From: Longimicrobiales bacterium
Lineage (GTDB): Bacteria; Gemmatimonadota; Gemmatimonadetes; Longimicrobiales; Gaopeijiaceae
Length of the DNA stretch: 64,000 bases
Reading direction: 5' to 3'
Assembly: GCA_965198065.1 (NCBI GenBank)
Contig: CBDAON010000004.1
Coordinates: forward strand, 512,001 to 576,000
The notes under the pieces are model-generated. The model searched no databases. It was not told the origin of the DNA and worked only from the letters and a program-made list of their open reading frames with translations. Positions within the stretch are counted from its first letter, which is position 1. Every line of letters starts with the position of its first letter. This document shows positions 1 through 64,000 of the stretch, piece after piece. The position numbers and the translations under genes were made by a program.

Positions 1-263
1 CAACGAGAGCTTCAACGGCAAGCTCAGGGACGAGCTGTTGAACGGGGAGATCTTCTGCTCGTTGGCGGAGGCGGCCGTGCTGGTCGAGCAATGGAGGCGC
101 GAGTACAATACCGTCCGACCCCACAGCGCCTGCGGCGGCTTTCCCCCGGCCCCTGAGGCGATTAAAAGCCGTCGCCCTGGTTCCTGAGGATGCCCGTCCT
201 TCACGGCCCTCCACAGGTGCTGGGACTAACATAGGTTGTGGTACCGCTCTTCGGGGCAGGTCA
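1..263 (+). mobile_element. IS3-family element, 3' part (end of orfB plus right IR), truncated by the window edge
   Basis: Encodes NESFNGKLRDELLNGEIF...EYNTVRPHS. Ends ...TTCGGGGCAGGTCA. Near-identical to 21475-21735. Confidence 0.92.
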
Positions 264-316
264 GTCGCCCACTCCACGAGTGGATTACAACGACTCTTGG
301 TTGAGTCTGGACTGGG

Positions 317-652
317 TTACAGCAGCAACAGGTAATACAGTGCGAAAGAGGTACCCACAATCGCCAGTCCATAGAAAAGCAAGGCCAGCACGCGGTCCAA
401 CCCTCTTAGACCCAGGTCCGCCACGGCATAGCGGAAGCGATGCGCCCAATGGAACAGCGGTAGGGAAATAAGCACGAAAAGGTACACACGCGCCAACGGA
501 TGGCGGATCAACTCATTGAACTGCCCAACGTCGATCACACCAGCTGGTATGGCGATGCCGGTGAGAATGATGGTGACCGGGACAAAGAACGCGGCCACCA
601 CGCCGCCCGCGGAAAACAGAGACCACCAGATCGGTTCATTGGACTTGGCCAT
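317..652 (-). CDS. frdD: Fumarate reductase subunit D (membrane anchor)
   Basis: MAKSNEPIWWSLFSAGG...LPLFHWAHR matches the FrdD pattern. Start moved to the ATG at 652. Confidence 0.9.
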   Translation of the reverse strand: MAKSNEPIWWSLFSAGGVVAAFFVPVTIILTGIAIPAGVIDVGQFNELIRHPLARVYLFVLISLPLFHWAHRFRYAVADLGLRGLDRVLALLFYGLAIVGTSFALYYLLLL

Positions 653-657
653 CGTGC

Positions 658-1065
658 TTACGTCCCCGCAATCCTCCAGCAAATCCCAAAGATCGAAAGG
701 GACAGGACCACCCAGACAACATAGTTCGCGGCGGCAATCCACTTTGGGCTGACACGGTCCTCTCCCCGCCACACGACCATGACCTTGGGCGTCAGATTGA
801 TCCAGGTGATACTGTGATACAAGACCATCAACAGGGCGACCAGATGAAGCACCACGCTCAGCGGACTGTTGAGCATGGCCGCAAACGCGTCCGCGTCGTT
901 TGCCTGGGCAAGCAACACCAGCAAAAACAGCGCGTACCCGCCAACGAATAAGCACGTCAGTTCGCGGACCATGAACAGAAAATACGTCTTGCGATTCAGC
1001 CACCAGGTCACGGGCATCGGCCGAACGTATTCCTTGCTTTGTTTTGCGGCGGACTGATTTGACAT
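658..1065 (-). CDS. frdC: Fumarate reductase subunit C
   Basis: YVRPMPVTWW...FMVRE...HSITWINLTPK is FrdC-like. Operon position agrees. Confidence 0.9.
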   Translation of the reverse strand: MSNQSAAKQSKEYVRPMPVTWWLNRKTYFLFMVRELTCLFVGGYALFLLVLLAQANDADAFAAMLNSPLSVVLHLVALLMVLYHSITWINLTPKVMVVWRGEDRVSPKWIAAANYVVWVVLSLSIFGICWRIAGT

Positions 1066-1103
1066 ATCGCGTTGCCTACTTGTTTTCGCCGACAGCTTGT
1101 TGC

Positions 1104-1877
1104 TTACTGTTTCTTCGTCCCGTGGGGAACTAGGACGGACAGAAATAGATCTTTCGTGGCGTCCACCTTGGCCTGCTGGATTGCCGCAGCCGGATCCACA
1201 TTCTTCGGACAGACCCGCGTGCAGTCACCGACAAACGTGCATTCCCAAATTCCCTCGTCGCTGAAAATCACCTCGGCCCGATCGTCTGCGCCGCCGTCAC
1301 GTGAGTCGAGGTTGTAGCGCTGGGCCAGGGCAATAGCTGCCGGTCCGATAAACCCCTGATGCCGGCCGTATACCGGGCAAGCCGCGTAGCAGAGCATGCA
1401 GTTGATGCACATGCTGAACTGCTTGTATCGGGCTAACTCCGCTGGCGACTGGCGGTACTCGCCTTCCGAAACGGATCTCTCTTCTTTTGGGATCAGCCAG
1501 GCCTGGACATCGTTCAGCTTGTGCAGAAAGTCGTCCATGTTGATCACCAAATCGCGGATCACTGGGAAGTAGTCCAACGGCTCGATGCGTATGGGTTCCG
1601 GATAGTAGTCGCGCAGAAAGGTGGCACAAGTCAGCTTCGCCTCGCCGTCGACCATCATCCCGCAACTACCGCAAACGCCCATCCGACACGCCCAGCGATA
1701 CGACAGCGTCCCATCCATCTCGTCCTTGACGTGGTTCAGCGCATCCAGCACCACCCAGTCTTTGTGATAAGGAACGTCATAACGATCAAATCGCGGCTCG
1801 TCTTCCTCATCCGGTCGGTAGCGAAAAACTTCTAGAGTAATTTTGCTGCCGGACTGGTCCGCGTCAGTTGCTGCCAT
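1104..1877 (-). CDS. frdB: Fumarate reductase iron-sulfur subunit
   Basis: [21 protein letters not shown] and [12 protein letters not shown]e-S motifs. Confidence 0.95.
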
Positions 1878-3624
1878 AAACCCGTTCTCCTGGTGGCCAA
1901 CGGGTGACGATCACGTCGAGGTAGTCGATGCGCGGGTCTCCGTCGGTTTGGTAGGCCAGCGAATGTTTCAAGAATCGCTCGTCGTTGCGATCGGGGTGGT
2001 CTGTGCGCTGGTGGGAGCCGCGCGATTCGGTCCTGGCCAGCGCGCTGTGGCCCAACGCTTCGGCCACATCAAGCATGAACTCCAGCTCCAACGCGGTCGT
2101 TAGTTCGGTGTTGAACGTCACGCTGTGATCTGCTAGTTCAATCTGGCCTAGACGCTCTTTCAACTCGCGAATCTTGTCGCAGGTGGCGCGCAGCGACTCC
2201 TCGCTGCGGTAAATCCCGGCGCCGCTCTCCATAGCATTGGTCAACTCCACGCGTAGTCCGGCAATGGTCTCTTTGCCGGCATTAGGCTGGAAGAACCGTT
2301 CCCGGATCCGCCGCTGTTCCTCTACGGCTTGGACAGTGATCTCTTGGGCCGCAATGTTGCCCACCTCGCCGCCGAAACGAACGGCCGCCCGCGCTGCCCG
2401 TGCACCGAACACGAGCAATTCGGTCAGCGAATTCGAGCCGAGCCGGTTGGCTCCGTTGATGCTCACACATGCGCACTCGCCGGCCGCGTACAACCCGGGC
2501 AGTGGCGTTTCGCCCTCTATGTTGGTGTGCACACCGCCCATGACGTAGTGCACGACAGGACGCACGGGGATCAACTCGTGTACCGGATCGATGCCAGCGT
2601 AGTTGCGACACAGCTCGCGGACGAAGGGAATCTTCTTGTTAATCTCCTTCTCACCCATGTGACGGACGTCGAGGTGGACAAAGTGTCCATAGGGTCCCTC
2701 GAGGGTCCCGCCCTTCTCCTGCTCTTTCTCGAACGCTTGGGACAATCGGTCGCGCGGCCCCAACTCCATGCTCCGCTTCTGGGGATGCTTGGGGTCCGTT
2801 ACGTCCAACGGCTTGCCAAGATCGTAGTCCTTCAAATAGCGGTGGCCATCTTTGTTGATCAGAATGCCGCCTTCCCCGCGCGATGCCTCGGTAATCAAGA
2901 TGCCGGTTCCCGGCAGACCGGTTGGATGGTACTGAACAAATTCCATGTCTTTCAAGGGCACGCCGACCCGATACGCAAGAGCCATTCCGTCACCCGTCTT
3001 GGTCGATGCATTTGTGGTAAACGGAAAGATGCGTCCCGCCCCACCGGTACAGACGATCACAGCCTTGGCTGCGATCGCGCGAATCTGGCCTGTCCGAAGC
3101 TCCAAAGCCGCCACACCCTGGCAGCGGCCGTCGTGAACAAGCAGCTTCGTCGCAAACCATTCGTCGTAGCGGGTGATGTTTCTGTACTTCAGCGCCGTCT
3201 GAAACAGTGCGTGAAGCATGTGAAACCCGGTCTTGTCCGCGGCAAACCAGGTCCGCTCGATCTTCATTCCACCGAATGGCCGCACGGCCACAGTGCCGTC
3301 CGGTTCGCGGCTCCAGGGGCAGCCCCAATGTTCCAGCTGGATCATTTCCTCGGGTGCTTCGTTGACAAAGGCTTCCACCGCATCTTGGTCGGCCAACCAA
3401 TCGGCGCCTGAGATGGTGTCGTAGATGTGATCCTCAAGACTGTCGTTTGCCTTGATAACCGCCGCCGCACCGCCCTCGGCCGAGACGGTGTGGGAGCGCA
3501 TCGGATAGACCTTCGACACGACGCCGACGCTCAACCGTGGGTTTTCTTCGCCAATGGCGATGGCCGCCCGCAGCCCAGCACCGCCGCCGCCCACGATAAG
3601 GATGTCGTGGCTTAACAAGTCCAT
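1864..3624 (-). CDS. frdA: Fumarate reductase flavoprotein subunit
   Basis: [16 protein letters not shown] (covalent FAD His; Glu as in Frd), [22 protein letters not shown]. Confidence 0.95.
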
Positions 3625-3942
3625 TGATGTCGATTCCTTTGCCCTGGCCGCCGCGACCTCACTGCGGAAAACGTGCGGTTATGCCGTTTCTTGCTCTTCC
3701 TTTCATGTAACCACGCGGTATTCCCCTGACTCTGTTGATGGGAGTCGAATCATCCACGGGTTTTTGGGAATCGAACATGCACAGCAAAATGCGTATCTGC
3801 AAGGAGGGTCTGGATGCCAGGCAACGTGCCCCATCCGACCCCACTCCCCCCCATGTGAGTGGCGCGGCACCGACCCGGTGGACCGCCCGCGAATAGGCGA
3901 TTCAAAGGGGGTTCGCGCGGAAGAGGTGAGTGGATCTGCAGG

Positions 3943-4626
3943 TTACCCGGCAGCCAGGTGTTTCTGGAAGAACTGCACCGAACGCTCCAGCGCCCTTCGG
4001 CACGCCTGTTCGTTGTACACGTCCGGGCGGTCATCGTTGCAGAAGGCGTGGTGTGTCCCCTCGTAGATGAAAAATTCCGACTCGACGCCCGCGGATTTCA
4101 GCGACTCCTCGAGTCCCGGTATAGCTTCCGTTGCGGCGTCGTTCTTTGCATCGGCGAAGTGGCCCTGGATCGGGCACTGGACGGTGCTAGTGTCGGGCAG
4201 TCCGCCCGGGAGGACGCCATAGAACGGTGCGGCGGCGTCGATGGCCTTCAATGATGCGAGCAGTAGGGTCATTCCGCCTCCCATGCAGTAGCCGACGCAT
4301 CCGACCTTTCCGGTGCTGTTCGCTTCGTGCGTTCTCAGGTAGTCGACGGCGCCTCTCAGGTCTTTAGACGCCTCCGTGATCTGCAGCTCACGCATCAGGG
4401 TCATGGCGTGGTCCGGTTCGGTGGTGGTCTCGCCGTGGTAAAGATCGGGCGCGAGGGTGAGGAAGCCGCGTGCGGAGTAGCGCCCTGCCATGTTCTTGAT
4501 GTGCTGAACGAGTCCCCACCATTCCTGGATCAGGAGTAAACCAGGTCCGCTGCCAGAGGGCGGGAGCGACATGTAGCCCCGGGTGGTTCCTCCGTTGCTC
4601 GGGAATTCGATCATCGTGCCGGTCAT
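3943..4626 (-). CDS. Dienelactone hydrolase family protein
   Basis: QEWWG, GYCMGG nucleophile Cys, HAFCND. Confidence 0.9.
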   Translation of the reverse strand: MTGTMIEFPSNGGTTRGYMSLPPSGSGPGLLLIQEWWGLVQHIKNMAGRYSARGFLTLAPDLYHGETTTEPDHAMTLMRELQITEASKDLRGAVDYLRTHEANSTGKVGCVGYCMGGGMTLLLASLKAIDAAAPFYGVLPGGLPDTSTVQCPIQGHFADAKNDAATEAIPGLEESLKSAGVESEFFIYEGTHHAFCNDDRPDVYNEQACRRALERSVQFFQKHLAAG

Positions 4627-4871
4627 GGAAGCCTCCGTTGTTCGGAATCGCCTGACCTTACCCCCAAAAAGAGTAGGGCATGCCCCGGGGGGGTGTATGG
4701 GACCCCATATCAGGGCAGCCTTCAGGCGGGTGATGGGGTTGGCGGTCAGGGGCCTACTGGTGCACTCTCACAGCTGTGTGCCGAATTTGGACAAGAAATC
4801 GACCGAGGGTGGCCCGGGCCATCCCCGTCCGCACGGATTCTCTCGCGCCTCCAAGAGGCTGGTGCCCGACC

Positions 4872-6552
4872 TCAGTCGACAATGCGGACGCTCCCCGCGT
4901 CGCCGTCCACCTCGATCGTGTCACCGTCCTTGATCGTGCTGGTCACCACGCCAATTCCGACCACCGCCGGAATGCGATACTCGCGAGCCACCACGGCGCA
5001 GTGGCTGAGAATGCCTCCTGTGTCCGTAACGATGCCTCCGGCCGTCGCGAACAGGGGCGTGCGTCCACGATGGCGAGGTGCCCTCGGCGACCAAGATGTC
5101 TCCCACCCCGAGCTTGTCGGCTTCGTCCAGAGAGCGTATCACCCTTGCTGTTCCCTGGACCTTACCCGGTGAGCCGGCATTTCCCGCCAACGTATCTGCC
5201 GCATCGCTCTGCTCGGGCGGCAGTCCAAAGAACTTGGCCAACGACGTAGAAACCAGACCGGGTGGTGGTGGACCGTAGTCCGTGCCCATGAACGGCGGCG
5301 GCTTCAGCGATCCGAAATGCTCAACCTCCTTCTTACGGGCCTCCACGAGACCCTTGTGATCGGGCACAGGTGAGGCGGCGACCGCTTCCGCGATTTCGCC
5401 TGTCTGCAGAAAGAAGATGTCCTCGGCTGTCGCTAGCGTCCCCGCTTCGGCCAATCGCTTTCCCATCTCCATGATGACTCGACGCACGCGGTAGGTGGCC
5501 TGAAAATCGATCCAGTAGCCGTGATCTTCGGTGAGTACGACGGCCGTCGATGCCGCCTTGAGCAGAAATTCAAACTCGTCGCGGACATTGGACGGGTACC
5601 CCTGAAGTCGCTCCCTGACGTCGGCTACGGCTTCCTCGCGTTCTGCGGCTCGCTCCTCGAGCTCGGCGGCCGGGTCGCCCTCCTGTCCGACGTAGTCCTG
5701 TAGGTTGGTGACGATGACCGGACTGGGGTCCTCGACCCAGCTCCCGTGACAGATTCCCCAATCCGACGTTCGCTTTCCGTGGAGGTTCAAGAACGCGTCC
5801 AACTCCTTCGCAAACGCCTGCCCGTCATCGGACCCCGACAGGGCCTTCACCACATCGCCGGCGGCGCGCTCCCCAAAGACCTTGCGGACCCCATCGCTTG
5901 CCCTGGCCCCGCGACTTAGATCCCACAGTGCACGATTCACCTCCAGGGTCTTGTTGTCGAAACCCTGCGTGAGCTTCTGCGACTCGAAGATGCCATCCGA
6001 AAACAGGTCTTGGTGCAGATCGTCCAGCAGCGAAAGCGCGACATACACCGGGAATACGATCTGGAAGTGAATGTCGGCCAGACGCAAGGAATCTTCCCAC
6101 ACCTTCGAGAAATGTGCTTGGAGATCCGCGGTGGAGGCCGCCGCAAGATCGAAGGCGTCCCAGTCTTCGATCTGCCTCTTGATCTCGGGTAGCCATTCGT
6201 CGTCCCAGCGCTCTTGCAGTCGGCCGATTGTGTCCATCACGACCTCGTCCGAACGCTTGCCCAGTTCCTGCATCTCGTCCGGGGAGACTCGGGGGAAGAT
6301 GGCGAAATACAACCAGTAGTTGAACGACTTGGCCACCGCCTGCAGCGGCATCTCGTAATGCTCCATGGCTAGGTGCGCGCCGTGCATGAAACGGGTCCAG
6401 AATTCTCCCTCGAGAGGTGGTATTATTTCGTTAAAGTGCATCCGGTCGTGCTGCCAGGGAGTCTTCTGTTCGTCGGTGGAGGCCCACTCGACCGGGAAGT
6501 CCTCTTGGGGTGGAATTGCTACGGGTTCAGGTGGGGATCCTGCATCGGACAT
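4872..6552 (-). pseudogene. PEP-utilising enzyme: substrate-binding plus phospho-His swivel domain (RPH/PpsA-like), frameshifted near 5060
   Basis: GNAGSPGKVQGTAR...TSPSWT, then in another frame LFATAGGIVTDTGGILSHCAVVAREYRIPAVVG...IEVDG. A 4-bp duplication (ACGC) shifts the frame. Confidence 0.85.
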
Positions 6553-6586
6553 GGCCCGCTTTCCTCCGTTTTCGGATTTGCGTTGC

Positions 6587-7468
6587 TCACCCGTGATCGG
6601 GTTCGGCCAACGTAGTGATCTGGCGACACTGCAGTAGAAACAGCTCCTCCCCGCAATAGGCGCTCTCCACGTCGACCGGCCATCCCATCTCATCCTCCAG
6701 GCTCATCGCCAGCTCCGCCATAGCGACCAGCTGCTCATCGGAGAGCGTCGGGTGCGAGCGCATGAACCTCGGAACAGTCACTTCCTTAGTGCCATCTGGA
6801 ACCAGCACTGTCATGACCTTCTTATCGGAGATCTTGGACTCGGTCACTGTCAGGTCCCGCTTGTCGATCGTAAAGGTGTCCGGGCTGACGGTTCCGCCGA
6901 CGATGCTCTCACCCAGCCCCCAGCTGGCGTTGATCACGACCTCGTCGCGATTGTGGGTGACGGGATTGGCGCTGAAGATCACGGCCGACGAGTCGGCCGG
7001 CACCCGGTGCTGAACGAGCACCGCCATCGCTATACTGTCGAGCGCTAGCCCGTAGCGCTGTCTGTATTCGGTGACCCGCTCCGCCCCCGCGGAGTGCCAG
7101 CAGCGCAGCACGGCGGCGGCCACGGCCGCATCACCCGTCAGATTCAAATAGGTCTCGTACTGTCCGGCAAAGGAGGCGAGGCAACCGTCTTCGTCAATTG
7201 CAGACGACCGCACCGCCACGCTGGGCTTCTCGGCGTCTGAGCGCTGAGCCAGCTCACCATAGGCATCGCTGAGCTGGCGGAGCAGCTCCGCTGGAAACTC
7301 ATCCGCGTGGCCGTCCCCATGGCCCGCCCACTCCTGGAAAGCCGCCGTAGTCATACAGAAGCCGGGCGGGACCTGGTACTCCACTGCGAGTCGGCTCAGG
7401 TTGGCCACCTTGCCTCCAACCCGAGAGACGTCCTGACACCCAGCATCGTCCAACCAGATAATGTTCAT
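6587..7468 (-). CDS. PEP/pyruvate-binding (PPDK N-terminal ATP-grasp) protein
   Basis: VGGKVANL, VAVRSSAIDED, SFAGQYET, SWGLGESIVGG, LLQCRQIT. Confidence 0.92.
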   Translation of the reverse strand: MNIIWLDDAGCQDVSRVGGKVANLSRLAVEYQVPPGFCMTTAAFQEWAGHGDGHADEFPAELLRQLSDAYGELAQRSDAEKPSVAVRSSAIDEDGCLASFAGQYETYLNLTGDAAVAAAVLRCWHSAGAERVTEYRQRYGLALDSIAMAVLVQHRVPADSSAVIFSANPVTHNRDEVVINASWGLGESIVGGTVSPDTFTIDKRDLTVTESKISDKKVMTVLVPDGTKEVTVPRFMRSHPTLSDEQLVAMAELAMSLEDEMGWPVDVESAYCGEELFLLQCRQITTLAEPDHG

Positions 7469-7578
7469 CGCATGTCAGTTGGGTTACTCGACAAGACGGT
7501 CATGGGATCGTCGGGGGGCGGGGGGGACTGTCTGCTGACGAAGATGCCGGTGGGGTTGGTGGGGAGCAAGCAAGCTCC

Positions 7579-8860
7579 CTATCCAGGCTCGGCGGCCTTT
7601 CCGGGCAAAGCCAGCGCGCTGATCGCCGCGACGACTAGGGCCGCCAAATAGACTACCGTAGCCGCACTATGTGCGTTCACACCCGCCTGTTCCCCTCCGA
7701 GCAGATATCCGAGCGCCGAGATACCGATCACGCCTCCGATGTAGCGGGCCGTCGACACGGCCCCCCCGGCCATCCCGGCTTCTCTGCGACCCACCGCACT
7801 CATGGCGCCCGCCTGGGCCGGGGCCGACGAGAGTCCCAGGCCGGCACCGATCAGAAGGAGGCCGACCAGGGCGTCCCCGGGTGACTGCAGGGCCTGGAAG
7901 TCGGAGACGAGGTAGACGCCGGCGAGTGCAGTCAGGGTGCCCACGAATGCGGTCGCACGGGCGCCGACCCGCTCCGAGACCCAGCCTCCGAGAGGCGAGC
8001 CTACGATCATCGCGATCATCATGGTGATGATCGTTCGTCCGGTAGTCCCGGCTTCCACACCTCGCACCTGCTCGAAGAAGATCGGAAGCTGGAAGAGAAG
8101 CGAATACATTGCCAGGTTCTGGAGCCCGATGACGACGCTTGCGGCGGTGAACGTGGGTCGCAGGAACAGCCTGAGGTCGAGGACCGGCTCCGCTACATGG
8201 CGCTCCCAGCGTACGAAAACGGCCAGCAGCGCCACACCGCCCAGCGCCGCCCCTAAGGCCGTCGAACCCGAGGTCTGAGCTGCCACCACAAGCAGGGTCA
8301 TCCCGAAGCCCAGCAGCACGCTGCCCAGAACATCGAAGCGAGGCGACCGCCGGCCGATAGCGGCCTGTGCGGTTCCCTCTGACTTAGTCGCGAGCCGAAT
8401 CAAGAAGTATGAGACCAGGATCACCGGAATGTTGGCGATGAAGACGGACCGCCACCCGAACAGGGCTGTGAGCTCCCCCCCCACGAGAGGGCCGATCGCG
8501 GCCGCGGTTCCCATCACGGAACCGAAATAGCCGAAAGTGCGTGCCGCCTCTCGACCGGTACGAGGTTTCGCAGAAGCGCCATTGTTGCCGGTACCGTCAT
8601 CGCTCCCCCAGCGGCCATCGCGATCCGGGCAAACACCAGGCTGGGCAGGTTCGCCAATGCGAATCCGGCCATCGAGCCGACTGCGTAGATGGCCATGCCG
8701 ATGACGAGACCGCGTTCATGACCGATCAAATCCCCGAGTTTTCCTCCCGGGCTCATCGCGGCGATTCCAACAACGCGATCATCGTGGATCCGAGTGGAGC
8801 CAGGGCGGCGGCGAGGAACATCCCCACGTAGAACAACGCCGAGACGCGTTGGGCGGGAGG
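7579..8860 (-). pseudogene. DHA2-type MFS transporter, fragmented
   Basis: Pieces LAPLGSTMIA / GKLGDLIG / IGPLVGG...GWRSVFIANIP lie in different frames. Internal deletion near 8770 and frameshift near 8540. Confidence 0.85.
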
Positions 8861-9200
8861 TTCGTGCGGGATTGAGGCGGGTTCGCGCGGGCTCAAGGCG
8901 GCAGTCTCGAGGGACTCAGCGGGTGATCGCCCGGTACTGAAGAAGGTAGAGCGCCCAGCAGGCCCCCCTACAGGCTACTTGTCGTGTCGCGGCCGACGGT
9001 CTCCGTCAGCACGCCCGCCCCCTCAAGCGCGATCCAGCTGCCAACCACATAAATGCCCAACACCTGCCACAGGGACCGGCGGTGGATCTCAGCGATCAGA
9101 CGCTTCAGAGGATTCTCGGAGGAGTCGGCCATACGTCCCGTTACAAAGAGGAATCACGGAACTGCGCCCAACTGACAAGACGCGGGAAGAGATGCTGGGC

Positions 9201-10636
9201 GGAGTGAGTCCCATCTTTAGTTGAAATTGAAGCGGCCTCCAACCTCAGGTAACGTGGGTGTGCGACCACACCACGGGATCACAAGAGAGGAAGGAGGGCC
9301 ACCGATGGGAAGGATGCCAAGGCTCGTCGAGCGGGGCAAGAAGGACCGGCGGCTCGGGGAACCGAGGGAGGTGAGTTGGGAGGAGATCGAGGCGCTGGAG
9401 CTGGACCCTCGGGTGGAGCTGATCCGGCAGCTGATTCCGCTGGGACTGGCGGAGGTGGGCCGGATGCTCGAGGAGGAAGTGGAGCAACTGGCGGGGCAAC
9501 GTCACGCCAGGAAGACCGAGGACGATCGACATTGCCGGCATGGGCATAACCCAGGGTCGGTGCGGTTGGGCGGCCAGCGGCATCCGGTGCGAGTACCGCG
9601 GGTGCGAGGCCCGGCCGGAGAGTCGAGGCTGGCGGCGTATGAGCAGCTGCATGGCTCGCCCGGCGAGATGGACGAGGGGCTGTTTCGGAAGGTGCTGCTC
9701 GGGATCTCGTGCCGGGACTACGAGGCAGCGGTCGAGGCGGTGCCTGGAGCCATCGGGCTGTCGAAGTCGACGGTCTCGCGGGAGTTCAAGAAGGCCACGG
9801 CCGCGAAGCTGAAGGAGTTTCAGGAGCGGGACCTCTCGGGTTACGACGTGGGGTGGCACTCGTCCTGGACGGCAAGAGCTTTGCCGAGGACGAGATGGTC
9901 GTCGCGCTCGGGGTGACGACCAAGGGGGACAAGGTCTTCCTCGGGTTCGTCCAGACCGACACGGAGAACGCCGTGGTGATCCGATCCTTCCTTCGGAGTC
10001 TGAAGGACCGAGGTCTCGACCTGTCGGCCGGAGCGCTCGTGGTGATCGATGGAGCCCGCGGTCTCCGGAGCGGCGTCCTGGCGGTCTTCAAGGGACAGGT
10101 GCTCATCCAGCGGTGCCAGTGGCACAAGCGGAAGAACGTGATCTCGTATCTGCCGAGAGCGGAGCAGAAGGGCTGGCGCCAGCGTCTGCAGCGCGCCTAC
10201 CAGCGGCCCACGTACGAAGAGGCCGTCAAGGACCTCAAGGCCCTGCGCCAGGAGCTCGCGGGGGTGAACCAGTCCGCGGCGGCCAGTCTCGATGAGGGGT
10301 TCGAGGAGACCCTCACCCTCCACCGGTTGGGAGTCTTCCCCCTGGTCGGCCAGTCGCTCAAGACCACCAACGTGCTCGAGTCCGTGAACGCCCTGGCCGA
10401 GCAGAGGTGCGGACGCGTGGACCACTGGAAGAACTCGAGCCAGAAGCACCGATGGCTCGCGACCACGCTCCTGGAGATCTAGTCACGGCTCCGGAGGTTG
10501 CTCGGGTACCGACACCTCCCGCTCCTCAGGGCCGCGATCCAGAAGGACCTCGGGATCACCCTTCCCGAGAGCCGTTCACATGCTGTCGCCTGAGACGGAG
10601 GCCGCTCCAGTTTCAACTAACTTTGGGATTGACTCC
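9201..10636 (+). mobile_element. IS256-family element with a disrupted transposase
   Basis: ~40-bp imperfect IRs (GGAGTGAGTCCCATCTTTAGTTGAAATTGAAGCGGCCTCC vs GGAGTCAATCCCAAAGTTAGTTGAAACTGGAGCGGCCTCC). Motifs LDG, VIDG, QRCQWHK, TTNVLESVN. Frameshift ~9850, in-frame TAG at 10480. No target duplication seen. Confidence 0.9.
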
Positions 10637-10659
10637 TGGGGCTCCACCAAGATGCGCAC

Positions 10660-11070
10660 TTGCTCCCGCGCCCGCCACGGAACCCCGACGAGCTGGAGGT
10701 GGCACAGGTGGCGCCAGACGTTGAGGGAGGACTGTTCGTCCTGGCCTCGGTAGATGGAGAGCCCGCTGCTGTGGCCAAGTTCCAGTTGTCGGACCCAGAA
10801 TTCTGGCCGGCGCAGCCGTCTGGAGAGAGCACGTTCATCCATCGTCTCGCCGTTCGACGGCGATACGCCAGGACGGGAGTCTCTTCAGCGTTGATCGACT
10901 GGGCCGTCGAGCGCACGCGCTCAATCGGGCGACAGTACCTGCGTCTGGACTGTGACGCGCTTCGCCCGCGCCTCCGTGCGTTCTACGAGCGTCGTGGATT
11001 CATTTTCCAGAGCGAAATCGAGGTCGGTCCACATCATGTCGCTAGATACGAGCGTCGGGTGGACTCGTGA
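10660..11070 (+). CDS. GNAT N-acetyltransferase, probably 5'-truncated by IS256
   Basis: FIHRLAVRR..ARTGVSSALIDW...LRLDC...LRAFYERRGF. Confidence 0.8.
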   Translation: MLPRPPRNPDELEVAQVAPDVEGGLFVLASVDGEPAAVAKFQLSDPEFWPAQPSGESTFIHRLAVRRRYARTGVSSALIDWAVERTRSIGRQYLRLDCDALRPRLRAFYERRGFIFQSEIEVGPHHVARYERRVDS

Positions 11071-11306
11071 TGGGCGTCATGGGCCCCTCGTGACAAGCGG
11101 GGTTTGAGAATCGGATAACAACTGGGTCGGACAACCCCGCTTACGCTCGCAGCGTCCGACTTGCGGCACAGTCACGGCACAGGCTTCAAAAGAGCCGTCA
11201 AACGAGGGCTTCTAGGGGACACGGAGGTTTGCCAGTTCCACGCGGATCGTCAGCCGTGATCCCGGTCCGACGCTTCGCGCGCGGGAGGACATGTTTTGGC
11301 GTCGGC

Positions 11307-11990
11307 CTACACTGGGGCCCTCGCCTTGAAGTGGCTCGTCGTCACGTCAAAGTCTTCTCGCTGGCCACCTTCCTTCCGCGCAACTACCCATTGAACGGCG
11401 CTCTTCTCATCCCAGATTTCGCTCTCGAGAATCTCGAAGCCACTGCTGGACACGAGTGACTCCACTTCAGCGAACGTCAGGCTACGAATCGGCGGTGCGA
11501 AGCCCAACCGCTGAGCGAGACCTAGCAGCGACCTGACAGGCCAATCCCTCTCTCCAAGGCACGGAGTCTGCGAAATGAACAACCCTTCCGGCTCCAACAG
11601 GTCATGCAGTCGAGTCAAGACGCCGTGGATATCGTCCAAGAGGTGAAGGACGTTGAACGCGGTAACGGCCGAGAAGGAGCTGCCTGTCAGCTTCTGGTTG
11701 AACGCGTCCTCTTGACTGAAAGTGACGTTGGGTACGTTCGGATCACGTTCACGTATCTTCTGATTGGCCAGCTCAATCATCTTCGCCGACACGTCGATGC
11801 CGTGAACTCGGTGCACATGGCGCGCGATGTTGAGGCCTATCTCCCCAGACGCACATCCGAGATCGAGCACTACATCGGAGTTGGTCAGCAGTGAGTTGAC
11901 ACTCGCGATGGTCCGTATGTAGAGGGAATCGTGCCTCCGGATATCGTCGTCGTACTTTCTGGCTCTTCTATCCCAGAACGTGGCTTGCAT
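11307..11990 (-). CDS. Class I SAM-dependent methyltransferase
   Basis: FWDRRARKY, VLDLGCASG, AFNVLHLL. Confidence 0.88.
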   Translation of the reverse strand: MQATFWDRRARKYDDDIRRHDSLYIRTIASVNSLLTNSDVVLDLGCASGEIGLNIARHVHRVHGIDVSAKMIELANQKIRERDPNVPNVTFSQEDAFNQKLTGSSFSAVTAFNVLHLLDDIHGVLTRLHDLLEPEGLFISQTPCLGERDWPVRSLLGLAQRLGFAPPIRSLTFAEVESLVSSSGFEILESEIWDEKSAVQWVVARKEGGQREDFDVTTSHFKARAPV

Positions 11991-12040
11991 CGTGAAACCT
12001 CTCCTCTTGGGTGGACAGTGAACCTGGCTGCCCTGGGTGT

Positions 12041-12709
12041 TCAGGGCAGGAGCTTCGCGAGGCCGTCGAGGACCAGATCGAGGCCGAACTCGAACTCCGA
12101 CTCGTAGGCCACAGCGTCCCTCCGGTGAGCGCTAGGGAAACGGGTTTGCATGATCCAGCCGATCATCTCGGTGAGGTACGGGTGTTCGTCCGAGTCGACG
12201 TGCGGTTGTAGGCTGGTTGCTACACTGTGCTGTTCCGCGGGGGCGAAAGGCCAGTTGACCTCCTGGAGCGTGAAGCCATGCACGTAGGCGTTAATCGTGA
12301 GTTGGGCTCTGTACGCCTGTTCAATCGAGAAGCCCGCCTGTCGAAGCGTTCCGATCACGGCCTCGCTGTATCGGAACCGCACGTGACTGGGCGTCACCCG
12401 CGACTCGACTAGAGCGGCCGCCCAGGGATGGCGCAGTAGCACTTTGCGAGCCGACCTCGCTGTGTCACGCAGGGCCACCTGCCAGGGGGCCTCGTCGGAC
12501 GGCGCCGCGAATTCGCTCACGACGAGTTCGACGATTCCGTCCAGAATGTCGTCCTTGTTGGCGACGTGGTTGTAGAGAGACATTGCCTCGACCCCGAGCT
12601 GCCCACCGAGCTTGCGCATGGAGAGTGACTCGATCCCGTTTCTATCGGCGAAGGAGATCGCGGCACGCAGTACTCGCTCGCGCGTTAAGGGCGTTCGGGG
12701 GGAAGCCAT
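12041..12709 (-). CDS. TetR/AcrR regulator with TetR_C domain
   Basis: LSMRKLGGQLGVEAMSLYNHVANK HTH. C-terminal FEFGLDLVLDGL. Confidence 0.93.
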   Translation of the reverse strand: MASPRTPLTRERVLRAAISFADRNGIESLSMRKLGGQLGVEAMSLYNHVANKDDILDGIVELVVSEFAAPSDEAPWQVALRDTARSARKVLLRHPWAAALVESRVTPSHVRFRYSEAVIGTLRQAGFSIEQAYRAQLTINAYVHGFTLQEVNWPFAPAEQHSVATSLQPHVDSDEHPYLTEMIGWIMQTRFPSAHRRDAVAYESEFEFGLDLVLDGLAKLLP

Positions 12710-12806
12710 GGGCCCGCATCTTTTGTCGAGTACGTGATTGGGCGCCCAGATTTCTGCGCGTGCTCTCCACCTGCGGTTTTTCGCAAGGGTGCGTGGGCCC
12801 GCTTAC

Positions 12807-12840
12807 CTTACAGCGTAAGCTTACGGCGTAATCCTGTCAA
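12807..12840 (-). promoter_or_regulatory. Sigma70-type promoter overlapped by two tandem palindromic TetR operators
   Basis: Minus strand TTGACA-17 nt-TACGCT. Palindromes CTTACAGCGTAAG (12807-12819) and CTTACGGCGTAA (12820-12831). Confidence 0.75.
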
Positions 12841-13092
12841 GGGGAAGAGCGCACCGCAGATATCTTCATGAGGCCCGAGCGGGCGGCCTAGTTTCGGGAG
12901 ATCCCCAGACCCGAGGCGTACCCGTGCTTCGCGCCCTACCCCCGCAGTGGGTAAGCTCCTACCGGATCCCCGTGTCGAAGCTGATCACGATCTCTGTGAA
13001 GAGACCCTCGACGACATCGACGTCCTGCTCGCAACGGGAAACGGATCGCTGGATTCGGGATCGAGCGTGTACCGCGAGGGCCGGGGCCGATC

Positions 13093-14533
13093 CTACGGCT
13101 CGAACGTAATCGGCATCGCGACCCACACAGCCGTCGGCGCTCCCAGCTGCAGCGCGGGCGTGAACTGGAACGTCCACGCGACCCGGAGGGCGGCGGCATC
13201 CAGGGGCGCGTGCTGGGAAGGTCGTGTTCACCAGCACGTTCTCCACGGACCCCGTCTCGTCGATGTAGAGCCAGAGCATGACCGTCCCCCCAACCCCGGC
13301 GTCCCGGAGTAACGGGGGGTACTCCCTCTCCAGCGCGTCGCCGACCTCGGCCCGGTTCCGTAGCTCGGGCTGGAACTCGTAGGGCGTGAAGCCCGGCGCG
13401 GCCGAGGTGACCGGTCCCCCTGGATCCTGGACGGACGGGGGCGGGGCGGACGACTGGATAATCGAGCGGATGTCGTCCGGTCCGAGGGACGGTGGTGGCG
13501 CCGGGGCGTCCCCGTCCCCGCCGACAGTCGTCTCGTCCAGTGGGCTGTCCACGGGGTTCGCGTTCGTGTCCACGCTCGGGCGCGTGCCCACGACCGGGGC
13601 CGTGATGGCCGGGTCGGTCTCGAGCTCCACGGTCGGCACCGGTGCCTCGCACGCGAACACCAGGATCATCGTCGCCAGCCCCGCGAGCCCGAGCGCCGTC
13701 CGTCCCCGGTGACCTTGGATTCGGTCCGTCATGGACTCGATCCTCCTCTCCAGGGTGGATTTGGGCTCGGCCAGGGCGACGAGCGCGAAGCTTCGCGGCA
13801 CCGCGCGCTGGCTTCCGACTTCGAGCAGGAGCGTACCGTACGCCTGCTTGTCCGGGTAGCGGCTCAACACCCGCGCATCGCAGTCCATCTAGATCGCGGC
13901 GCGGAGCCGTCGGAGCTGCCACCAGAGCGGGAGGTTCCACGGCATCGCCACGAGCATGACCGTGGCCAGGAGGAGGAGGAGCGGGTCGCGACCCTTCACG
14001 TGCTCCTGCTCGTGCACGAACGCCAGCCGGCCATCGAAGCGGGGGGCGTCCACGACCCAGCTCGGGAGAACGATCCGGGACCGGACGAACCCGATGACGC
14101 AGGGCCCGACGTCCTCCGTCAGGAGCACGTCCTCGCCGGCGACGTGCTCTGCCGACCACGACCTCCGGAGCCTTGCGAGTGACAGCAGGGAGAGCCCCAG
14201 GTAGACGAGGAGTCCCCCAGACATCCCGATCCAGAGATAGAGGAGGATCGGGTCCGCCGCGGCGAACGAGGGGGTCCACGAATCCGGGACACCGACGGCC
14301 CCGTTCGTGAGGACGGTGATCGGGCCGATCAAAACGCCCGATCCCGCGCCGGGCTCCACGGCCCGTGGGGCCAACCACGCCCCGAGGGGGAAGAGGCCCG
14401 AGCCCACGATGGCGGCAACCCACGGGAGCCGGGCCGGCTGTCCATAGAGCCGGGCGACGCGTTCCAGCGCGGCCGCCGCGACGCCCAGCAGCAGTGCGAT
14501 CCCCAGGCAGTATATCATCCACGCGCCAATCAT
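13093..14533 (-). pseudogene. M56 (BlaR1-like) metallopeptidase fused to a TonB C-terminal domain
   Basis: HEQEH zinc motif, PWNLPLWW, in-frame TAG at 13889 in the E-x-x-C-D motif. YPPLLRDAGVGGTV TonB_C motif. Frameshift ~13210. Confidence 0.85.
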
Positions 14534-14907
14534 TGGTTTTCCTCCTTCAGCCGCCCATCGAGAAGCTCCCGCATTCTCCGCATCTCCGCGTCGGAAAGTC
14601 CCCGGTCCGAGACGAGCTGCGTGACGAGGAGCTCGGGAGAGCCGCGGAAGAGCTTCTGAACCATGCGTCGGAGGGCGCTCTTCCGGGACCGCTCCCAGGG
14701 AACGAGTGGATAGTAGCGGTGAGCCTTCCCCTCTTCCGTGTGGGCCACGTGCCCCTTCTCCTCGAGCACGCGGAGCACGGTGGAGACGGTCGTATACGCG
14801 AGGGGGTCCGGAAGGCGCTCCCGCACCTCGGACGCGGTGGCGGTCTCCTTCTCCCAAAGGACACCCATCACGTCCAGCTCACGGTCGGTGAAGTTGATCT
14901 TGGTCAT
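14530..14907 (-). CDS. BlaI/MecI/CopY family repressor
   Basis: ELDVMGVLW, AYTTVSTVLRVLEEKG. Its stop overlaps the M56 ATG (ATGA). Confidence 0.93.
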   Translation of the reverse strand: MTKINFTDRELDVMGVLWEKETATASEVRERLPDPLAYTTVSTVLRVLEEKGHVAHTEEGKAHRYYPLVPWERSRKSALRRMVQKLFRGSPELLVTQLVSDRGLSDAEMRRMRELLDGRLKEENQ

Positions 14908-14922
14908 GGGCCAGCTCTTCAC

Positions 14923-14986
14923 TGTCAACTAGAGATATAGTAGAGAATGGGACGTTGGCGACTGCGTGTCAACTACTTTCATAGTT
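14923..14986 (-). promoter_or_regulatory. Promoter plus two BlaI-type operators
   Basis: Minus strand TTGACA(14972-14967)-17 nt-CATTCT. Palindromes ACTA-N6-TAGT at 14928-14941 and AACTA-N6-TAGTT at 14971-14986. Confidence 0.7.
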
Positions 14987-15303
14987 AATAGCCAGTCATG
15001 GGTACGCCCGTCGGGGTGCGTCGCGATGTCTCGGTCGTCGTGACTACGTGGTTCCAGTCGCGCTCCAGGTGCCGGTCATCTTCACCTCGCTAGCCACCCT
15101 ATCTCTCTATGGGACCCATTTACACCCCCTCCTGGGGGGAGTCGGTGAGTCAAATCCTGCTCTAGATGGGGCGCACTGAGGTGTGAGGAGTGTGGCGCCG
15201 CGAAGGATCCGTGGCCCGCGCGCCACGCAGAACGATCCGGCCTCCAAGGAGGGGGGCGGGCATCCTCGCGCCCACCCCCCCCCCGCCCCCGGATCCGGCC
15301 GTC

Positions 15304-16419
15304 CTACTGCTGGGCGAGCTGCCGCACGACGCCGCCGAGCATCCGCACCGTCGTGGCGTCCGCGGCCCGGTTGGCCTCCCCGTCCAGCTGGGTCGCGAGC
15401 TGCATCAACTCGCCCCGCCGCGCCTGGGCGGACATCCCCTCGAGCAGCCCCAGCTGGAAGCGCACGATCGCAATGCGGTTGGCCGCGAGCCCCCTCCCCC
15501 GCTCGAGCTGATCCAGATAGGCGCGGGCCAGCACGAACGTGGGCCGCGGGGAGTTATTGTGGCGGACGCGCATCCAGGCGCTGTCGCGGCACAGGCCACA
15601 AGTCGCTGGCGGATAGAACTGAGCCTTCGCGCCTACGTCTCCCATCAGTTGATATCGGAACCAGGCGACGGTTGCCCCGTGGATTCCAGGGTTCATGGCG
15701 TCCTCATGAACGCCCACGAATTGTGCGTCGACGAACTCCGTGGTGACGTCGGCGAGTGCCTGATCGGCGACTCCGTTGGCCCGCGCGTCTTCGGTGGCGC
15801 TGACGATAAGCATCGACGCAGCGTGCCGCGCTAGCTGGGGACGCTCAAAAGACGTGATCGGCATCAGCGGCACGGTGGTGACGATTCCGGCCGGGCCGGG
15901 AACGTTGGCTCCCGCGGTGATCGTGGCCCCACCGCCCTGGGAGTGCCCGGCAGCACCGATCTTCGTGAGGTCCAACATTCCAAAGTACACGCTGCCGGCG
16001 CGCGCGTTTTCAGCGACCAGCCAGTCGATCGCGGCCTTGTGAACCGCCCCGCCGGCGGTCCTGTTGGTGTGGGCGCCCATGACGACGAACCCGTGTGACA
16101 CCCAGTGGTCCAGTAGGTCTTGGTATTGATCGATCTGGTACCGCGTCCCGTTGTTCCAGCTGATGATCGGATGTTTGCGTCCCTCCTCTCCTAGCTGCAT
16201 CGGCCGGACGATGTCGTAGGCGGCGTTTGGACCGACGTTGGTCTCCCGTTGGATGGAGAACGGTCCGCGCTCGGCGAAATCGGTGACCGACGGCCAGGCG
16301 CTCCCTGTCGGCGCGGCGTCACTGCCTTGAGCAGGCGCATCCTGCGCATCCGCCGACGATGAAAGGGCGGAAAACGAAAGCGCGATCGACAGTGTGAGCC
16401 CGAGGACGAGCTTCTTCAT
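15304..16419 (-). CDS. Secreted alpha/beta hydrolase (cutinase/lipase-like) with an extra C-terminal helical domain
   Basis: Signal peptide MKKLVLGLTLS..., ERGPF, GHSQGG, putative D (TEDAR) and H (GVHED), CGLC. Confidence 0.8.
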   Translation of the reverse strand: MKKLVLGLTLSIALSFSALSSSADAQDAPAQGSDAAPTGSAWPSVTDFAERGPFSIQRETNVGPNAAYDIVRPMQLGEEGRKHPIISWNNGTRYQIDQYQDLLDHWVSHGFVVMGAHTNRTAGGAVHKAAIDWLVAENARAGSVYFGMLDLTKIGAAGHSQGGGATITAGANVPGPAGIVTTVPLMPITSFERPQLARHAASMLIVSATEDARANGVADQALADVTTEFVDAQFVGVHEDAMNPGIHGATVAWFRYQLMGDVGAKAQFYPPATCGLCRDSAWMRVRHNNSPRPTFVLARAYLDQLERGRGLAANRIAIVRFQLGLLEGMSAQARRGELMQLATQLDGEANRAADATTVRMLGGVVRQLAQQ

Positions 16420-16685
16420 GATGTTTCTCCGTCTTCTAGTTTCGCTGCGGGCTGGCCACATCCCTGGGGGCTGTCCAGAGCGCGGACAACCGAAACATAC
16501 ACTTCGCCTGGAAACTGCCGATAGGTGGGTACGCTTTCATCTACTGCGGCGTTCGTCCCCGGCCTACAGGCAGAGACCGCAAGTAGCGCGATCCAGCTGG
16601 AGGCCAACGACGATTCGCCCGCTGGACGACCGGGAATCTCCCGAATTCCTCAACTCAGGTCTCAGGACGCATGCGTAAATGAGGG

Positions 16686-19309
16686 CTACTCGAGTGACAC
16701 CCATATGGAGCCCTCGGACACGCGAATCGGGAAGATCGACAGAGATTGTCGGTTCTTGCTCACATCTCCCAACTGTTCCTGGCCTACCGCTCTTCCATCC
16801 GCTGCCAAGGCTCCGGCTCACTCCCTTATCTCACCTGTCTCCAGATCGAAACAGCTCTCGTGCCAGCGGCAAGTGATGGAGCCGTCATCTCCCACCTCGC
16901 TATCGTTCAGTGGAAGCATCAGGTGAGGGCAAGCATTGTTGATCGCATGAAGCCGGTCCGCCGTGCGAATGAGGAGGAGATCTAACTTCTCGAGTTCGAC
17001 GACTTTGCGCGTGCCGATGGGCAACTCGGCCTCATTGAGAACGCGCACCCAGTCCAAGCCGGCATATCTGTGACTCGTCTCGTCTGGTTGCTCGACCTCG
17101 GTCTGGAGGGCTGCCGCGGCCGATGGAACCAGTCCCGCGATCTCGTATAAGCTCCGGCGCTCACTCGTCCCCCGCAGCTTTACTCGCACGAAATCCTCGA
17201 TCGTCACGCTTTCCTTCACCTCCTGGTAAAGATCTTCGGAAACGAGTAGGCGAGTGTCCGCGGACTTGTTAGCGGCCTCAATGCGGCTGGCGACGTTGAT
17301 GGTCTCACCGACCCCGGTGAGCTTCTCCGTCGTGGCAGATCCGACGGTACCGATCACGGCCGGGCCGTAATGCATACCGATTCCGACGTCGAAGCTTTAC
17401 CCGAACATTGACCTGCCCCCAAAAGCGGTACCACCTAGAGTGTTAGTCCAAGCACCTCCTTTTGGCTGGGGGGTGGTCCAAGAAGCAGAGGTAGGTTGAG
17501 CAGCTTTGGGTCTGGCCGGATCGCTTCGGGGGCCGGGGGTCGATAACCCAGAGAGCTGTGCGGTCGATGCGTGTTGTATTCGCGCCGCCACTGCTCGATC
17601 AGCACCTTCGCCTCCTCCAGCGAATGGAAGATTTCGCGCTTCAGCAGCTCGTTTCGGAGCGTGCCGTTAAAGCTCTCATTGTAGCCGTTCTCCCACGGGC
17701 TGCCCGGCTCGATGAACAGCGTCTTCACGCCTAGCTCACCGAGCCACTGCCGAACCACTCGGGCCGTGAACTCCGGACCGTTGTCGGAGCGAAGATTCGC
17801 CGGTGGACCGTGCTCGGCAAACAGCTCGCTCAGCGTCTGCAGAACATCGTCCGCCTGAAGCCTGCGAGTCACCACGATCGCCAGGCACTCCCGGCTGTAC
17901 TCATCCAGCACCGTCAGCATCTTGAGCGGCCGTCCATCATGCGTCCGGTCCGCCACGAAGTCATACGCCCATACATGGTGTCGGTACAGGGGCCGCAGTC
18001 GGATACAAGAACCGTCGGTCAGCCACAGCCTTCCCTCGTTTCGGCTGCTTACTTGGCACCTTGAGCCCCTCCTGTCTCCAGATCCGCTCCACCCGCTTGT
18101 GGTTCACGGCCCAGCCCTCCGTCCTCAGCATCCCCGTCACCATCCGGTACCCGCAGCGCCCGAACCTGCGAGCCACCTTCACCACGTCCTCTCTCAGCGC
18201 CTCCTCATCTTCGCTTCGCTTCGGTATCCGACGCTGCGTCGAGCGTGCCTGGCCCAACACCCGGCACGCCTTGCGCTCACTCACCCCAAGCCGCTGGCGT
18301 ACTTGCACCACGCAGCGTCTGCGCCGCTCGGGGCTTAGAAGTTTTAGCTCGAGAAGGAGAACCAACAGCTGAAGCGGGCGGTGGCAGAGCTGACGCTGGA
18401 CAAGCTGATCTTGAAGGAAGCCTCCGAGCTCCTTGAGACGCTTCGCCTGGCTCAGCTTCATTCCCCCGTACTCCCGCCGCCATCGGTAGTACGTTTGCTC
18501 GCTCACCCCCAGGTCTCGCCACACCTCTTTGGTCGTATTGCCGTTCGCCAGGGCCACCTCTGCCTTGCGTAGCCGGTTGATGATCTGTGCCGGACTCAGC
18601 CTCTTTGGTGCGGCCATTGTGCCCTCCCCTTTCGTGTCTTGACCCCGTCCAGATTCTAAAACTGGACTCGGTCTCGTTTTAGGGGGGTAGATCAATAGGG
18701 CTTGAGGTGATCTACCACATGTAGCATCTCCACGGCCGCCTTCACGCCTCGCAGGGGCGCATGAGCGTCGTCCTCGATACCTAAGAGAGCCAGGATACCA
18801 TCCCCGTAGAAGTCGACGATATAGCCGCCGTTGCGCTCCACGACATCGCCGACCTGGAAGAAGTAGCGATTGAGGATGAAAATGACGTCGTATGCTGACA
18901 GCGTTTCGGTCAGGGCCGTGAAACCACGTATGTCACAAAACAGAACGGCGACGTTCTTGAATTCGCCGCAACGCCCCAACCGCTTCCGCGATAACTGGCT
19001 GGTGATCTCTAGATCCGTCTCGTCGATTACTAAGCGTCGGAGCTTCACGTCCCCGACTATCTTGGTTTGACAGGCCAAGCGTACCTCCGGCCCCAACCGG
19101 AGTCGATCTGCGAGGGAGCGTTCCTGGTCTGAGCGTGCGACACAGTTCTCTAGTCCCTCCAGGATCCAGACACGACAGGTGGAGCATCTGGCGTGGCCGC
19201 CGCACGCGTGTGCGTGTGCAAGGTTCGCCCGAAGTGTCGCTTCTAGAATCGTTTCGCCGTCTCTGACGTCGATTTCCCTCCGGTCGGGAAGGCATGTGAT
19301 TCTTGTCAT
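16686..19309 (-). pseudogene. 2Fe-2S ferredoxin / class III nucleotide cyclase / Rieske fusion, interrupted by IS3
   Basis: HACGGHARCSTC...RLACQ; FCDIRGF, GDG, GIGMHYG, NVASRIE; CPH...CRWH Rieske. IS inserted at 17409-18694. Stops at 17397 (TAA) and 16818 (TGA). Confidence 0.88.
17409..18694 (-). mobile_element. IS3-family element, related to but distinct from the 20465 copy, with an internal micro-inversion
   Basis: Ends TGACCTGCCCCCAAAAGCGGTACCA and TGATCTACCCCCCTAAAACGAGACC. orfA HTH (TYYRWRREYGG). DDE core (DEYSRE, SDNGPEF, WENGYNESFNG). Confidence 0.92.
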
Positions 19310-20208
19310 CAGCTAGTTGCCTGTAACAGCCTGAGCGTTGAGCGACGTTGATGTGTCGCGAGGGTCATCATACTGCCATTCTTAAGGACGAACGAACGAC
19401 CGGGGGGCGAGATGCGAAGAAGCTTCCTCAACAGCCTGGCCGCCGGAGTCACGAGCAACATCATCTCGCCGATGCACACTACCGTGATCTGCGCATCAGG
19501 TCCGGTCGTTCCCTGATCCTGTTCCAATTGCCGTCCTTCACCCAGGTGTCGGGGACCTTCTCGACCTCCGGCCTCTCATCGCCCTCGGCCGGGGCTTCCC
19601 CAAGGATCAGGTAGCAGTCGTCCTCTGAGATCGCGACCATTCACATCTAAGTATCCTGGCGTCATCTGCCAGCCCCCACCGTCAGAGTGAGCCAAGACTC
19701 GTGCCCTATCCTGCATGGCCACTTCGTGAACTTCGCGCTCCTCGCATGAACTCGCATTCGCTCGTTCGCCCTTCGGGTAACGCTCCGCTGGGCACTACGG
19801 CTGCCTTCGCAAGCTCGTGCCCTTCTTCGCGGCGCGCTCGCGAGCCAGACTCCGTTATCAGAGACTGAGCGCCGGAGGCTCCATATTGATCTCCAGCCAT
19901 AGGTCGGAATCCCAAGAGACAGGCGGTGAGGTGGAATGAAGAGGGCGGCTCAGCACCGTGGTGCAGAGAGCGTCACCTCACCGCCGTACCTCAGCGTCAT
20001 CCAGTACGGGAAATAAACTGGGTGCGTCTCTGGATGCTCAAGCACGACCCGAAGACTGTGGACCAGGCGCTTGTGGCGACGGGCTCGCTCGCGAAGTACC
20101 TGGCCTTCATCAAGGCGGTGCTCGATGAGCTCGCCCCAGGAGGTTGGTCCGACGCGCGAGGTCTCGGGTGGGGCCTTCGGCACCCCGTTTCGGTGCCAGT
20201 CCCGTCGG

Positions 20209-20464
20209 TCAGAGTGTCGCTGCGCCCGTCAACCCGTACCCCACGAGGAGGAGAAGGACACCCGCCACGAAGCCGACCATGAAGGCCGTATAGGAGACCC
20301 TCAGTAGCCGGAACTTCCGCTCGAGGACGCCCCCGAGAGAGTAGAGGTCGCGGGTCATGTTCAGATAGACCCGGTCCGTGTTCCTCATCAAATCCCTGCA
20401 TGCCCTCGACGTAATCCTCTTCGTTCATCCCAACGAAGTTACCGAAGAAGAGGATGTTGGACGT
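20209..20464 (-). pseudogene. C-terminal fragment of a DUF5706/Pycsar-effector-like membrane protein, truncated by IS3
   Basis: NILFFGNFVGMNEEDYVEGMQ / LMRNTDRVYLNMTRDLYSLGGVLERKFRLLRVSYTAFMVG, with a 1-nt frameshift ~20395. Family recognised from memory. Confidence 0.65.
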
Positions 20465-21735
20465 TGACCTGACCCGCTGAAACGAGACCAGGTGCAATGT
20501 TAGGATCGACCTGGTCCGAAGCTTTTCAGCGAGGAGGTCAGGATGGGAAGGAAGCGACACACTCCGGAGCAGATCATCACTGCAGTGCGGGAGGCAGAGG
20601 TCGGTCTGGCCGGCGGCAAATCCGTGAAGCTGATCAGGGGGGAGCTCGGCATCACCGAGCAGACGTACTACCGGTGGAGGCGGGAGTACGGCGGGATGAA
20701 GGTGAGCCAGGCACGGCGCCTGAAGGAGCTCGAGCGCGAGAACGGGCGCCTGAAGCGAGCAGTGGCGGACTTGACACTGGACAAGCTGATCGTGGAGGAA
20801 GCGGCCAAGGGAAACTTCTGAGCCCCGAGGGCCGACGACGTTGTGTGGTGCGTGTACGTCAGCAGCTCGGGGCGTCGGAGAGGAGAGCGTGCCGGGTGCT
20901 CGGGCAGCCACGCACGACCCAGCGCCGGGCGAGGAGAGTGGCGAGTGACGAGGGGGCGCTCCGAGGTGATATCGTGCGACTCGCGAGTCGATTCGGCCGC
21001 TACGGCTAGCGACGCGTCACGGACACGCTCCGCATCGAGGGCTGGGGGGTGAAGCACAAGCGGGTGGAGCGGATCTGGAGGCAGGAGGGGCTGAAGGTCC
21101 CGGAGCGGCAGCCGAAGCGAGGTCGGCTGTGGCTCAACGACGGATCGTGCATCCGGCTGAGGCCGCTGTATCGGGGCCACGTCTGGTCGTACGACTTCGT
21201 GGCCTCAAGGACGCACGACGGGCGTGCGCTGAAGCTGCTGACAGTGCTGGACGAGCACACGAGGGAGTGCCTGGCGATCGTGGTGGCTCGCAAGATCCGC
21301 TCGCACGACGTGCTCGAGGTGCTGGCCGATCTGTTCGTCCGACACGGGCCCTCCCGAGTATCTGAGGTCGGACAACGGACCGGAGTTCACCGCGAAGCCC
21401 GTGCGGCGGTGGTTGGGGCGCGTGGGCGTCGAGACGCTCTTTATCGAGCCGGGCAGCCCGTGGGAGAACGGCTACAACGAGAGCTTCAACGGCAAGCTCA
21501 GGGACGAGCTGTTGAACGGGGAGATCTTCTGCTCGTTGGCGGAGGCGGCCGTGCTGGTCGAGCAATGGAGGCGCGAGTACAATACCGTCCGACCCCACAG
21601 CGCCTGCGGCGGCTTTCCCCCGGCCCCTGAGGCGATTAAGCCGTCGCCCTGGTTCCTGAGGATGCCCGTCCTTCACCGCCCTCCACAGGTGCTGGGACTA
21701 ACATAGGTTGTGGTACCGCTCTTCGGGGCAGGTCA
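20465..21735 (+). mobile_element. IS3-family element, full length, orfB inactivated
   Basis: IRL TGACCTGACCCGCTGAAACGAGACCA, IRR ...GTACCGCTCTTCGGGGCAGGTCA. orfA 20543-20821 ends in the GGGAAAC -1 slippery motif. TAG ~21007 and frameshift ~21350. Confidence 0.93.
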
Positions 21736-22141
21736 CTCGCAGAAGGGGGTCGCGGAGAGGGCGGAAGGCCTGAGCGCGACGGTCGCCCTCGACTACCTAG
21801 AGGTCCCCGCTCTACTGACAGTCCGAGTCCCCTCCCAAGGTACGCTTGGTGCCCAACTTTTTCTGGGACCTGCCCTATCGTTTGAGGTTGACTGTCACGT
21901 AACCGGGTCGGATGGCGGTTCGGGTATCTCGACCGGCTGCAAGGGACTCGACCTTGATACGAGAACTGTCGACATCGGTGCGGTCGGAGGTTTCGGACTG
22001 ACGCTAGAAACCACAAGCAGCGTCGTCCTTTCCATAGACGCGCTCTACAATCTCGGCCTCAGAACGATTGTCGATGGGGGAGGCAACAATAGGAATCGAG
22101 CCTTCACCATTCAGGCCGGGGTCGGGTTCACTATTGGCTAG
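21736..22141 (+). pseudogene. 3' part of an outer-membrane beta-barrel (PorT-like) gene, 5'-truncated by IS3
   Basis: SQKG...LDYLEVPALL...GPALSF...YNLGL...FTIQAGVGF. Confidence 0.7.
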
Positions 22142-22289
22142 CCCTAGACGATGCTTTCCAACCCGAACTGCGCACGGGAAGGTCAGGCAGGCGCCGCTAT
22201 CCTCCCGCGCCCAATTCCTCCAGGGATAGTTGGGAAGGATCTCCGATTCGAACGGCCTGAATTTCGGCCGATGAACACGGGAGGGCATC

Positions 22290-22424
22290 ATGAAGGCGCA
22301 CCAGGCGGATGTGATCGAGCGGGGATGGTGGACGTTCCGGTGGGTCGGCGTGATCGCGGCCTACGTAGGCATCGTGAGCTTCTTCGTCTACACCTTCAGC
22401 GACGCGGTGAGGCAGATCACGTGA
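22290..22424 (+). CDS. Putative 44-aa single-TM small protein
   Basis: MKAHQADVIERGWWTFRWVGVIAAYVGIVSFFVYTFSDAVRQIT, preceded by a GGAGGG RBS. Below the ORF-track length cutoff. Confidence 0.45.
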   Translation: MKAHQADVIERGWWTFRWVGVIAAYVGIVSFFVYTFSDAVRQIT

Positions 22425-22730
22425 CTCATCGTCCCCGCCCCCGCTCCCTCTTCCGTCCAGCGGGCACCACCGGGCGGAGGGGGGGCTCAGGGGGGCGCGC
22501 CTGCCGGGTCGTGGTCGCTCACTCCCCCGCCCTCCTCAGCTTCTCCGCCAGCTCCTTCAGCTCGCCCCCGCGGCGCTCGAGCGCGTCCGCGGCGGAAACC
22601 TCTGTACGTGGCTGGGTACGCGGACCCCCGGATCACGTCCCTGTCGCCATCCCCGGACACGGATCGGGGCCGCCCCGCCGGCGCGGCAGGACGGCCCCTG
22701 TCCCATGTTCGACTTTTGTTAGGTCCAGAG

Positions 22731-22770
22731 TTGTAAGGCAGGCGCTCTGAACCAGCTGAGCTAAGCGCCC
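22731..22770 (-). tRNA. 5' half of tRNA-Val(TAC), ending at the anticodon loop
   Basis: GGGCGCT TA GCTC AGCTGGTTCA GAGC G CCTGC CT TAC AA, followed by non-tRNA sequence. Confidence 0.85.
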
Positions 22771-22803
22771 CAAGGGGTTTCGTGGCGCCGTTACGCCACT
22801 TCC

Positions 22804-23874
22804 CTACCGGCCGATTCCCAGCGGCTTGAACCTGACGTACTTGGTGATGCTTTCCCGGGGAAGATCGTTCACGTAGAGGTTGCCCTGGAAGTCGACGCCC
22901 AGAAACTCCCACCCCGCCCCCGAGGCCGGCTGGGTGGTCGGGATGAAGGCCGTTACCCAACCAGTCGCGGCGTCTCCGATCCGAATCCCCCTCTCCCACC
23001 CGAAGTTGTCCCGCCACCCCGGACGCTCGGCGCCCGACAACCCATCCACGACGTAGAGCACGTTGTCGCGATCGACGACGAGCCCGCTCGGCTTACCGAA
23101 CTGGGTCCAGATATAGAGCAGGTTGCCGTCCTGGTCGAAGACCTGGATGCGGCTGTTGCCCCGATCGGCCACCAAGATCCGCCCGTCCATGTCCATCGCG
23201 AGACCGTGCGGGTCGTCGAACATCCCGGCTTCCTTGCTCTCATCACCGACACAGCCTCCCCGCTGGAAGAGAAACCGCCCGTCGGGCGAGAACTTGACGA
23301 GACGGTTGTTGCCGCCGCGATGCCCGTCCGCGACCCAGATGCCGCCATTGGTGTCGACGACGACATCAGAGGGACCGTTGAAGTGCGTCTCATCGCACCC
23401 GAAGACGGCCGCCTCGCCCAAGCTCATCACGATCTGTCCCTGCTGGTTCAGCTTATGCACCTGATGTCCTAGCCCTCGAGCGTACCCCGGCTCGGCCCGG
23501 TTATCGCCGTCAGGCGCGCCTTCGGTGACCCACAAGAATCCGTCGCGATCCACGAAGAAGCCGTGGGTGAACCCGAAGAGGCCGGCTCCGAAGCTTTCCA
23601 CCAAGTTCCCCTCGAGGTCGAACTTCAGGATCGGATCCCGGTCGCTGTCGGCGCAGTTGTTCGCCCCGCAGCGGCCGAGCATCCACATGTGCTGGCCGTC
23701 CGGATCGGGGAAGGCGCCGGTCAGCGCCCCGAACTGCTGACCCATGGGTAGCTGGTCCCAAGCACGAGGCAGGGCGTGATACGGGTTGTAGGCTGCCTGC
23801 GCCTGCAGCTGTGCGGACAGAAGCAGGAGGGACGCGGCTAGGCCGAACACCAGTTTGAGGGAGCGGGACATCAC
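22804..23874 (-). CDS. Secreted NHL-repeat beta-propeller (PAL-like family)
   Basis: Signal peptide. FNGPSDVVVD..VADG, FDDPHGLAMD..VADRGNSRIQVFD repeats. Confidence 0.88.
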   Translation of the reverse strand: MMSRSLKLVFGLAASLLLLSAQLQAQAAYNPYHALPRAWDQLPMGQQFGALTGAFPDPDGQHMWMLGRCGANNCADSDRDPILKFDLEGNLVESFGAGLFGFTHGFFVDRDGFLWVTEGAPDGDNRAEPGYARGLGHQVHKLNQQGQIVMSLGEAAVFGCDETHFNGPSDVVVDTNGGIWVADGHRGGNNRLVKFSPDGRFLFQRGGCVGDESKEAGMFDDPHGLAMDMDGRILVADRGNSRIQVFDQDGNLLYIWTQFGKPSGLVVDRDNVLYVVDGLSGAERPGWRDNFGWERGIRIGDAATGWVTAFIPTTQPASGAGWEFLGVDFQGNLYVNDLPRESITKYVRFKPLGIGR

Positions 23875-24056
23875 AGCCTCCTTGCGATTGCCAATGGTTG
23901 CCTTCCCCTACTTGCACTCGATGAAGATGGCGCACGGGGGAGGGTCTTGCGCCTCCTCCTGATGGGCGGCCCGGGCGCGCGGAAGTTCACCTGTGCGGCC
24001 TGATGTTGATCTCCGCAATGGCCGTGGGCCCGGGTCGGAGCCCGACACGAGCTCGC

Positions 24057-24300
24057 TCACTTCGCCACCTCCACACGACGTGCCAACGTCATGGCCAGCC
24101 TCCTGATCCTTCCACCGAAGAGCGCAACGAGTATCACGGCCAGCGGCCAGCCGAGCACGAACCCTGTGCCCCACGCGACGAGCCAGGCGCGGGAGAATTC
24201 GAGGGCGATCAGCGTAAGGACGCCAGAGAGTACCAGCGACAGGAATCCCGAGAGCAGGATGCCGTAGTACCGTTCAACGTGTTCGTTCTTGAGCGGCCGT
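24057..24300 (-). CDS. Small DUF2798-like membrane protein (start uncertain)
   Basis: LLSGFLSLVLSGVLTL...WLVAWGTGFVLGWPLA...IRRLA. Confidence 0.5.
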
Positions 24301-24686
24301 GAACCTGCCCGGATCACGGCGTCGCCGGCGTTCCCCATTTCACCTCTGGCAAGTGGTGGGTCGAACGTACCTTCCGCCCAACACTCTGCCCACTCCTCAG
24401 GGGTGGAGGATTCGTTCACTCCGCCGTCTCCCTCAACTTCGTTGCCAATCATCTCTGCCTCCTCCACGGACAACGATCCTCAGAGTACGAGCAGAACATC
24501 TAGCAGTTGCCACGCGTTAAGCGCGATTTTAGCTCCCCGATGTCATCCCGTAACAGCATGATGCGATCAGGCTTCGCGACGACGCGGCGTGTGCTTGCTT
24601 TATGTTACAAAGTTCTTTATATTTGTCCAGCCGCAGCGTACCTGCGCTGGGTTGCGGAAACCGAGCCCTCAACCCCAGAGGAAGCG

Positions 24687-25279
24687 ATGACGACGGACCA
24701 AACCGCGTACCGAGCCGCAGTCCGCCCGTACCGCCTCGCCGCCGGCCTTGCGGTCGCCATAGCACTCCTCGTCATCGCCGCTGGCATCTCCGACCCTGAG
24801 GGGATGTCCCTCCTCTCCGAGGGAATGGTCCTTCTTATGGCTCCCACCATAGTCGTCGGTGCTATCATCGCGCACGTCGCAACGCAGACCCATAGTGCTT
24901 CGTACCGCTGGGGCGTCCGCGCTGCGCTCGCGACAACGTTCGTTCTCTTCCTGATCATTGGCGTTGGGGGCTTCCTCGGGAGTGACACGACCACCCCGCC
25001 GACCTTTTCTACATCGTGATCCCAACCGTTGGAATCACCGGTGCAATCCTCGCGCGTTTCCAGCCACGAGGAATGGCGCACGCGTTGCTCGCGACGGCGC
25101 TCGCCCAGATGGTCGTCCCTGTGATCACCGCCGCCTATTTTGGACGTCAGGGACCGCAGTATTCCCTGTGGATCTGGATCCTCAACAGATTCTTCGTCGC
25201 GTCGTTTGTCGGATCGGCGTTGTTGTTTCGTGATGCTGCGCGGAAGCAACTTCGTGCGGCCGCAGGGCTGGCGGGTTGA
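24687..25279 (+). pseudogene. Hypothetical membrane protein, frameshifted ~24995
   Basis: Two consecutive hydrophobic ORFs (24687-25019 and 25016-25279) read as one protein (ARFQPRGMAHALLATALAQ). Confidence 0.55.
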
Positions 25280-25514
25280 GCTGCGCACTGGCAATCGAAT
25301 CAGAGACCCCGGAGACGGCTAATCGGGTGAGTTCGGAGAGTGGACGACCCGGCCCCGGGAACCTTACCGCATTCCGGCCCCGATTTCGCGTGATCGTCGC
25401 CACTCTGCAGGAACGACGATCCCTCGGCGGGGCGCAGCGACTTCGCCGCCTCCTCTGTCCGTTACAGCGGACACTTCGAGCAGTCGACGTCGAGGCGACG
25501 TGTGCCGAATCCAC

Positions 25515-26946
25515 CTACGGTCCTTCGATCTGCGCGCGTACAGCGCTCACCTGCTCCGGAAGGACCACGGCACCGGAGTTGCCCCACTCGCTGTACACGT
25601 ATGTGAGAAGGTCGGCCACCTCTTGGTCAGAGAGGGCTACCCCTGGCATGGTGCTGTCGTACTCTGCTCCGTTCACGGTGATAGGTCCGGAAAGGCCGCT
25701 GATCACGATTCGGATCGGCTGCTCGGCATCCCCGTTCAGGAGGTCGGAGCTGGCCAGCGGCGGGAAAACTCCCGGGATTCCCGTCCCCGCGCTCTGGTGG
25801 CAGGCCACGCAACTCTGCGAATAGACCTGACGGCCGAACTCGATGCTCTCTGCGACCGTCCCTGAGCGCAGGGGCTCCACGCGAACGAACCCGAGGCTTT
25901 GGATCGCCCCCCCCTCTGGCTCGTACACACCCTCGGTAATGCGGCCAGAGTAGAGCGCCAAGTCTTCGGGTCCCTCGACGCGAAGCATCCCGAGAGCCCC
26001 TTGTTGAACGCCCGGGTCAGCGCATGGTCGACCAAGAGAAAGGACCCAGGAACCTGCGTCCCAAACTCGACGATCGCGGCGCCTCCGGCCGGAATGGCAG
26101 TGGTCTGCACGTTTCGGTTGACCATCGTGCCTCCTTCGTGCCAGACACGATCGAAGATCTCACCGATCACATGAAAGGACGAAATCAGATTTGGGCCCCC
26201 ATTTCCCACGAAGATCCGCACTGTCTCACCGACCTCAGCCGTTAGCGCACGCTCCTCCGTCAGTGCGTCCACGCTCCCGTTGAAGACCACATATGGAGGC
26301 TCCTCGTCGAGGGCATCGCCATGTCGAAGGGCTGCAGCCCGGAGGCACCGTGCTCCCCCGCCGTATAGACCTCCCCCTGCATCACGTAATATTCACGGTC
26401 CACCTGGGACAGCCCACCCTCGGGCTCGACGAGAATGAGCCCATACATGCCGTTCGCCACATGCATGCCCACGGGCGCGGTTGCGCAGTGGTAGACGTAT
26501 AGACCCGGATTGAGTGCTTTGAAGCTGAACGTGGCCGACTGGCCGGGCGCGACGAGAGATGAGACCGCGCCTCCCCCGGGTCCGGTCACTGCATGCAAGT
26601 CGATGTTGTGGGGGGTTCGGCTCGTCGGATGGTTGCTCAAGTGGAACTCCACCCGATCGCCCTCTCGAACCCGGATCAACGGGCCGGGAACGGAGCCGCC
26701 GAACGTCCAAAAAGTGTACTCGACCCCATCCGCAAGGCGCTCCGTCCGTTCGTTCGTCTCCAGGTTGACGACTACCGTGGTGGGGTAACCACGTGTGATC
26801 GGAGTCGGTACGGCCGGCGGCCCGAGAAGCACCGCCAGCTCCTCACCCTGGGGAACCGGAGGCCCACACGAGCTGAGCTGAAAGCCGATGAGGGCCAGGA
26901 CGGGCCACGAGAGGCGTGGCTGGGTCGAGGCTAAGGTCTTCAGCAT
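25515..26946 (-). pseudogene. nirK: Copper nitrite reductase with a C-terminal cytochrome c, in three frames
   Basis: [48 protein letters not shown]. Frameshifts ~26315 and ~25995. Lipoprotein-like LSSC. Confidence 0.9.
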
Positions 26947-27225
26947 TCTCCTCGGGACCGATGGGGGGGGCAAGCCTCTGGAGGACTGCGTGCGCGAGTT
27001 CATCGGCGAGCACCCTGGCTGCGGGATGCGTGAGGTCCGTGGCGGAGTCCACGGGCGAAATGACGATATCGACGCTGCAGAGAGGAAGCTACTGAGCGCG
27101 GTAGAGAACAGAGGGTCGGAGACTGCTTTCAAGCTGTACGTACGGGAGCCAGTAACCGTGCCCGAATGAGGAACCCTTGGGCGGGGTCGCGTGGCGTCGC
27201 GCAAATGGACTCGACGGCGGCCGAG

Positions 27226-28634
27226 TCAGTTCCTACCGAGGCCTGACCACCACCTTGCTAGCCGAAAGACACGGCTCTCAACGAGGTGGGACGTCAGGAC
27301 ATCGACGGCAGCGAGCTGAACGGCGCTCGCCCATGTCGGATATGCGTGAATGGTTCCCGCGAGGGCCTCGACGCCAAGCCGATGTTCCATGGCCAGCGCA
27401 ACCTCAGCGATCATTTCGCCGGCGCGCGTCGCAACGATCGTTGCCCCGACGATTCGACCATCCCGGCGCGTGATGAGCTTCATGAGCCCGGCTTCCTCCG
27501 CATCGCAGATCGCGCGATCTGCCTTCGTGAAGGGTACATGATGCACCGTGAGGGTGCTGCCCAGTCGCTCGCGTCCCTCAGCCTCCGTCCATCCAACGCG
27601 CGCGACTTCGGGATCGGTGAAGGTGACCGCGGGCAGCACGTCGGCTCGCGCCGCGGACTTGCCAGGAAGGAGAGCGTTTCGCACGGCTCGAAAGCACTGC
27701 CATCCGGCGAGGTGAGAGAACTGTGGTCCACCAAGGACATCCCCACATGCGAAGACGTGCTTAACGTTGGTTCGCAAGTAGCGGTCGACCGGTATCCCGC
27801 GATCGCCATATCGGACGCCTGCACGCTCGAGTTCCATCCCCTCAACACGCGGCACGCGTCCCGTGGCGACGAGTAGCTGGTCGCCGGCCACCGCCCCCTG
27901 TGTGGTCTGGACCTGGATGCCAGCGGCTGTCGTCTGGACGGCCAGGCCGCGAGCGAGACTCACTCGAACGCCTTCGCGCTCTAGGATTGAACCGACCAGT
28001 GTCTGCGTCTCGGGTTCCTCGCGCCCGATAACCTGAGGGCCGATCAGCGTGACGCGTGCTCCCAGGCGCCGATGAGCCTGAGCCATTTCGACTCCGAGCG
28101 GGCCAGCGCCGAGGACGACCAAATGAGACGGCAGCTCGTCGAGCTCGAACAACCGTTCGTAGGTGAGGTAAGGAACGTTCTCAAGGCCCGTGACCGGAGG
28201 AATCCGTGCGCTCGCGCCGGTGCATATGATGATCCGCTTCGCGACGATCCGCTGGTCACCGCTGACGATCGCGTGGGGGGCTTCAAAACGCGCGGGTCCA
28301 GAAATACGTCGATCCCTCGCCGCCGAAGCGCCTCAGGCGCTGTGTGCTCGTAGATGCCCGCGATCGCGTCTTGCACCCGGTTCCGTACGCGGCGCATGTC
28401 AGTGCGCGGCTATCCGACGTCGATCCCGAACAAGCCCGCGCGCCGTGAATCGTGCGCCACGCGCGAAGCCCGAATCAACGACTTACTGGGGACGCACCCC
28501 GTCCAAGTGCAATCGCCTCCGATGCGGTCGCGCTCGAGGAGAGCGACCTTGGCGCCAATCCGGGCCGCGAACTCAGCACCGATCAACCCTGCGGAACCAG
28601 CGCCGATAATGGCCAGGTCGAAGGAGAGGCTCAT
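27226..28634 (-). pseudogene. Pyridine nucleotide-disulfide oxidoreductase (LPD/MerA-like), frameshifted
   Basis: GAGSAG, GGDCTWTGCVPSK, GAGPLGVE, FACGD, FTDPE, HAYPT. Three frames. Confidence 0.88.
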
Positions 28635-30427
28635 ACGAGATGAGCCGGTCGCTGGGCGATGAACACCCCATAGCGGATGCTGCCGGCGTTCACGGCACGC
28701 TCAGCCTCACGCAACGCCTCCCGCGCCGACCGCAGGTCGAATCGCGGCATGGACGCGGCGGCTCCCGACGCGGAGGCGGTTACCCACCCGACAAGGTTCC
28801 GCTTGATACGGAGAAGTAGCTCGCTGAGGGCGTCGCTGGCATCCCAGCTCGTGACTTCGACGAATCCCGCGTCCGCGAGGGCGCGGGCGTAGGCCCGTGC
28901 CGAGAGCGCGCGCTGCAGGCACGTGCCTGAATGAACCCATTCGCGCAACGATTCTGGCACGTCGCCTTCGAGCACCATGTCGGTGATCGCTACGCGGCCG
29001 CCGGCTCGTAGGACACGCAGCATCTCGCGCAGCGCACCCGGTTGGTCCACGAATGTGCTGAGGGCACATTCGCACAGCACCGCGTCCACGCTGCCGGCAG
29101 CCAGTGGTATCGCGTGCGCGTCGCCGGTGCGGAGTTCTAGACGGCTATCGGCGTACGGCTTCGCTTGCGCGTCGAGACCGATACCGGAGACCGGATGATC
29201 GCCGAGGATGGCGCGCAGACTTGCACCTGTGCCGCACGCGACGTCGAGGACCGTCTGGCCTCGCACGAGGCCGAGTGCGGAGGCGACCTGACGCGTGAGC
29301 GCGATGCCTCCCGGATGGAGGGAGTGGCCCAATACCCTGAGCACGTCTTCGCGCTGATAGAACGCAACGCAGCATGAGGTCTCGCCGCGGGTGCTGCGGC
29401 GAGCGGCATACCGGTGTGTCGGAACCGGACGTGCGGGGCTGAAGCACTCGACGTCGTTCCACGTGACTCGTGCGGGCGCCGCCGCCGCGACCATGGCGTC
29501 GCCAAGAAGCGTCCGAAGCTCGGATGGCGGCAACGCGACGCGGGCGTTCACGAGCCAGCGAATGTGGTATCTATCCTCGGTCTGCGCGGCCGCCTCGACG
29601 ATCTGCCATGCGCCGCGGCGCACCAGCGCCCCTGACCCGCCGCCTGGAGTTGTGACCGCCATCTTCACATGGGCGACCGGCGCATCCGACAACCGCTCGA
29701 GGAAACGCCGCATGATGGCGCTTTGGTCCAGCGTCTTGTTGTGCTGAACGGACACGGCGCCATTGAACCACCCTAGCTGCGCTTCCGCAGCCGCGTACCG
29801 ATCGTAATCGATCGTCAGGGGAGCGGCTGAGTGCGTGGGTTGGCAGTGCAACCACTCGTCGATCCCCTTGCCGGTACGACCCGAGACGGGCACCACCGGA
29901 GCGTGCGGTTGCCAGGCGCGGACGCGATCGAGAACGTGCGGGGGCGCCATGTCCGCGCGGCTCACAAGCACGACATCCGCTTCCTCGATCTGTTTCTGAA
30001 AGAGATACGCGATTTCGTTCGAGACAGCTCCGGTGGCTACGTCGAGCACACGCCACGGATCCACGACGACGGCATATGGCGCAAACTCGTAACGAGTGGA
30101 GTGTCGGTCTGCGAGCGGAGCTAGCACCGTGGCCACGATGTCCGTACAACTACCAACCGCTTCGGCGATGGCCGTGGTGGCCCCGGAATCCACCGCCGCG
30201 GCCAGCGCACGCTCAAGCTCTGGATAGCGACAGCAGAAGCAGCCGCCGCGAATCTCCTGGAGGCTGGCACCCGCGTCGCGGCACAGCTGCGTGTCCACGA
30301 GCAGACTTCCCTGATCATTCGTCACGATCGCGACCCGCTCGCCTTGATCACGCAGCCGGCCGGCGAGAGAGCGCGCTAACGTCGTCTTGCCAGCGCCGAG
30401 AAACCCACCGAGCACGTGTACAATCAC
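28631..30427 (-). CDS. CobW/COG0523-like GTPase fused to a class I SAM methyltransferase
   Basis: GGFLGAGKTT, GGCFCC, EAVGSC, then SCCVAFY...HPGG, VLDVACGTG, CECALSTF. GTG start overlaps the upstream stop. Confidence 0.85.
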   Translation of the reverse strand: MIVHVLGGFLGAGKTTLARSLAGRLRDQGERVAIVTNDQGSLLVDTQLCRDAGASLQEIRGGCFCCRYPELERALAAAVDSGATTAIAEAVGSCTDIVATVLAPLADRHSTRYEFAPYAVVVDPWRVLDVATGAVSNEIAYLFQKQIEEADVVLVSRADMAPPHVLDRVRAWQPHAPVVPVSGRTGKGIDEWLHCQPTHSAAPLTIDYDRYAAAEAQLGWFNGAVSVQHNKTLDQSAIMRRFLERLSDAPVAHVKMAVTTPGGGSGALVRRGAWQIVEAAAQTEDRYHIRWLVNARVALPPSELRTLLGDAMVAAAAPARVTWNDVECFSPARPVPTHRYAARRSTRGETSCCVAFYQREDVLRVLGHSLHPGGIALTRQVASALGLVRGQTVLDVACGTGASLRAILGDHPVSGIGLDAQAKPYADSRLELRTGDAHAIPLAAGSVDAVLCECALSTFVDQPGALREMLRVLRAGGRVAITDMVLEGDVPESLREWVHSGTCLQRALSARAYARALADAGFVEVTSWDASDALSELLLRIKRNLVGWVTASASGAAASMPRFDLRSAREALREAERAVNAGSIRYGVFIAQRPAHLV

Positions 30428-31737
30428 ATGAGCCCCCGCGGCCTGCGAAGCACGTTGTACTCGCAAAGTGACACAGGCTGGCCGGCACGATCGATCACGT
30501 GCACGCAGCACCGGTCCACGCGATCCTGGTCATAGGTGTACGCGTCCATGAACGGCTTGATGGCTACGATGAAGAAGTCACGGTAGCTAGACCAATCCGC
30601 CGAGTCGTCGTTCTCGCCGAGCAGGTCGAGCACGACATCCAAAGCGTCGCTCTCGGCGACTGCCTCGAGCATCGTGGCAGGCAGCCGGTCTCTAACCTGG
30701 TCGACGAGCGGAGCGACAGCCGGGGATGCCCACTCCTGGAACCGAGGGAAATAGCGCGAGACAGGAATCGTGCGGTCTTCGCGCACAAGCGCAACGGCCA
30801 TCCCGAAGCAGTTGGGGCTGGAGCAGGGGATCGGACCGAAGTCATCGAGCGAGAATAGGCCGTCTGTCTGTGCAACGACCTCATGCACGATCTCGGCCAT
30901 GGTGAGGAGCGGAGCGTTGCGATCGTTCTCGTACCGGCCGGCATAGAACGCCGGCTGGAGCATGACGGTGTTCATGTGCGGATGGTGCTCACGAGCCATT
31001 CGGATAACCGCACCCACCTCAGAGAGGTTGATCCCGCGAGTGACGGTCATGACGGGCACGACGAAGATGCCTGCACCGAGTAGGTTCTCGATGGCCCGTT
31101 GCTTCACCGGAAAGAGATTCTTCGATCCTCGGATCTGTGCATGCGTGGACTCCGCAAAGCCATCGAACTGGAAGTAAATGTGCAAACGCTCGCTGCCGCC
31201 ATCGATCTCCGCGAGCCGCTGGACTAGGGTGCGATCGGAGGCGAACCGAACCCCATTAGAGTTCACGTAAACCTTACTCACGCCTTGCTCGAAGCAGTGG
31301 GCTACAATCTGCTCGAACTCCGGGTGCGTCGTGGGCTCACCTCCGGAGAGCTGAACGACGTCCGCGGTGTCCTTGCCGGCCGCGCGCAGGCGCCCGAGCT
31401 TCACCCTGAACTCGTCGAAGGGCATCGCCCAAGTGAGGTGCGGTGACGACGCCGTGAAGCACGTGGGACAGGTGAGGTTGCAGTGCTCGGTGATCTCGAA
31501 GATCAGGGTGCAGCTGTGGTTCGTACTTGGGCCGCAGCAACCGCCGGGTCCGCAGACCGGCCCGCGCGTCTCGTTCCAGTACAAAGCGGCATCGCTGGCG
31601 ATCAGGGCTTCGGTGGCGCCGTGCGCGGTACAGTTGCGCTGCAGGTACACGCGGGCGTCTCGTTCGACCACGGTGCCTGGCACCCGCTCCAGACATTCGG
31701 GGCAGACTGTGGTCGTTCCCTTGACCTGGCGTTCCAT
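30424..31737 (-). CDS. Radical SAM protein (MJ0619/TrsS-like subgroup)
   Basis: CNLTCPTC motif, SGGEPT, N-terminal CPEC...C..HG, C-terminal DRCCVH...LCEYN. Confidence 0.88.
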   Translation of the reverse strand: MERQVKGTTTVCPECLERVPGTVVERDARVYLQRNCTAHGATEALIASDAALYWNETRGPVCGPGGCCGPSTNHSCTLIFEITEHCNLTCPTCFTASSPHLTWAMPFDEFRVKLGRLRAAGKDTADVVQLSGGEPTTHPEFEQIVAHCFEQGVSKVYVNSNGVRFASDRTLVQRLAEIDGGSERLHIYFQFDGFAESTHAQIRGSKNLFPVKQRAIENLLGAGIFVVPVMTVTRGINLSEVGAVIRMAREHHPHMNTVMLQPAFYAGRYENDRNAPLLTMAEIVHEVVAQTDGLFSLDDFGPIPCSSPNCFGMAVALVREDRTIPVSRYFPRFQEWASPAVAPLVDQVRDRLPATMLEAVAESDALDVVLDLLGENDDSADWSSYRDFFIVAIKPFMDAYTYDQDRVDRCCVHVIDRAGQPVSLCEYNVLRRPRGLM

Positions 31738-31831
31738 GCGTTAGCAAGTCGCACTCGCGCCCGAAAGTTCCGTCGCCTGCGACTTAGCTGATATTGGTAG
31801 CGACGCCTGGGCCGGACGTAGGCCGCGCCCC

Positions 31832-31897
31832 CTCGGCTGGGGGGACGTGATCGAGCGGCCCGAAGAGGCGGTGGATGTTGAACCACCAGACCCATTC
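31832..31897 (-). mobile_element. Remnant of an IS3-family transposase C-terminus
   Basis: EWVWWFNIHRLFGPLDHVPPAE resembles the IS3 WFN..R.H..IG.IPPAE motif. Confidence 0.55.
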
Positions 31898-31938
31898 GCA
31901 CGAGACCCCTGCTGGGGCTTCGGCGATAACGTGAGCAG

Positions 31939-32196
31939 GTGATTTTGGGCACTCTTTTCTTGATTCTCGCCTTCGTCGTCCTCTTGGCCGGGCTCCTTGC
32001 GCGTCGCCGGGTTCGGCGTGCGGTGGAGGGCCGGTCACCCGTTGTATCCGATGACCTCCTCCGCTCGATTCTGGATCACGAGGCGTTGCACACTCCGAAC
32101 GATGGTGAGCCCCTGGACGAAGATGCGATTCGCCAGGCGGAGGATGAATTCTGGGAGGAAGATCAGTGGACAGATGCCGACGACTGGAGGGGTTGA
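31939..32196 (+). CDS. Small membrane protein with an acidic tail
   Basis: N-terminal TM segment and EPLDEDAIRQAEDEFWEE. Confidence 0.55.
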   Translation: MILGTLFLILAFVVLLAGLLARRRVRRAVEGRSPVVSDDLLRSILDHEALHTPNDGEPLDEDAIRQAEDEFWEEDQWTDADDWRG

Positions 32197-32254
32197 TTGC
32201 GGGGATCCCTCTCAGCACTCCCCGGGGAAATCAAGCCGCATTCTCGTCGCAAGC

Positions 32255-32466
32255 TTAGGCGTCCGTCCTCAACGCATCCATGGGGCGGATCCGGAGAGCC
32301 CGCAGAGTCGGTGCGGTGCATGCCATCAACTCCACGAGGGCCAGCGCGAGTACGCCCGGAAAGACGGCAGCGGCGACGTTCGAGGGAGTCGGTCCGACCT
32401 CAAGGACCCGGAGGGAGAGCCACACTGCTAGGGGCGCTCCCACGACCATCCCTGCGGCCAGTTTGT
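32255..32466 (-). pseudogene. C-terminal remnant of an FtsX/MacB-type ABC permease
   Basis: LMACTAPTLRALRIRPMDALR terminal motif. Confidence 0.55.
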
Positions 32467-32545
32467 AGCGAGGCAATGGCACACACCGGAGTCTGGTTCG
32501 CTAGCGGGCCGCGATGAAGGGCAAGCGGCGCCGATGACGGAGGGG

Positions 32546-33244
32546 TCACGGCCCGGTAACGGCACTCTCTGCAAGGCTGTCCGGCCGGGCGAGGAGCCTC
32601 GACCGGAGCGTCGGATAGAACTGCACGAACACGTGGTCGAAGGCTCCCTCCTCGGCGTGGCAAGAGTAGCAGGAGGCATCTCCGCGGACTTTCGCGGAGG
32701 TTGCTGTGCTCTCGTTCCGGAAGTTATAGAAGGCCCACCCCGTGGGATCGACGCCGGCCCACTTCACGTGCACCTCGACTCCGCCGACGCGGTCGCCCTC
32801 GTAGAAACCCGAGAGCGCCGGGCTGGCCTTCTGCGACGCCGAATAGAACGAGAGAATGAGCATGGCACCATCAGGGAAGGCGCCGTTCTCCATCGTGTAG
32901 CGATAGGCCCACGGCTGCATGTGCACGTTGTGGAACCGCCCTGGCGATGTAGCGGAGCCCCCACCCCTCGGCTCCGAGTACGAGAGCCCGGTGGAGGCCC
33001 CGACCAGAACCCACTCCTCCCACCCAACGGGACGGACGAGCTCTCCGTCCGAGGTGAACCGGGGAAGCTGATCCGCCGACGGCTCGGCGGGACCGCCCCC
33101 GGTTCGAACCCCCGCGCACCCGAAGGCCAACGGGAGAAGCGCGGACGTCACCCACAGGGGCGAGAGCCGCCGACCGAACGACCGCGCCCCGAGTGCGCGA
33201 GTTCTCGTCACGAAGCCCTTCCGGGGTAAGCGAGTCGTCATCAC
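32546..33244 (-). CDS. Cytochrome P460-family (c'-beta-like) lipoprotein
   Basis: LVRPVGWEEWVLVG, FHNV, GWAFYNF, C-terminal CYSCH, FVQFYPTL. Confidence 0.8.
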   Translation of the reverse strand: MMTTRLPRKGFVTRTRALGARSFGRRLSPLWVTSALLPLAFGCAGVRTGGGPAEPSADQLPRFTSDGELVRPVGWEEWVLVGASTGLSYSEPRGGGSATSPGRFHNVHMQPWAYRYTMENGAFPDGAMLILSFYSASQKASPALSGFYEGDRVGGVEVHVKWAGVDPTGWAFYNFRNESTATSAKVRGDASCYSCHAEEGAFDHVFVQFYPTLRSRLLARPDSLAESAVTGP

Positions 33245-33438
33245 GAAGCCCTCGTCAGTTCAGGACTGCCAGAGCGACGCCAAGTTCGGCGATTCGTCGC
33301 CGAGCCGGCCCTCAGCTAACAAATACTTGTACATGACGAGAAGCGAAAGAAGGCGCTCGCGTGCGTGACGAAGTTGGGGCACCATCTCGGGGCCGGCCTC
33401 CTGTCGGGGCCGTGCTCCCCGGCCTACCATTCCCGCGT

Positions 33439-34863
33439 ATGAGGACCCGGAAGCTCTCGATGGCCCTTCCCGAGCGGATCCGGCTGTCTCTGGTGGACGA
33501 CACCAGGGACTTGATCCCGATTTCCATCCCCTCCGCCCGGATGTGGCCCGTCGGTCTCGTGTTCGGAGCGGTCTTCGCCTTGTTCGCCGCGATCGCGTTC
33601 ACGCAGGTGCGTTCGATCTCCTTCGGGGACGTCGAATCGATCTTCGACCTCTCCCTCGCCCTCTTCACGGGATTCTGGGTCCTGGGCTGGTCGGTGGGCG
33701 TCATGATCTTCTTCCTGCTCACCGTGCTCTTTCTCCTCTACGGGGAGTCCGCCCGCATCCGGGGAGACCGGCTGATCCACGTGCCCCGGCTGGGGCCGCT
33801 CAAGATTCTGATCGAGTACGACCTGGCCAGGGTCCGAAACCTTCGGGTGGAGCCGTCCAATGCCCCGGGGCGAGGCCGGATCCGGTTCGACTATGGCGGG
33901 GGCGACCATGGGATTGGAAACGACCTGCCCCTGGACGCGGCCGAGGAGCGGATCCGGACGATTCAGTCGGCGATCGACGCCCTCAGGGACAGCGCGGCGG
34001 CCACCGCGGCCCCGATCCACGTCAGGGAGCGCGACGATGACCTGCCCGGAATCGACGTCCTTCGCTGGCTGCCGCCCGGGAGGCGGAAACGACGGGAGGA
34101 GGAGGACGCCGCTACTGAGCCTCGGTCCGCCAACGAAGCTCCGGCCGAGCCCCAGGCCGGCGACGAGCCCAGCGAGCCCATCCCACTGACGTCCCGCTCG
34201 GGCATGGCCCTCCTGGCCGCGAACCTGATCCCCCTCGCCGGCATCGTCTTCCTCGGATGGGACCTGGGCGAGATCATGGTCCTGTTCTGGTCAGAAAACG
34301 CTGTGATCGGCTTCTACAACCTTCTGAAGCTGGCCGTGGTCACTAGGTGGGCGGTCATCTTCGTGGGTCCTTTCTTTCTCGGACACTTCGGCGGGTTCAT
34401 GGCCGTCCATTTCCTGTTCGTCTACTACATGTTCGTGCGCGGTATCGATTCCGTTGGAACCGAGGGTCCGGTGCTCGAGTCGCTGGGCGAGCTGTTCATC
34501 CCCCTCTGGCCCGCGCTGCTGGCGCTCCTGGTGAGCCACGGGATCTCGTTCGCGACGAACTTCCTGAGTCGGCGGGAGCACGCGGGGAGGAGCGCATCCG
34601 ATCAGATGAGCGAGCCCTACAAGCGGGTCATCGTCCTCCACGTGACGATCATCTTCGGCGGCTGGCTCATCCTGCTATTGGGAAGCCCGCTCCCGGCACT
34701 GATCCTGCTGATCATCCTGAAGACCGCCGTGGACCTCCGCGCGCATCGACAGGAGCACTCGGGGCCGGCCCCTCACTTCACGAGGGCAATCGGGAAGAAG
34801 ACGAGAAAGCCGATGACGAGGAGGACAGGAGCCAAGGCCAGTGAGCCCTGGATCAGGAGGTAA
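33439..34863 (+). CDS. DUF6498-like membrane protein
   Basis: LLAANLIPLAGIVFLGWD...FWSEN...HFGGFMAVH...PYKRVIVLH. Start uncertain. Confidence 0.75.
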   Translation: MRTRKLSMALPERIRLSLVDDTRDLIPISIPSARMWPVGLVFGAVFALFAAIAFTQVRSISFGDVESIFDLSLALFTGFWVLGWSVGVMIFFLLTVLFLLYGESARIRGDRLIHVPRLGPLKILIEYDLARVRNLRVEPSNAPGRGRIRFDYGGGDHGIGNDLPLDAAEERIRTIQSAIDALRDSAAATAAPIHVRERDDDLPGIDVLRWLPPGRRKRREEEDAATEPRSANEAPAEPQAGDEPSEPIPLTSRSGMALLAANLIPLAGIVFLGWDLGEIMVLFWSENAVIGFYNLLKLAVVTRWAVIFVGPFFLGHFGGFMAVHFLFVYYMFVRGIDSVGTEGPVLESLGELFIPLWPALLALLVSHGISFATNFLSRREHAGRSASDQMSEPYKRVIVLHVTIIFGGWLILLLGSPLPALILLIILKTAVDLRAHRQEHSGPAPHFTRAIGKKTRKPMTRRTGAKASEPWIRR

Positions 34864-35027
34864 AAGCCGAGGAGAACGGTTACGAGCCCAGCGCCTCCGA
34901 AGACGCCGGTCCACGGCGAGAACGCCAGAGCCTCCGGGGCGCGCTTCGGAGTCGTCGGAGGGCCGGCGTCCGACTTGCGGGCATCCGACTGGAGCGCCTG
35001 TTCCCGGTCCCTGCGTCTTCGGCCCAT
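34773..35027 (-). CDS. Small two-TM membrane protein
   Basis: GFYLLIQGSLALAPVLLVIGFLVFFPIALVK. TTGACC-17-TAGGGT promoter just upstream (35065-35037). Confidence 0.6.
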   Translation of the reverse strand: MGRRRRDREQALQSDARKSDAGPPTTPKRAPEALAFSPWTGVFGGAGLVTVLLGFYLLIQGSLALAPVLLVIGFLVFFPIALVK

Positions 35028-35039
35028 CGTCGGTGAACC

Positions 35040-36179
35040 CTAGGGGAAGCCCCGGGGGGGGTCAACCTTGCTCGAGCGCCACGGCTCGCCTCCGGACCGG
35101 TCACGGCTGGTCGGGTCTCCGCCTGACACGCCTTGGGTGGCCGACTCCCAGTACGCCGGGCGGGCCGGAGGCTCCAATGCCCGGAGCCGAGCCATCCGCT
35201 CGAGGTCTCGCCGCCTCCGGATCCGGAAGAGCAGAGCGAGGCCCACGGCCGCCAGGAGCCAGAACACAGCGGTCCGGGACGCCACCAGGATCCAGCCGTA
35301 CGTCTGCTCGACGTGCTCGAGCCAGAGCCGCTCGAAACCCACGCTCGTGATGCCGAACGCGCTTCGGAACGCCGACTCGAATGCTCCGGCTTCCCGCCAG
35401 CGGGCGAAGAAGACCTCCATCCCGCGTAGACCGCTCTCCCGGAAGAGGTACTCGACGGCAGACGCCGAGAGCAGGTAGGCCAGCTCCGCGCTCGATCGGT
35501 CCATGGGCCAGCGGAGGCTCAGGGAATCCAGGGGGGATCCGCCCCGCGCCAGGGCCAGGCGGAGCCGCCAGGCCTCGTCCACGTTCCACCCGCCCGACGC
35601 CACCTGGGCGTACCCCTCGTCGAACCACCGCGGAATGGCGAGCCCGTCCAGGTACTGGTGGAGCCCGAGGTGGGCCCATTCGTGGAGCGTGGTCCGATCC
35701 CGAGCGGTGAGCCCGCCCCCGGGCGACTCGAAGAGCGGAATCACGGCCCTTTCGAGCACGGGGAGCGTCACGCCCGCTCCCCAGTCGGGAACGCGGCCCC
35801 CCGTAAGCGCGTCCCACACCTCGGGGTCTGGCGCGAGGAAGATCACTGCGCGGCCCGGCACGTCGGCGGGGAGGCCGGGCGGAGAGGGGACGCGATCGAG
35901 GACCTCCACGACGCGCCGGGCCCGCTCTTCGCCGCCGGGCCAGTACACGACACGGAGTCGGGACGAGAGTGCGGGGCTCGCGGGAACGAGCACCTCCGCC
36001 TCCCCGATTCGTGGCACGTCCGAGGGGAAGACGAGGGAGGCCGGAAACGCCTCTTGGGCCCCGCCCGACGGTGTTTCGATCTGGGCGTCAGCGTCGAGCC
36101 AGGCGCCGGACAGCGCGTCCAGCTCGGTCCCGAGCGTGGGCCCGAGCCAAAAGACGGCGAGAACGAGAAAGCGCCCCAT
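35040..36179 (-). CDS. Peptidase MA-like metallohydrolase
   Basis: HEWAH...PRWFDEGYA, C-terminal TM segment. Confidence 0.8.
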   Translation of the reverse strand: MGRFLVLAVFWLGPTLGTELDALSGAWLDADAQIETPSGGAQEAFPASLVFPSDVPRIGEAEVLVPASPALSSRLRVVYWPGGEERARRVVEVLDRVPSPPGLPADVPGRAVIFLAPDPEVWDALTGGRVPDWGAGVTLPVLERAVIPLFESPGGGLTARDRTTLHEWAHLGLHQYLDGLAIPRWFDEGYAQVASGGWNVDEAWRLRLALARGGSPLDSLSLRWPMDRSSAELAYLLSASAVEYLFRESGLRGMEVFFARWREAGAFESAFRSAFGITSVGFERLWLEHVEQTYGWILVASRTAVFWLLAAVGLALLFRIRRRRDLERMARLRALEPPARPAYWESATQGVSGGDPTSRDRSGGEPWRSSKVDPPRGFP

Positions 36180-36221
36180 GGGAGACGTCCTACCCCCGGA
36201 GCCGAGGAAAGGGCAGCGCGG

Positions 36222-37846
36222 TTAGCGGCCGGGCGCGACCGCAATGAGCTCGAGGTTCGTCCGCACGACCTCGTTTTCGGGATTCAGCTCGAGCGCCTTC
36301 TTCCAGAGCTCGAGGGCCCAATCCCGGTCCCCGTCCTTGTAGACCAGATTCCCCAGCTTCAGGTACAGGTCGTCGCCCAGACGGGAGTTCAGCTGGAGCG
36401 CGCGCTCGTAGTGCGCGCGGGCCCCGGCCTGGTAGCCGCGGCGATAGGCTAGGTCGCCCAAGTTCTTGTGCGCCTGCGGGAGCGGTGGAGTCTCCCCCAC
36501 GGCTCTCAGGTAGAGGGCCTCGGCCGCGTCGCTCTCTCCTCGGCGCTCGAGCACCGCGCCCAGATTCACGAGGATCGCGCCGTTTCCAGGGTAGGCGGTC
36601 ATCCCCTCGCGGCCCAGGTGTAGCGCCTCGTCCATCTCCCCGGCCGCCGCGGCGGCGAGGAGGGCGTACGCGAAGTACATGGGGAGCGGAGCCTCATCCT
36701 TCCCGAGAGAGCGCCGGTATTTCCGGAAGCCCTCGAGCGCCGCCTCTGGCTGATGGTTCTTGAAGCGAGCGATCGAACGTGCCAGAACGAGGCGGCCGTC
36801 GTCGGGAACGAGGCCCAGCGCGCGGTCGATGGACTTGAGCGCCTCGGCGTAGCGTCCGAGCTGCTCCAGGGCCACGGCCCGGTTCCTGAGGATGATCGCC
36901 CCGCCGTCTTCCTTGGCGAGAAGGGCATCGAAGTGCTCGAGAGCCTTCTCCGGCTCACCCGCCCGGAGCGCGATTATCGCCAGGCGGGACCGAGCCTCCG
37001 CCTGGCCAGGATCGGCCTCCACCACGGCTCCGTACTCCCGTTCGGCATCCTCGAGCATCCCGGCCCGATAGAAGGCGTCGCCCAGGTTCAGCCGCTGGGT
37101 CACGCTCACGTCCTCACCGGCTGGGGCCTCCCGGCGGCCGCTCCCGTAGACGAAGCCCGCCTGGAGCAGCCCGTACAGTGCCTTCGTGCCCTCGAACTCG
37201 ACGAGCCCCGACTCCTCGATCACCTCCTCCACCGTCATCTGGCCGTCCAGGAGCGAGAGGATCTTCTCCTGCTCCTTCGAGAGCTCCACGTCCTCGCTCT
37301 CTCCCGGAAGGCGCTCCACCGAGAAGATAAGGTCCAGGGATGGGATCTTCTTCTGGATGAGCGAGAGCTCGTCCACCCGGCGCGCCCCCTCGAGGAGGAG
37401 GCTCTCCGCGGCGATCGAGACGAGCATCCCGCCGTGCTCGTCCGGGGCCTGGTCCGGATCGAAGTGGAAGGAGCCCTGGTCCCAGTTGAACAGGTGGTAG
37501 ACCGCCTCTTCGATCTGGATGGTGATGAAGCGGTTCAGCTGCTCCTCGGTGATGCTTCCACGCTCAACCAGGATCTGTCCCAGCCGCTTCCCGGGATGGC
37601 TAGCCTGGGAATGCATGCCAGCGGAGAGCTCTTCCCGGTTGATTACGTTGTTTCGCACCAGGAGCTCACCCAGGCGGTCGGGTCGATTGAGCACCGTCGC
37701 GTAGATGACCCGGCCGCCCTTGAAGTAGACGTACCCGAAGTTCGAGCGGTCCGTGACGGTGAGGCAGCCCGTCTTCCGACCCATCGAGAGGAGCTGGCAG
37801 ATGTCCGCCAGGCTCATTTGTCCCGGAGCTGACCCTCAATGCCCAT
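36222..37846 (-). CDS. DUF4388 plus TPR protein (apparent 2-nt insertion near the start)
   Basis: MGIEGQLRD / MSLADICQLLSMGRKTGCL, RLGELLV, LLEGARRVDE, multiple TPRs. Confidence 0.85.
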
Positions 37847-37858
37847 ACGGCCTCACGC

Positions 37859-39905
37859 TCACTCCTCCTCCTCCTGGACGAGGTCCTCGAGCACGGGCCA
37901 GTCCCACACGACCCGTTCCCGGTCAGGGAACCAGTCCGCCGCCCCCGACGCCTTGGGCACTGCCACGACGAGGCCCTCCTCCGTTCTCGGGCTGCTCCTC
38001 CCTCTTGCGGCCCCGGGATACCCCCGCCAGTTCGCGCACGGCCGCCAGGTCGTCCATCTCGTCCTCGGTCCCGTTCGGTTGAGCGGCGTCGGCCACGATC
38101 AGGCCCGGCTCCGGAGTCGAGGTCGTCTCGGGCTCGGTGAGCGAGATCTCCCGCTCGTAACCCGTGCCCGAGTCCGGCGCCTGGACGGGCCCAGGGGCCT
38201 CGTCGGTCGTAGTCGTCGCCTCAGAGCGCTCGGGCTCGGCCTCGGTGGGACCCTCCTCGGCCAGCGCGAACTCCCCGTCCACGCTCAGGTCGGAGCCGCC
38301 GGGCTCGGGACCCAGCTCGACCACTAGCCCTCCCTCGAACCGGGAGAGGAGGCGGTCGTCCACCCCTTCCACGCGGGAGGGAGGGCGGTCGGCGGCGAGG
38401 AGGATTCGCCCACCCCTCCGGATCAGGGCCTCGAACAGGTGGAAGAATTCCTCCTGCGCGCGCTCCGTGCCGGAAAGGCCCTCGATCCCGTGGAGAAGGA
38501 GCAGCTCGACCGACCACCAGCGCTCCCGCCACGCCCCGGCGACCCCGTACGAGATCGCGCGGATGAACTCCTCCGCGAACTCGGACACGGAGACGAGGGC
38601 AGCCCGACCCTCCGGACGTGTCCGGATGAACGTCCGTCCCGCCGCCTCGAGGATCCCGCGCGCACGCGCAGGATCGGGAGAATAGAGGTAGAGTGGATTG
38701 TAGTCCGGACGCTCCACCTTCATGAGCCGGGACGCGGCTCGAAGTGCGAGCGCCGGGTACTTGCCCTCGAGCTCCGCCAGGCTGGGACCCTCCGCGATGG
38801 GCGAGAACGCGCGGGCCCGTTCGCGCGCCGACGCGAGGAGGCTCTCCGCCTCGGCGAGCCGGTCCGGATCCCGGAGCAGCGTGGTCGCAGCTTCCGGCCA
38901 CGGATTCCCGAGATCGTTCAGCTCGATCCGGATCTCGCGAGCCCGGTCGAGGTCGTTCCGGAAAGTCTGGAGGGTCTCCTCCCAGTCCTCGGGCTCCTCC
39001 TGCTCATCGAGCAGCTTCGCGATCCGCTGGACCGAGAACCCCTCTCCCTCCCCTTGGCTCACGGTCTCCCAGATCTCCTTCCGCCAGCGCGGTTCATCGG
39101 GCTTCGGGGCGGCGCCTTCGGCATCCGGGTCGCCCGATGTCCCCATCCCGCCCAGGAACTCCGCGAGGTCCGAGCCCCCCTCCTCGGAGCGATCTCCCAT
39201 GAGAGATGCGAGGTCGCCCACCATGACCGGGCGCCCCTCCAGCTCCTGGACGGCGAGGAGGCGGTTCAGGGCACCCTGGAGCTCCCGCACGTTTTTGAAG
39301 GGGTAGCGCGCCAACGCCTCGGCCACCCCTGCCGCCAGCGGGGTCCCACGCTCCTCCGACTTTCGGCGCATGATGGCCACCCGGGTCTCGTAGTCCGGCG
39401 GACCGATGTCCACGATGAGCCCGCCCGAGAACCGGGAGAGGAGCCTGGCGTCGAGCCCGTTGATCTCCGCCGGGGGCCGGTCGGAGGCGAGCACGATCTG
39501 GTTTCCCCGACCCGTTAGGGCATCCAGGGTGCGGAGCAGCATCTCCTGCGCCTGCGCCTGCCCGGTGAGGAACTGGACGTCGTCCAGGAGGAGCACGTCC
39601 AGCTTCAGATAGCGTTCGCGCATCGCGTCCTGGCCCCCCGCCTCGAGCGCCTTCGCGAGCTCGTCCAGGTAGCCTTCGAGCGTCCGATACACGACAACCC
39701 GATCCGGGCGCTGGCGCGCGCTGTGATGGGCGACGGCGGCCAGGATGTGTGACTTGCCGAGCCCCGAAGCCGAGTAGAGGAACAGCGGGTTGTAGCTCGT
39801 GCCCGGCGATTCGGCGGCCCGCTTCGCGGCGGCAAACGCGAGGCGGTTCGCCGGGCCGACGACGAACGTATCGAAGGTGAGCCGCGTATCGAGGTCGATG
39901 GTCAT
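37859..39905 (-). CDS. DnaA/Hda-like protein with two AAA+ modules (second degenerate), probable frameshift near the C-terminus
   Basis: TFDTFVVGPANRLA, YNPLFLY, GLGKSH, LLLDDVQF, RLLSRF. Second YNPLY...EEFFHLF...RLLSRFEGG. Alternate-frame tail DWFPDRERVVWDWP. Confidence 0.82.
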
Positions 39906-39921
39906 TTCCGCCGATCCGCCT

Positions 39922-40947
39922 TCAACCGTACGTGTCCCCTGGACTCGTGACCGGCCCCCGTGCCCACGCAGCCACCGCCTCCAGCTCCGGTGGCAGAGGC
40001 GCACGGAAGCTCATTCGCGCACCCGTCTCGGGGTGGGCGAACTGAAGCCGTTCCGCTTGGAGGAACGTCCGCGGGGTACGTCGGGCCAGCTCCCGCGCCC
40101 ACCCCCGGGCCGGGCCTCCCATTCCCTGCTCCCACGCCGCCCCGTAGACGGGATCGCCCACCACGGGGTGACCCAGATGCGCCAGGTGGACCCGGATCTG
40201 GTGGGTCCGACCGGTTTCGAGCGCTACGTCCAGGAGCTCCGCGGCCGCCCATCGCTCCTTCACCCGCGCCCGTGTCACCGCCCTCCGGCCCCCCTCGGTT
40301 ACTGCCATTCTCCGCCCTTCTTTGGGGTCCCGCCCGACAGGCGCGTCCACGCGGATCGGGCTCTCACGAAAATGCCCCCAGGAAGCGGCCACGTACAGGC
40401 GCCGGACCCGCCGCTCCTTCAGCGCCGCCGAGAGGGCATGGTGGGTCTGGTCGTCCTTTGCCACCACGAGGAGCCCGGACGTGTCGCGGTCCAGGCGATG
40501 GACGATCCCTGGGCGGAGCACCCCGCCGATCCCAGAGAGATCCCGAACATGGTGAAGGAGGGCGTTCACGAGGGTCCCGCGCGGGTGGCCGGGGGCCGGA
40601 TGGACGACCATGCCCGCTGCCTTGTTCACGACGACCAGGTGGCGGTCCTCGTACACGATGTCGAGCGGGAGATCCTCGGGCTCTGCGCGCAGGGGCTCAG
40701 GCGCGGGCACCTCGATCTCGAGGCGGTCCCCTTCGTTCACGGGCTCCGACTTCCGGACGGGAGCCCCGTTCCGGAGCACCTTCCCCGACTCGACGAGCGA
40801 CGCCACTCGGGTCCTAGACAGCTCGATGTGCTCCGCGAGCCACATGTCCAGCCGGATGCCCTTCCCTTCCTTCCCCACGACGAGGACCCGGCGCTCGGGG
40901 CCCGGCCGGGGCGCTTCGGCGTCCGCCGATCGGGCCCCGGCGCTCAT
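39922..40947 (-). CDS. rluD: RluA-family pseudouridine synthase (RluD-like)
   Basis: S4-like N-terminus, VVNKAAGMVVHP, HRLDRDTSG, GRTHQIRVH. Confidence 0.92.
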   Translation of the reverse strand: MSAGARSADAEAPRPGPERRVLVVGKEGKGIRLDMWLAEHIELSRTRVASLVESGKVLRNGAPVRKSEPVNEGDRLEIEVPAPEPLRAEPEDLPLDIVYEDRHLVVVNKAAGMVVHPAPGHPRGTLVNALLHHVRDLSGIGGVLRPGIVHRLDRDTSGLLVVAKDDQTHHALSAALKERRVRRLYVAASWGHFRESPIRVDAPVGRDPKEGRRMAVTEGGRRAVTRARVKERWAAAELLDVALETGRTHQIRVHLAHLGHPVVGDPVYGAAWEQGMGGPARGWARELARRTPRTFLQAERLQFAHPETGARMSFRAPLPPELEAVAAWARGPVTSPGDTYG

Positions 40948-43900
40948 CCCGCTCGGCTCAAGGCCAGCCTCACCCTCGTCTCGTCGATCTTGTCCTCGAC
41001 GAACGCATCGTAGCGCCCGTCCAGATCCTCCGCCGCCCCCTCCACCTCGAGGGCCAGCGTCTCCCTTGCGATCAGCTCCCGGTGCCGTGCAAGCGCGGCG
41101 CGCACCTCCTCCGGTCCGGCAATCCCCAGACGGATCCGGTCCGTGATCTTGAGCCCCGCATCCTTTCGGAGCCGCTGGATCCGGCTCACGAGCTCGCGCG
41201 CCATCCCCTCGGCCCTGAGCTCGTCGTCCAGCGTCGGATCGAGCGCCGCCACATGACCGTCCTCGGCCTTCACGACGAGGTCGCCCGCAGCCTCCTCGTG
41301 GATCTCGAGCCACTCGTGCTCGAGCGGCACGTCCTCTCCACCGACCCGAATCGTCACAACTTCACCGCGGCCGAACGCGCTCAGTGCCTCGCCCCCGAGC
41401 GCGCGGATGGCGGTGGCCGCCTCCTCGCTCCGCTTCTGGAAGCGGGGGCCGAGCGCCCGAAAGCTCGGGCGGGCAACCCGGCGGACCAACTCGTCCGCAG
41501 AGGCCAAGAAGCGCACTTCCTTCACGTTCAGCTCGTCCTGGAGGAGGCCCAGGAGCTCGGGCCGGGGCTGGCACCCGGTGGGCACCACCCCCTGGAGGAG
41601 GCGGAGCGGCTGGCGGACCCGGATCGTCACCTCCTCCCGTGCAGCGCGGCCGAGGGACACGAGAACCCGGACCGCCGCCATCTCGCCCTCGAGCTCCCGG
41701 TCCACGCCGGCCGCGTCCGCCGTCGGAAACGAAGCCAGGTGGACGGAGCGCCCCTCGTCGAGGGCCCGGTGGAGCCAGTCCGAAAAGAACGGGATGATCG
41801 GGCCCAGGATCCGGGAGACCGTGACGAGCACTTCCCATAGGGTCCGAAACGCCGCCCTAGCGTCGCTCGAGTCCGTGTTGCCCCAGAACCGCGGCCTAGA
41901 GCGTCGCACGTACCAGTTGGAGAGATCCTCGCTCACGAAGTCGGCCACCAGCCGGTACGCATGGGTGAGCTGGTACGAGTCGAGCTCGCTTCCCACTTCC
42001 GCGACCGTGCGACTCAGTCGCGAGAGGAGCCACCGGTCCAGGAGGCTCCGCTCCCCCGGGGAGGGATCGTCGTCTCCCGGGCGCCACCCATCGACGTTCC
42101 CGTAGAGCGCGAAGAACCGGTACGTGTTCAGGAGCGTGTCGAAGAGCCGCCGGGCCGCCTCCCGTACGCCCTCGGGATCGTAGCGCTTGGCCACCAACGG
42201 GCTCGACGAGGTGATCAGGTACCAGCGGAGCGGGTCCGCGCCGAACTCCCCGATCGCGTCCCAGGGGTCTACCACGTTCCCCTTCGACTTGGACATCTTC
42301 TGTCCTTCCTCGTCGAGGATGAGCCCGTTCACGATCACGTTCCGGTACACGGGCCCGACGTCGAGCATGGTCCCGATTGCGAGCAGGGAGTAGAACCACC
42401 CCCTCGTCTGATCGAGCCCCTCGCAGATGAAGTCGGCGGGGAAGTGGCGACGGAACTCGGTCTCGTGCTCGAACGGCCAGTGCCACTGCGCGTACGGCAT
42501 CGCCCCCGAGTCGAACCACGCGTCGATCACGGCGGGGTCGCGCTTCATCACCCCTTCGCACTCGCGGCAGCCCCAGGTGAGCGCGTCGATCCACGGCCGG
42601 TGCGGATCGAACCCCTCGTCGAGAGGGCCGGCCCGCTCCTCCAGCTCGGCCACGGAGCCTATCCACTCCACATGCTCGGGATCGCTCTCGCACACCCACA
42701 CGGGGAGCGGGGTGCCCCAGAATCGATCCCGGGAGAGCGCCCAGTCCACGTTGTTCTGGAGCCACTCCCCGAACCGCCCCTCCCCCACGTCGGGGGGGTG
42801 CCACCCGATCTGGTGATTGTTCTCGAGCATCCGGTCCTTGAGCGTGGAGGTCGCCGCGAACCAGGAGTTCCGCACCATGTAGATGAGGGGAGAGTCGCAG
42901 CGCCAGCAGTGCGGGTACGAGTGCGTGACCGTCCCCACCCGAAAGAGGGCTCCCACCTTTCGGAGCTCCTTGATGAGGACGGCGTCCGCGTCCTTCACGA
43001 AGAGCCCCCCCACCACCGGGATCTCCTCCCGGAACCGCCCGCGGTCGTCCACGGGGCGGAGGAGCGGAAGCCCTCTCCGCTGCCCAACGGCGTAGTCGTC
43101 CGCTCCGAACGCCGGGGCCATATGGACGATCCCCGAGCCTTCCTCGGCCGAGACGAAGTCCTCCGCCACGACCGTCCATCCGCTGAGGAGCTCCTCGTCC
43201 GTCACGGGGACGAGGTCCAGGACCCGGCGGTAGCGGATCCCCACGAGATCAGAGCCCGAGCGGGTCTCCAGGATCCGCGCGTCATCTCCGAACACCTCCG
43301 GCACGCGGGACTCGGCGAGCCATATCCGCCTCCCCTCCCACTCGACCTCCGCGTACGTCAGGTCCGAGCGCACGGCGAGCACCGTGTTCGACGGAACCGT
43401 CCAGGGAGTAGTCGTCCACACGAGGAAGGCGCGCCGCTCGGGATCCGGCCGGCCGGCTTCGTCCGTCCACTCGGCGAGGAAGTACAGGGACGGGTCCTCG
43501 ACGTCGTCGTATCCCTGGGCCACTTCGTGCGACGAGAGGGCCGTCCCGCAGCGAGGGCAGTACGGTACGGACTTCTGGCCGCGATAGAGGAGCCCCTTTT
43601 CCGCCAGCTGCTTCAGGATCCACCACACCGACTCGATGTACGGTGTATGGAAGGTCACGTACGGACGCGAGTAATCGAGCCAGTAGCCGATCCGCTCCGA
43701 GAGGCGCTCCCAGTCATCCTGGTATGTGAAGACGGACTCCCTGCACACCTGGTTGAAGCGCTCGATCCCGATCCGCTCGATGTCCGGCTTTCCAGAGATT
43801 CCTAGCTTCCGCTCCGCCTCGATCTCGACCGGGAGCCCGTGCGTGTCCCAGCCGGCCATGCGTGTCACGTCCCGCCCCTGCATAGCGCGATGGCGGCAGA

Positions 43901-44105
43901 CCAGATCCTTGATCGTACGGGAGATGATGTGGTGGAGGCCCGGACGGCCGTTCGCGGTGGGTGGGCCCTCGTAGAAGACGAACGGCTCCCGACCGGCCGT
44001 GACCTCGAGCGTGCGCCGGAACAGGTCCTCCTCCCTCCACCGGGCGAGGATCTGCTCCTCGATCGCGAGGAGGCTCTCCGGAACGGCGGGATAGCGCGCG
44101 CTCAC
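40944..44105 (-). CDS. ileS: Isoleucine--tRNA ligase, type 2
   Basis: FYEGPPTANG, GLHH, GWDTHGLP, WTTTPWT, DQTRGWF, KMSKS, IleRS2-type C-terminus. Confidence 0.96.
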   Translation of the reverse strand: MSARYPAVPESLLAIEEQILARWREEDLFRRTLEVTAGREPFVFYEGPPTANGRPGLHHIISRTIKDLVCRHRAMQGRDVTRMAGWDTHGLPVEIEAERKLGISGKPDIERIGIERFNQVCRESVFTYQDDWERLSERIGYWLDYSRPYVTFHTPYIESVWWILKQLAEKGLLYRGQKSVPYCPRCGTALSSHEVAQGYDDVEDPSLYFLAEWTDEAGRPDPERRAFLVWTTTPWTVPSNTVLAVRSDLTYAEVEWEGRRIWLAESRVPEVFGDDARILETRSGSDLVGIRYRRVLDLVPVTDEELLSGWTVVAEDFVSAEEGSGIVHMAPAFGADDYAVGQRRGLPLLRPVDDRGRFREEIPVVGGLFVKDADAVLIKELRKVGALFRVGTVTHSYPHCWRCDSPLIYMVRNSWFAATSTLKDRMLENNHQIGWHPPDVGEGRFGEWLQNNVDWALSRDRFWGTPLPVWVCESDPEHVEWIGSVAELEERAGPLDEGFDPHRPWIDALTWGCRECEGVMKRDPAVIDAWFDSGAMPYAQWHWPFEHETEFRRHFPADFICEGLDQTRGWFYSLLAIGTMLDVGPVYRNVIVNGLILDEEGQKMSKSKGNVVDPWDAIGEFGADPLRWYLITSSSPLVAKRYDPEGVREAARRLFDTLLNTYRFFALYGNVDGWRPGDDDPSPGERSLLDRWLLSRLSRTVAEVGSELDSYQLTHAYRLVADFVSEDLSNWYVRRSRPRFWGNTDSSDARAAFRTLWEVLVTVSRILGPIIPFFSDWLHRALDEGRSVHLASFPTADAAGVDRELEGEMAAVRVLVSLGRAAREEVTIRVRQPLRLLQGVVPTGCQPRPELLGLLQDELNVKEVRFLASADELVRRVARPSFRALGPRFQKRSEEAATAIRALGGEALSAFGRGEVVTIRVGGEDVPLEHEWLEIHEEAAGDLVVKAEDGHVAALDPTLDDELRAEGMARELVSRIQRLRKDAGLKITDRIRLGIAGPEEVRAALARHRELIARETLALEVEGAAEDLDGRYDAFVEDKIDETRVRLALSRAG

Positions 44106-44148
44106 CTCAGCCCCCCAGTCCCCTCGTAACTCCGGCGCAGCTCCATGG

Positions 44149-44988
44149 TCAGAGCTCCTTCACGACGTCCCGGAGGAGCGCCGCGAGCCACGGCTCCGCG
44201 TCGCGGGCTGTGGTGACGACGGCCGGCGCGTCCACCGGCTCCGGGTGCTCCGGATCGCAGACGTCGGTCACGATCATGACGCCGAGCACGGGCATCCCCA
44301 TGTGACGGGCCACGATCACCTCCGGGACGGTCGAAGCGCCGACCACGTCGGCGCCTAAGGTTCGGAGCATGCCGCACTCCCCGCGCGTCTCCAGGTTCGG
44401 CCCCACGACAGCAGCGAGCACTCCACGGTGGAGGCGCACGCCACGGGCCCGGGCCGCCTCGAGCGCCCGCTCCTTGAGCTTCCGATCGTACGGCTCGGAC
44501 ATGTCCGGAAATCGGGGGCCGAGCTCGTCCAGGTTCGGACCCACGAGCGGGCTGTCGCCCATGAGGTTGATCTGGTCGTCCAGGAGAACCAGGTCACCAC
44601 GGGTCAGAGTCGGACCGAGCCCCGTGCACGGGCCCGAAACGATCAGGGTCTCGGCTCCCAGGAGGCGCGCGACGCGAACCGGGAGTGTCACGTCCTGGAG
44701 GGAGCATCCCTCGTAGCGGTGAGGCCCGCCCTCGAGGGCTACGGTCGGGACGCCGTCCAAGTGCCCGAGGAGGAGCCGGCCCGCACGCGCTCCGTGCCCG
44801 GCGAAGGGGAAGCCCGGGATCTCCTCGTACCCGACGGCGACGTCAGCCTCGATCACGTCCGACACGCCCTCGAGCCCGGAATCGAGGACGACGGCCACCC
44901 TGGGCTCGAACCGGGAGCGCTCCCGCACCCCGTCCCGGGCCGCGTGGAGTGAGCCCATCCTCTCCTCGGCAACGACCACCGGGGTCAC
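44149..44988 (-). CDS. Purine nucleoside phosphorylase (trimeric type), divergent
   Basis: HRYEG, GPRFPDMS, GPNLET, STVPE. Confidence 0.85.
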   Translation of the reverse strand: MTPVVVAEERMGSLHAARDGVRERSRFEPRVAVVLDSGLEGVSDVIEADVAVGYEEIPGFPFAGHGARAGRLLLGHLDGVPTVALEGGPHRYEGCSLQDVTLPVRVARLLGAETLIVSGPCTGLGPTLTRGDLVLLDDQINLMGDSPLVGPNLDELGPRFPDMSEPYDRKLKERALEAARARGVRLHRGVLAAVVGPNLETRGECGMLRTLGADVVGASTVPEVIVARHMGMPVLGVMIVTDVCDPEHPEPVDAPAVVTTARDAEPWLAALLRDVVKEL

Positions 44989-45716
44989 GTCTCGCTCCGC
45001 TCCGATTCCGCGATGCCCGGCTCCTGTACCTCCTCCACGTCCGGCACCGCCGACGCGTCCTCCGGATCGAGCGGCTCCGCTTGGCCGGGCGTCCCGTCCG
45101 CTCGCGTCTCGGTTTTGGAGCCGTCCGCGCTGGAGGCCGAGCTCCCGGGCTCAGAAGCCTGGTCCGTCAGGAGGGAGTCGAGGGAGCGCGTCTCCTCGGC
45201 GCCGGGCACCGCTTCCGAACGACATCCGATCGACTCGAGGTCCACGTCCAGGAGCGGCAGGCTCGCCTCCTCGGCCTCGAGGGCATCCATCTGACACTCG
45301 AGCAGCGTGCGGAACGTGGCGAGGAAACGGGCGCGCGCTCGGCTCAGGGTCCTCAATTCGCCCCTCCGCTCCTCGACGAAGCGCTCCACCCCGTCCCGGA
45401 TCACCTGCGCCGCTCCTTCCGCCTCCCGCCGGACCAGCTCCGCCTCTCGCTTGGCCTGCTCCTTGATCTCTTCCCGGAGCGCCTGGGCGGTGACGAGGGC
45501 TTCCTGAACGGCTTTCTCCCTTCCATCCTGGTCGCGAACGCGGACCTCGAGCCCCCCGACTCGCTCCCTCAAGGTCATGGTCTCCCTCACCAGCTCTTCG
45601 AGTCGTTCGGCCACGAGCTCCAGGAAGTGGTCCACCTCCTGGGGGTCGTAGCCCCGCATCGTCTTCGCGAAATCTCCCTTCTTCTTTCGGACGTCCAGCG
45701 GCGTGAGATCGATCAT
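44985..45716 (-). CDS. divIVA: DivIVA domain protein
   Basis: LTPLDVR..F...MRGYDPQEVDHFL plus coiled coil. Confidence 0.88.
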   Translation of the reverse strand: MIDLTPLDVRKKKGDFAKTMRGYDPQEVDHFLELVAERLEELVRETMTLRERVGGLEVRVRDQDGREKAVQEALVTAQALREEIKEQAKREAELVRREAEGAAQVIRDGVERFVEERRGELRTLSRARARFLATFRTLLECQMDALEAEEASLPLLDVDLESIGCRSEAVPGAEETRSLDSLLTDQASEPGSSASSADGSKTETRADGTPGQAEPLDPEDASAVPDVEEVQEPGIAESERSET

Positions 45717-46453
45717 TCCGGTCTCTCCCCCAAGAGAACAGTGCCCAGCCTCACGATGGTGCTCCCCTCCTCCACGGCAATCTCGAAGTCGTTCGACATA
45801 CCCATGGAGAGGTCCATCCCTCCATATCCTGTAACCCTCTTGCTGGCTTCCTCTTGCAACTCTCGCAGCCTCCGGAAGGTCCGGCGGAGAACCTCCTCGT
45901 CGTTCGTCCACGGGGCCATCGTCATGAGCCCCGCGACCTCGAGCGTCGGAAGCTCCAGCACGCGCTCCATCCCGTCCAGCAACTCCTCCGGGGCGAAGCC
46001 GCTCTTCGACCCCTCCCCGGAGGCGTTCACTTGGAGGAGGACTCGAAGCGGAGCGGCGTCCCCTTCGGCCGGCCCCATAGCTCCGCCGGCATCGTCGGGC
46101 GATGCCGGCCCAAGCCCGTCCAGCCGCTCCGCCAGCCGTACTGAATCTACGGAGTGCACGAGGTCGGCGACGCCCCTCACCCTCGGAGCCTTCCTCCTCT
46201 GCAGGTTGCCGATCATGTGCCAGCGAGCCACGCCGTCCGGGGTACGTCCCACCTTTTCTTCGAGTTCCCCCAGACGATTCTCGCCAAGGTCCCGGAGCCC
46301 GGCCTCAAGCGCCGCCTCCACGGCCTCGTATCCGTGCCCCTTCGTGACCGTCACGATCCGAACCGCCTCTGGGTCCCGTCCGGCCCGTCGGGCGGCCGCT
46401 TCGATTCGCCCACGAACCCGCGGAAGCGTATCTCGCAGGCGCCCCTCGTACAT
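45713..46453 (-). CDS. yggS: PLP homeostasis protein (YggS family)
   Basis: VTK, GEN, WHMIGNLQ, GLMTM, LSMGMSND, VRLGT. Confidence 0.93.
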   Translation of the reverse strand: MYEGRLRDTLPRVRGRIEAAARRAGRDPEAVRIVTVTKGHGYEAVEAALEAGLRDLGENRLGELEEKVGRTPDGVARWHMIGNLQRRKAPRVRGVADLVHSVDSVRLAERLDGLGPASPDDAGGAMGPAEGDAAPLRVLLQVNASGEGSKSGFAPEELLDGMERVLELPTLEVAGLMTMAPWTNDEEVLRRTFRRLRELQEEASKRVTGYGGMDLSMGMSNDFEIAVEEGSTIVRLGTVLLGERPE

Positions 46454-46607
46454 CTCGTCGTTCCCGGCACCCAAGACGCGAGGCCCCGCTGACCGCTGAC
46501 CGGCCAACGGGGCCTCACCTCTCGGCTTGGTGGCTTCGCCCGGGGTCAGCTCGGCGTCGTCTCCAAGGTAATGGAAATCGCAACCTCACCCGCGAAGCTG
46601 CCCCGGC

Positions 46608-47057
<450 letters not shown>

Positions 47058-47061
47058 TAGG

Positions 47062-47496
47062 TTAGGTCTCCAGAACCTGAAGTGAGATTCGCCTGGCGCC
47101 CGCCAGCTGGAGGGCGTCCAGCACCGAGATCATGTACTGGTGCGCGGCGTCAGGGTGCGTCCTCACGGCCGCGATGATGTTCGGGTTCGTCTCGAACTCG
47201 GCCCTCCAGATCTGCTCGATCTGGCGAGCCAGCACCGTCTGTGCGGTTTCGCTGTCGCCGCGGCGGACCTGCACCGTGCCGTCGGACTGGATCTCGACGT
47301 AGAGAACGTCCCGCTGGGCCACCTCCAGCTCGGCGGCGTCCTCGGGGAGCACGACCCTGAGGCCCTGGTCCCTCGGGAAGACCGTGGTCACGAGGAAGAA
47401 GAAGAGGAGTAGGAACGCGATGTCCGCCATGGAGGCGGTGGGGATCGCGTCCGTCACCTGGGACTTGCGCTTCAGAATCGCCACCGCGCCTCCCAC
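47062..47496 (-). CDS. exbD: ExbD/TolR family protein
   Basis: SMADIAFLLLFFFLVTT. Confidence 0.9.
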   Translation of the reverse strand: MGGAVAILKRKSQVTDAIPTASMADIAFLLLFFFLVTTVFPRDQGLRVVLPEDAAELEVAQRDVLYVEIQSDGTVQVRRGDSETAQTVLARQIEQIWRAEFETNPNIIAAVRTHPDAAHQYMISVLDALQLAGARRISLQVLET

Positions 47497-47518
47497 TGGG
47501 ACGGTGTCGGGTCGTTTC

Positions 47519-48216
47519 CTATAGGGTGCCGACCTTCCCCGCCTTTTCGAGGTCCCAGACCAGGTTCAGGACCTCTTGGCTGCCTGCTCCATGTCCACGA
47601 TGAGCTTGTCGATCCGCGACACGAAGAAGTTGTACGTGAGGTTCACCGGAATCGCGATCAGGAGGCCCGTCGCCGTCGTGACAAGGGCGACCTTGATACC
47701 GCCCGCGACGAGGGCCGGTTCCACGTTTCCGGACACCTCGATGGTCGCGAACGCCTGGATCATCCCGACGACGGTGCCGAGGAAACCCATGAGCGGAGCC
47801 ACGTTCGCGATCGTCGCCAGGATCACGAGGCCGCGCTCCAAGAACGCGAGCTCGATCGTGCCGGTGGCGGCGATCACCCGCTCCAGCTCGTCCTCCTGCA
47901 CCTGCCCGCTCCGGATCCGGAGGAGCCCCACGAGGAGGATCGCCGCGGTGGGTCCCGCGGTCGCCCTACACCTCTGGATCGCTTCGTCCAGACGCCCCGC
48001 CTCGGTCAGCACCCTCACCTCGGCGAGGATCCGGTTGGTCTGGCGGTGCGCCACCCGGAGCGTGTAACCCTTCGCGAGGATGACGCCGAGCCCGATGAGC
48101 GAGCTCAGGACGAGGGGGTACATCATGAATCCCCCGTCCGTGAAGAGCGTCATCAGGGAATATTCTGAGCTCAGACCCGCCTCCTTGTCGACGCCTGGCC
48201 GGACCAGGCACGCCAA
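47519..48216 (-). CDS. exbB: MotA/TolQ/ExbB proton channel (apparent 1-nt deletion near the end; start uncertain)
   Basis: APLMGFLGTVVGMI, ALVTTATGL. An alternate frame continues EVLNLVWDLEK to the TAG at 47519. Confidence 0.88.
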
Positions 48217-48262
48217 CGTACAGATCGACGCGGCCGACTGTCAACGCGGCGCCCGCCGAGAT

Positions 48263-49066
48263 TCATCCCGCCGCGGGGGCGAGTCCCCGAGCTCGCCCGG
48301 GGGCCGGCACAGCCCCTTCGACCAGCTGTCGTAGCCGCGCCAGTCCCACTCCCACTTCGAGCCGTCCCCCGTGAGCAACCGAGACCCTGGCGGTCTCCTC
48401 GCTCACGACGATCACGAGGGCGTCGGATTCCTCCGCGAGGCCCAGGGCCGCTCGGTGCCGCGTACCGAGCGACTTGTCCAGGAGAGGCGTCTGGGTGAGC
48501 GGAAGAATCGCTCCGGCCGCCTTGATGGTGTCTCCCGAGATGATCACGGCCCCGTCGTGGAGGGGCGAGAGCGGGGTGAAGATCGTCGTGACCATCTCGC
48601 GCGAGACGCGAGCCTCGAGCGAGCTCCCCGTAGCAGCGTACTCGGCCAGGCCGACCTCGTTCTCCAGCACGATGATGGCCCCCGTGCTCGTCCGCGCCAG
48701 CTGCTCGACCGCCTCCAAGACCTCGTCCACCACCTGTCGGCTTTCTAGCTTTGCGAAAACTCGGAACATGTGCGTCTGCCCGAGCCGGGCCAGGGCGGAT
48801 CTCAGCTCGGGCTGGAAGACCACGAGCGCCGCAATGGCGCCGTACTGGAAGAGGGTCTCGAGGATGGTGCCGATGAGCGAGAAGTCCAGCATCCGAGCCA
48901 GGAAGTAGACGGCTCCGAGGAGCCCCACCCCGAGGATCATCTGCATGGCCCGGGTTCGCTGGAGGAGCAGGAGGAGCCGGTAGACGAGGGCCGCCACGAT
49001 CGCGATCTCGACCAGGTCGGCCCACCCCGGCCTCAAGAGCTGCACCTGCTCCCACAGAGAGCTCAC
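48263..49066 (-). CDS. cdaA: Diadenylate cyclase CdaA
   Basis: N-terminal TM segments, FQPELR, LHDGA, GTRHRAA, VSEE. Confidence 0.93.
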   Translation of the reverse strand: MSSLWEQVQLLRPGWADLVEIAIVAALVYRLLLLLQRTRAMQMILGVGLLGAVYFLARMLDFSLIGTILETLFQYGAIAALVVFQPELRSALARLGQTHMFRVFAKLESRQVVDEVLEAVEQLARTSTGAIIVLENEVGLAEYAATGSSLEARVSREMVTTIFTPLSPLHDGAVIISGDTIKAAGAILPLTQTPLLDKSLGTRHRAALGLAEESDALVIVVSEETARVSVAHGGRLEVGVGLARLRQLVEGAVPAPGRARGLAPAAG

Positions 49067-49076
49067 TTCGTGCTCC

Positions 49077-49970
49077 TCACCTCCGTTCCGCCGTGATCGC
49101 TTCCGCTACGAGAAGCGCGTGCCTCGCGGCTGCCACGTCGTGCACCCGGAAGATACTCGCGCCCGCGAGATAGGCCATCGCGCAAGCGACCGCCGACCCC
49201 ACGACCCGCTCCTTCGGGGGAACCCCCAGGATCGGCTGGAGGAAGCTCTTTCGGCTGGGGCCCACGAGGACGGGGAGACCAAGCTCACCCAGCCGCTGCA
49301 GGCGGGCCAGGAGGCGAAGGCTCTGCTGGGCAGTCTTGGCGAAGCCGATCCCCGGGTCCACGACCAGCGCGTCCCGGGCGATGCGGGCGTCGAGCGCGCG
49401 CTGGACCGCTCCCCGGAGCTCACCCAGGACCTCCCCTTCCAGGTCGTCGTAGACCGCTCTCTCCACCATGTCGTCGGGGGTCCCGCGAATGTGCATGAGC
49501 ACGATCCCGGCCCCGGCCTCCTGCACTACCTCCGGCATCTCGGAATCGAAGGCCAGGGCAGATACGTCGTTTACGATGGCCGCCCCCGCAGACAGCGCGG
49601 CGCGGGCCACGGACGCCTTCCGTGTATCCACGGAGAGGGGGACGGAGACGCGATCCCGGAGCGCCTCCACGACCGGCCCCACCCGCCCGATCTCCTCCTC
49701 GGCCGAGACCGCCCGGGCCCCAGGTCGGGTGGACTCACCCCCCAGATCGAGGAGGGCCGCTCCCTCATCCACCATCCGCTCCGCCCGCTCGACAGCGGAC
49801 GCCACGCTCGGGAGCTCCCCGCCATCCGAGAACGAGTCGGGTGTCAGGTTCAGGATCCCCATGATCACCGGACGCTCGAGAGAGAGCGTCCCTCCGGCGA
49901 TCGCCCAGGCGTCGGGCGCACTCAGGACGTCGGGACGTCCCGGGACGTGAGGTGCTGCTCCTGGCGTCAA
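49077..49970 (-). CDS. folP: Dihydropteroate synthase
   Basis: MGILNLTPDSFSDGG, GESTRPG, DPGIGF, SRKSF, RVHDV. Confidence 0.95.
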   Translation of the reverse strand: MTPGAAPHVPGRPDVLSAPDAWAIAGGTLSLERPVIMGILNLTPDSFSDGGELPSVASAVERAERMVDEGAALLDLGGESTRPGARAVSAEEEIGRVGPVVEALRDRVSVPLSVDTRKASVARAALSAGAAIVNDVSALAFDSEMPEVVQEAGAGIVLMHIRGTPDDMVERAVYDDLEGEVLGELRGAVQRALDARIARDALVVDPGIGFAKTAQQSLRLLARLQRLGELGLPVLVGPSRKSFLQPILGVPPKERVVGSAVACAMAYLAGASIFRVHDVAAARHALLVAEAITAERR

Positions 49971-49995
49971 CGATTCGGGCCCGGGATGGGCCGAT

Positions 49996-52116
49996 TCATC
50001 CCCGGGTGGCGTCGGGGTCCGGCTCCTCGGCCTTCAGGCGCGCGACCGGGCTCGAGACGGGGGCCTCCTCGTCGGAGTGCGCCGCCTCCCCGACGGTCTC
50101 GGGGACCCGGTCCTCCTCCTCTTTCGCTCTCCGCGGCTTCTCTCGGGGACCCGGGGCACCCGCGTCCTCACCTCCTTCCTCCTGTTCCGACTGGGGCTTC
50201 GGCTCCTCGGCCTCGATCTCGGCGCGGCGCTGGTCGAGCGGGGGCAACGACTCGCCCCGGGCGAGGAGATCCACCTCCTTGCGCCCCAGCGTTTCCCGCT
50301 CGAGGAGCGCCTGCGCGATCGCCTCGATCAGGTTAGGGTCTCCCTCGAGGACGCGACGAGCCCGTTCGTGAGCCTCGTCCAGGATCCGCTTCACCTCCTG
50401 GTCCACGAGCTGCGCGGTGTACTCGGAGACGTCCCGACGCTGCGCCATGTCCCGCCCCAGGAAGACCTCGTGCTCGGCTTCGCCGACGGCCATGAGGCCG
50501 ATGAGGTCGGACATGCCGAAACGGGCCACCATGCGGCGGGCCATCTCGGTGGCCCGCTCGATGTCGTTCCCCGCCCCGGTCGTGATCTTCGTCGGCCCGA
50601 AGATCATCTCTTCGGCGACCCGTCCGCCGTACAGCATCGAGAGCTGCCCCTCGAGCCACTCCTTCGTGTAGGAGTGGCGATCCTCCTCGGGAAGCGAGGC
50701 CGTGATGCCGAGGGCACGACCGCGGGGCACGATCGTCACCTTGTGGATGGGATCGAGGCCCGGAGTCCGAAGCCCGACCACGGCGTGTCCCGCCTCGTGG
50801 TAGGCCGTCAGCTTTCGCTCGTTTTCGGTGAGGACCATGCTCCGGCGCTCGGTGCCGAGCATGACCTTGTCCTTGGCCGTCTCGAAGTCGTCCATGGACA
50901 CCTTCTCGGCGCCCCGGCGAGCCGCGAGGAGCGCGGCCTCGTTGCAGATGTTCTCCAGGTCGGCGCCCGAGAGCCCGGGCGTCCCCTTCGCGACGACCGA
51001 GAGCTCCACGTCGTCCTCGAGCGGGAGCTTCCGGGCGTGTACCTTTAGGATCTGCTCCCTCCCAAGCACGTCGGGCAAATCCACGACAACCTGCCGGTCG
51101 AAGCGGCCCGGACGGAGCAGCGCTGGATCGAGCACGTCCGGCCGGTTCGTGGCAGCCAGTAGGATCACGCCCTCGTTGGACTCGAAGCCGTCCATCTCCA
51201 CCAGGAGCTGATTGAGCGTCTGCTCGCGCTCGTCGTGCCCGCCGCCGAGCCCGGCGCCTCGATGCCGCCCGACGGCGTCGATTTCGTCGATAAAGATGAT
51301 GCAGGGTGCGTGCGCCTTCCCCTGCTCGAAGAGGTCACGAACTCTCGACGCCCCGACCCCCACGAACATCTCGACGAAGTCCGATCCGGACATCTGGAAG
51401 AACGGGCGTCCCGCCTCGCCCGCCACGGCCTTGGCCATGAGCGTCTTCCCGGTGCCGGGCGCGCCAACGAGCAGCACCCCCTTGGGGAGCCGTCCCCCCA
51501 GCCGGGAGAACTTCTGCGGATCCTTCAGGAACTCAATGATCTCCTGGAGCTCGTCCTTCGCCTCGTCCGCGCCGGCCACGTCGGTGAAGGTCACCTTGGG
51601 GGTGTCGGGCGAGATCAGCTTCGCCTTCGACCGACCGAACTGGAACGCCTTGTTCCCCCCGCCCTGCATCGTGCGGAGGAGCCAGAACCAGAAAACGATA
51701 AGGATGACCCAGGGGAGCGCGGAGATGAGGAACGTCCACCACGGAGTCTGCACTGGCTCGCCACGGACCGTCACTCCCTGCGTCTCGAAATCCGCGAGGA
51801 GCCCTTCCGGGTTCGCGAAGGGCAGGTTCGTCTCGAACGCGATGAACTCGGTGTTGTTGCGGACGACCGGTCTCCTGAACTCGCCCTCCACGCGGACGCC
51901 CTGGACGACCGTCACCTCCTGGATGTTCCCCTGCTCTAGCTGCTCCCGGAAGTCCGTGTACGAGAACTCAAGGCTGGGCTCGCCCCGCCCTCTCATGAGG
52001 TTCAGGAACAAGAGAGGCAGAAGGATCAGGAGGATCCAGAACGAGGCGCTACGCGACAGGCGGGTCCACGTCGCCTCCTTGGGGTCCTGCGATCGCGGCG
52101 GTTGGCGTTGAGCCAT
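49996..52116 (-). CDS. ftsH: ATP-dependent zinc metalloprotease FtsH
   Basis: [27 protein letters not shown]. Confidence 0.97.
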
Positions 52117-52122
52117 CTCGCG

Positions 52123-52683
52123 TCACTCGCTTCGGGGTGCCAGCTCGGGGACCCCGTCAAGGCTGCCGATATACGGAAGGTGCCGGAAGCTCTCCGCGTG
52201 ATCTAGGCCGTACCCGACGACGAACTCCCCGGGAGCGTCGAAGCCGACCCACCGGGGCTCCTTCTCGAGTCGGACTCTACGCTTGTGGAGGAGAACGCAA
52301 AGCTCAAGGCTCTCCGGCCCCCGCGCCTCGAGCAGGGGCACGACCAAGCCGACGGTGGACCCGGCATCCACGATGTCTTCCACCAAGATAACGTGTCGGT
52401 CCCGGATTCGGACCCCGGGATCGTAGAGGAACTCGACCTCTCCGGACGAGGCGCGTCCGGCCCCGTAGCTCGACGCGATCATGAAGTCCACGTGGAAGGG
52501 GACCTGGATCTCGCGCACGAGGTCCGCGAGGAAGATGAACGAGCCCTTGAGGAGGCCGAGCACCAGGAGGTCGTCCAGACCCTCGTAGTGCCGGGTGATC
52601 TCCAGGCCCATCTCGGTGACCCGCGTGGCGATCTGCTCCCGTGTGTACACGACGCTCCGGACGGTATCAGTCCCCGCCGACAC
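52123..52683 (-). CDS. hpt: Hypoxanthine phosphoribosyltransferase
   Basis: LKGSFIFLADL, VEDIVDAG, FVVGYGLD. Confidence 0.92.
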   Translation of the reverse strand: MSAGTDTVRSVVYTREQIATRVTEMGLEITRHYEGLDDLLVLGLLKGSFIFLADLVREIQVPFHVDFMIASSYGAGRASSGEVEFLYDPGVRIRDRHVILVEDIVDAGSTVGLVVPLLEARGPESLELCVLLHKRRVRLEKEPRWVGFDAPGEFVVGYGLDHAESFRHLPYIGSLDGVPELAPRSE

Positions 52684-54151
52684 ACCGCACCCCCACGTGC
52701 CAGGGCTCCTCGGACCCGAGGGCCCCCGGTGCCGGCCCCCCTTCGCGCCGCACCCGATCGGCCGGAGCCAGGTGCCTGCCGGCAATCCAGATGACCACCT
52801 CCTCGGCGTCCACGAGCAACGGGAGCCGCCCCCGCTCTTCCTTCGGGATGCGAAGCTCACCGAACAGTTTCTTCAGCTTCTTACCTCCTCCAAACGTTCG
52901 GGTGCGGTCCCCGTCCTGCCACGATCGGAGCTGGAGGGGGAAGGCCAACTCCGAGGGGGAGAAGGCGGCCCACTCCCATGCGGGCTCTGCCCCGCCGGCA
53001 CCCTCGGCCGCCCCGACGCCCCAGCGCGCCTCGTAGTCGCGCCCAGAGCAGGCGAACGCCCCGCGTCCGGCCATGACGGAGGAGATCTCTAGGGACCGCC
53101 GTGACCCTCGCCGCCCGATTCGAAGGCGGCCCTCCCGAGCGCCGCCGCCCGCGGGGTCTCGGCTCTCGGGCACCTCGTCCCCATGGCGAGAGGGCGCGCC
53201 CCGCTCCAGCGCGAACTGGTCAAAGGAGCGCCGGATCGTGACTTCTCCCGAGAGCCGAACCTCCCCCCCACTGGAACCTCTCGTCATAAACTGGAGGGCA
53301 GCCTCAGTTCCAGAAACTGACGGAACGAACCCGATGGAGGCACTCAGCCGGCGGAAGACCTCGGTCCTCTCCTCTCCGCCCAGCGCGAGGAAGCGGTCCC
53401 GGTCGATCCTAAGGCCGTCATTCCAGCGCTCGACGACCACCGACTGGACGAGGGGCTCCATGAGCCGGTCCAGAAGAAGCGCCGCGTCGGCCGCGTGGCG
53501 GGCCAGACGGAGCACGCTCTCCCGCGCCCCGGGATGGATGCGCTCGAGGAGGGGCAGGAGCTCATGCCGCACGCGGTTCCGCGCGAAGCGGAGGGAGCGG
53601 TTCGTCGAGTCCTCGCGTGGCCGGAGCTTCCAGTTCCGCACGTAGGCCGCGATCTCCGCGCGCGCGAAAGGAAGCAGGGGCCTGAGGATCCCCGGCTCCC
53701 GCGCTTCCGGGATCCCGCGGAGGCCCTCGAGGCCGCTCCCTCGAGCGAGGCGGAACAGAACGGTCTCGACCTGGTCGTCCGCGTGGTGGGCCGTGACCAC
53801 CCAGCGGGCGCCCGTCCGCGCCCTCACGTCCTCGAGGAACGCGTAGCGGAGATCCCGCGCCTCGCGCTCGGTCCCCGGAGCCTCGGACGCTCGCTCCGTG
53901 TGGAGTGGGACACCCCACGCCGCGGTCAGCCCCGAGAGCCACCTCGCGTCCTCTCCCGAGGCGGCCCGCATGCCGTGGTCGAAATGCGCGGCCTCGACAC
54001 GGAGCCCCAGGCCGGGCAGAGCGAAGCGGACCAGGTGCAGGAGGCCGAGCGAGTCGAGGCCGCCCGAGCACGCGACGATCACGAGATCGCCGGACGAGAC
54101 CCACCCTCGCTCGCCTAGGTGCGCTTCGAAGCGGCCCGGAAGGTCCGTCAC
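52667..54151 (-). CDS. tilS: tRNA(Ile)-lysidine synthetase
   Basis: SGGLDS, AHHADDQVET, RPLL, RNRVRH, KKLKKLF. Confidence 0.93.
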   Translation of the reverse strand: MTDLPGRFEAHLGERGWVSSGDLVIVACSGGLDSLGLLHLVRFALPGLGLRVEAAHFDHGMRAASGEDARWLSGLTAAWGVPLHTERASEAPGTEREARDLRYAFLEDVRARTGARWVVTAHHADDQVETVLFRLARGSGLEGLRGIPEAREPGILRPLLPFARAEIAAYVRNWKLRPREDSTNRSLRFARNRVRHELLPLLERIHPGARESVLRLARHAADAALLLDRLMEPLVQSVVVERWNDGLRIDRDRFLALGGEERTEVFRRLSASIGFVPSVSGTEAALQFMTRGSSGGEVRLSGEVTIRRSFDQFALERGAPSRHGDEVPESRDPAGGGAREGRLRIGRRGSRRSLEISSVMAGRGAFACSGRDYEARWGVGAAEGAGGAEPAWEWAAFSPSELAFPLQLRSWQDGDRTRTFGGGKKLKKLFGELRIPKEERGRLPLLVDAEEVVIWIAGRHLAPADRVRREGGPAPGALGSEEPWHVGVRCVGGD

Positions 54152-55005
54152 CGCTCCTCCCCGTCCAGGCCGGGCAATCCGGAGAGACCCGGAGGAAAGG
54201 GGCGCCCCATCTCCTCGTGGAGCACCCGGGCAAGCAGATCCGGACGGTCCGACTGGATCCCGTCCACCCCCCACGAGAGGAGCCTCCGCATGGCGTCCGG
54301 ATCGTCCACAATCCATACGTGGAGGGGGAGGTTTCTCCGGTGAGCCTCCCGGACGAGCCGCGGGGTCACAATCCGGCGCCCCTGCCACCAGTCCGGGAGC
54401 TGGAGCGCATCCGTGCGCGGCGTGTACGGCCCCCCCCCGGGGAGGCGGTGCAGGTAGTAGAAGAGCCGGGCCTGTCTCCGCGTGGCCGACACCGGGCCAC
54501 GGTAACCGAGCCGGTCCGCGCGGCCCTCCTCCTCGGCCGACGCGAGGAGGATCCGGTGGGTCTGCCCCTCCCCGTGAACGAGCTCGACCAGCTTCGCCTG
54601 GACGAGCGGATCCTTCCCGTCCACGTTCATGCGTACGTGCGGTAGCGCGTGGAGCACGTCCAGAAAGCGCGGGATCCGCACCCCCTGTCCCCGGAACGAT
54701 GTCTTCCCCTCCAGGTCCACGAACCGGTATCCGGCGTCCAGCTCCCGAACCCGGCTCCACTGCAGGCCCGACACCCGGCCGGTCCCATCCGTCGTGCGGT
54801 CCACGGTCTCGTCGTGGAGCACCATGAGCTCCCCGTCCCGGGTGCGGCGCACGTCCATCTCCAGGACGTCCGCCCCCCAGACGTCCACTGCCGAGCGGAA
54901 CGCCTCGAGCGTGTTCTCTGGGGCGAGCGCGGAGCCGCCGCGATGAGCGAAGAGGAGTGGGGCGCCCGCCAGGTAACGGTGCCCGGGACGAGGCCGGCCG
55001 ATCAC
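54148..55005 (-). CDS. Glycerophosphodiester phosphodiesterase
   Basis: AHRGG, PENTLEAF, EMDV, HDETVDRTT, GVDGIQSDRP. Confidence 0.9.
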   Translation of the reverse strand: MIGRPRPGHRYLAGAPLLFAHRGGSALAPENTLEAFRSAVDVWGADVLEMDVRRTRDGELMVLHDETVDRTTDGTGRVSGLQWSRVRELDAGYRFVDLEGKTSFRGQGVRIPRFLDVLHALPHVRMNVDGKDPLVQAKLVELVHGEGQTHRILLASAEEEGRADRLGYRGPVSATRRQARLFYYLHRLPGGGPYTPRTDALQLPDWWQGRRIVTPRLVREAHRRNLPLHVWIVDDPDAMRRLLSWGVDGIQSDRPDLLARVLHEEMGRPFPPGLSGLPGLDGEER

Positions 55006-55069
55006 GATGCGTGTCTCGAGTCGGTCGTGGACGCGCCGACGGGACCCGGCCCGCGGGCGGATGAGGTCC

Positions 55070-55573
55070 CTACTCCAGGGTCCCCACGTCCTCGGGGGAA
55101 AGGCGGTGGTACTCGAGGAGCACGCGGTCGAGCAACCCCTCCGTCATGCGCAGCTCGAGCGCGGCCCGGTCGCCCTCCTCTCCGGGGCCACCCGCGGCGT
55201 CGCGCCGGAGCGCGAGGATGCGATCCGAGAGGAAGGCCAGGAAGTCCTCGACCACCTCCGGCCGCGGCTCCGGCTCCTCGGTTGAGCCTTCCAAGACCTC
55301 GGTGAGCAGGAGCCCGCGCACGAGGGCCAGGACCCCCGGGAAGGTCAGCTCCGGGAGCGGCCCCCCCTCCATGCGCTCCTCTTCGGTGACGTTCTCCCAT
55401 TCCAGATCGTTCCAGTAGAGCTCCTGGAGCTCCTCCAGAAGATGACGTCGTCCCTCCACGGGAAGGGCGGCCCCCACAGTTCCGCCGGGCACACGCAGCG
55501 GCCGGCCTATCGCCTCCTGGAGCAGCCGCCGGCGCTCCTCGATGAGCTGGGTCGTCTGTTTCGAGCTGGGCAT
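55070..55573 (-). CDS. Hypothetical acidic protein
   Basis: 167-aa ORF with core-like codon usage, co-oriented with the operon. Confidence 0.65.
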   Translation of the reverse strand: MPSSKQTTQLIEERRRLLQEAIGRPLRVPGGTVGAALPVEGRRHLLEELQELYWNDLEWENVTEEERMEGGPLPELTFPGVLALVRGLLLTEVLEGSTEEPEPRPEVVEDFLAFLSDRILALRRDAAGGPGEEGDRAALELRMTEGLLDRVLLEYHRLSPEDVGTLE

Positions 55574-55789
55574 GGGAAGTCCAACTTACGGAGGCGTCCT
55601 TCCGCGGCCAAGGAAGGTCTAGCCTTCCGAGTCAGGCCTTCTAGCCGTCTTCCTCCTCAGCTTCAAGCGTTACGTACACGGGGATTCGTGCGACGGTGCT
55701 CCAACCTCCACTGGGATCTCGATAGGGGGAGCCCCTCCGGAAGGAGGATCCCATCTCGTAAAGCCTTGCTTTTGGGGGCTTTCCAGAAA

Positions 55790-55827
55790 TGCCGGAGGAG
55801 GGACTCGAACCCCCGACACGCGGATTA
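55790..55827 (-). tRNA. 3' half of a tRNA (Met-like, Phe possible), probable att site of the right-hand island
   Basis: TAA TCCGC GTGTC GGGGG TTCGAGT CCCTC CTCCGGC A. No D-arm or 5' acceptor strand upstream. Confidence 0.78.
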
Positions 55828-56307
55828 GATTGCGAAACCACGACTTACCTTGTGAGTGCTCCTGTTCGGCCACCGAATCTCCTGCAATCACTTAGAGCGT
55901 TGTTGCGCACTGGAACTTCCGCCGCTCTACGCCTTGTTCTGGAACGTCAGTGAACAAAGTCTGACACGCCACCTCGCCGTCGCCGATCCCACGTTCGAGG
56001 CGGTAGAGGCCCTCAAGGATAGCGTACAGGCGGGTGATGGGGTCGGCGTCTTCTCGCGACAACGTCCCGGTGGGGACGGCTGCCTCGCGGAGCCAGAGCA
56101 GGAGGCCATCCCAGGCCTCGAAAAAGTGGACACCTAGGTCACGCGGCCTGACGTAGTCGCTCCTCATAGGCGATCGGACTCAGATACCCGAGGGTCGAGT
56201 GCCGTCGCTCCCGATTGCACCAACCCATCGATGTACTCTACGAGAGCTCGGGTAAGCCCTCCGCGGGTGGGCCAATACGAGGCTGATCTTCGACATATTT
56301 GAGGCAA

Positions 56308-56336
56308 TTGACGCGAACGCTTGTTGCCCTCATGAT
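56308..56336 (+). promoter_or_regulatory. Sigma70-type promoter of the uORF/efflux operon
   Basis: TTGACG-17 nt-CATGAT. The ATG at 56344 lies about 8 nt downstream, suggesting a leaderless transcript. Confidence 0.55.
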
Positions 56337-56343
56337 GCATCTT

Positions 56344-56691
56344 ATGTGGTTCTCACGACAGTTCCGTTCCGTGACGGCATCGTTTCTGATCGCGTTGGTC
56401 TGCGCGCTCTCCACCGGTGTGCCCTCGCATCATCATGAGCGGTCCGATGACTCGCACGGCACAGTTCATGTTATCGGCCCTGACCATCACTCGCACGGCA
56501 CCATCCTCGTCGAGCAGGCGGAACGGGTTTCGTCCAGCCCGCCCCAACTCATCGCGGTGGTGGCATCCGGTTCGGAACCAATACCTGCAGCGGTATCCAG
56601 CGTAGTCCAGCAACGCCGGGAGCCAATCCGCCCCAGGGAACGGGCCCCACCGCCCAACAACGCCCCCCGCGCCCCGCCGCACCTCTCCTGA
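56344..56691 (+). CDS. His-rich, signal/TM-bearing upstream peptide with two C-terminal RAPP motifs (DUF2946/CruR-like)
   Basis: FLIALVCALSTG, SHHH...SHG..H...DHHSHG, RERAPPPNNAPRAPPHLS*. Confidence 0.75.
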   Translation: MWFSRQFRSVTASFLIALVCALSTGVPSHHHERSDDSHGTVHVIGPDHHSHGTILVEQAERVSSSPPQLIAVVASGSEPIPAAVSSVVQQRREPIRPRERAPPPNNAPRAPPHLS

Positions 56692-56740
56692 CCGAACGGC
56701 CGGCCCGAGCCAGGCCGGCGCGTCTCCACACATCTGGACT

Positions 56741-56771
56741 CCTCGCAGCCCCTCCTTCGGGGGGTGCGAGG
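56741..56771 (+). promoter_or_regulatory. GC-rich hairpin with a C(UUCG)G loop between the uORF and the tolC-like RBS
   Basis: CCTCGCA-GCCCCTCC-TTCG-GGGGG-TGCGAGG, with no U-tract. AGGAG follows. Confidence 0.5.
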
Positions 56772-56789
56772 TCACAGGAGAAGGGATAG

Positions 56790-58086
56790 GTGAATACCAA
56801 AACGAACGCCACGATCTTAGTCGGAGCCTTGCTCCTCGGTCTCATGATCTTTCCCCGATCTGTGATTGCCCAAGTTGCGGCAGAAGGTGCCGTCAACCAA
56901 CAGAACCAGTTTCGACGGATCACTTTCGATGAGGTGCTTGGGCTGCTGGGGGCAAACCTGGGACTCCGCATAGCACGGTTGGAGGCCGAGGCGATAGCTC
57001 GCCAATCAAAAGCCTACCCTAACCCAGCATTCACAGCGAGCCATGAGACCCTCGATGCGACCGGCGAGTTGTCCGAGAGTTACCTCACCCTATCGCAGCG
57101 GTTGGAGTGGCCGGGAAGCCGTAGTGCGCGCCAGACCATGGCGAGCGAGAACGCATTAGCAGCGTCGACTCGCGTGGCAGCCGATAGCGCTCTTTTGGGA
57201 TTTCGTGTGAAGCGCGCGTACGTCGAGGCGGCGCGGGCCGAAACGTACACCGACATTCTTGAGCGCGTGGCAACGGTCTTCCGACAAGCTGTAGAAAGGG
57301 CAGGGGAGCGATACGATGAAGGTGACGTATCGCTCTACGATCTCCGCCGCATTGAGGTCGAACGGGTGCGCTACGAGGCCTCCCTTGCTGATGCTCTCCT
57401 CGATCTCAGTTCGGCGCGCCGCGAGTTGGCTCTCCTGGTTGCCCCTGAAACGGGTGACCTCCAGCTCGCGCCCGCCGCTGCCCCTGTGGGCATGCCCCCT
57501 TTCTTGGATCTAGATCAGCTGCAGGTATTGGCAGTTAGCCGGCGTCCAGAGATCGCAGCTGTGCAAGCGGACATTAGGTCCGCGCAGGCCGAGGTCAGGG
57601 GGCTCCGGGCTCAACGCATTCCCGATCTGACGGCGACCGGCGGATTCAGGCGTCAGTCCGATGGGTTCAACGGGCTGTTCCTCGGGATGTCGGTCCCGCT
57701 TCCTCTCTGGAATCGTTCTGCGGACGCCATCGAAGCTGCAGACGCCCGAGTCACAGGAGACCAGACGCTTCTAGCCCTCACGCGGCGGGAGATTGAGAAC
57801 GATGCGTGGAGCGCCCTGGACGCGTACCGCTCCCAGGTTCAGCGGGCGGAGCTTATTTCGGGTGAGGGCGGAGCCCAGACGACCGATCTCTTGGATGTCG
57901 CTCAGGTCGCGTACGATGCGGGTGAGATGGAGTTGATCGAGCTCCTGGAATGCGGCCGAGGCCTTTCGTGATGCAGAGACAGCAACTATTCGCATTCGAT
58001 CCGATGTATGGATCAGCTACTACGATCTCGAGCGAGCCGTTGGTGGATCCGGCGATCTCTCGGGGCAAGGGGAGGACGACGAATGA
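56790..58086 (+). CDS. TolC/CzcC outer-membrane factor (apparent frameshift ~57950)
   Basis: AYPNP, LSQRLEWPG, RIPDLT, SVPLPLWNR, AYDAGE. An alternate frame continues AAEAF...DLERAVGG. Confidence 0.85.
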
Positions 58087-59615
58087 TTGAGCGTAAGAGG
58101 CGCACGAAAGCTGGACTGCGCGGTGCGACGAGCCGGGTGGTCCTGACTTTGTTCGTAGGTGTAGCCCCACTCGCAAGCGTGGGTTGTGAGCAGGAGCCGG
58201 CGGCGGAGACTCTCGAGCCCGGAATCGGCTCGGTCGTCGTGAGTCAGTGGAATGAATCCACGGAGCTCTTCCTCGAGTACCCGCACCTTGTCGCAGGGCA
58301 GCCTACGGGGAATTGGGCGATCCACCTGACGAGCATGGAGACCTTCGAGCCGATCCGCTCTGGGAGTCTCGTTGTCAACTTCCTCTCGGCCGAGTCGGTC
58401 CAAGCGTCGTTCCCGATTGAGGGCGTGGCGCGGGACGGAATCTTCCTCCTGGATCCGGTCGTTGCAACGCCCGGCCATTACCGCGTGGAGCTTGCTCTGG
58501 AGAGTCCGCAGGCGCGGAGCACGCATGTCCTTCCCGACGTCCAGGTATTTGCGAGCGAATCGGACGCGCCTCTGGCGGAAGAGGAGGAGGAAGGGGGAGG
58601 TATCGCCTTCCTAAAGGAACAACAGTGGCAGATGCCGTGGGCGGTCACGCCAGCCGCTACGGGCTCGATCCTCGGGACCATCGCGGTGCCGGGCGAGGTC
58701 GTCGCCCCGGACGGCGCTCTGGTGCAAGTCGGGGCGCCTGTGGCCGGGATTGCGCTGGAAGAGTCCAACCGGACCGCTCCTTCTGTCGGACAGAACGTCA
58801 CCAGGGGACAGGTCCTCGCGGTGCTCGCGCCGACCGCGCAGGAGGGAGGGTTCGCACGGACGGTCGCGACCGTTCAACGGCTCGAAAGAGAGGTGCAGCG
58901 GGCCGAGCAGCTGGTTGAGGCTGGCGCAATTCCGCGGCGACGGCTCGAGGAGGCACGTTACGATCTCGAGGTTGCCAGGGCTGAGGCGGAAGCTATGGGC
59001 GCCTCGGCTTCCGATGGCCCTTCGCGGCTTCAACTCACCTCGCCGATGACCGGTGTGGTAGCGACCCGCAGCTTCATTCCGGGAGGGCGAGTCGAGGCAG
59101 GCGAACCGCTGTTCACGATCGTCGACTCGGGGGCGGCTTGGCTCCGCCTAGCCGTTCCGGCCGAGATTGTGTCGTCTGTACTCGAGGGCGCCTCGGGAAG
59201 GTACCGTCTCGAAGGGTCCGAGGAGGTACGTGAGACGGGACGCCTCGTGTCGATCGGTAGGATCATGGATTCGCAGACGCGCACGGTTCCAGTCGTTTTC
59301 GACGTGTCAGCGACGAGTGACCGGTTCTTTTATGGACAACTAGCGGAAGGCTTCGTTCCTCTAGGCGGGGAAGCTTCCGGAATCGTCATTCCAAACGAGG
59401 CGATCATCGACGACAACGGTACGGACGTAGCCTATGTCCAAACTGGGGGCGAGACCTTCGAGCGCCGGATCCTCGCGCTCGGCCCCACGGACGGAACTCA
59501 CACGTTGGTGCAGGCAGGGATCACTCCGGGAGAACTGATCGTTGTGAAAGGCGCCTATCAGGTCCGGCTCGCCTCGATGTCCGGCAGTGAATTCGCCGGT
59601 GCCCATGCCCATTGA
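58083..59615 (+). CDS. RND periplasmic adaptor (CzcB/CusB-like)
   Basis: TELFLEYP, FLKEQQW, SPMTGVV, GETFERR, C-terminal AHAH. Confidence 0.9.
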   Translation: MIERKRRTKAGLRGATSRVVLTLFVGVAPLASVGCEQEPAAETLEPGIGSVVVSQWNESTELFLEYPHLVAGQPTGNWAIHLTSMETFEPIRSGSLVVNFLSAESVQASFPIEGVARDGIFLLDPVVATPGHYRVELALESPQARSTHVLPDVQVFASESDAPLAEEEEEGGGIAFLKEQQWQMPWAVTPAATGSILGTIAVPGEVVAPDGALVQVGAPVAGIALEESNRTAPSVGQNVTRGQVLAVLAPTAQEGGFARTVATVQRLEREVQRAEQLVEAGAIPRRRLEEARYDLEVARAEAEAMGASASDGPSRLQLTSPMTGVVATRSFIPGGRVEAGEPLFTIVDSGAAWLRLAVPAEIVSSVLEGASGRYRLEGSEEVRETGRLVSIGRIMDSQTRTVPVVFDVSATSDRFFYGQLAEGFVPLGGEASGIVIPNEAIIDDNGTDVAYVQTGGETFERRILALGPTDGTHTLVQAGITPGELIVVKGAYQVRLASMSGSEFAGAHAH

Positions 59616-59625
59616 GAGGCCGACC

Positions 59626-62600
59626 ATGATCCCAGGAATAATCGGCTGGTCCATTCGGAATCGATTCTTGGTTCTAGCTGCGGCCAGCCTACTGCTGGTT
59701 TCTGGGATAATAACGGCACTTAGAATGCCGGTGGATGTGTTCCCGGACCTAACGGCACCCACGGTGACCGTCTTGACCGAAGCCCACGGGATGGCTCCTG
59801 AAGAGGTGGAAACTCTGGTCACTTTCCCAATCGAAACCTCCGTTAACGGTGCAACGGGCGTTCGGCGGGTCCGTTCGTCCACCGCCCAAGGAATCAGCAT
59901 CGTATGGGTCGAATTTGAGTGGGGAACCGACATCTTCCAGGCCCGGCAGATTGTGGCTGAAAGGCTTCAACTCGTGGGTCAGTCGCTCCCCGTCGGTGTG
60001 CTCCCGCCAGCCCTCGCCCCCATCTCGTCGATCATGGGTGAGATTATGCTGATCGCGGTTACGGCAGATGAGTCCACGTCCCTCATGGAAGCAAGAACAT
60101 TTGCGGACTGGGTCGTTCGTCCCCGACTTCTTGCGGTCCCTGGTGTGTCCCAGGTGATTCCGCTCGGAGGGGAGGTTCGACAGTACCAGATTCTGGTGGA
60201 TCCGACGCGGCTTGCAGCTTACGGGGTGACGCTCGATGAGGTGATGAGGGCCGCGGAAGAGTCCAACGTGAACGCTTCGGGTGGCGTGTTCATGGCCGGA
60301 GGTCAGGAGTACCTGATCCGTGGGACTGGGCGTGTGGAGAAGCTGGATGACATCGCGGGAACGGTGGTCGCCGTACGAGACGGGACTCCGGTCCTGATCG
60401 GGAATGTAGCAGACACCCGCATAGGGCCTGCTACTCAATTGGGCAGAGGATCTGCGAACGCCGAGGCTGCGGTGGTCCTATCCATTCAGAAGCAACCGAA
60501 TACCAACACTTTGGAGCTCACGGACCGCATCGACGAGTCCCTCACGGATATCGAGGAGGGTCTTCCCCCGGGTCTCCAGATTAACCGCGGAATCTTCCGA
60601 CAGGGAAACTTCATAGAATTGGCAGTCGACAACGTGCTGGAGGCCCTGAGAGATGGGGCGGTTCTCGTCGTTCTGATCTTGTTCCTCTTTCTCTGGAGCG
60701 GACGCAGCACGTTCATTTCGGCTTTGGCCATCCCCCTCTCCTTCGCGACTGCGATCTTTGCGCTGCGCCTTTCAGGCATCACGATAAACACGATGACGCT
60801 AGGCGGGATGGCGATCGCGATCGGCGCCCTGGTCGATGATGCGGTGATCGGCGTAGAGAACGTGTTCCGAAGGCTTCGCGAAAACCGTGCGCTTCCGCCC
60901 GAAGAAGCGAAACCTTCCCTTGAGGTGGTAAGCTTTGCGTCGTCGGAGATCGGACCAAGCATCGTGAGCGCCAGCTTCATTATTAGTGTCGTCTTCGTCC
61001 CCCTCTTCTTTCTGAGCGGAATCGAGGGGCGGATGCTTGTGCCTCTTGGCTTCTCCTACATCGTGGCAATCATGGCCTCGCTCGTCGTCGCTCTCACGGT
61101 TACGCCCGCACTGGCTGCTATTCTCTTGCCGGGCTCTCCGGAGGTCGAGCGCGAGCGAGAGAGTTGGGTCAGCCGGACCCTCAAGGCCGCATATGCGCGA
61201 ATTCTGGACCCCCTCCTCGATCGCCTAATCCCGGTGCTTCTGGGTACGACCGGGCTCGTGGCTGCCGCGCTCGTGATGGTCGGGTTCATGGGACGGGACT
61301 TCCTCCCTGAGTTTAGAGAGGGGACCCTCGTCATCCAGGCGATAACGCTGCCAGGAACGTCGCTGGATGAATCCGATGCCCTAGGCCGGAGGATAGAAGA
61401 AATTCTGCTGAGCCATCCCGCTGTGGAGGAGACGGGACGCCGCACCGGGCGAGCAGAGCTGGACGAACACGCGCAAGGAACCAATGCAGCTGAAATCGAT
61501 GTGCGACTGAACCTGGAAGGGTACGACTACGACGTTGTCCTTGCCGAGCTAAGAGAGGCGGTGGCCATGGTTCCGGGTACGGAAGTCACGATCGGCCAGC
61601 CTATCCGACACCGCATAGACCACATGCTCTCCGGGACACGGGCAAGTATCGCGATCAATATCTTTGGCCCGGAACTTCGGGAGCTGCGCAGAATCGGCCG
61701 TGAGGTAGAATCCGTTGCCGCGAGCGTGCCCGGAACAGCTGATGTTGCAATGGAGCCCCAAGCAGATGTCCCGCAGGTCCGCGTCATAATGAACCGCGCG
61801 GCAATGGCCCGCTACGGCATGACTCCAGGGCGTCTCGGCGAAGCCATCGATGTAGCCTTCGCCGGAGAAGCGGTCTCGCGTGTGCTGGAGGGACAGCAGA
61901 GCTTCGATATCCTGGTGCGCTTCGCCGAGCCGTACCGCGGTTCGATCGAGAACATTGCGAACTCTCGGGTCAATACCCCGTCTGGCGCCCAGGTCCCTCT
62001 GACTTCCCTGGCCACGATCCGGCGCGACATGGGACCCAACCAGATCTCTCGGGAGAACGTGCAGCGAAAGATCGTCGTACAGTCGAACGTTGCTGGTCGG
62101 GATGTGGGGAGTGTGGTAGAAGAACTGCGCGAGCGGATCTCTCAAGAGGTGAGCCTTTCCCAGGACTATTACATCGAGTATGGGGGCCAGTTCGAGTCTG
62201 CGGAGTCGGCTTCCCGGACCATCGGCGGGCTTTCCCTGCTGGCGGTTGCGCTGATGTTTCTCCTCCTCTTCATGGAGTTCCAGTCGGTCCGTCAGGCAAT
62301 TCTAATCATGGTCAATCTTCCTTTGGCCCTCGTCGGTGGCGTCTTTGCGGTGATGTTGACAGGGGGAATACTCAACGTCGCCACCATGGTCGGCTTCATC
62401 ACCTTGTTCGGAATCGCCGTGCGGAACGGGATTCTTCTGGTGTCGCACTACAATCACCTGCTCGGAGAAGGCTTCTCGCTTCGTGAGGCGGTATGGAAGG
62501 GTTCTATGGAGAGGCTCAATCCGATAGCCATGACGGCACTTACGACAGGGCTTGCTCTCGTTCCGCTGGCTCTCGCAGGAGGCGATGCGGGTAACGAGAT

Positions 62601-62721
62601 CCAGAGTCCCTTGGCGATTGTCGTCCTGGGGGGACTACTCACCGCTCTCGTGCTCAACATGATCGTGGTGCCGGCGCTGTTCTTGAGGTTTGGGATTCCG
62701 CGTCCCGTGGTAGCTCTGTAA
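59626..62721 (+). CDS. Heavy-metal efflux RND permease (CusA/CzcA family)
   Basis: VDVFPDL, PEEVETLVTFPIE, GALVDDAVIGVEN, GRAELDEH, ERLNPIAMT. Confidence 0.95.
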   Translation: MIPGIIGWSIRNRFLVLAAASLLLVSGIITALRMPVDVFPDLTAPTVTVLTEAHGMAPEEVETLVTFPIETSVNGATGVRRVRSSTAQGISIVWVEFEWGTDIFQARQIVAERLQLVGQSLPVGVLPPALAPISSIMGEIMLIAVTADESTSLMEARTFADWVVRPRLLAVPGVSQVIPLGGEVRQYQILVDPTRLAAYGVTLDEVMRAAEESNVNASGGVFMAGGQEYLIRGTGRVEKLDDIAGTVVAVRDGTPVLIGNVADTRIGPATQLGRGSANAEAAVVLSIQKQPNTNTLELTDRIDESLTDIEEGLPPGLQINRGIFRQGNFIELAVDNVLEALRDGAVLVVLILFLFLWSGRSTFISALAIPLSFATAIFALRLSGITINTMTLGGMAIAIGALVDDAVIGVENVFRRLRENRALPPEEAKPSLEVVSFASSEIGPSIVSASFIISVVFVPLFFLSGIEGRMLVPLGFSYIVAIMASLVVALTVTPALAAILLPGSPEVERERESWVSRTLKAAYARILDPLLDRLIPVLLGTTGLVAAALVMVGFMGRDFLPEFREGTLVIQAITLPGTSLDESDALGRRIEEILLSHPAVEETGRRTGRAELDEHAQGTNAAEIDVRLNLEGYDYDVVLAELREAVAMVPGTEVTIGQPIRHRIDHMLSGTRASIAINIFGPELRELRRIGREVESVAASVPGTADVAMEPQADVPQVRVIMNRAAMARYGMTPGRLGEAIDVAFAGEAVSRVLEGQQSFDILVRFAEPYRGSIENIANSRVNTPSGAQVPLTSLATIRRDMGPNQISRENVQRKIVVQSNVAGRDVGSVVEELRERISQEVSLSQDYYIEYGGQFESAESASRTIGGLSLLAVALMFLLLFMEFQSVRQAILIMVNLPLALVGGVFAVMLTGGILNVATMVGFITLFGIAVRNGILLVSHYNHLLGEGFSLREAVWKGSMERLNPIAMTALTTGLALVPLALAGGDAGNEIQSPLAIVVLGGLLTALVLNMIVVPALFLRFGIPRPVVAL

Positions 62722-62895
62722 TGCCGCGTCGCCGCGGCCCGCCAGCCCCCCACGGGGCCTCGGGACACATGCCCTGGGGCTGAAGTCAACGAATCGGCAA
62801 CAGCTAAGGAAGCGAGGTAATAGGTCGGTTTGAGGCCGAGCGGGAATCGTGTTGGGGTCCGCGTGCTGGTAGGATTTCCTGAGCGCCGCGGGGCG

Positions 62896-63330
62896 CTAGT
62901 TGTTCGGGGCGCCGGTGTTGATCCAGTTCCTGATGTTCGTCAGGTCGATGTTGTCCAGAAAGGAGCCGCGCAGTGGCATCCGCGCTCCGACCCTCTGGCG
63001 GCCTTCCAGCTTAATCACCAGGTAGCTGTTTGTGGCATCGTTGGGCGTAACCCTGTTGAAGTTCGGCTCGGACATCGACGGGACTCCGACGAGGACGCCA
63101 TAGTTCGCGTCCCCGTTGCTTCCCAGTATCAATCCCCCCGCTGCGCTTCCGTGGCAGCTCGCGGCCCTGCAGCCCTTCCGGGTGAAGATCTCTTGGACAT
63201 CGGCGGCGAAGGACGGGTTCGACTTGATCTCGCGGGTGTCGCCCGGATCGGACGGGCTGCCGCTCCCTCCGCACGCTGCGAGGAAGGTGGCCACGACGGT
63301 CGCGGCCAGGAACGAACGAAGCAGAGGCAT
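62896..63330 (-). CDS. Lipoprotein with an atypical CxxxxCH heme-like motif
   Basis: LAAC lipobox, VQEIF..GCRAASCH, SYLVIKLEG, RMP, WINTGA. Confidence 0.7.
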   Translation of the reverse strand: MPLLRSFLAATVVATFLAACGGSGSPSDPGDTREIKSNPSFAADVQEIFTRKGCRAASCHGSAAGGLILGSNGDANYGVLVGVPSMSEPNFNRVTPNDATNSYLVIKLEGRQRVGARMPLRGSFLDNIDLTNIRNWINTGAPNN

Positions 63331-63471
63331 GATTGCACCCTTTGGCGCGCGTCGGGGGACGAGGGGCGATCCCTGGTTCACGGTGTGTGGTGGACGAAGT
63401 ACTTACGCAGCAATACTATACCGGAATAGACCAGACTCTTCCCTAGACTTGTAGTCCCCCTCATAATCGAA

Positions 63472-63646
63472 GGGTCGCAGGGCCGAATCCTGCCCGGCCC
63501 ATAGACTGACTCGATCGATAACGCAACCCCGGCAGGATCTGCGGAGCGCAGCGGAGCTAACCCTGCCGGGCCCACTAACTGACCCGATCGACGACGTGAC
63601 CCCGGCGGATCACGTGAGCGAAGCGAGCGCCATCCTGCCGGCCCCA
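63472..63646. repeat. Two full plus one partial degenerate ~73-bp palindromic tandem repeats
   Basis: Units 63502-63574 and 63575-63646 align closely. Each has a CCGGCAGG...CCTGCCGG-type stem around GAGCG(C/A)AGCG. Confidence 0.65.
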
Positions 63647-63656
63647 CCCGTCGTCA

Positions 63657-63998
63657 TCAGGGCCCGGAGGCGGACAGCTCGACGAGGAAGGCGGTCACGG
63701 CCCGTGCCTCGGACCTCGTAAGATGAGCACGACTTCGTACGTGCGCGACCAGGACCGGCCACTGCTCCGCGGTGAACTCGCTCGCGGGCCTGGCATTGTG
63801 GCACCGGTCGCACGTAGCGAGCCAGATTCGCGCCCCCATCTGCGCGATCTCCGAAGTCGCCATCGGCTGCTCCTGGACGGCGGCGCTCGCGCATCCCCCC
63901 AACAGTGGCCCTACGGAGAGAGCGGTCGCCAGGATGCCGAGGAAGCGGCGCCGGGATCGCGCGCGCGGGGGCTGGCGGGGAGCCGACCGAGGATCCAT
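63657..63998 (-). CDS. Small c-type cytochrome lipoprotein
   Basis: LGGC lipobox, CDRCH, WPVLVAHVR. Start at the window edge is uncertain. Confidence 0.75.
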   Translation of the reverse strand: MDPRSAPRQPPRARSRRRFLGILATALSVGPLLGGCASAAVQEQPMATSEIAQMGARIWLATCDRCHNARPASEFTAEQWPVLVAHVRSRAHLTRSEARAVTAFLVELSASGP

Positions 63999-64000
63999 CA

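Follow-up and report, generated by a model that had tools for sequence, protein, structure and literature searches.

The window, that is, the whole stretch of 64,000 nucleotides analyzed here from a Longimicrobiales bacterium, carries a 115-aa leader ORF (56344-56691, + strand) ahead of three efflux genes. The elements originally predicted for this ORF are all present in its translation: a hydrophobic N-terminus, a histidine-rich stretch (SHHH..SHG..H..DHHSHG), and a C-terminus, RERAPPPNNAPRAPPHLS followed by the stop, that holds two RAPP motifs, the last of them 3 codons ahead of the stop. A basic N-region and a hydrophobic helix span residues 2-23 (56347-56412, +), with a conserved TG-x-P next; the helix is modeled by AlphaFold at a pLDDT of ~89-95, has a hydropathy of 2.0-2.2, and is likely to be a Sec signal peptide or membrane anchor. 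His cluster 1 comprises H29-H31 (56428-56436, +), of which H29 and H31 are invariant among 14 sequences, and His cluster 2 comprises H48, H49, S50, and H51 (56485-56496, +), H51 being retained in at least 90% of 122 sequences. A linker of variable sequence and conserved length (56527-56631, +) leads to the first RAPP (R100-P103; 56641-56652, +) and the second (R109-P112; 56668-56679, +), whose Arg residues lie 49 and 57-58 residues from His cluster 2. This linker is without secondary structure in both AlphaFold models, and modeling with 14 or 122 sequences (pTM 0.23 and 0.32) gave no folded domain past the signal helix.

The leader is one of at least 200 proteins that form an unnamed family marked by histidine clusters and a double RxPP motif. 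The last motif is RAPP in 190 of 200 members, and a tandem motif occurs in 193 of 200, the second copy lying 8-9 aa past the first in every one of these 193. The first motif reads RAPP in 152 members, RDPP in 14, RPPP in 11, RSPP in 11, RGPP in 4, and RHPP in 1, and is missing from 7 (n = 200); RDPP and RSPP are partly permissive for arrest. R109, P111, and P112 are invariant across 122 sequences, and a 3-residue tail follows the last motif in 159/198 members. The original prediction of a His-type leader without CXXC agrees with the family as a whole, as CxxC occurs in 0/200 members and the His-to-RAPP spacing is fixed (48-52 aa from His cluster 2 to the first Arg in 177/185). Moreover, loci retrieved with His-only patterns have the RAPP ending in 22/22 complete cases, ~18 of them distinct. 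The leader dN/dS is 0.34 over 12 pairs, with regional values of 0.17 for the His part, 0.11 for the arrest part, and 0.68 for the linker, and by this codon-based measure the leader is under purifying selection. The second RAPP is predicted to be the likely main stall site.

Profile searches in Pfam and NCBIfam found no family for the leader. The relationship to DUF2946 suggested earlier did not materialize, as the window protein was without a Pfam match at E<=1 and the best DUF2946 (PF11162) result across 122 members was a single member at E 0.057. A tblastn search against plasmids yielded no genuine leader homolog, and an ESM Atlas search with the leader returned unnamed clusters together with one DUF6769 cluster at 0.94. 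No paper that describes or tests the leader family was found among the texts available in part or in full, and further overlap with published lists of RAPP or CutF-like proteins is possible.

A sigma70-type promoter (-35 TTGACG, 17 nt, -10 CATGAT; 56308-56336, +) ends 7 nt 5' of the leader ATG. The leaderless-type arrangement that had been proposed stood up to shuffling (1 found vs 0.1 expected), and the same promoter-to-ATG spacing without an SD occurs at 32/32 scoreable homologous loci compared with 0.4% of random start codons. From this spacing the transcript is predicted to be leaderless. Apart from the promoter, the 70 nt upstream of the -10 box show no conserved element at the 32 scoreable loci. 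A terminator-like stem at 56364 was at chance level (1 found vs 1.0 expected).

Downstream of the leader, the anticipated TolC-MFP-CusA/CzcA operon was recovered as an outer-membrane efflux protein (OEP), a HlyD-type adaptor, and an RND pump. The TolC/CzcC-type OEP gene (56790-57971, +), recognized by profile match, is frameshifted and encodes 393 aa compared with ~435 in homologs; near 57949 it has one base more than three homologs, and it reaches a stop at 57971, ~40 codons early. The extra base is present in the contigs of sequencing runs X1 and X2, and not in those of X4 and X5. Because of this frameshift, pump output in this strain is probably impaired. The periplasmic adaptor (membrane fusion protein) identified by profiles (58083-59615, +) has a start that overlaps the OEP stop of the homologs (ATGA). 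The HME-RND pump (59626-62721, +) scores 826.5 bits against the TIGR00914 CusA/CzcA cut-off of 701.45. A CusA-type Cu(I)/Ag(I) pump was considered and rejected: at the positions aligned to the three-Met site of CusA, which we take to be M573/M623/M672, the window pump has Gln, Ala, and His. The NieA-type HME5 motifs HAEGVH and HRLDH are read here as HAQGTN and HRIDH, an assignment made by motif and identity, while the exact motifs are found in a 47%-identical Cupriavidus pump; identity to CzcA is 34%. Such motifs have been linked to Ni, although the source paper itself calls them putative. Because the pump carries NieA-type His motifs, Ni(II) is probably its substrate, as a candidate.

The operon lies in a lower-GC metal-homeostasis island of ~12.2 kb, with GC falling from ~0.70 to ~0.60 near 55500. 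At the left boundary the 3' part of tRNA-Met is duplicated over 46 bp (55789-55834, - strand; 95.7% match, ARAGORN), and the intact tRNA-Met (G000:C4:580024-580097) forms the other end. An OEP gene stands behind 22/22 strong leader matches with downstream DNA. When pump operons were surveyed from the pump side, blind to the leader, the association held in part: a His-rich RAPP or RPPP leader precedes the OEP at 22/50 scoreable loci from 20 genera, and the remaining 28/50 related operons, from 5 genera, are without such a leader. Since these 28 do without it, the leader is dispensable. No replacement regulator was evident at the leader-free loci, where CDF transporters and unrelated genes make up most of the neighbors scanned, besides a single MerR-type HTH protein and a single kinase; an either/or pattern of leader and transcription regulator was not seen in these neighbors. 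In keeping with the original prediction, no adjacent metal-responsive regulator was recognized among the island ORFs scanned. Three Fur-family genes in the genome could act in trans, and CsoR/RcnR and NikR were not found in an assembly that is 88% complete, a level at which their absence is not established.

The 98 nt between leader and tolC (96-192 nt at 31 loci) are predicted to be strongly folded (z -2.9), and Rfam gave no match at E<=1 in 56308-56790, including known metal riboswitches. A GC-rich hairpin directly 3' of the leader stop (56696-56723, +), with some compensatory changes, and a UUCG-capped hairpin (56741-56771, +), present in a 7-locus consensus with a loop that is not conserved, are predicted to form two scaffold helices ahead of the Shine-Dalgarno region of the OEP gene, CAGGAGAAGG (56775-56784, +), a conserved block in 7/7 close loci. 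The UUCG hairpin is indeed present just ahead of the RBS, as noted originally, and ends 3 nt before the SD, but the regulatory role implied for it is unsupported. As an RBS-occluding element it was rejected, since it leaves the SD uncovered; the predicted occluding helix pairs 56682-56690 with 56775-56784. The anti-SD would thus be the leader's last codons and stop (56682-56690, +), a prediction drawn from MFE and centroid folds, the 7-locus consensus fold, and opening energies. This tail-SD helix is the MFE structure at the window locus and is also found in the centroid fold.

A ribosome at the second RAPP would cover the anti-SD stretch with its footprint. Masking the tail lowers the RBS opening energy at the window locus from 15.6 to 8.6 kcal/mol, and this gain of 7.0 exceeds that of all 12 synonymous recodings. 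Over 31 loci, which are related and not independent, the mean gain is 3.2 kcal/mol when the ribosome is placed at the second motif and -0.3 when it is placed at the first. The corresponding means are 1.7 kcal/mol for synonymous recodings and 2.1 kcal/mol for tails from other subgroups, with the natural sequence higher at 24/31 and 22/31 loci, respectively; 2 of the 31 loci reverse the effect by >1 kcal/mol. The leader tail pairs with the SD region in the consensus folds of each of three subgroups, with almost no compensatory change in the helix, and Pro codons are C-rich anyway. The RNA switch is therefore predicted to be modest across the family and only partly above controls.

We consider it reasonably probable that the 115-aa gene is a conserved cis-acting translational on-switch of the CutF type, in which His-bound metal prolongs a stall at the last RAPP and thereby frees the tolC RBS. 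A constitutive leaderless transcript would begin at the ATG, as predicted from promoter spacing, and the N-terminal helix would bring the nascent chain to Sec. Because ~49 and 57 residues separate His cluster 2 from the Args, the His clusters may emerge in the periplasm as the ribosome reaches the RAPP motifs. On the CutF model, the His clusters would bind a divalent metal, most likely Ni(II), and this would hold the arrest, while in the metal-free state export would pull the chain through. Folding predictions suggest that after the ribosome departs, the leader's last codons would pair with the tolC SD across the two scaffold hairpins, and that a ribosome at the second RAPP would cover the anti-SD codons whereas one at the first would not. 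The first RxPP is likely an earlier pause with the RBS still shut. A stricter version seems unlikely: a two-step Ni sensor in which the ribosome would wait at the first RxPP with the RBS shut while the Cys-free His clusters sample the periplasm, Ni(II)-His would lock the arrest at the second RAPP, 8-9 codons on, so that the footprint there frees the RBS, and the leader, on a constitutive leaderless transcript with no operator, would be the sole metal control of the operon. If true, it would set two precedents, a Ni-responsive arrest peptide and tandem stall sites with different output.

Other readings of the leader have to be weighed against this on-switch. CruR-type attenuation, to which we give somewhat less weight than to the two-step sensor, would have the stalled ribosome act mainly by shielding a C-rich site for Rho loading at the 3' end of the leader; control would then be exerted on transcription termination and not on SD access, the stall still meaning on. 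A C>G bubble at ~56614-56750 (C 0.54-0.56, G 0.24-0.26) fits Rho loading, Rho is encoded in the genome, and CruR itself acts through Rho. However, the C skew follows from the Pro, Arg, and Ala codons, the gap to tolC is only 98 nt long and predicted to be strongly folded (z -2.9) whereas rut sites are unstructured, and the tail-SD helix is the MFE structure. CruR also counts against the CutF-type polarity itself, as it shares the motif yet has the opposite metal polarity and a Rho mechanism. Less likely again is a trans-acting periplasmic metal-binding accessory of the pump, that is, a CzcI-like quencher or chaperone whose RAPP only paces synthesis. CzcI is His-rich, 115 aa long, located in the same place ahead of czcCBA, and reported to quench the pump, and the His clusters are conserved in the leader family; but no fold is predicted past the signal helix (pTM 0.23, 0.32), the hhalign probability with CzcI is 0.2%, the linker is conserved in length and not in sequence, and constraint is strongest in the arrest region.

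The signal helix and C-terminal RAPP also form a secretion-monitor architecture, and the downstream genes encode envelope proteins, as would suit a SecM/ApdP-type monitor that adjusts pump synthesis to the capacity of Sec, with His having no sensing role. We regard this as very unlikely given that two His clusters are strongly selected at a fixed distance from the RAPP motifs and that, among strong matches, what follows the leader is in every case a metal-pump OEP gene and never sec or yidC. Finally, RAPP lies <=6 aa from a stop in 111 of the 50,100 stop-to-stop frames of this GC-rich genome, so the motif alone is within chance. It is its conservation in relatives, and not the motif itself, that places the ORF beyond chance; together with purifying selection, promoter spacing, and synteny, this leaves a chance ORF with chance motifs a negligible prospect.

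The original interpretation thus holds for a conserved His-rich leader without CxxC, its leaderless-type promoter, and its fixed place ahead of an HME-RND operon, and is unsupported as to the role of the UUCG hairpin. Its novelty was overstated, as the accessible parts of PMC9973294 and PMC12992588 already place such leaders before efflux genes, His-only and Cys-free ones included. Because the link between RAPP leaders and efflux is already in the 2023 survey and the 2025 source table, interest is limited. In the literature searched, CruR and CutF are the only characterized metal-sensing arrest leaders, both dependent on cysteine and copper and of opposite polarity. If the proposed switch is true, a Cys-free, His-only, ruler-spaced family would bring divalent metals and efflux control, here of a likely nickel pump, within the range of ribosome-based sensing. 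With at least 200 natural variants, tandem motifs, and a defined tail-SD helix, a compact reporter test is feasible in E. coli.

The head genes CzcI (Cupriavidus metallidurans czcICBA) and NieI (nieIC-cep-nieBA) are likewise His-rich, ~115 aa, exported, and placed at the head of HME-RND operons, czcI2 is reported to be leaderless, as predicted for the leader, and NieA shares the His motifs of the window pump (PMC10127602, PMC7060636). However, CzcI has CxxC, lacks PP in its RAPDRP ending, and is described as a quencher that acts in trans, and hhalign found no similarity of the leader to CzcI (probability 0.2%) or to the Cupriavidus leader. Arrest at RAPP has been demonstrated for ApdA, ApdP, and CruR (CruR in PMC12992588). 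As described in the available part of PMC10951233, ApdA, ApdP, and SecM resemble the leader in combining an export signal with a RAPP-type arrest motif close to the C-terminus, but they precede sec or yidC and no metal-binding cluster is described for them there.

CruR (Bp2923, Bordetella pertussis, DUF2946/PF11162, PMC9426467) also has RAPP three residues from its C-terminus, an export signal, a fixed spacing between metal motif and RAPP, and the first place in its operon. It differs in carrying CXXC ~45 residues before RAPP, where the leader has no CXXC and His at 49/57, in working through Rho, and in needing no signal peptide. In addition, CruR heads an importer operon and the leader an exporter operon, which is why metal should switch the leader operon on and not off. 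The Fig. 4B source data of the EMBO J 2025 paper PMC12992588, as far as they were accessible, show small ORFs with RAPP enriched over those with AAPP ahead of genes for TolC (530 vs 380), the RND adaptor (620 vs 148), and CusA/CzcA (50 vs 7), and 6/30 among the TolC rows listed are His-rich and Cys-free; one row, MSR21050.1, carries the motifs of the leader family. The main text of that paper contains neither 'TolC' nor 'efflux', and in its accessible parts we found no description or test of the leader family, its tandem motif, the promoter, or the RNA switch.

The closest parallel is CutF from Rhodobacter capsulatus (PMC9973294; bioRxiv 10.1101/2025.02.05.636593), which, according to the portions of these sources available, combines small size and export with a metal-binding motif and a C-terminal PP and precedes a detoxification gene whose RBS is hidden in a stem, with the same polarity as proposed here. 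By the same partial account, CutF-like leaders frequently precede efflux genes, RND outer-membrane proteins being among their main neighbors (Ozturk et al. 2023, PMC9973294), and two of the 29 CutF-like clusters are His-only (14 and 17), standing ahead of HupE/UreJ genes and not efflux operons; Gemmatimonadota are not named in the part of the survey seen. CutF-like proteins are defined there as <150 aa, with PP <=15 residues from the C-terminus, a same-strand next gene within <=1,000 nt, and a SignalP Sec signal, and the leader fits the size, PP, and next-gene terms (115 aa, C-terminal PP, next gene 98 nt on). Relative to CutF as available, which has a Cys motif, the leader family has none and instead has tandem RxPP, and the strand predicted to occlude the RBS is formed by the last codons of the leader itself. 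By analogy, the leader is likely a variant, found in Gemmatimonadota, of the known copper-sensing leaders CutF and CruR.

On the strength of its conservation, the leader gene at 56344-56691 (+) is real and belongs to an unnamed protein family. Translation gives 115 aa with the hydrophobic N-terminus, histidine cluster, and two RAPP motifs near the stop that were originally described. Because a RAPP before the stop is common in this GC-rich source genome (111 of 50,100 frames; GC 67%), the case for the leader rests on conservation. A single-sequence search yielded nine homologs, a 14-sequence profile gave 196 matches (120 among the matches listed), and a 50%-clustered search with the leader profile returned 91 representatives, with hosts in Gemmatimonadota and mostly Longimicrobiales, judging from the names of the closest loci and proteins. 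Among 200 retrieved family proteins shorter than 400 aa, a set that leaves out two long spurious matches, the final motif is RAPP in 190 and a first R-x-P-P lies 8-9 residues before it in 193 (RAPP 152, RDPP 14, RPPP 11, RSPP 11, RGPP 4, RHPP 1), although these counts are biased towards the motif because the search profile includes it. CxxC, correctly said to be missing from the leader, occurs in none of the 200, and of the 185 proteins in which the spacing was measured, 177 have His cluster 2 placed 48-52 residues ahead of the first Arg. Two less biased checks agree with the motif counts, namely a survey that starts from the pump and a set of metagenome loci picked by His-only patterns (23 loci, about 18 distinct, one truncated), in which all 22 complete cases end in RAPP. 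Over 12 leader pairs, dN/dS was 0.41 in the signal, 0.17 in the His region, 0.68 in the linker, and 0.11 in the arrest region; the linker is conserved in length but not in sequence. AlphaFold, supplied with 14 or 122 sequences, predicted an N-terminal helix and nothing further.

Downstream of the leader lie the tolC-like OEP gene (56790-57971 (+)), an adaptor (58083-59615 (+)), and an RND pump (59626-62721 (+)) scoring over the CusA/CzcA cut-off, which confirms the gene families of the TolC-MFP-CusA/CzcA operon in the original prediction. The pump-first survey gave 82 RND matches in 301 genomes of the class, of which 78 were fetched and four near contig ends were left out; 50 loci had an OEP gene and enough upstream room to be scored. 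Recurrence of the leader ahead of related operons, on which the prediction hinged, held at 22 of these 50 loci (His-rich RAPP/RPPP leaders, spread over 20 genera) but not at the other 28 (five genera), and three of the 22 leaders resemble other His-rich types. Starting instead from the 24 strong leader matches (E<=3e-8), of which two lie at contig ends, the OEP gene followed all 22 that had downstream DNA.

Several further observations were made in the fetched regions. An OEP match upstream of the adaptor is missing in 24 of the 78 pump regions. In the L093-L138 group (genera g6, g54, g93, and g56), many related pump operons have no leader, and a CDF transporter is the first or divergent gene in several. 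Regions L080, L082, and L091 carry distinct His-rich, RAPP-ending leaders that the family profile does not match, which suggests that the related pump clade carries more than one leader type. The weak profile matches in L175, L176, L177, and L178 are His/Cys RAPP leaders before other exported proteins, one OEP-like, and connect the family with the wider CutF-like class. On a Cupriavidus sp. P-10 plasmid, an unannotated His-rich, Cys-free leader (L045:1604-1969) ending PPLRPPHAPA precedes a NieA-type operon and is probably nieI-like.

In a residue alignment, the pump lacks the CusA Met triad; it shares 34% identity with CzcA and contains HAQGTN and HRIDH. These correspond to HAEGVH and HRLDH of the putative nickel pump NieA (excerpts of PMC7060636), and Ni(II) is therefore our best guess for its substrate. 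A single additional base near 57949 makes the OEP gene end about 40 codons too soon. This base is in contigs from sequencing runs X1 and X2, one of which may be the window's own source, and is absent from those of X4 and X5, which have an additional 9 bases at 56980. The pump of the window strain is probably impaired.

A sigma70-type promoter ends 7 nt upstream of the leader ATG, in the leaderless position expected. Across 41 distinct family loci, 32 could be scored by scripted start-codon finding (nine unscored), and all 32 have a TTG-type -35 with a -10 box ending 4-9 nt before the start (TTGAC at 25) and none has a Shine-Dalgarno (SD) sequence before it; the loose promoter pattern occurs at 0.4% of random start codons. 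Apart from the promoter boxes, the 70 nt leading up to the -10 box hold no conserved element, and thus no shared operator is evident. The leader transcript is predicted to be leaderless and constitutive.

Both the MFE and the centroid fold join the final codons and stop of the leader (56682-56690) to the OEP SD (56775-56784), enclosing two larger hairpins and one small one. The last of these, the UUCG hairpin, does lie ahead of the SD as predicted, but both folds leave the SD outside it, which rules it out as the cover; the leader tail pairs instead. A stalled ribosome covers 16 nt beyond its P-site codon. In stalled RAPP peptides the first Pro occupies the P site (PMC10951233, in part), and the ribosome was modelled by masking RNA up to 16 nt past the first-Pro codon. 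Masking for the second RAPP lowers the RBS opening energy at the window locus from 15.6 to 8.6 kcal/mol, a larger drop than in all 12 synonymous recodings (mean 1.8), and the modelled RNA switch is clear there. For the family, 33 loci were found and two near-duplicates removed (three start codons hand-set); across the remaining 31, masking at the second motif gave a mean drop of 3.2 kcal/mol and masking at the first one of -0.3, with the second-motif drop above 1 kcal/mol at 24 loci and below -1 at two. Synonymous recodings (1.7) and tails swapped from other subgroups (2.1) take away part of this effect. In three subgroups, the consensus fold likewise joins the leader tail to the SD region, but the helix so formed shows few compensatory changes. 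Given these and the modest margin over controls, the switch is no more than plausible across the family.

The operon sits in a lower-GC island of about 12.2 kb, bounded on one side by a duplicated tRNA-Met 3' end (55789-55834) and on the other by the intact tRNA-Met, which lies past the window (G000:C4:580024-580097, the source genome's own contig). The island ORFs that were scanned included no recognisable integrase or regulator, in keeping with the lack of an adjacent metal-responsive regulator first noted. The source genome (88% complete) has three Fur-family genes; CsoR/RcnR and NikR were not found in it. Convergent on the operon are a 161-aa lipoprotein-like ORF with CxxxxCH (62896-63381 (-)) and a small c-type cytochrome with CxxCH (63657-63998 (-); weak DHC match, E 0.002), and at the left island edge is a 91-aa ORF with no Pfam match (55892-56167 (-)). 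Just past the window end and still within the island, an ORF of 153 aa as called (L155:9829-10290 (-)) has a hydrophobic start, a His-rich stretch, CxxxC (CMGDC), a C-terminal NAPP, and no Pfam match; it resembles a canonical CutF-like leader, and a large unassigned ORF and a small c-type cytochrome lie downstream. Elsewhere, about 18 tRNA genes are packed closely together at G000:C4:1710874-1713237.

Sequence and computation show the leader gene together with the pattern of selection on it, its constant spacing, its synteny, the layout of its promoter, and a predicted tail-SD helix. By analogy with CutF, we somewhat favor control of the pump operon by an exported His leader, which would pass through Sec, arrest the ribosome at RAPP, and bind metal through its histidines; metal would lengthen the arrest, the polarity that an efflux pump requires. 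RAPP, RGPP, RDPP, and RSPP have been described as arrest-competent or partly permissive, which covers most first-motif variants and suggests that the first motif is a pause in its own right, though it could be a portion of a single long arrest sequence. A two-step nickel sensor is a doubtful reading of the tandem motif.

Transcription termination by CruR-type Rho attenuation, to which the C-rich stretch at the leader end and a Rho gene in the genome would lend themselves, is unlikely. It is also unlikely, and slightly more so, that the product acts in trans as a CzcI-like accessory; CzcI quenches its pump and czcI2 is leaderless (parts of PMC10127602). We regard a pure secretion monitor as improbable, and a chance origin of the leader and its motifs as negligible.

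Among known systems, CruR is a DUF2946 protein with CXXC 45 residues ahead of RAPP and acts Rho-dependently (PMC9426467, in excerpt), and its arrest has been demonstrated (PMC12992588, in excerpt). In contrast, the leader lacks CXXC and is no DUF2946 member by Pfam, against the kinship first considered. Source data of PMC12992588 show RAPP uORFs enriched upstream of TolC, adaptor, and CusA/CzcA genes; by inspection, 6 of 30 TolC rows among those listed are His-rich and Cys-free and one carries the leader-family motifs. TolC and efflux go unmentioned in the main text. In the publications found by our literature search, neither the family nor the tandem motif is described or tested. The novel points are a defined leader family in Gemmatimonadota, its tandem motif with differing predicted outputs, its uniform leaderless promoter, and its connection to a NieA-type pump. 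The leader has the testable features of the loosely defined CutF-like proteins, which often precede RND OEP genes, include His-only clusters 14 and 17 before HupE/UreJ, and place CzcI in cluster 20 (portions of PMC9973294). Its mode of action would resemble that of CutF, in which stalling induced by copper opens the cutO RBS (bioRxiv 2025.02.05.636593, in part).
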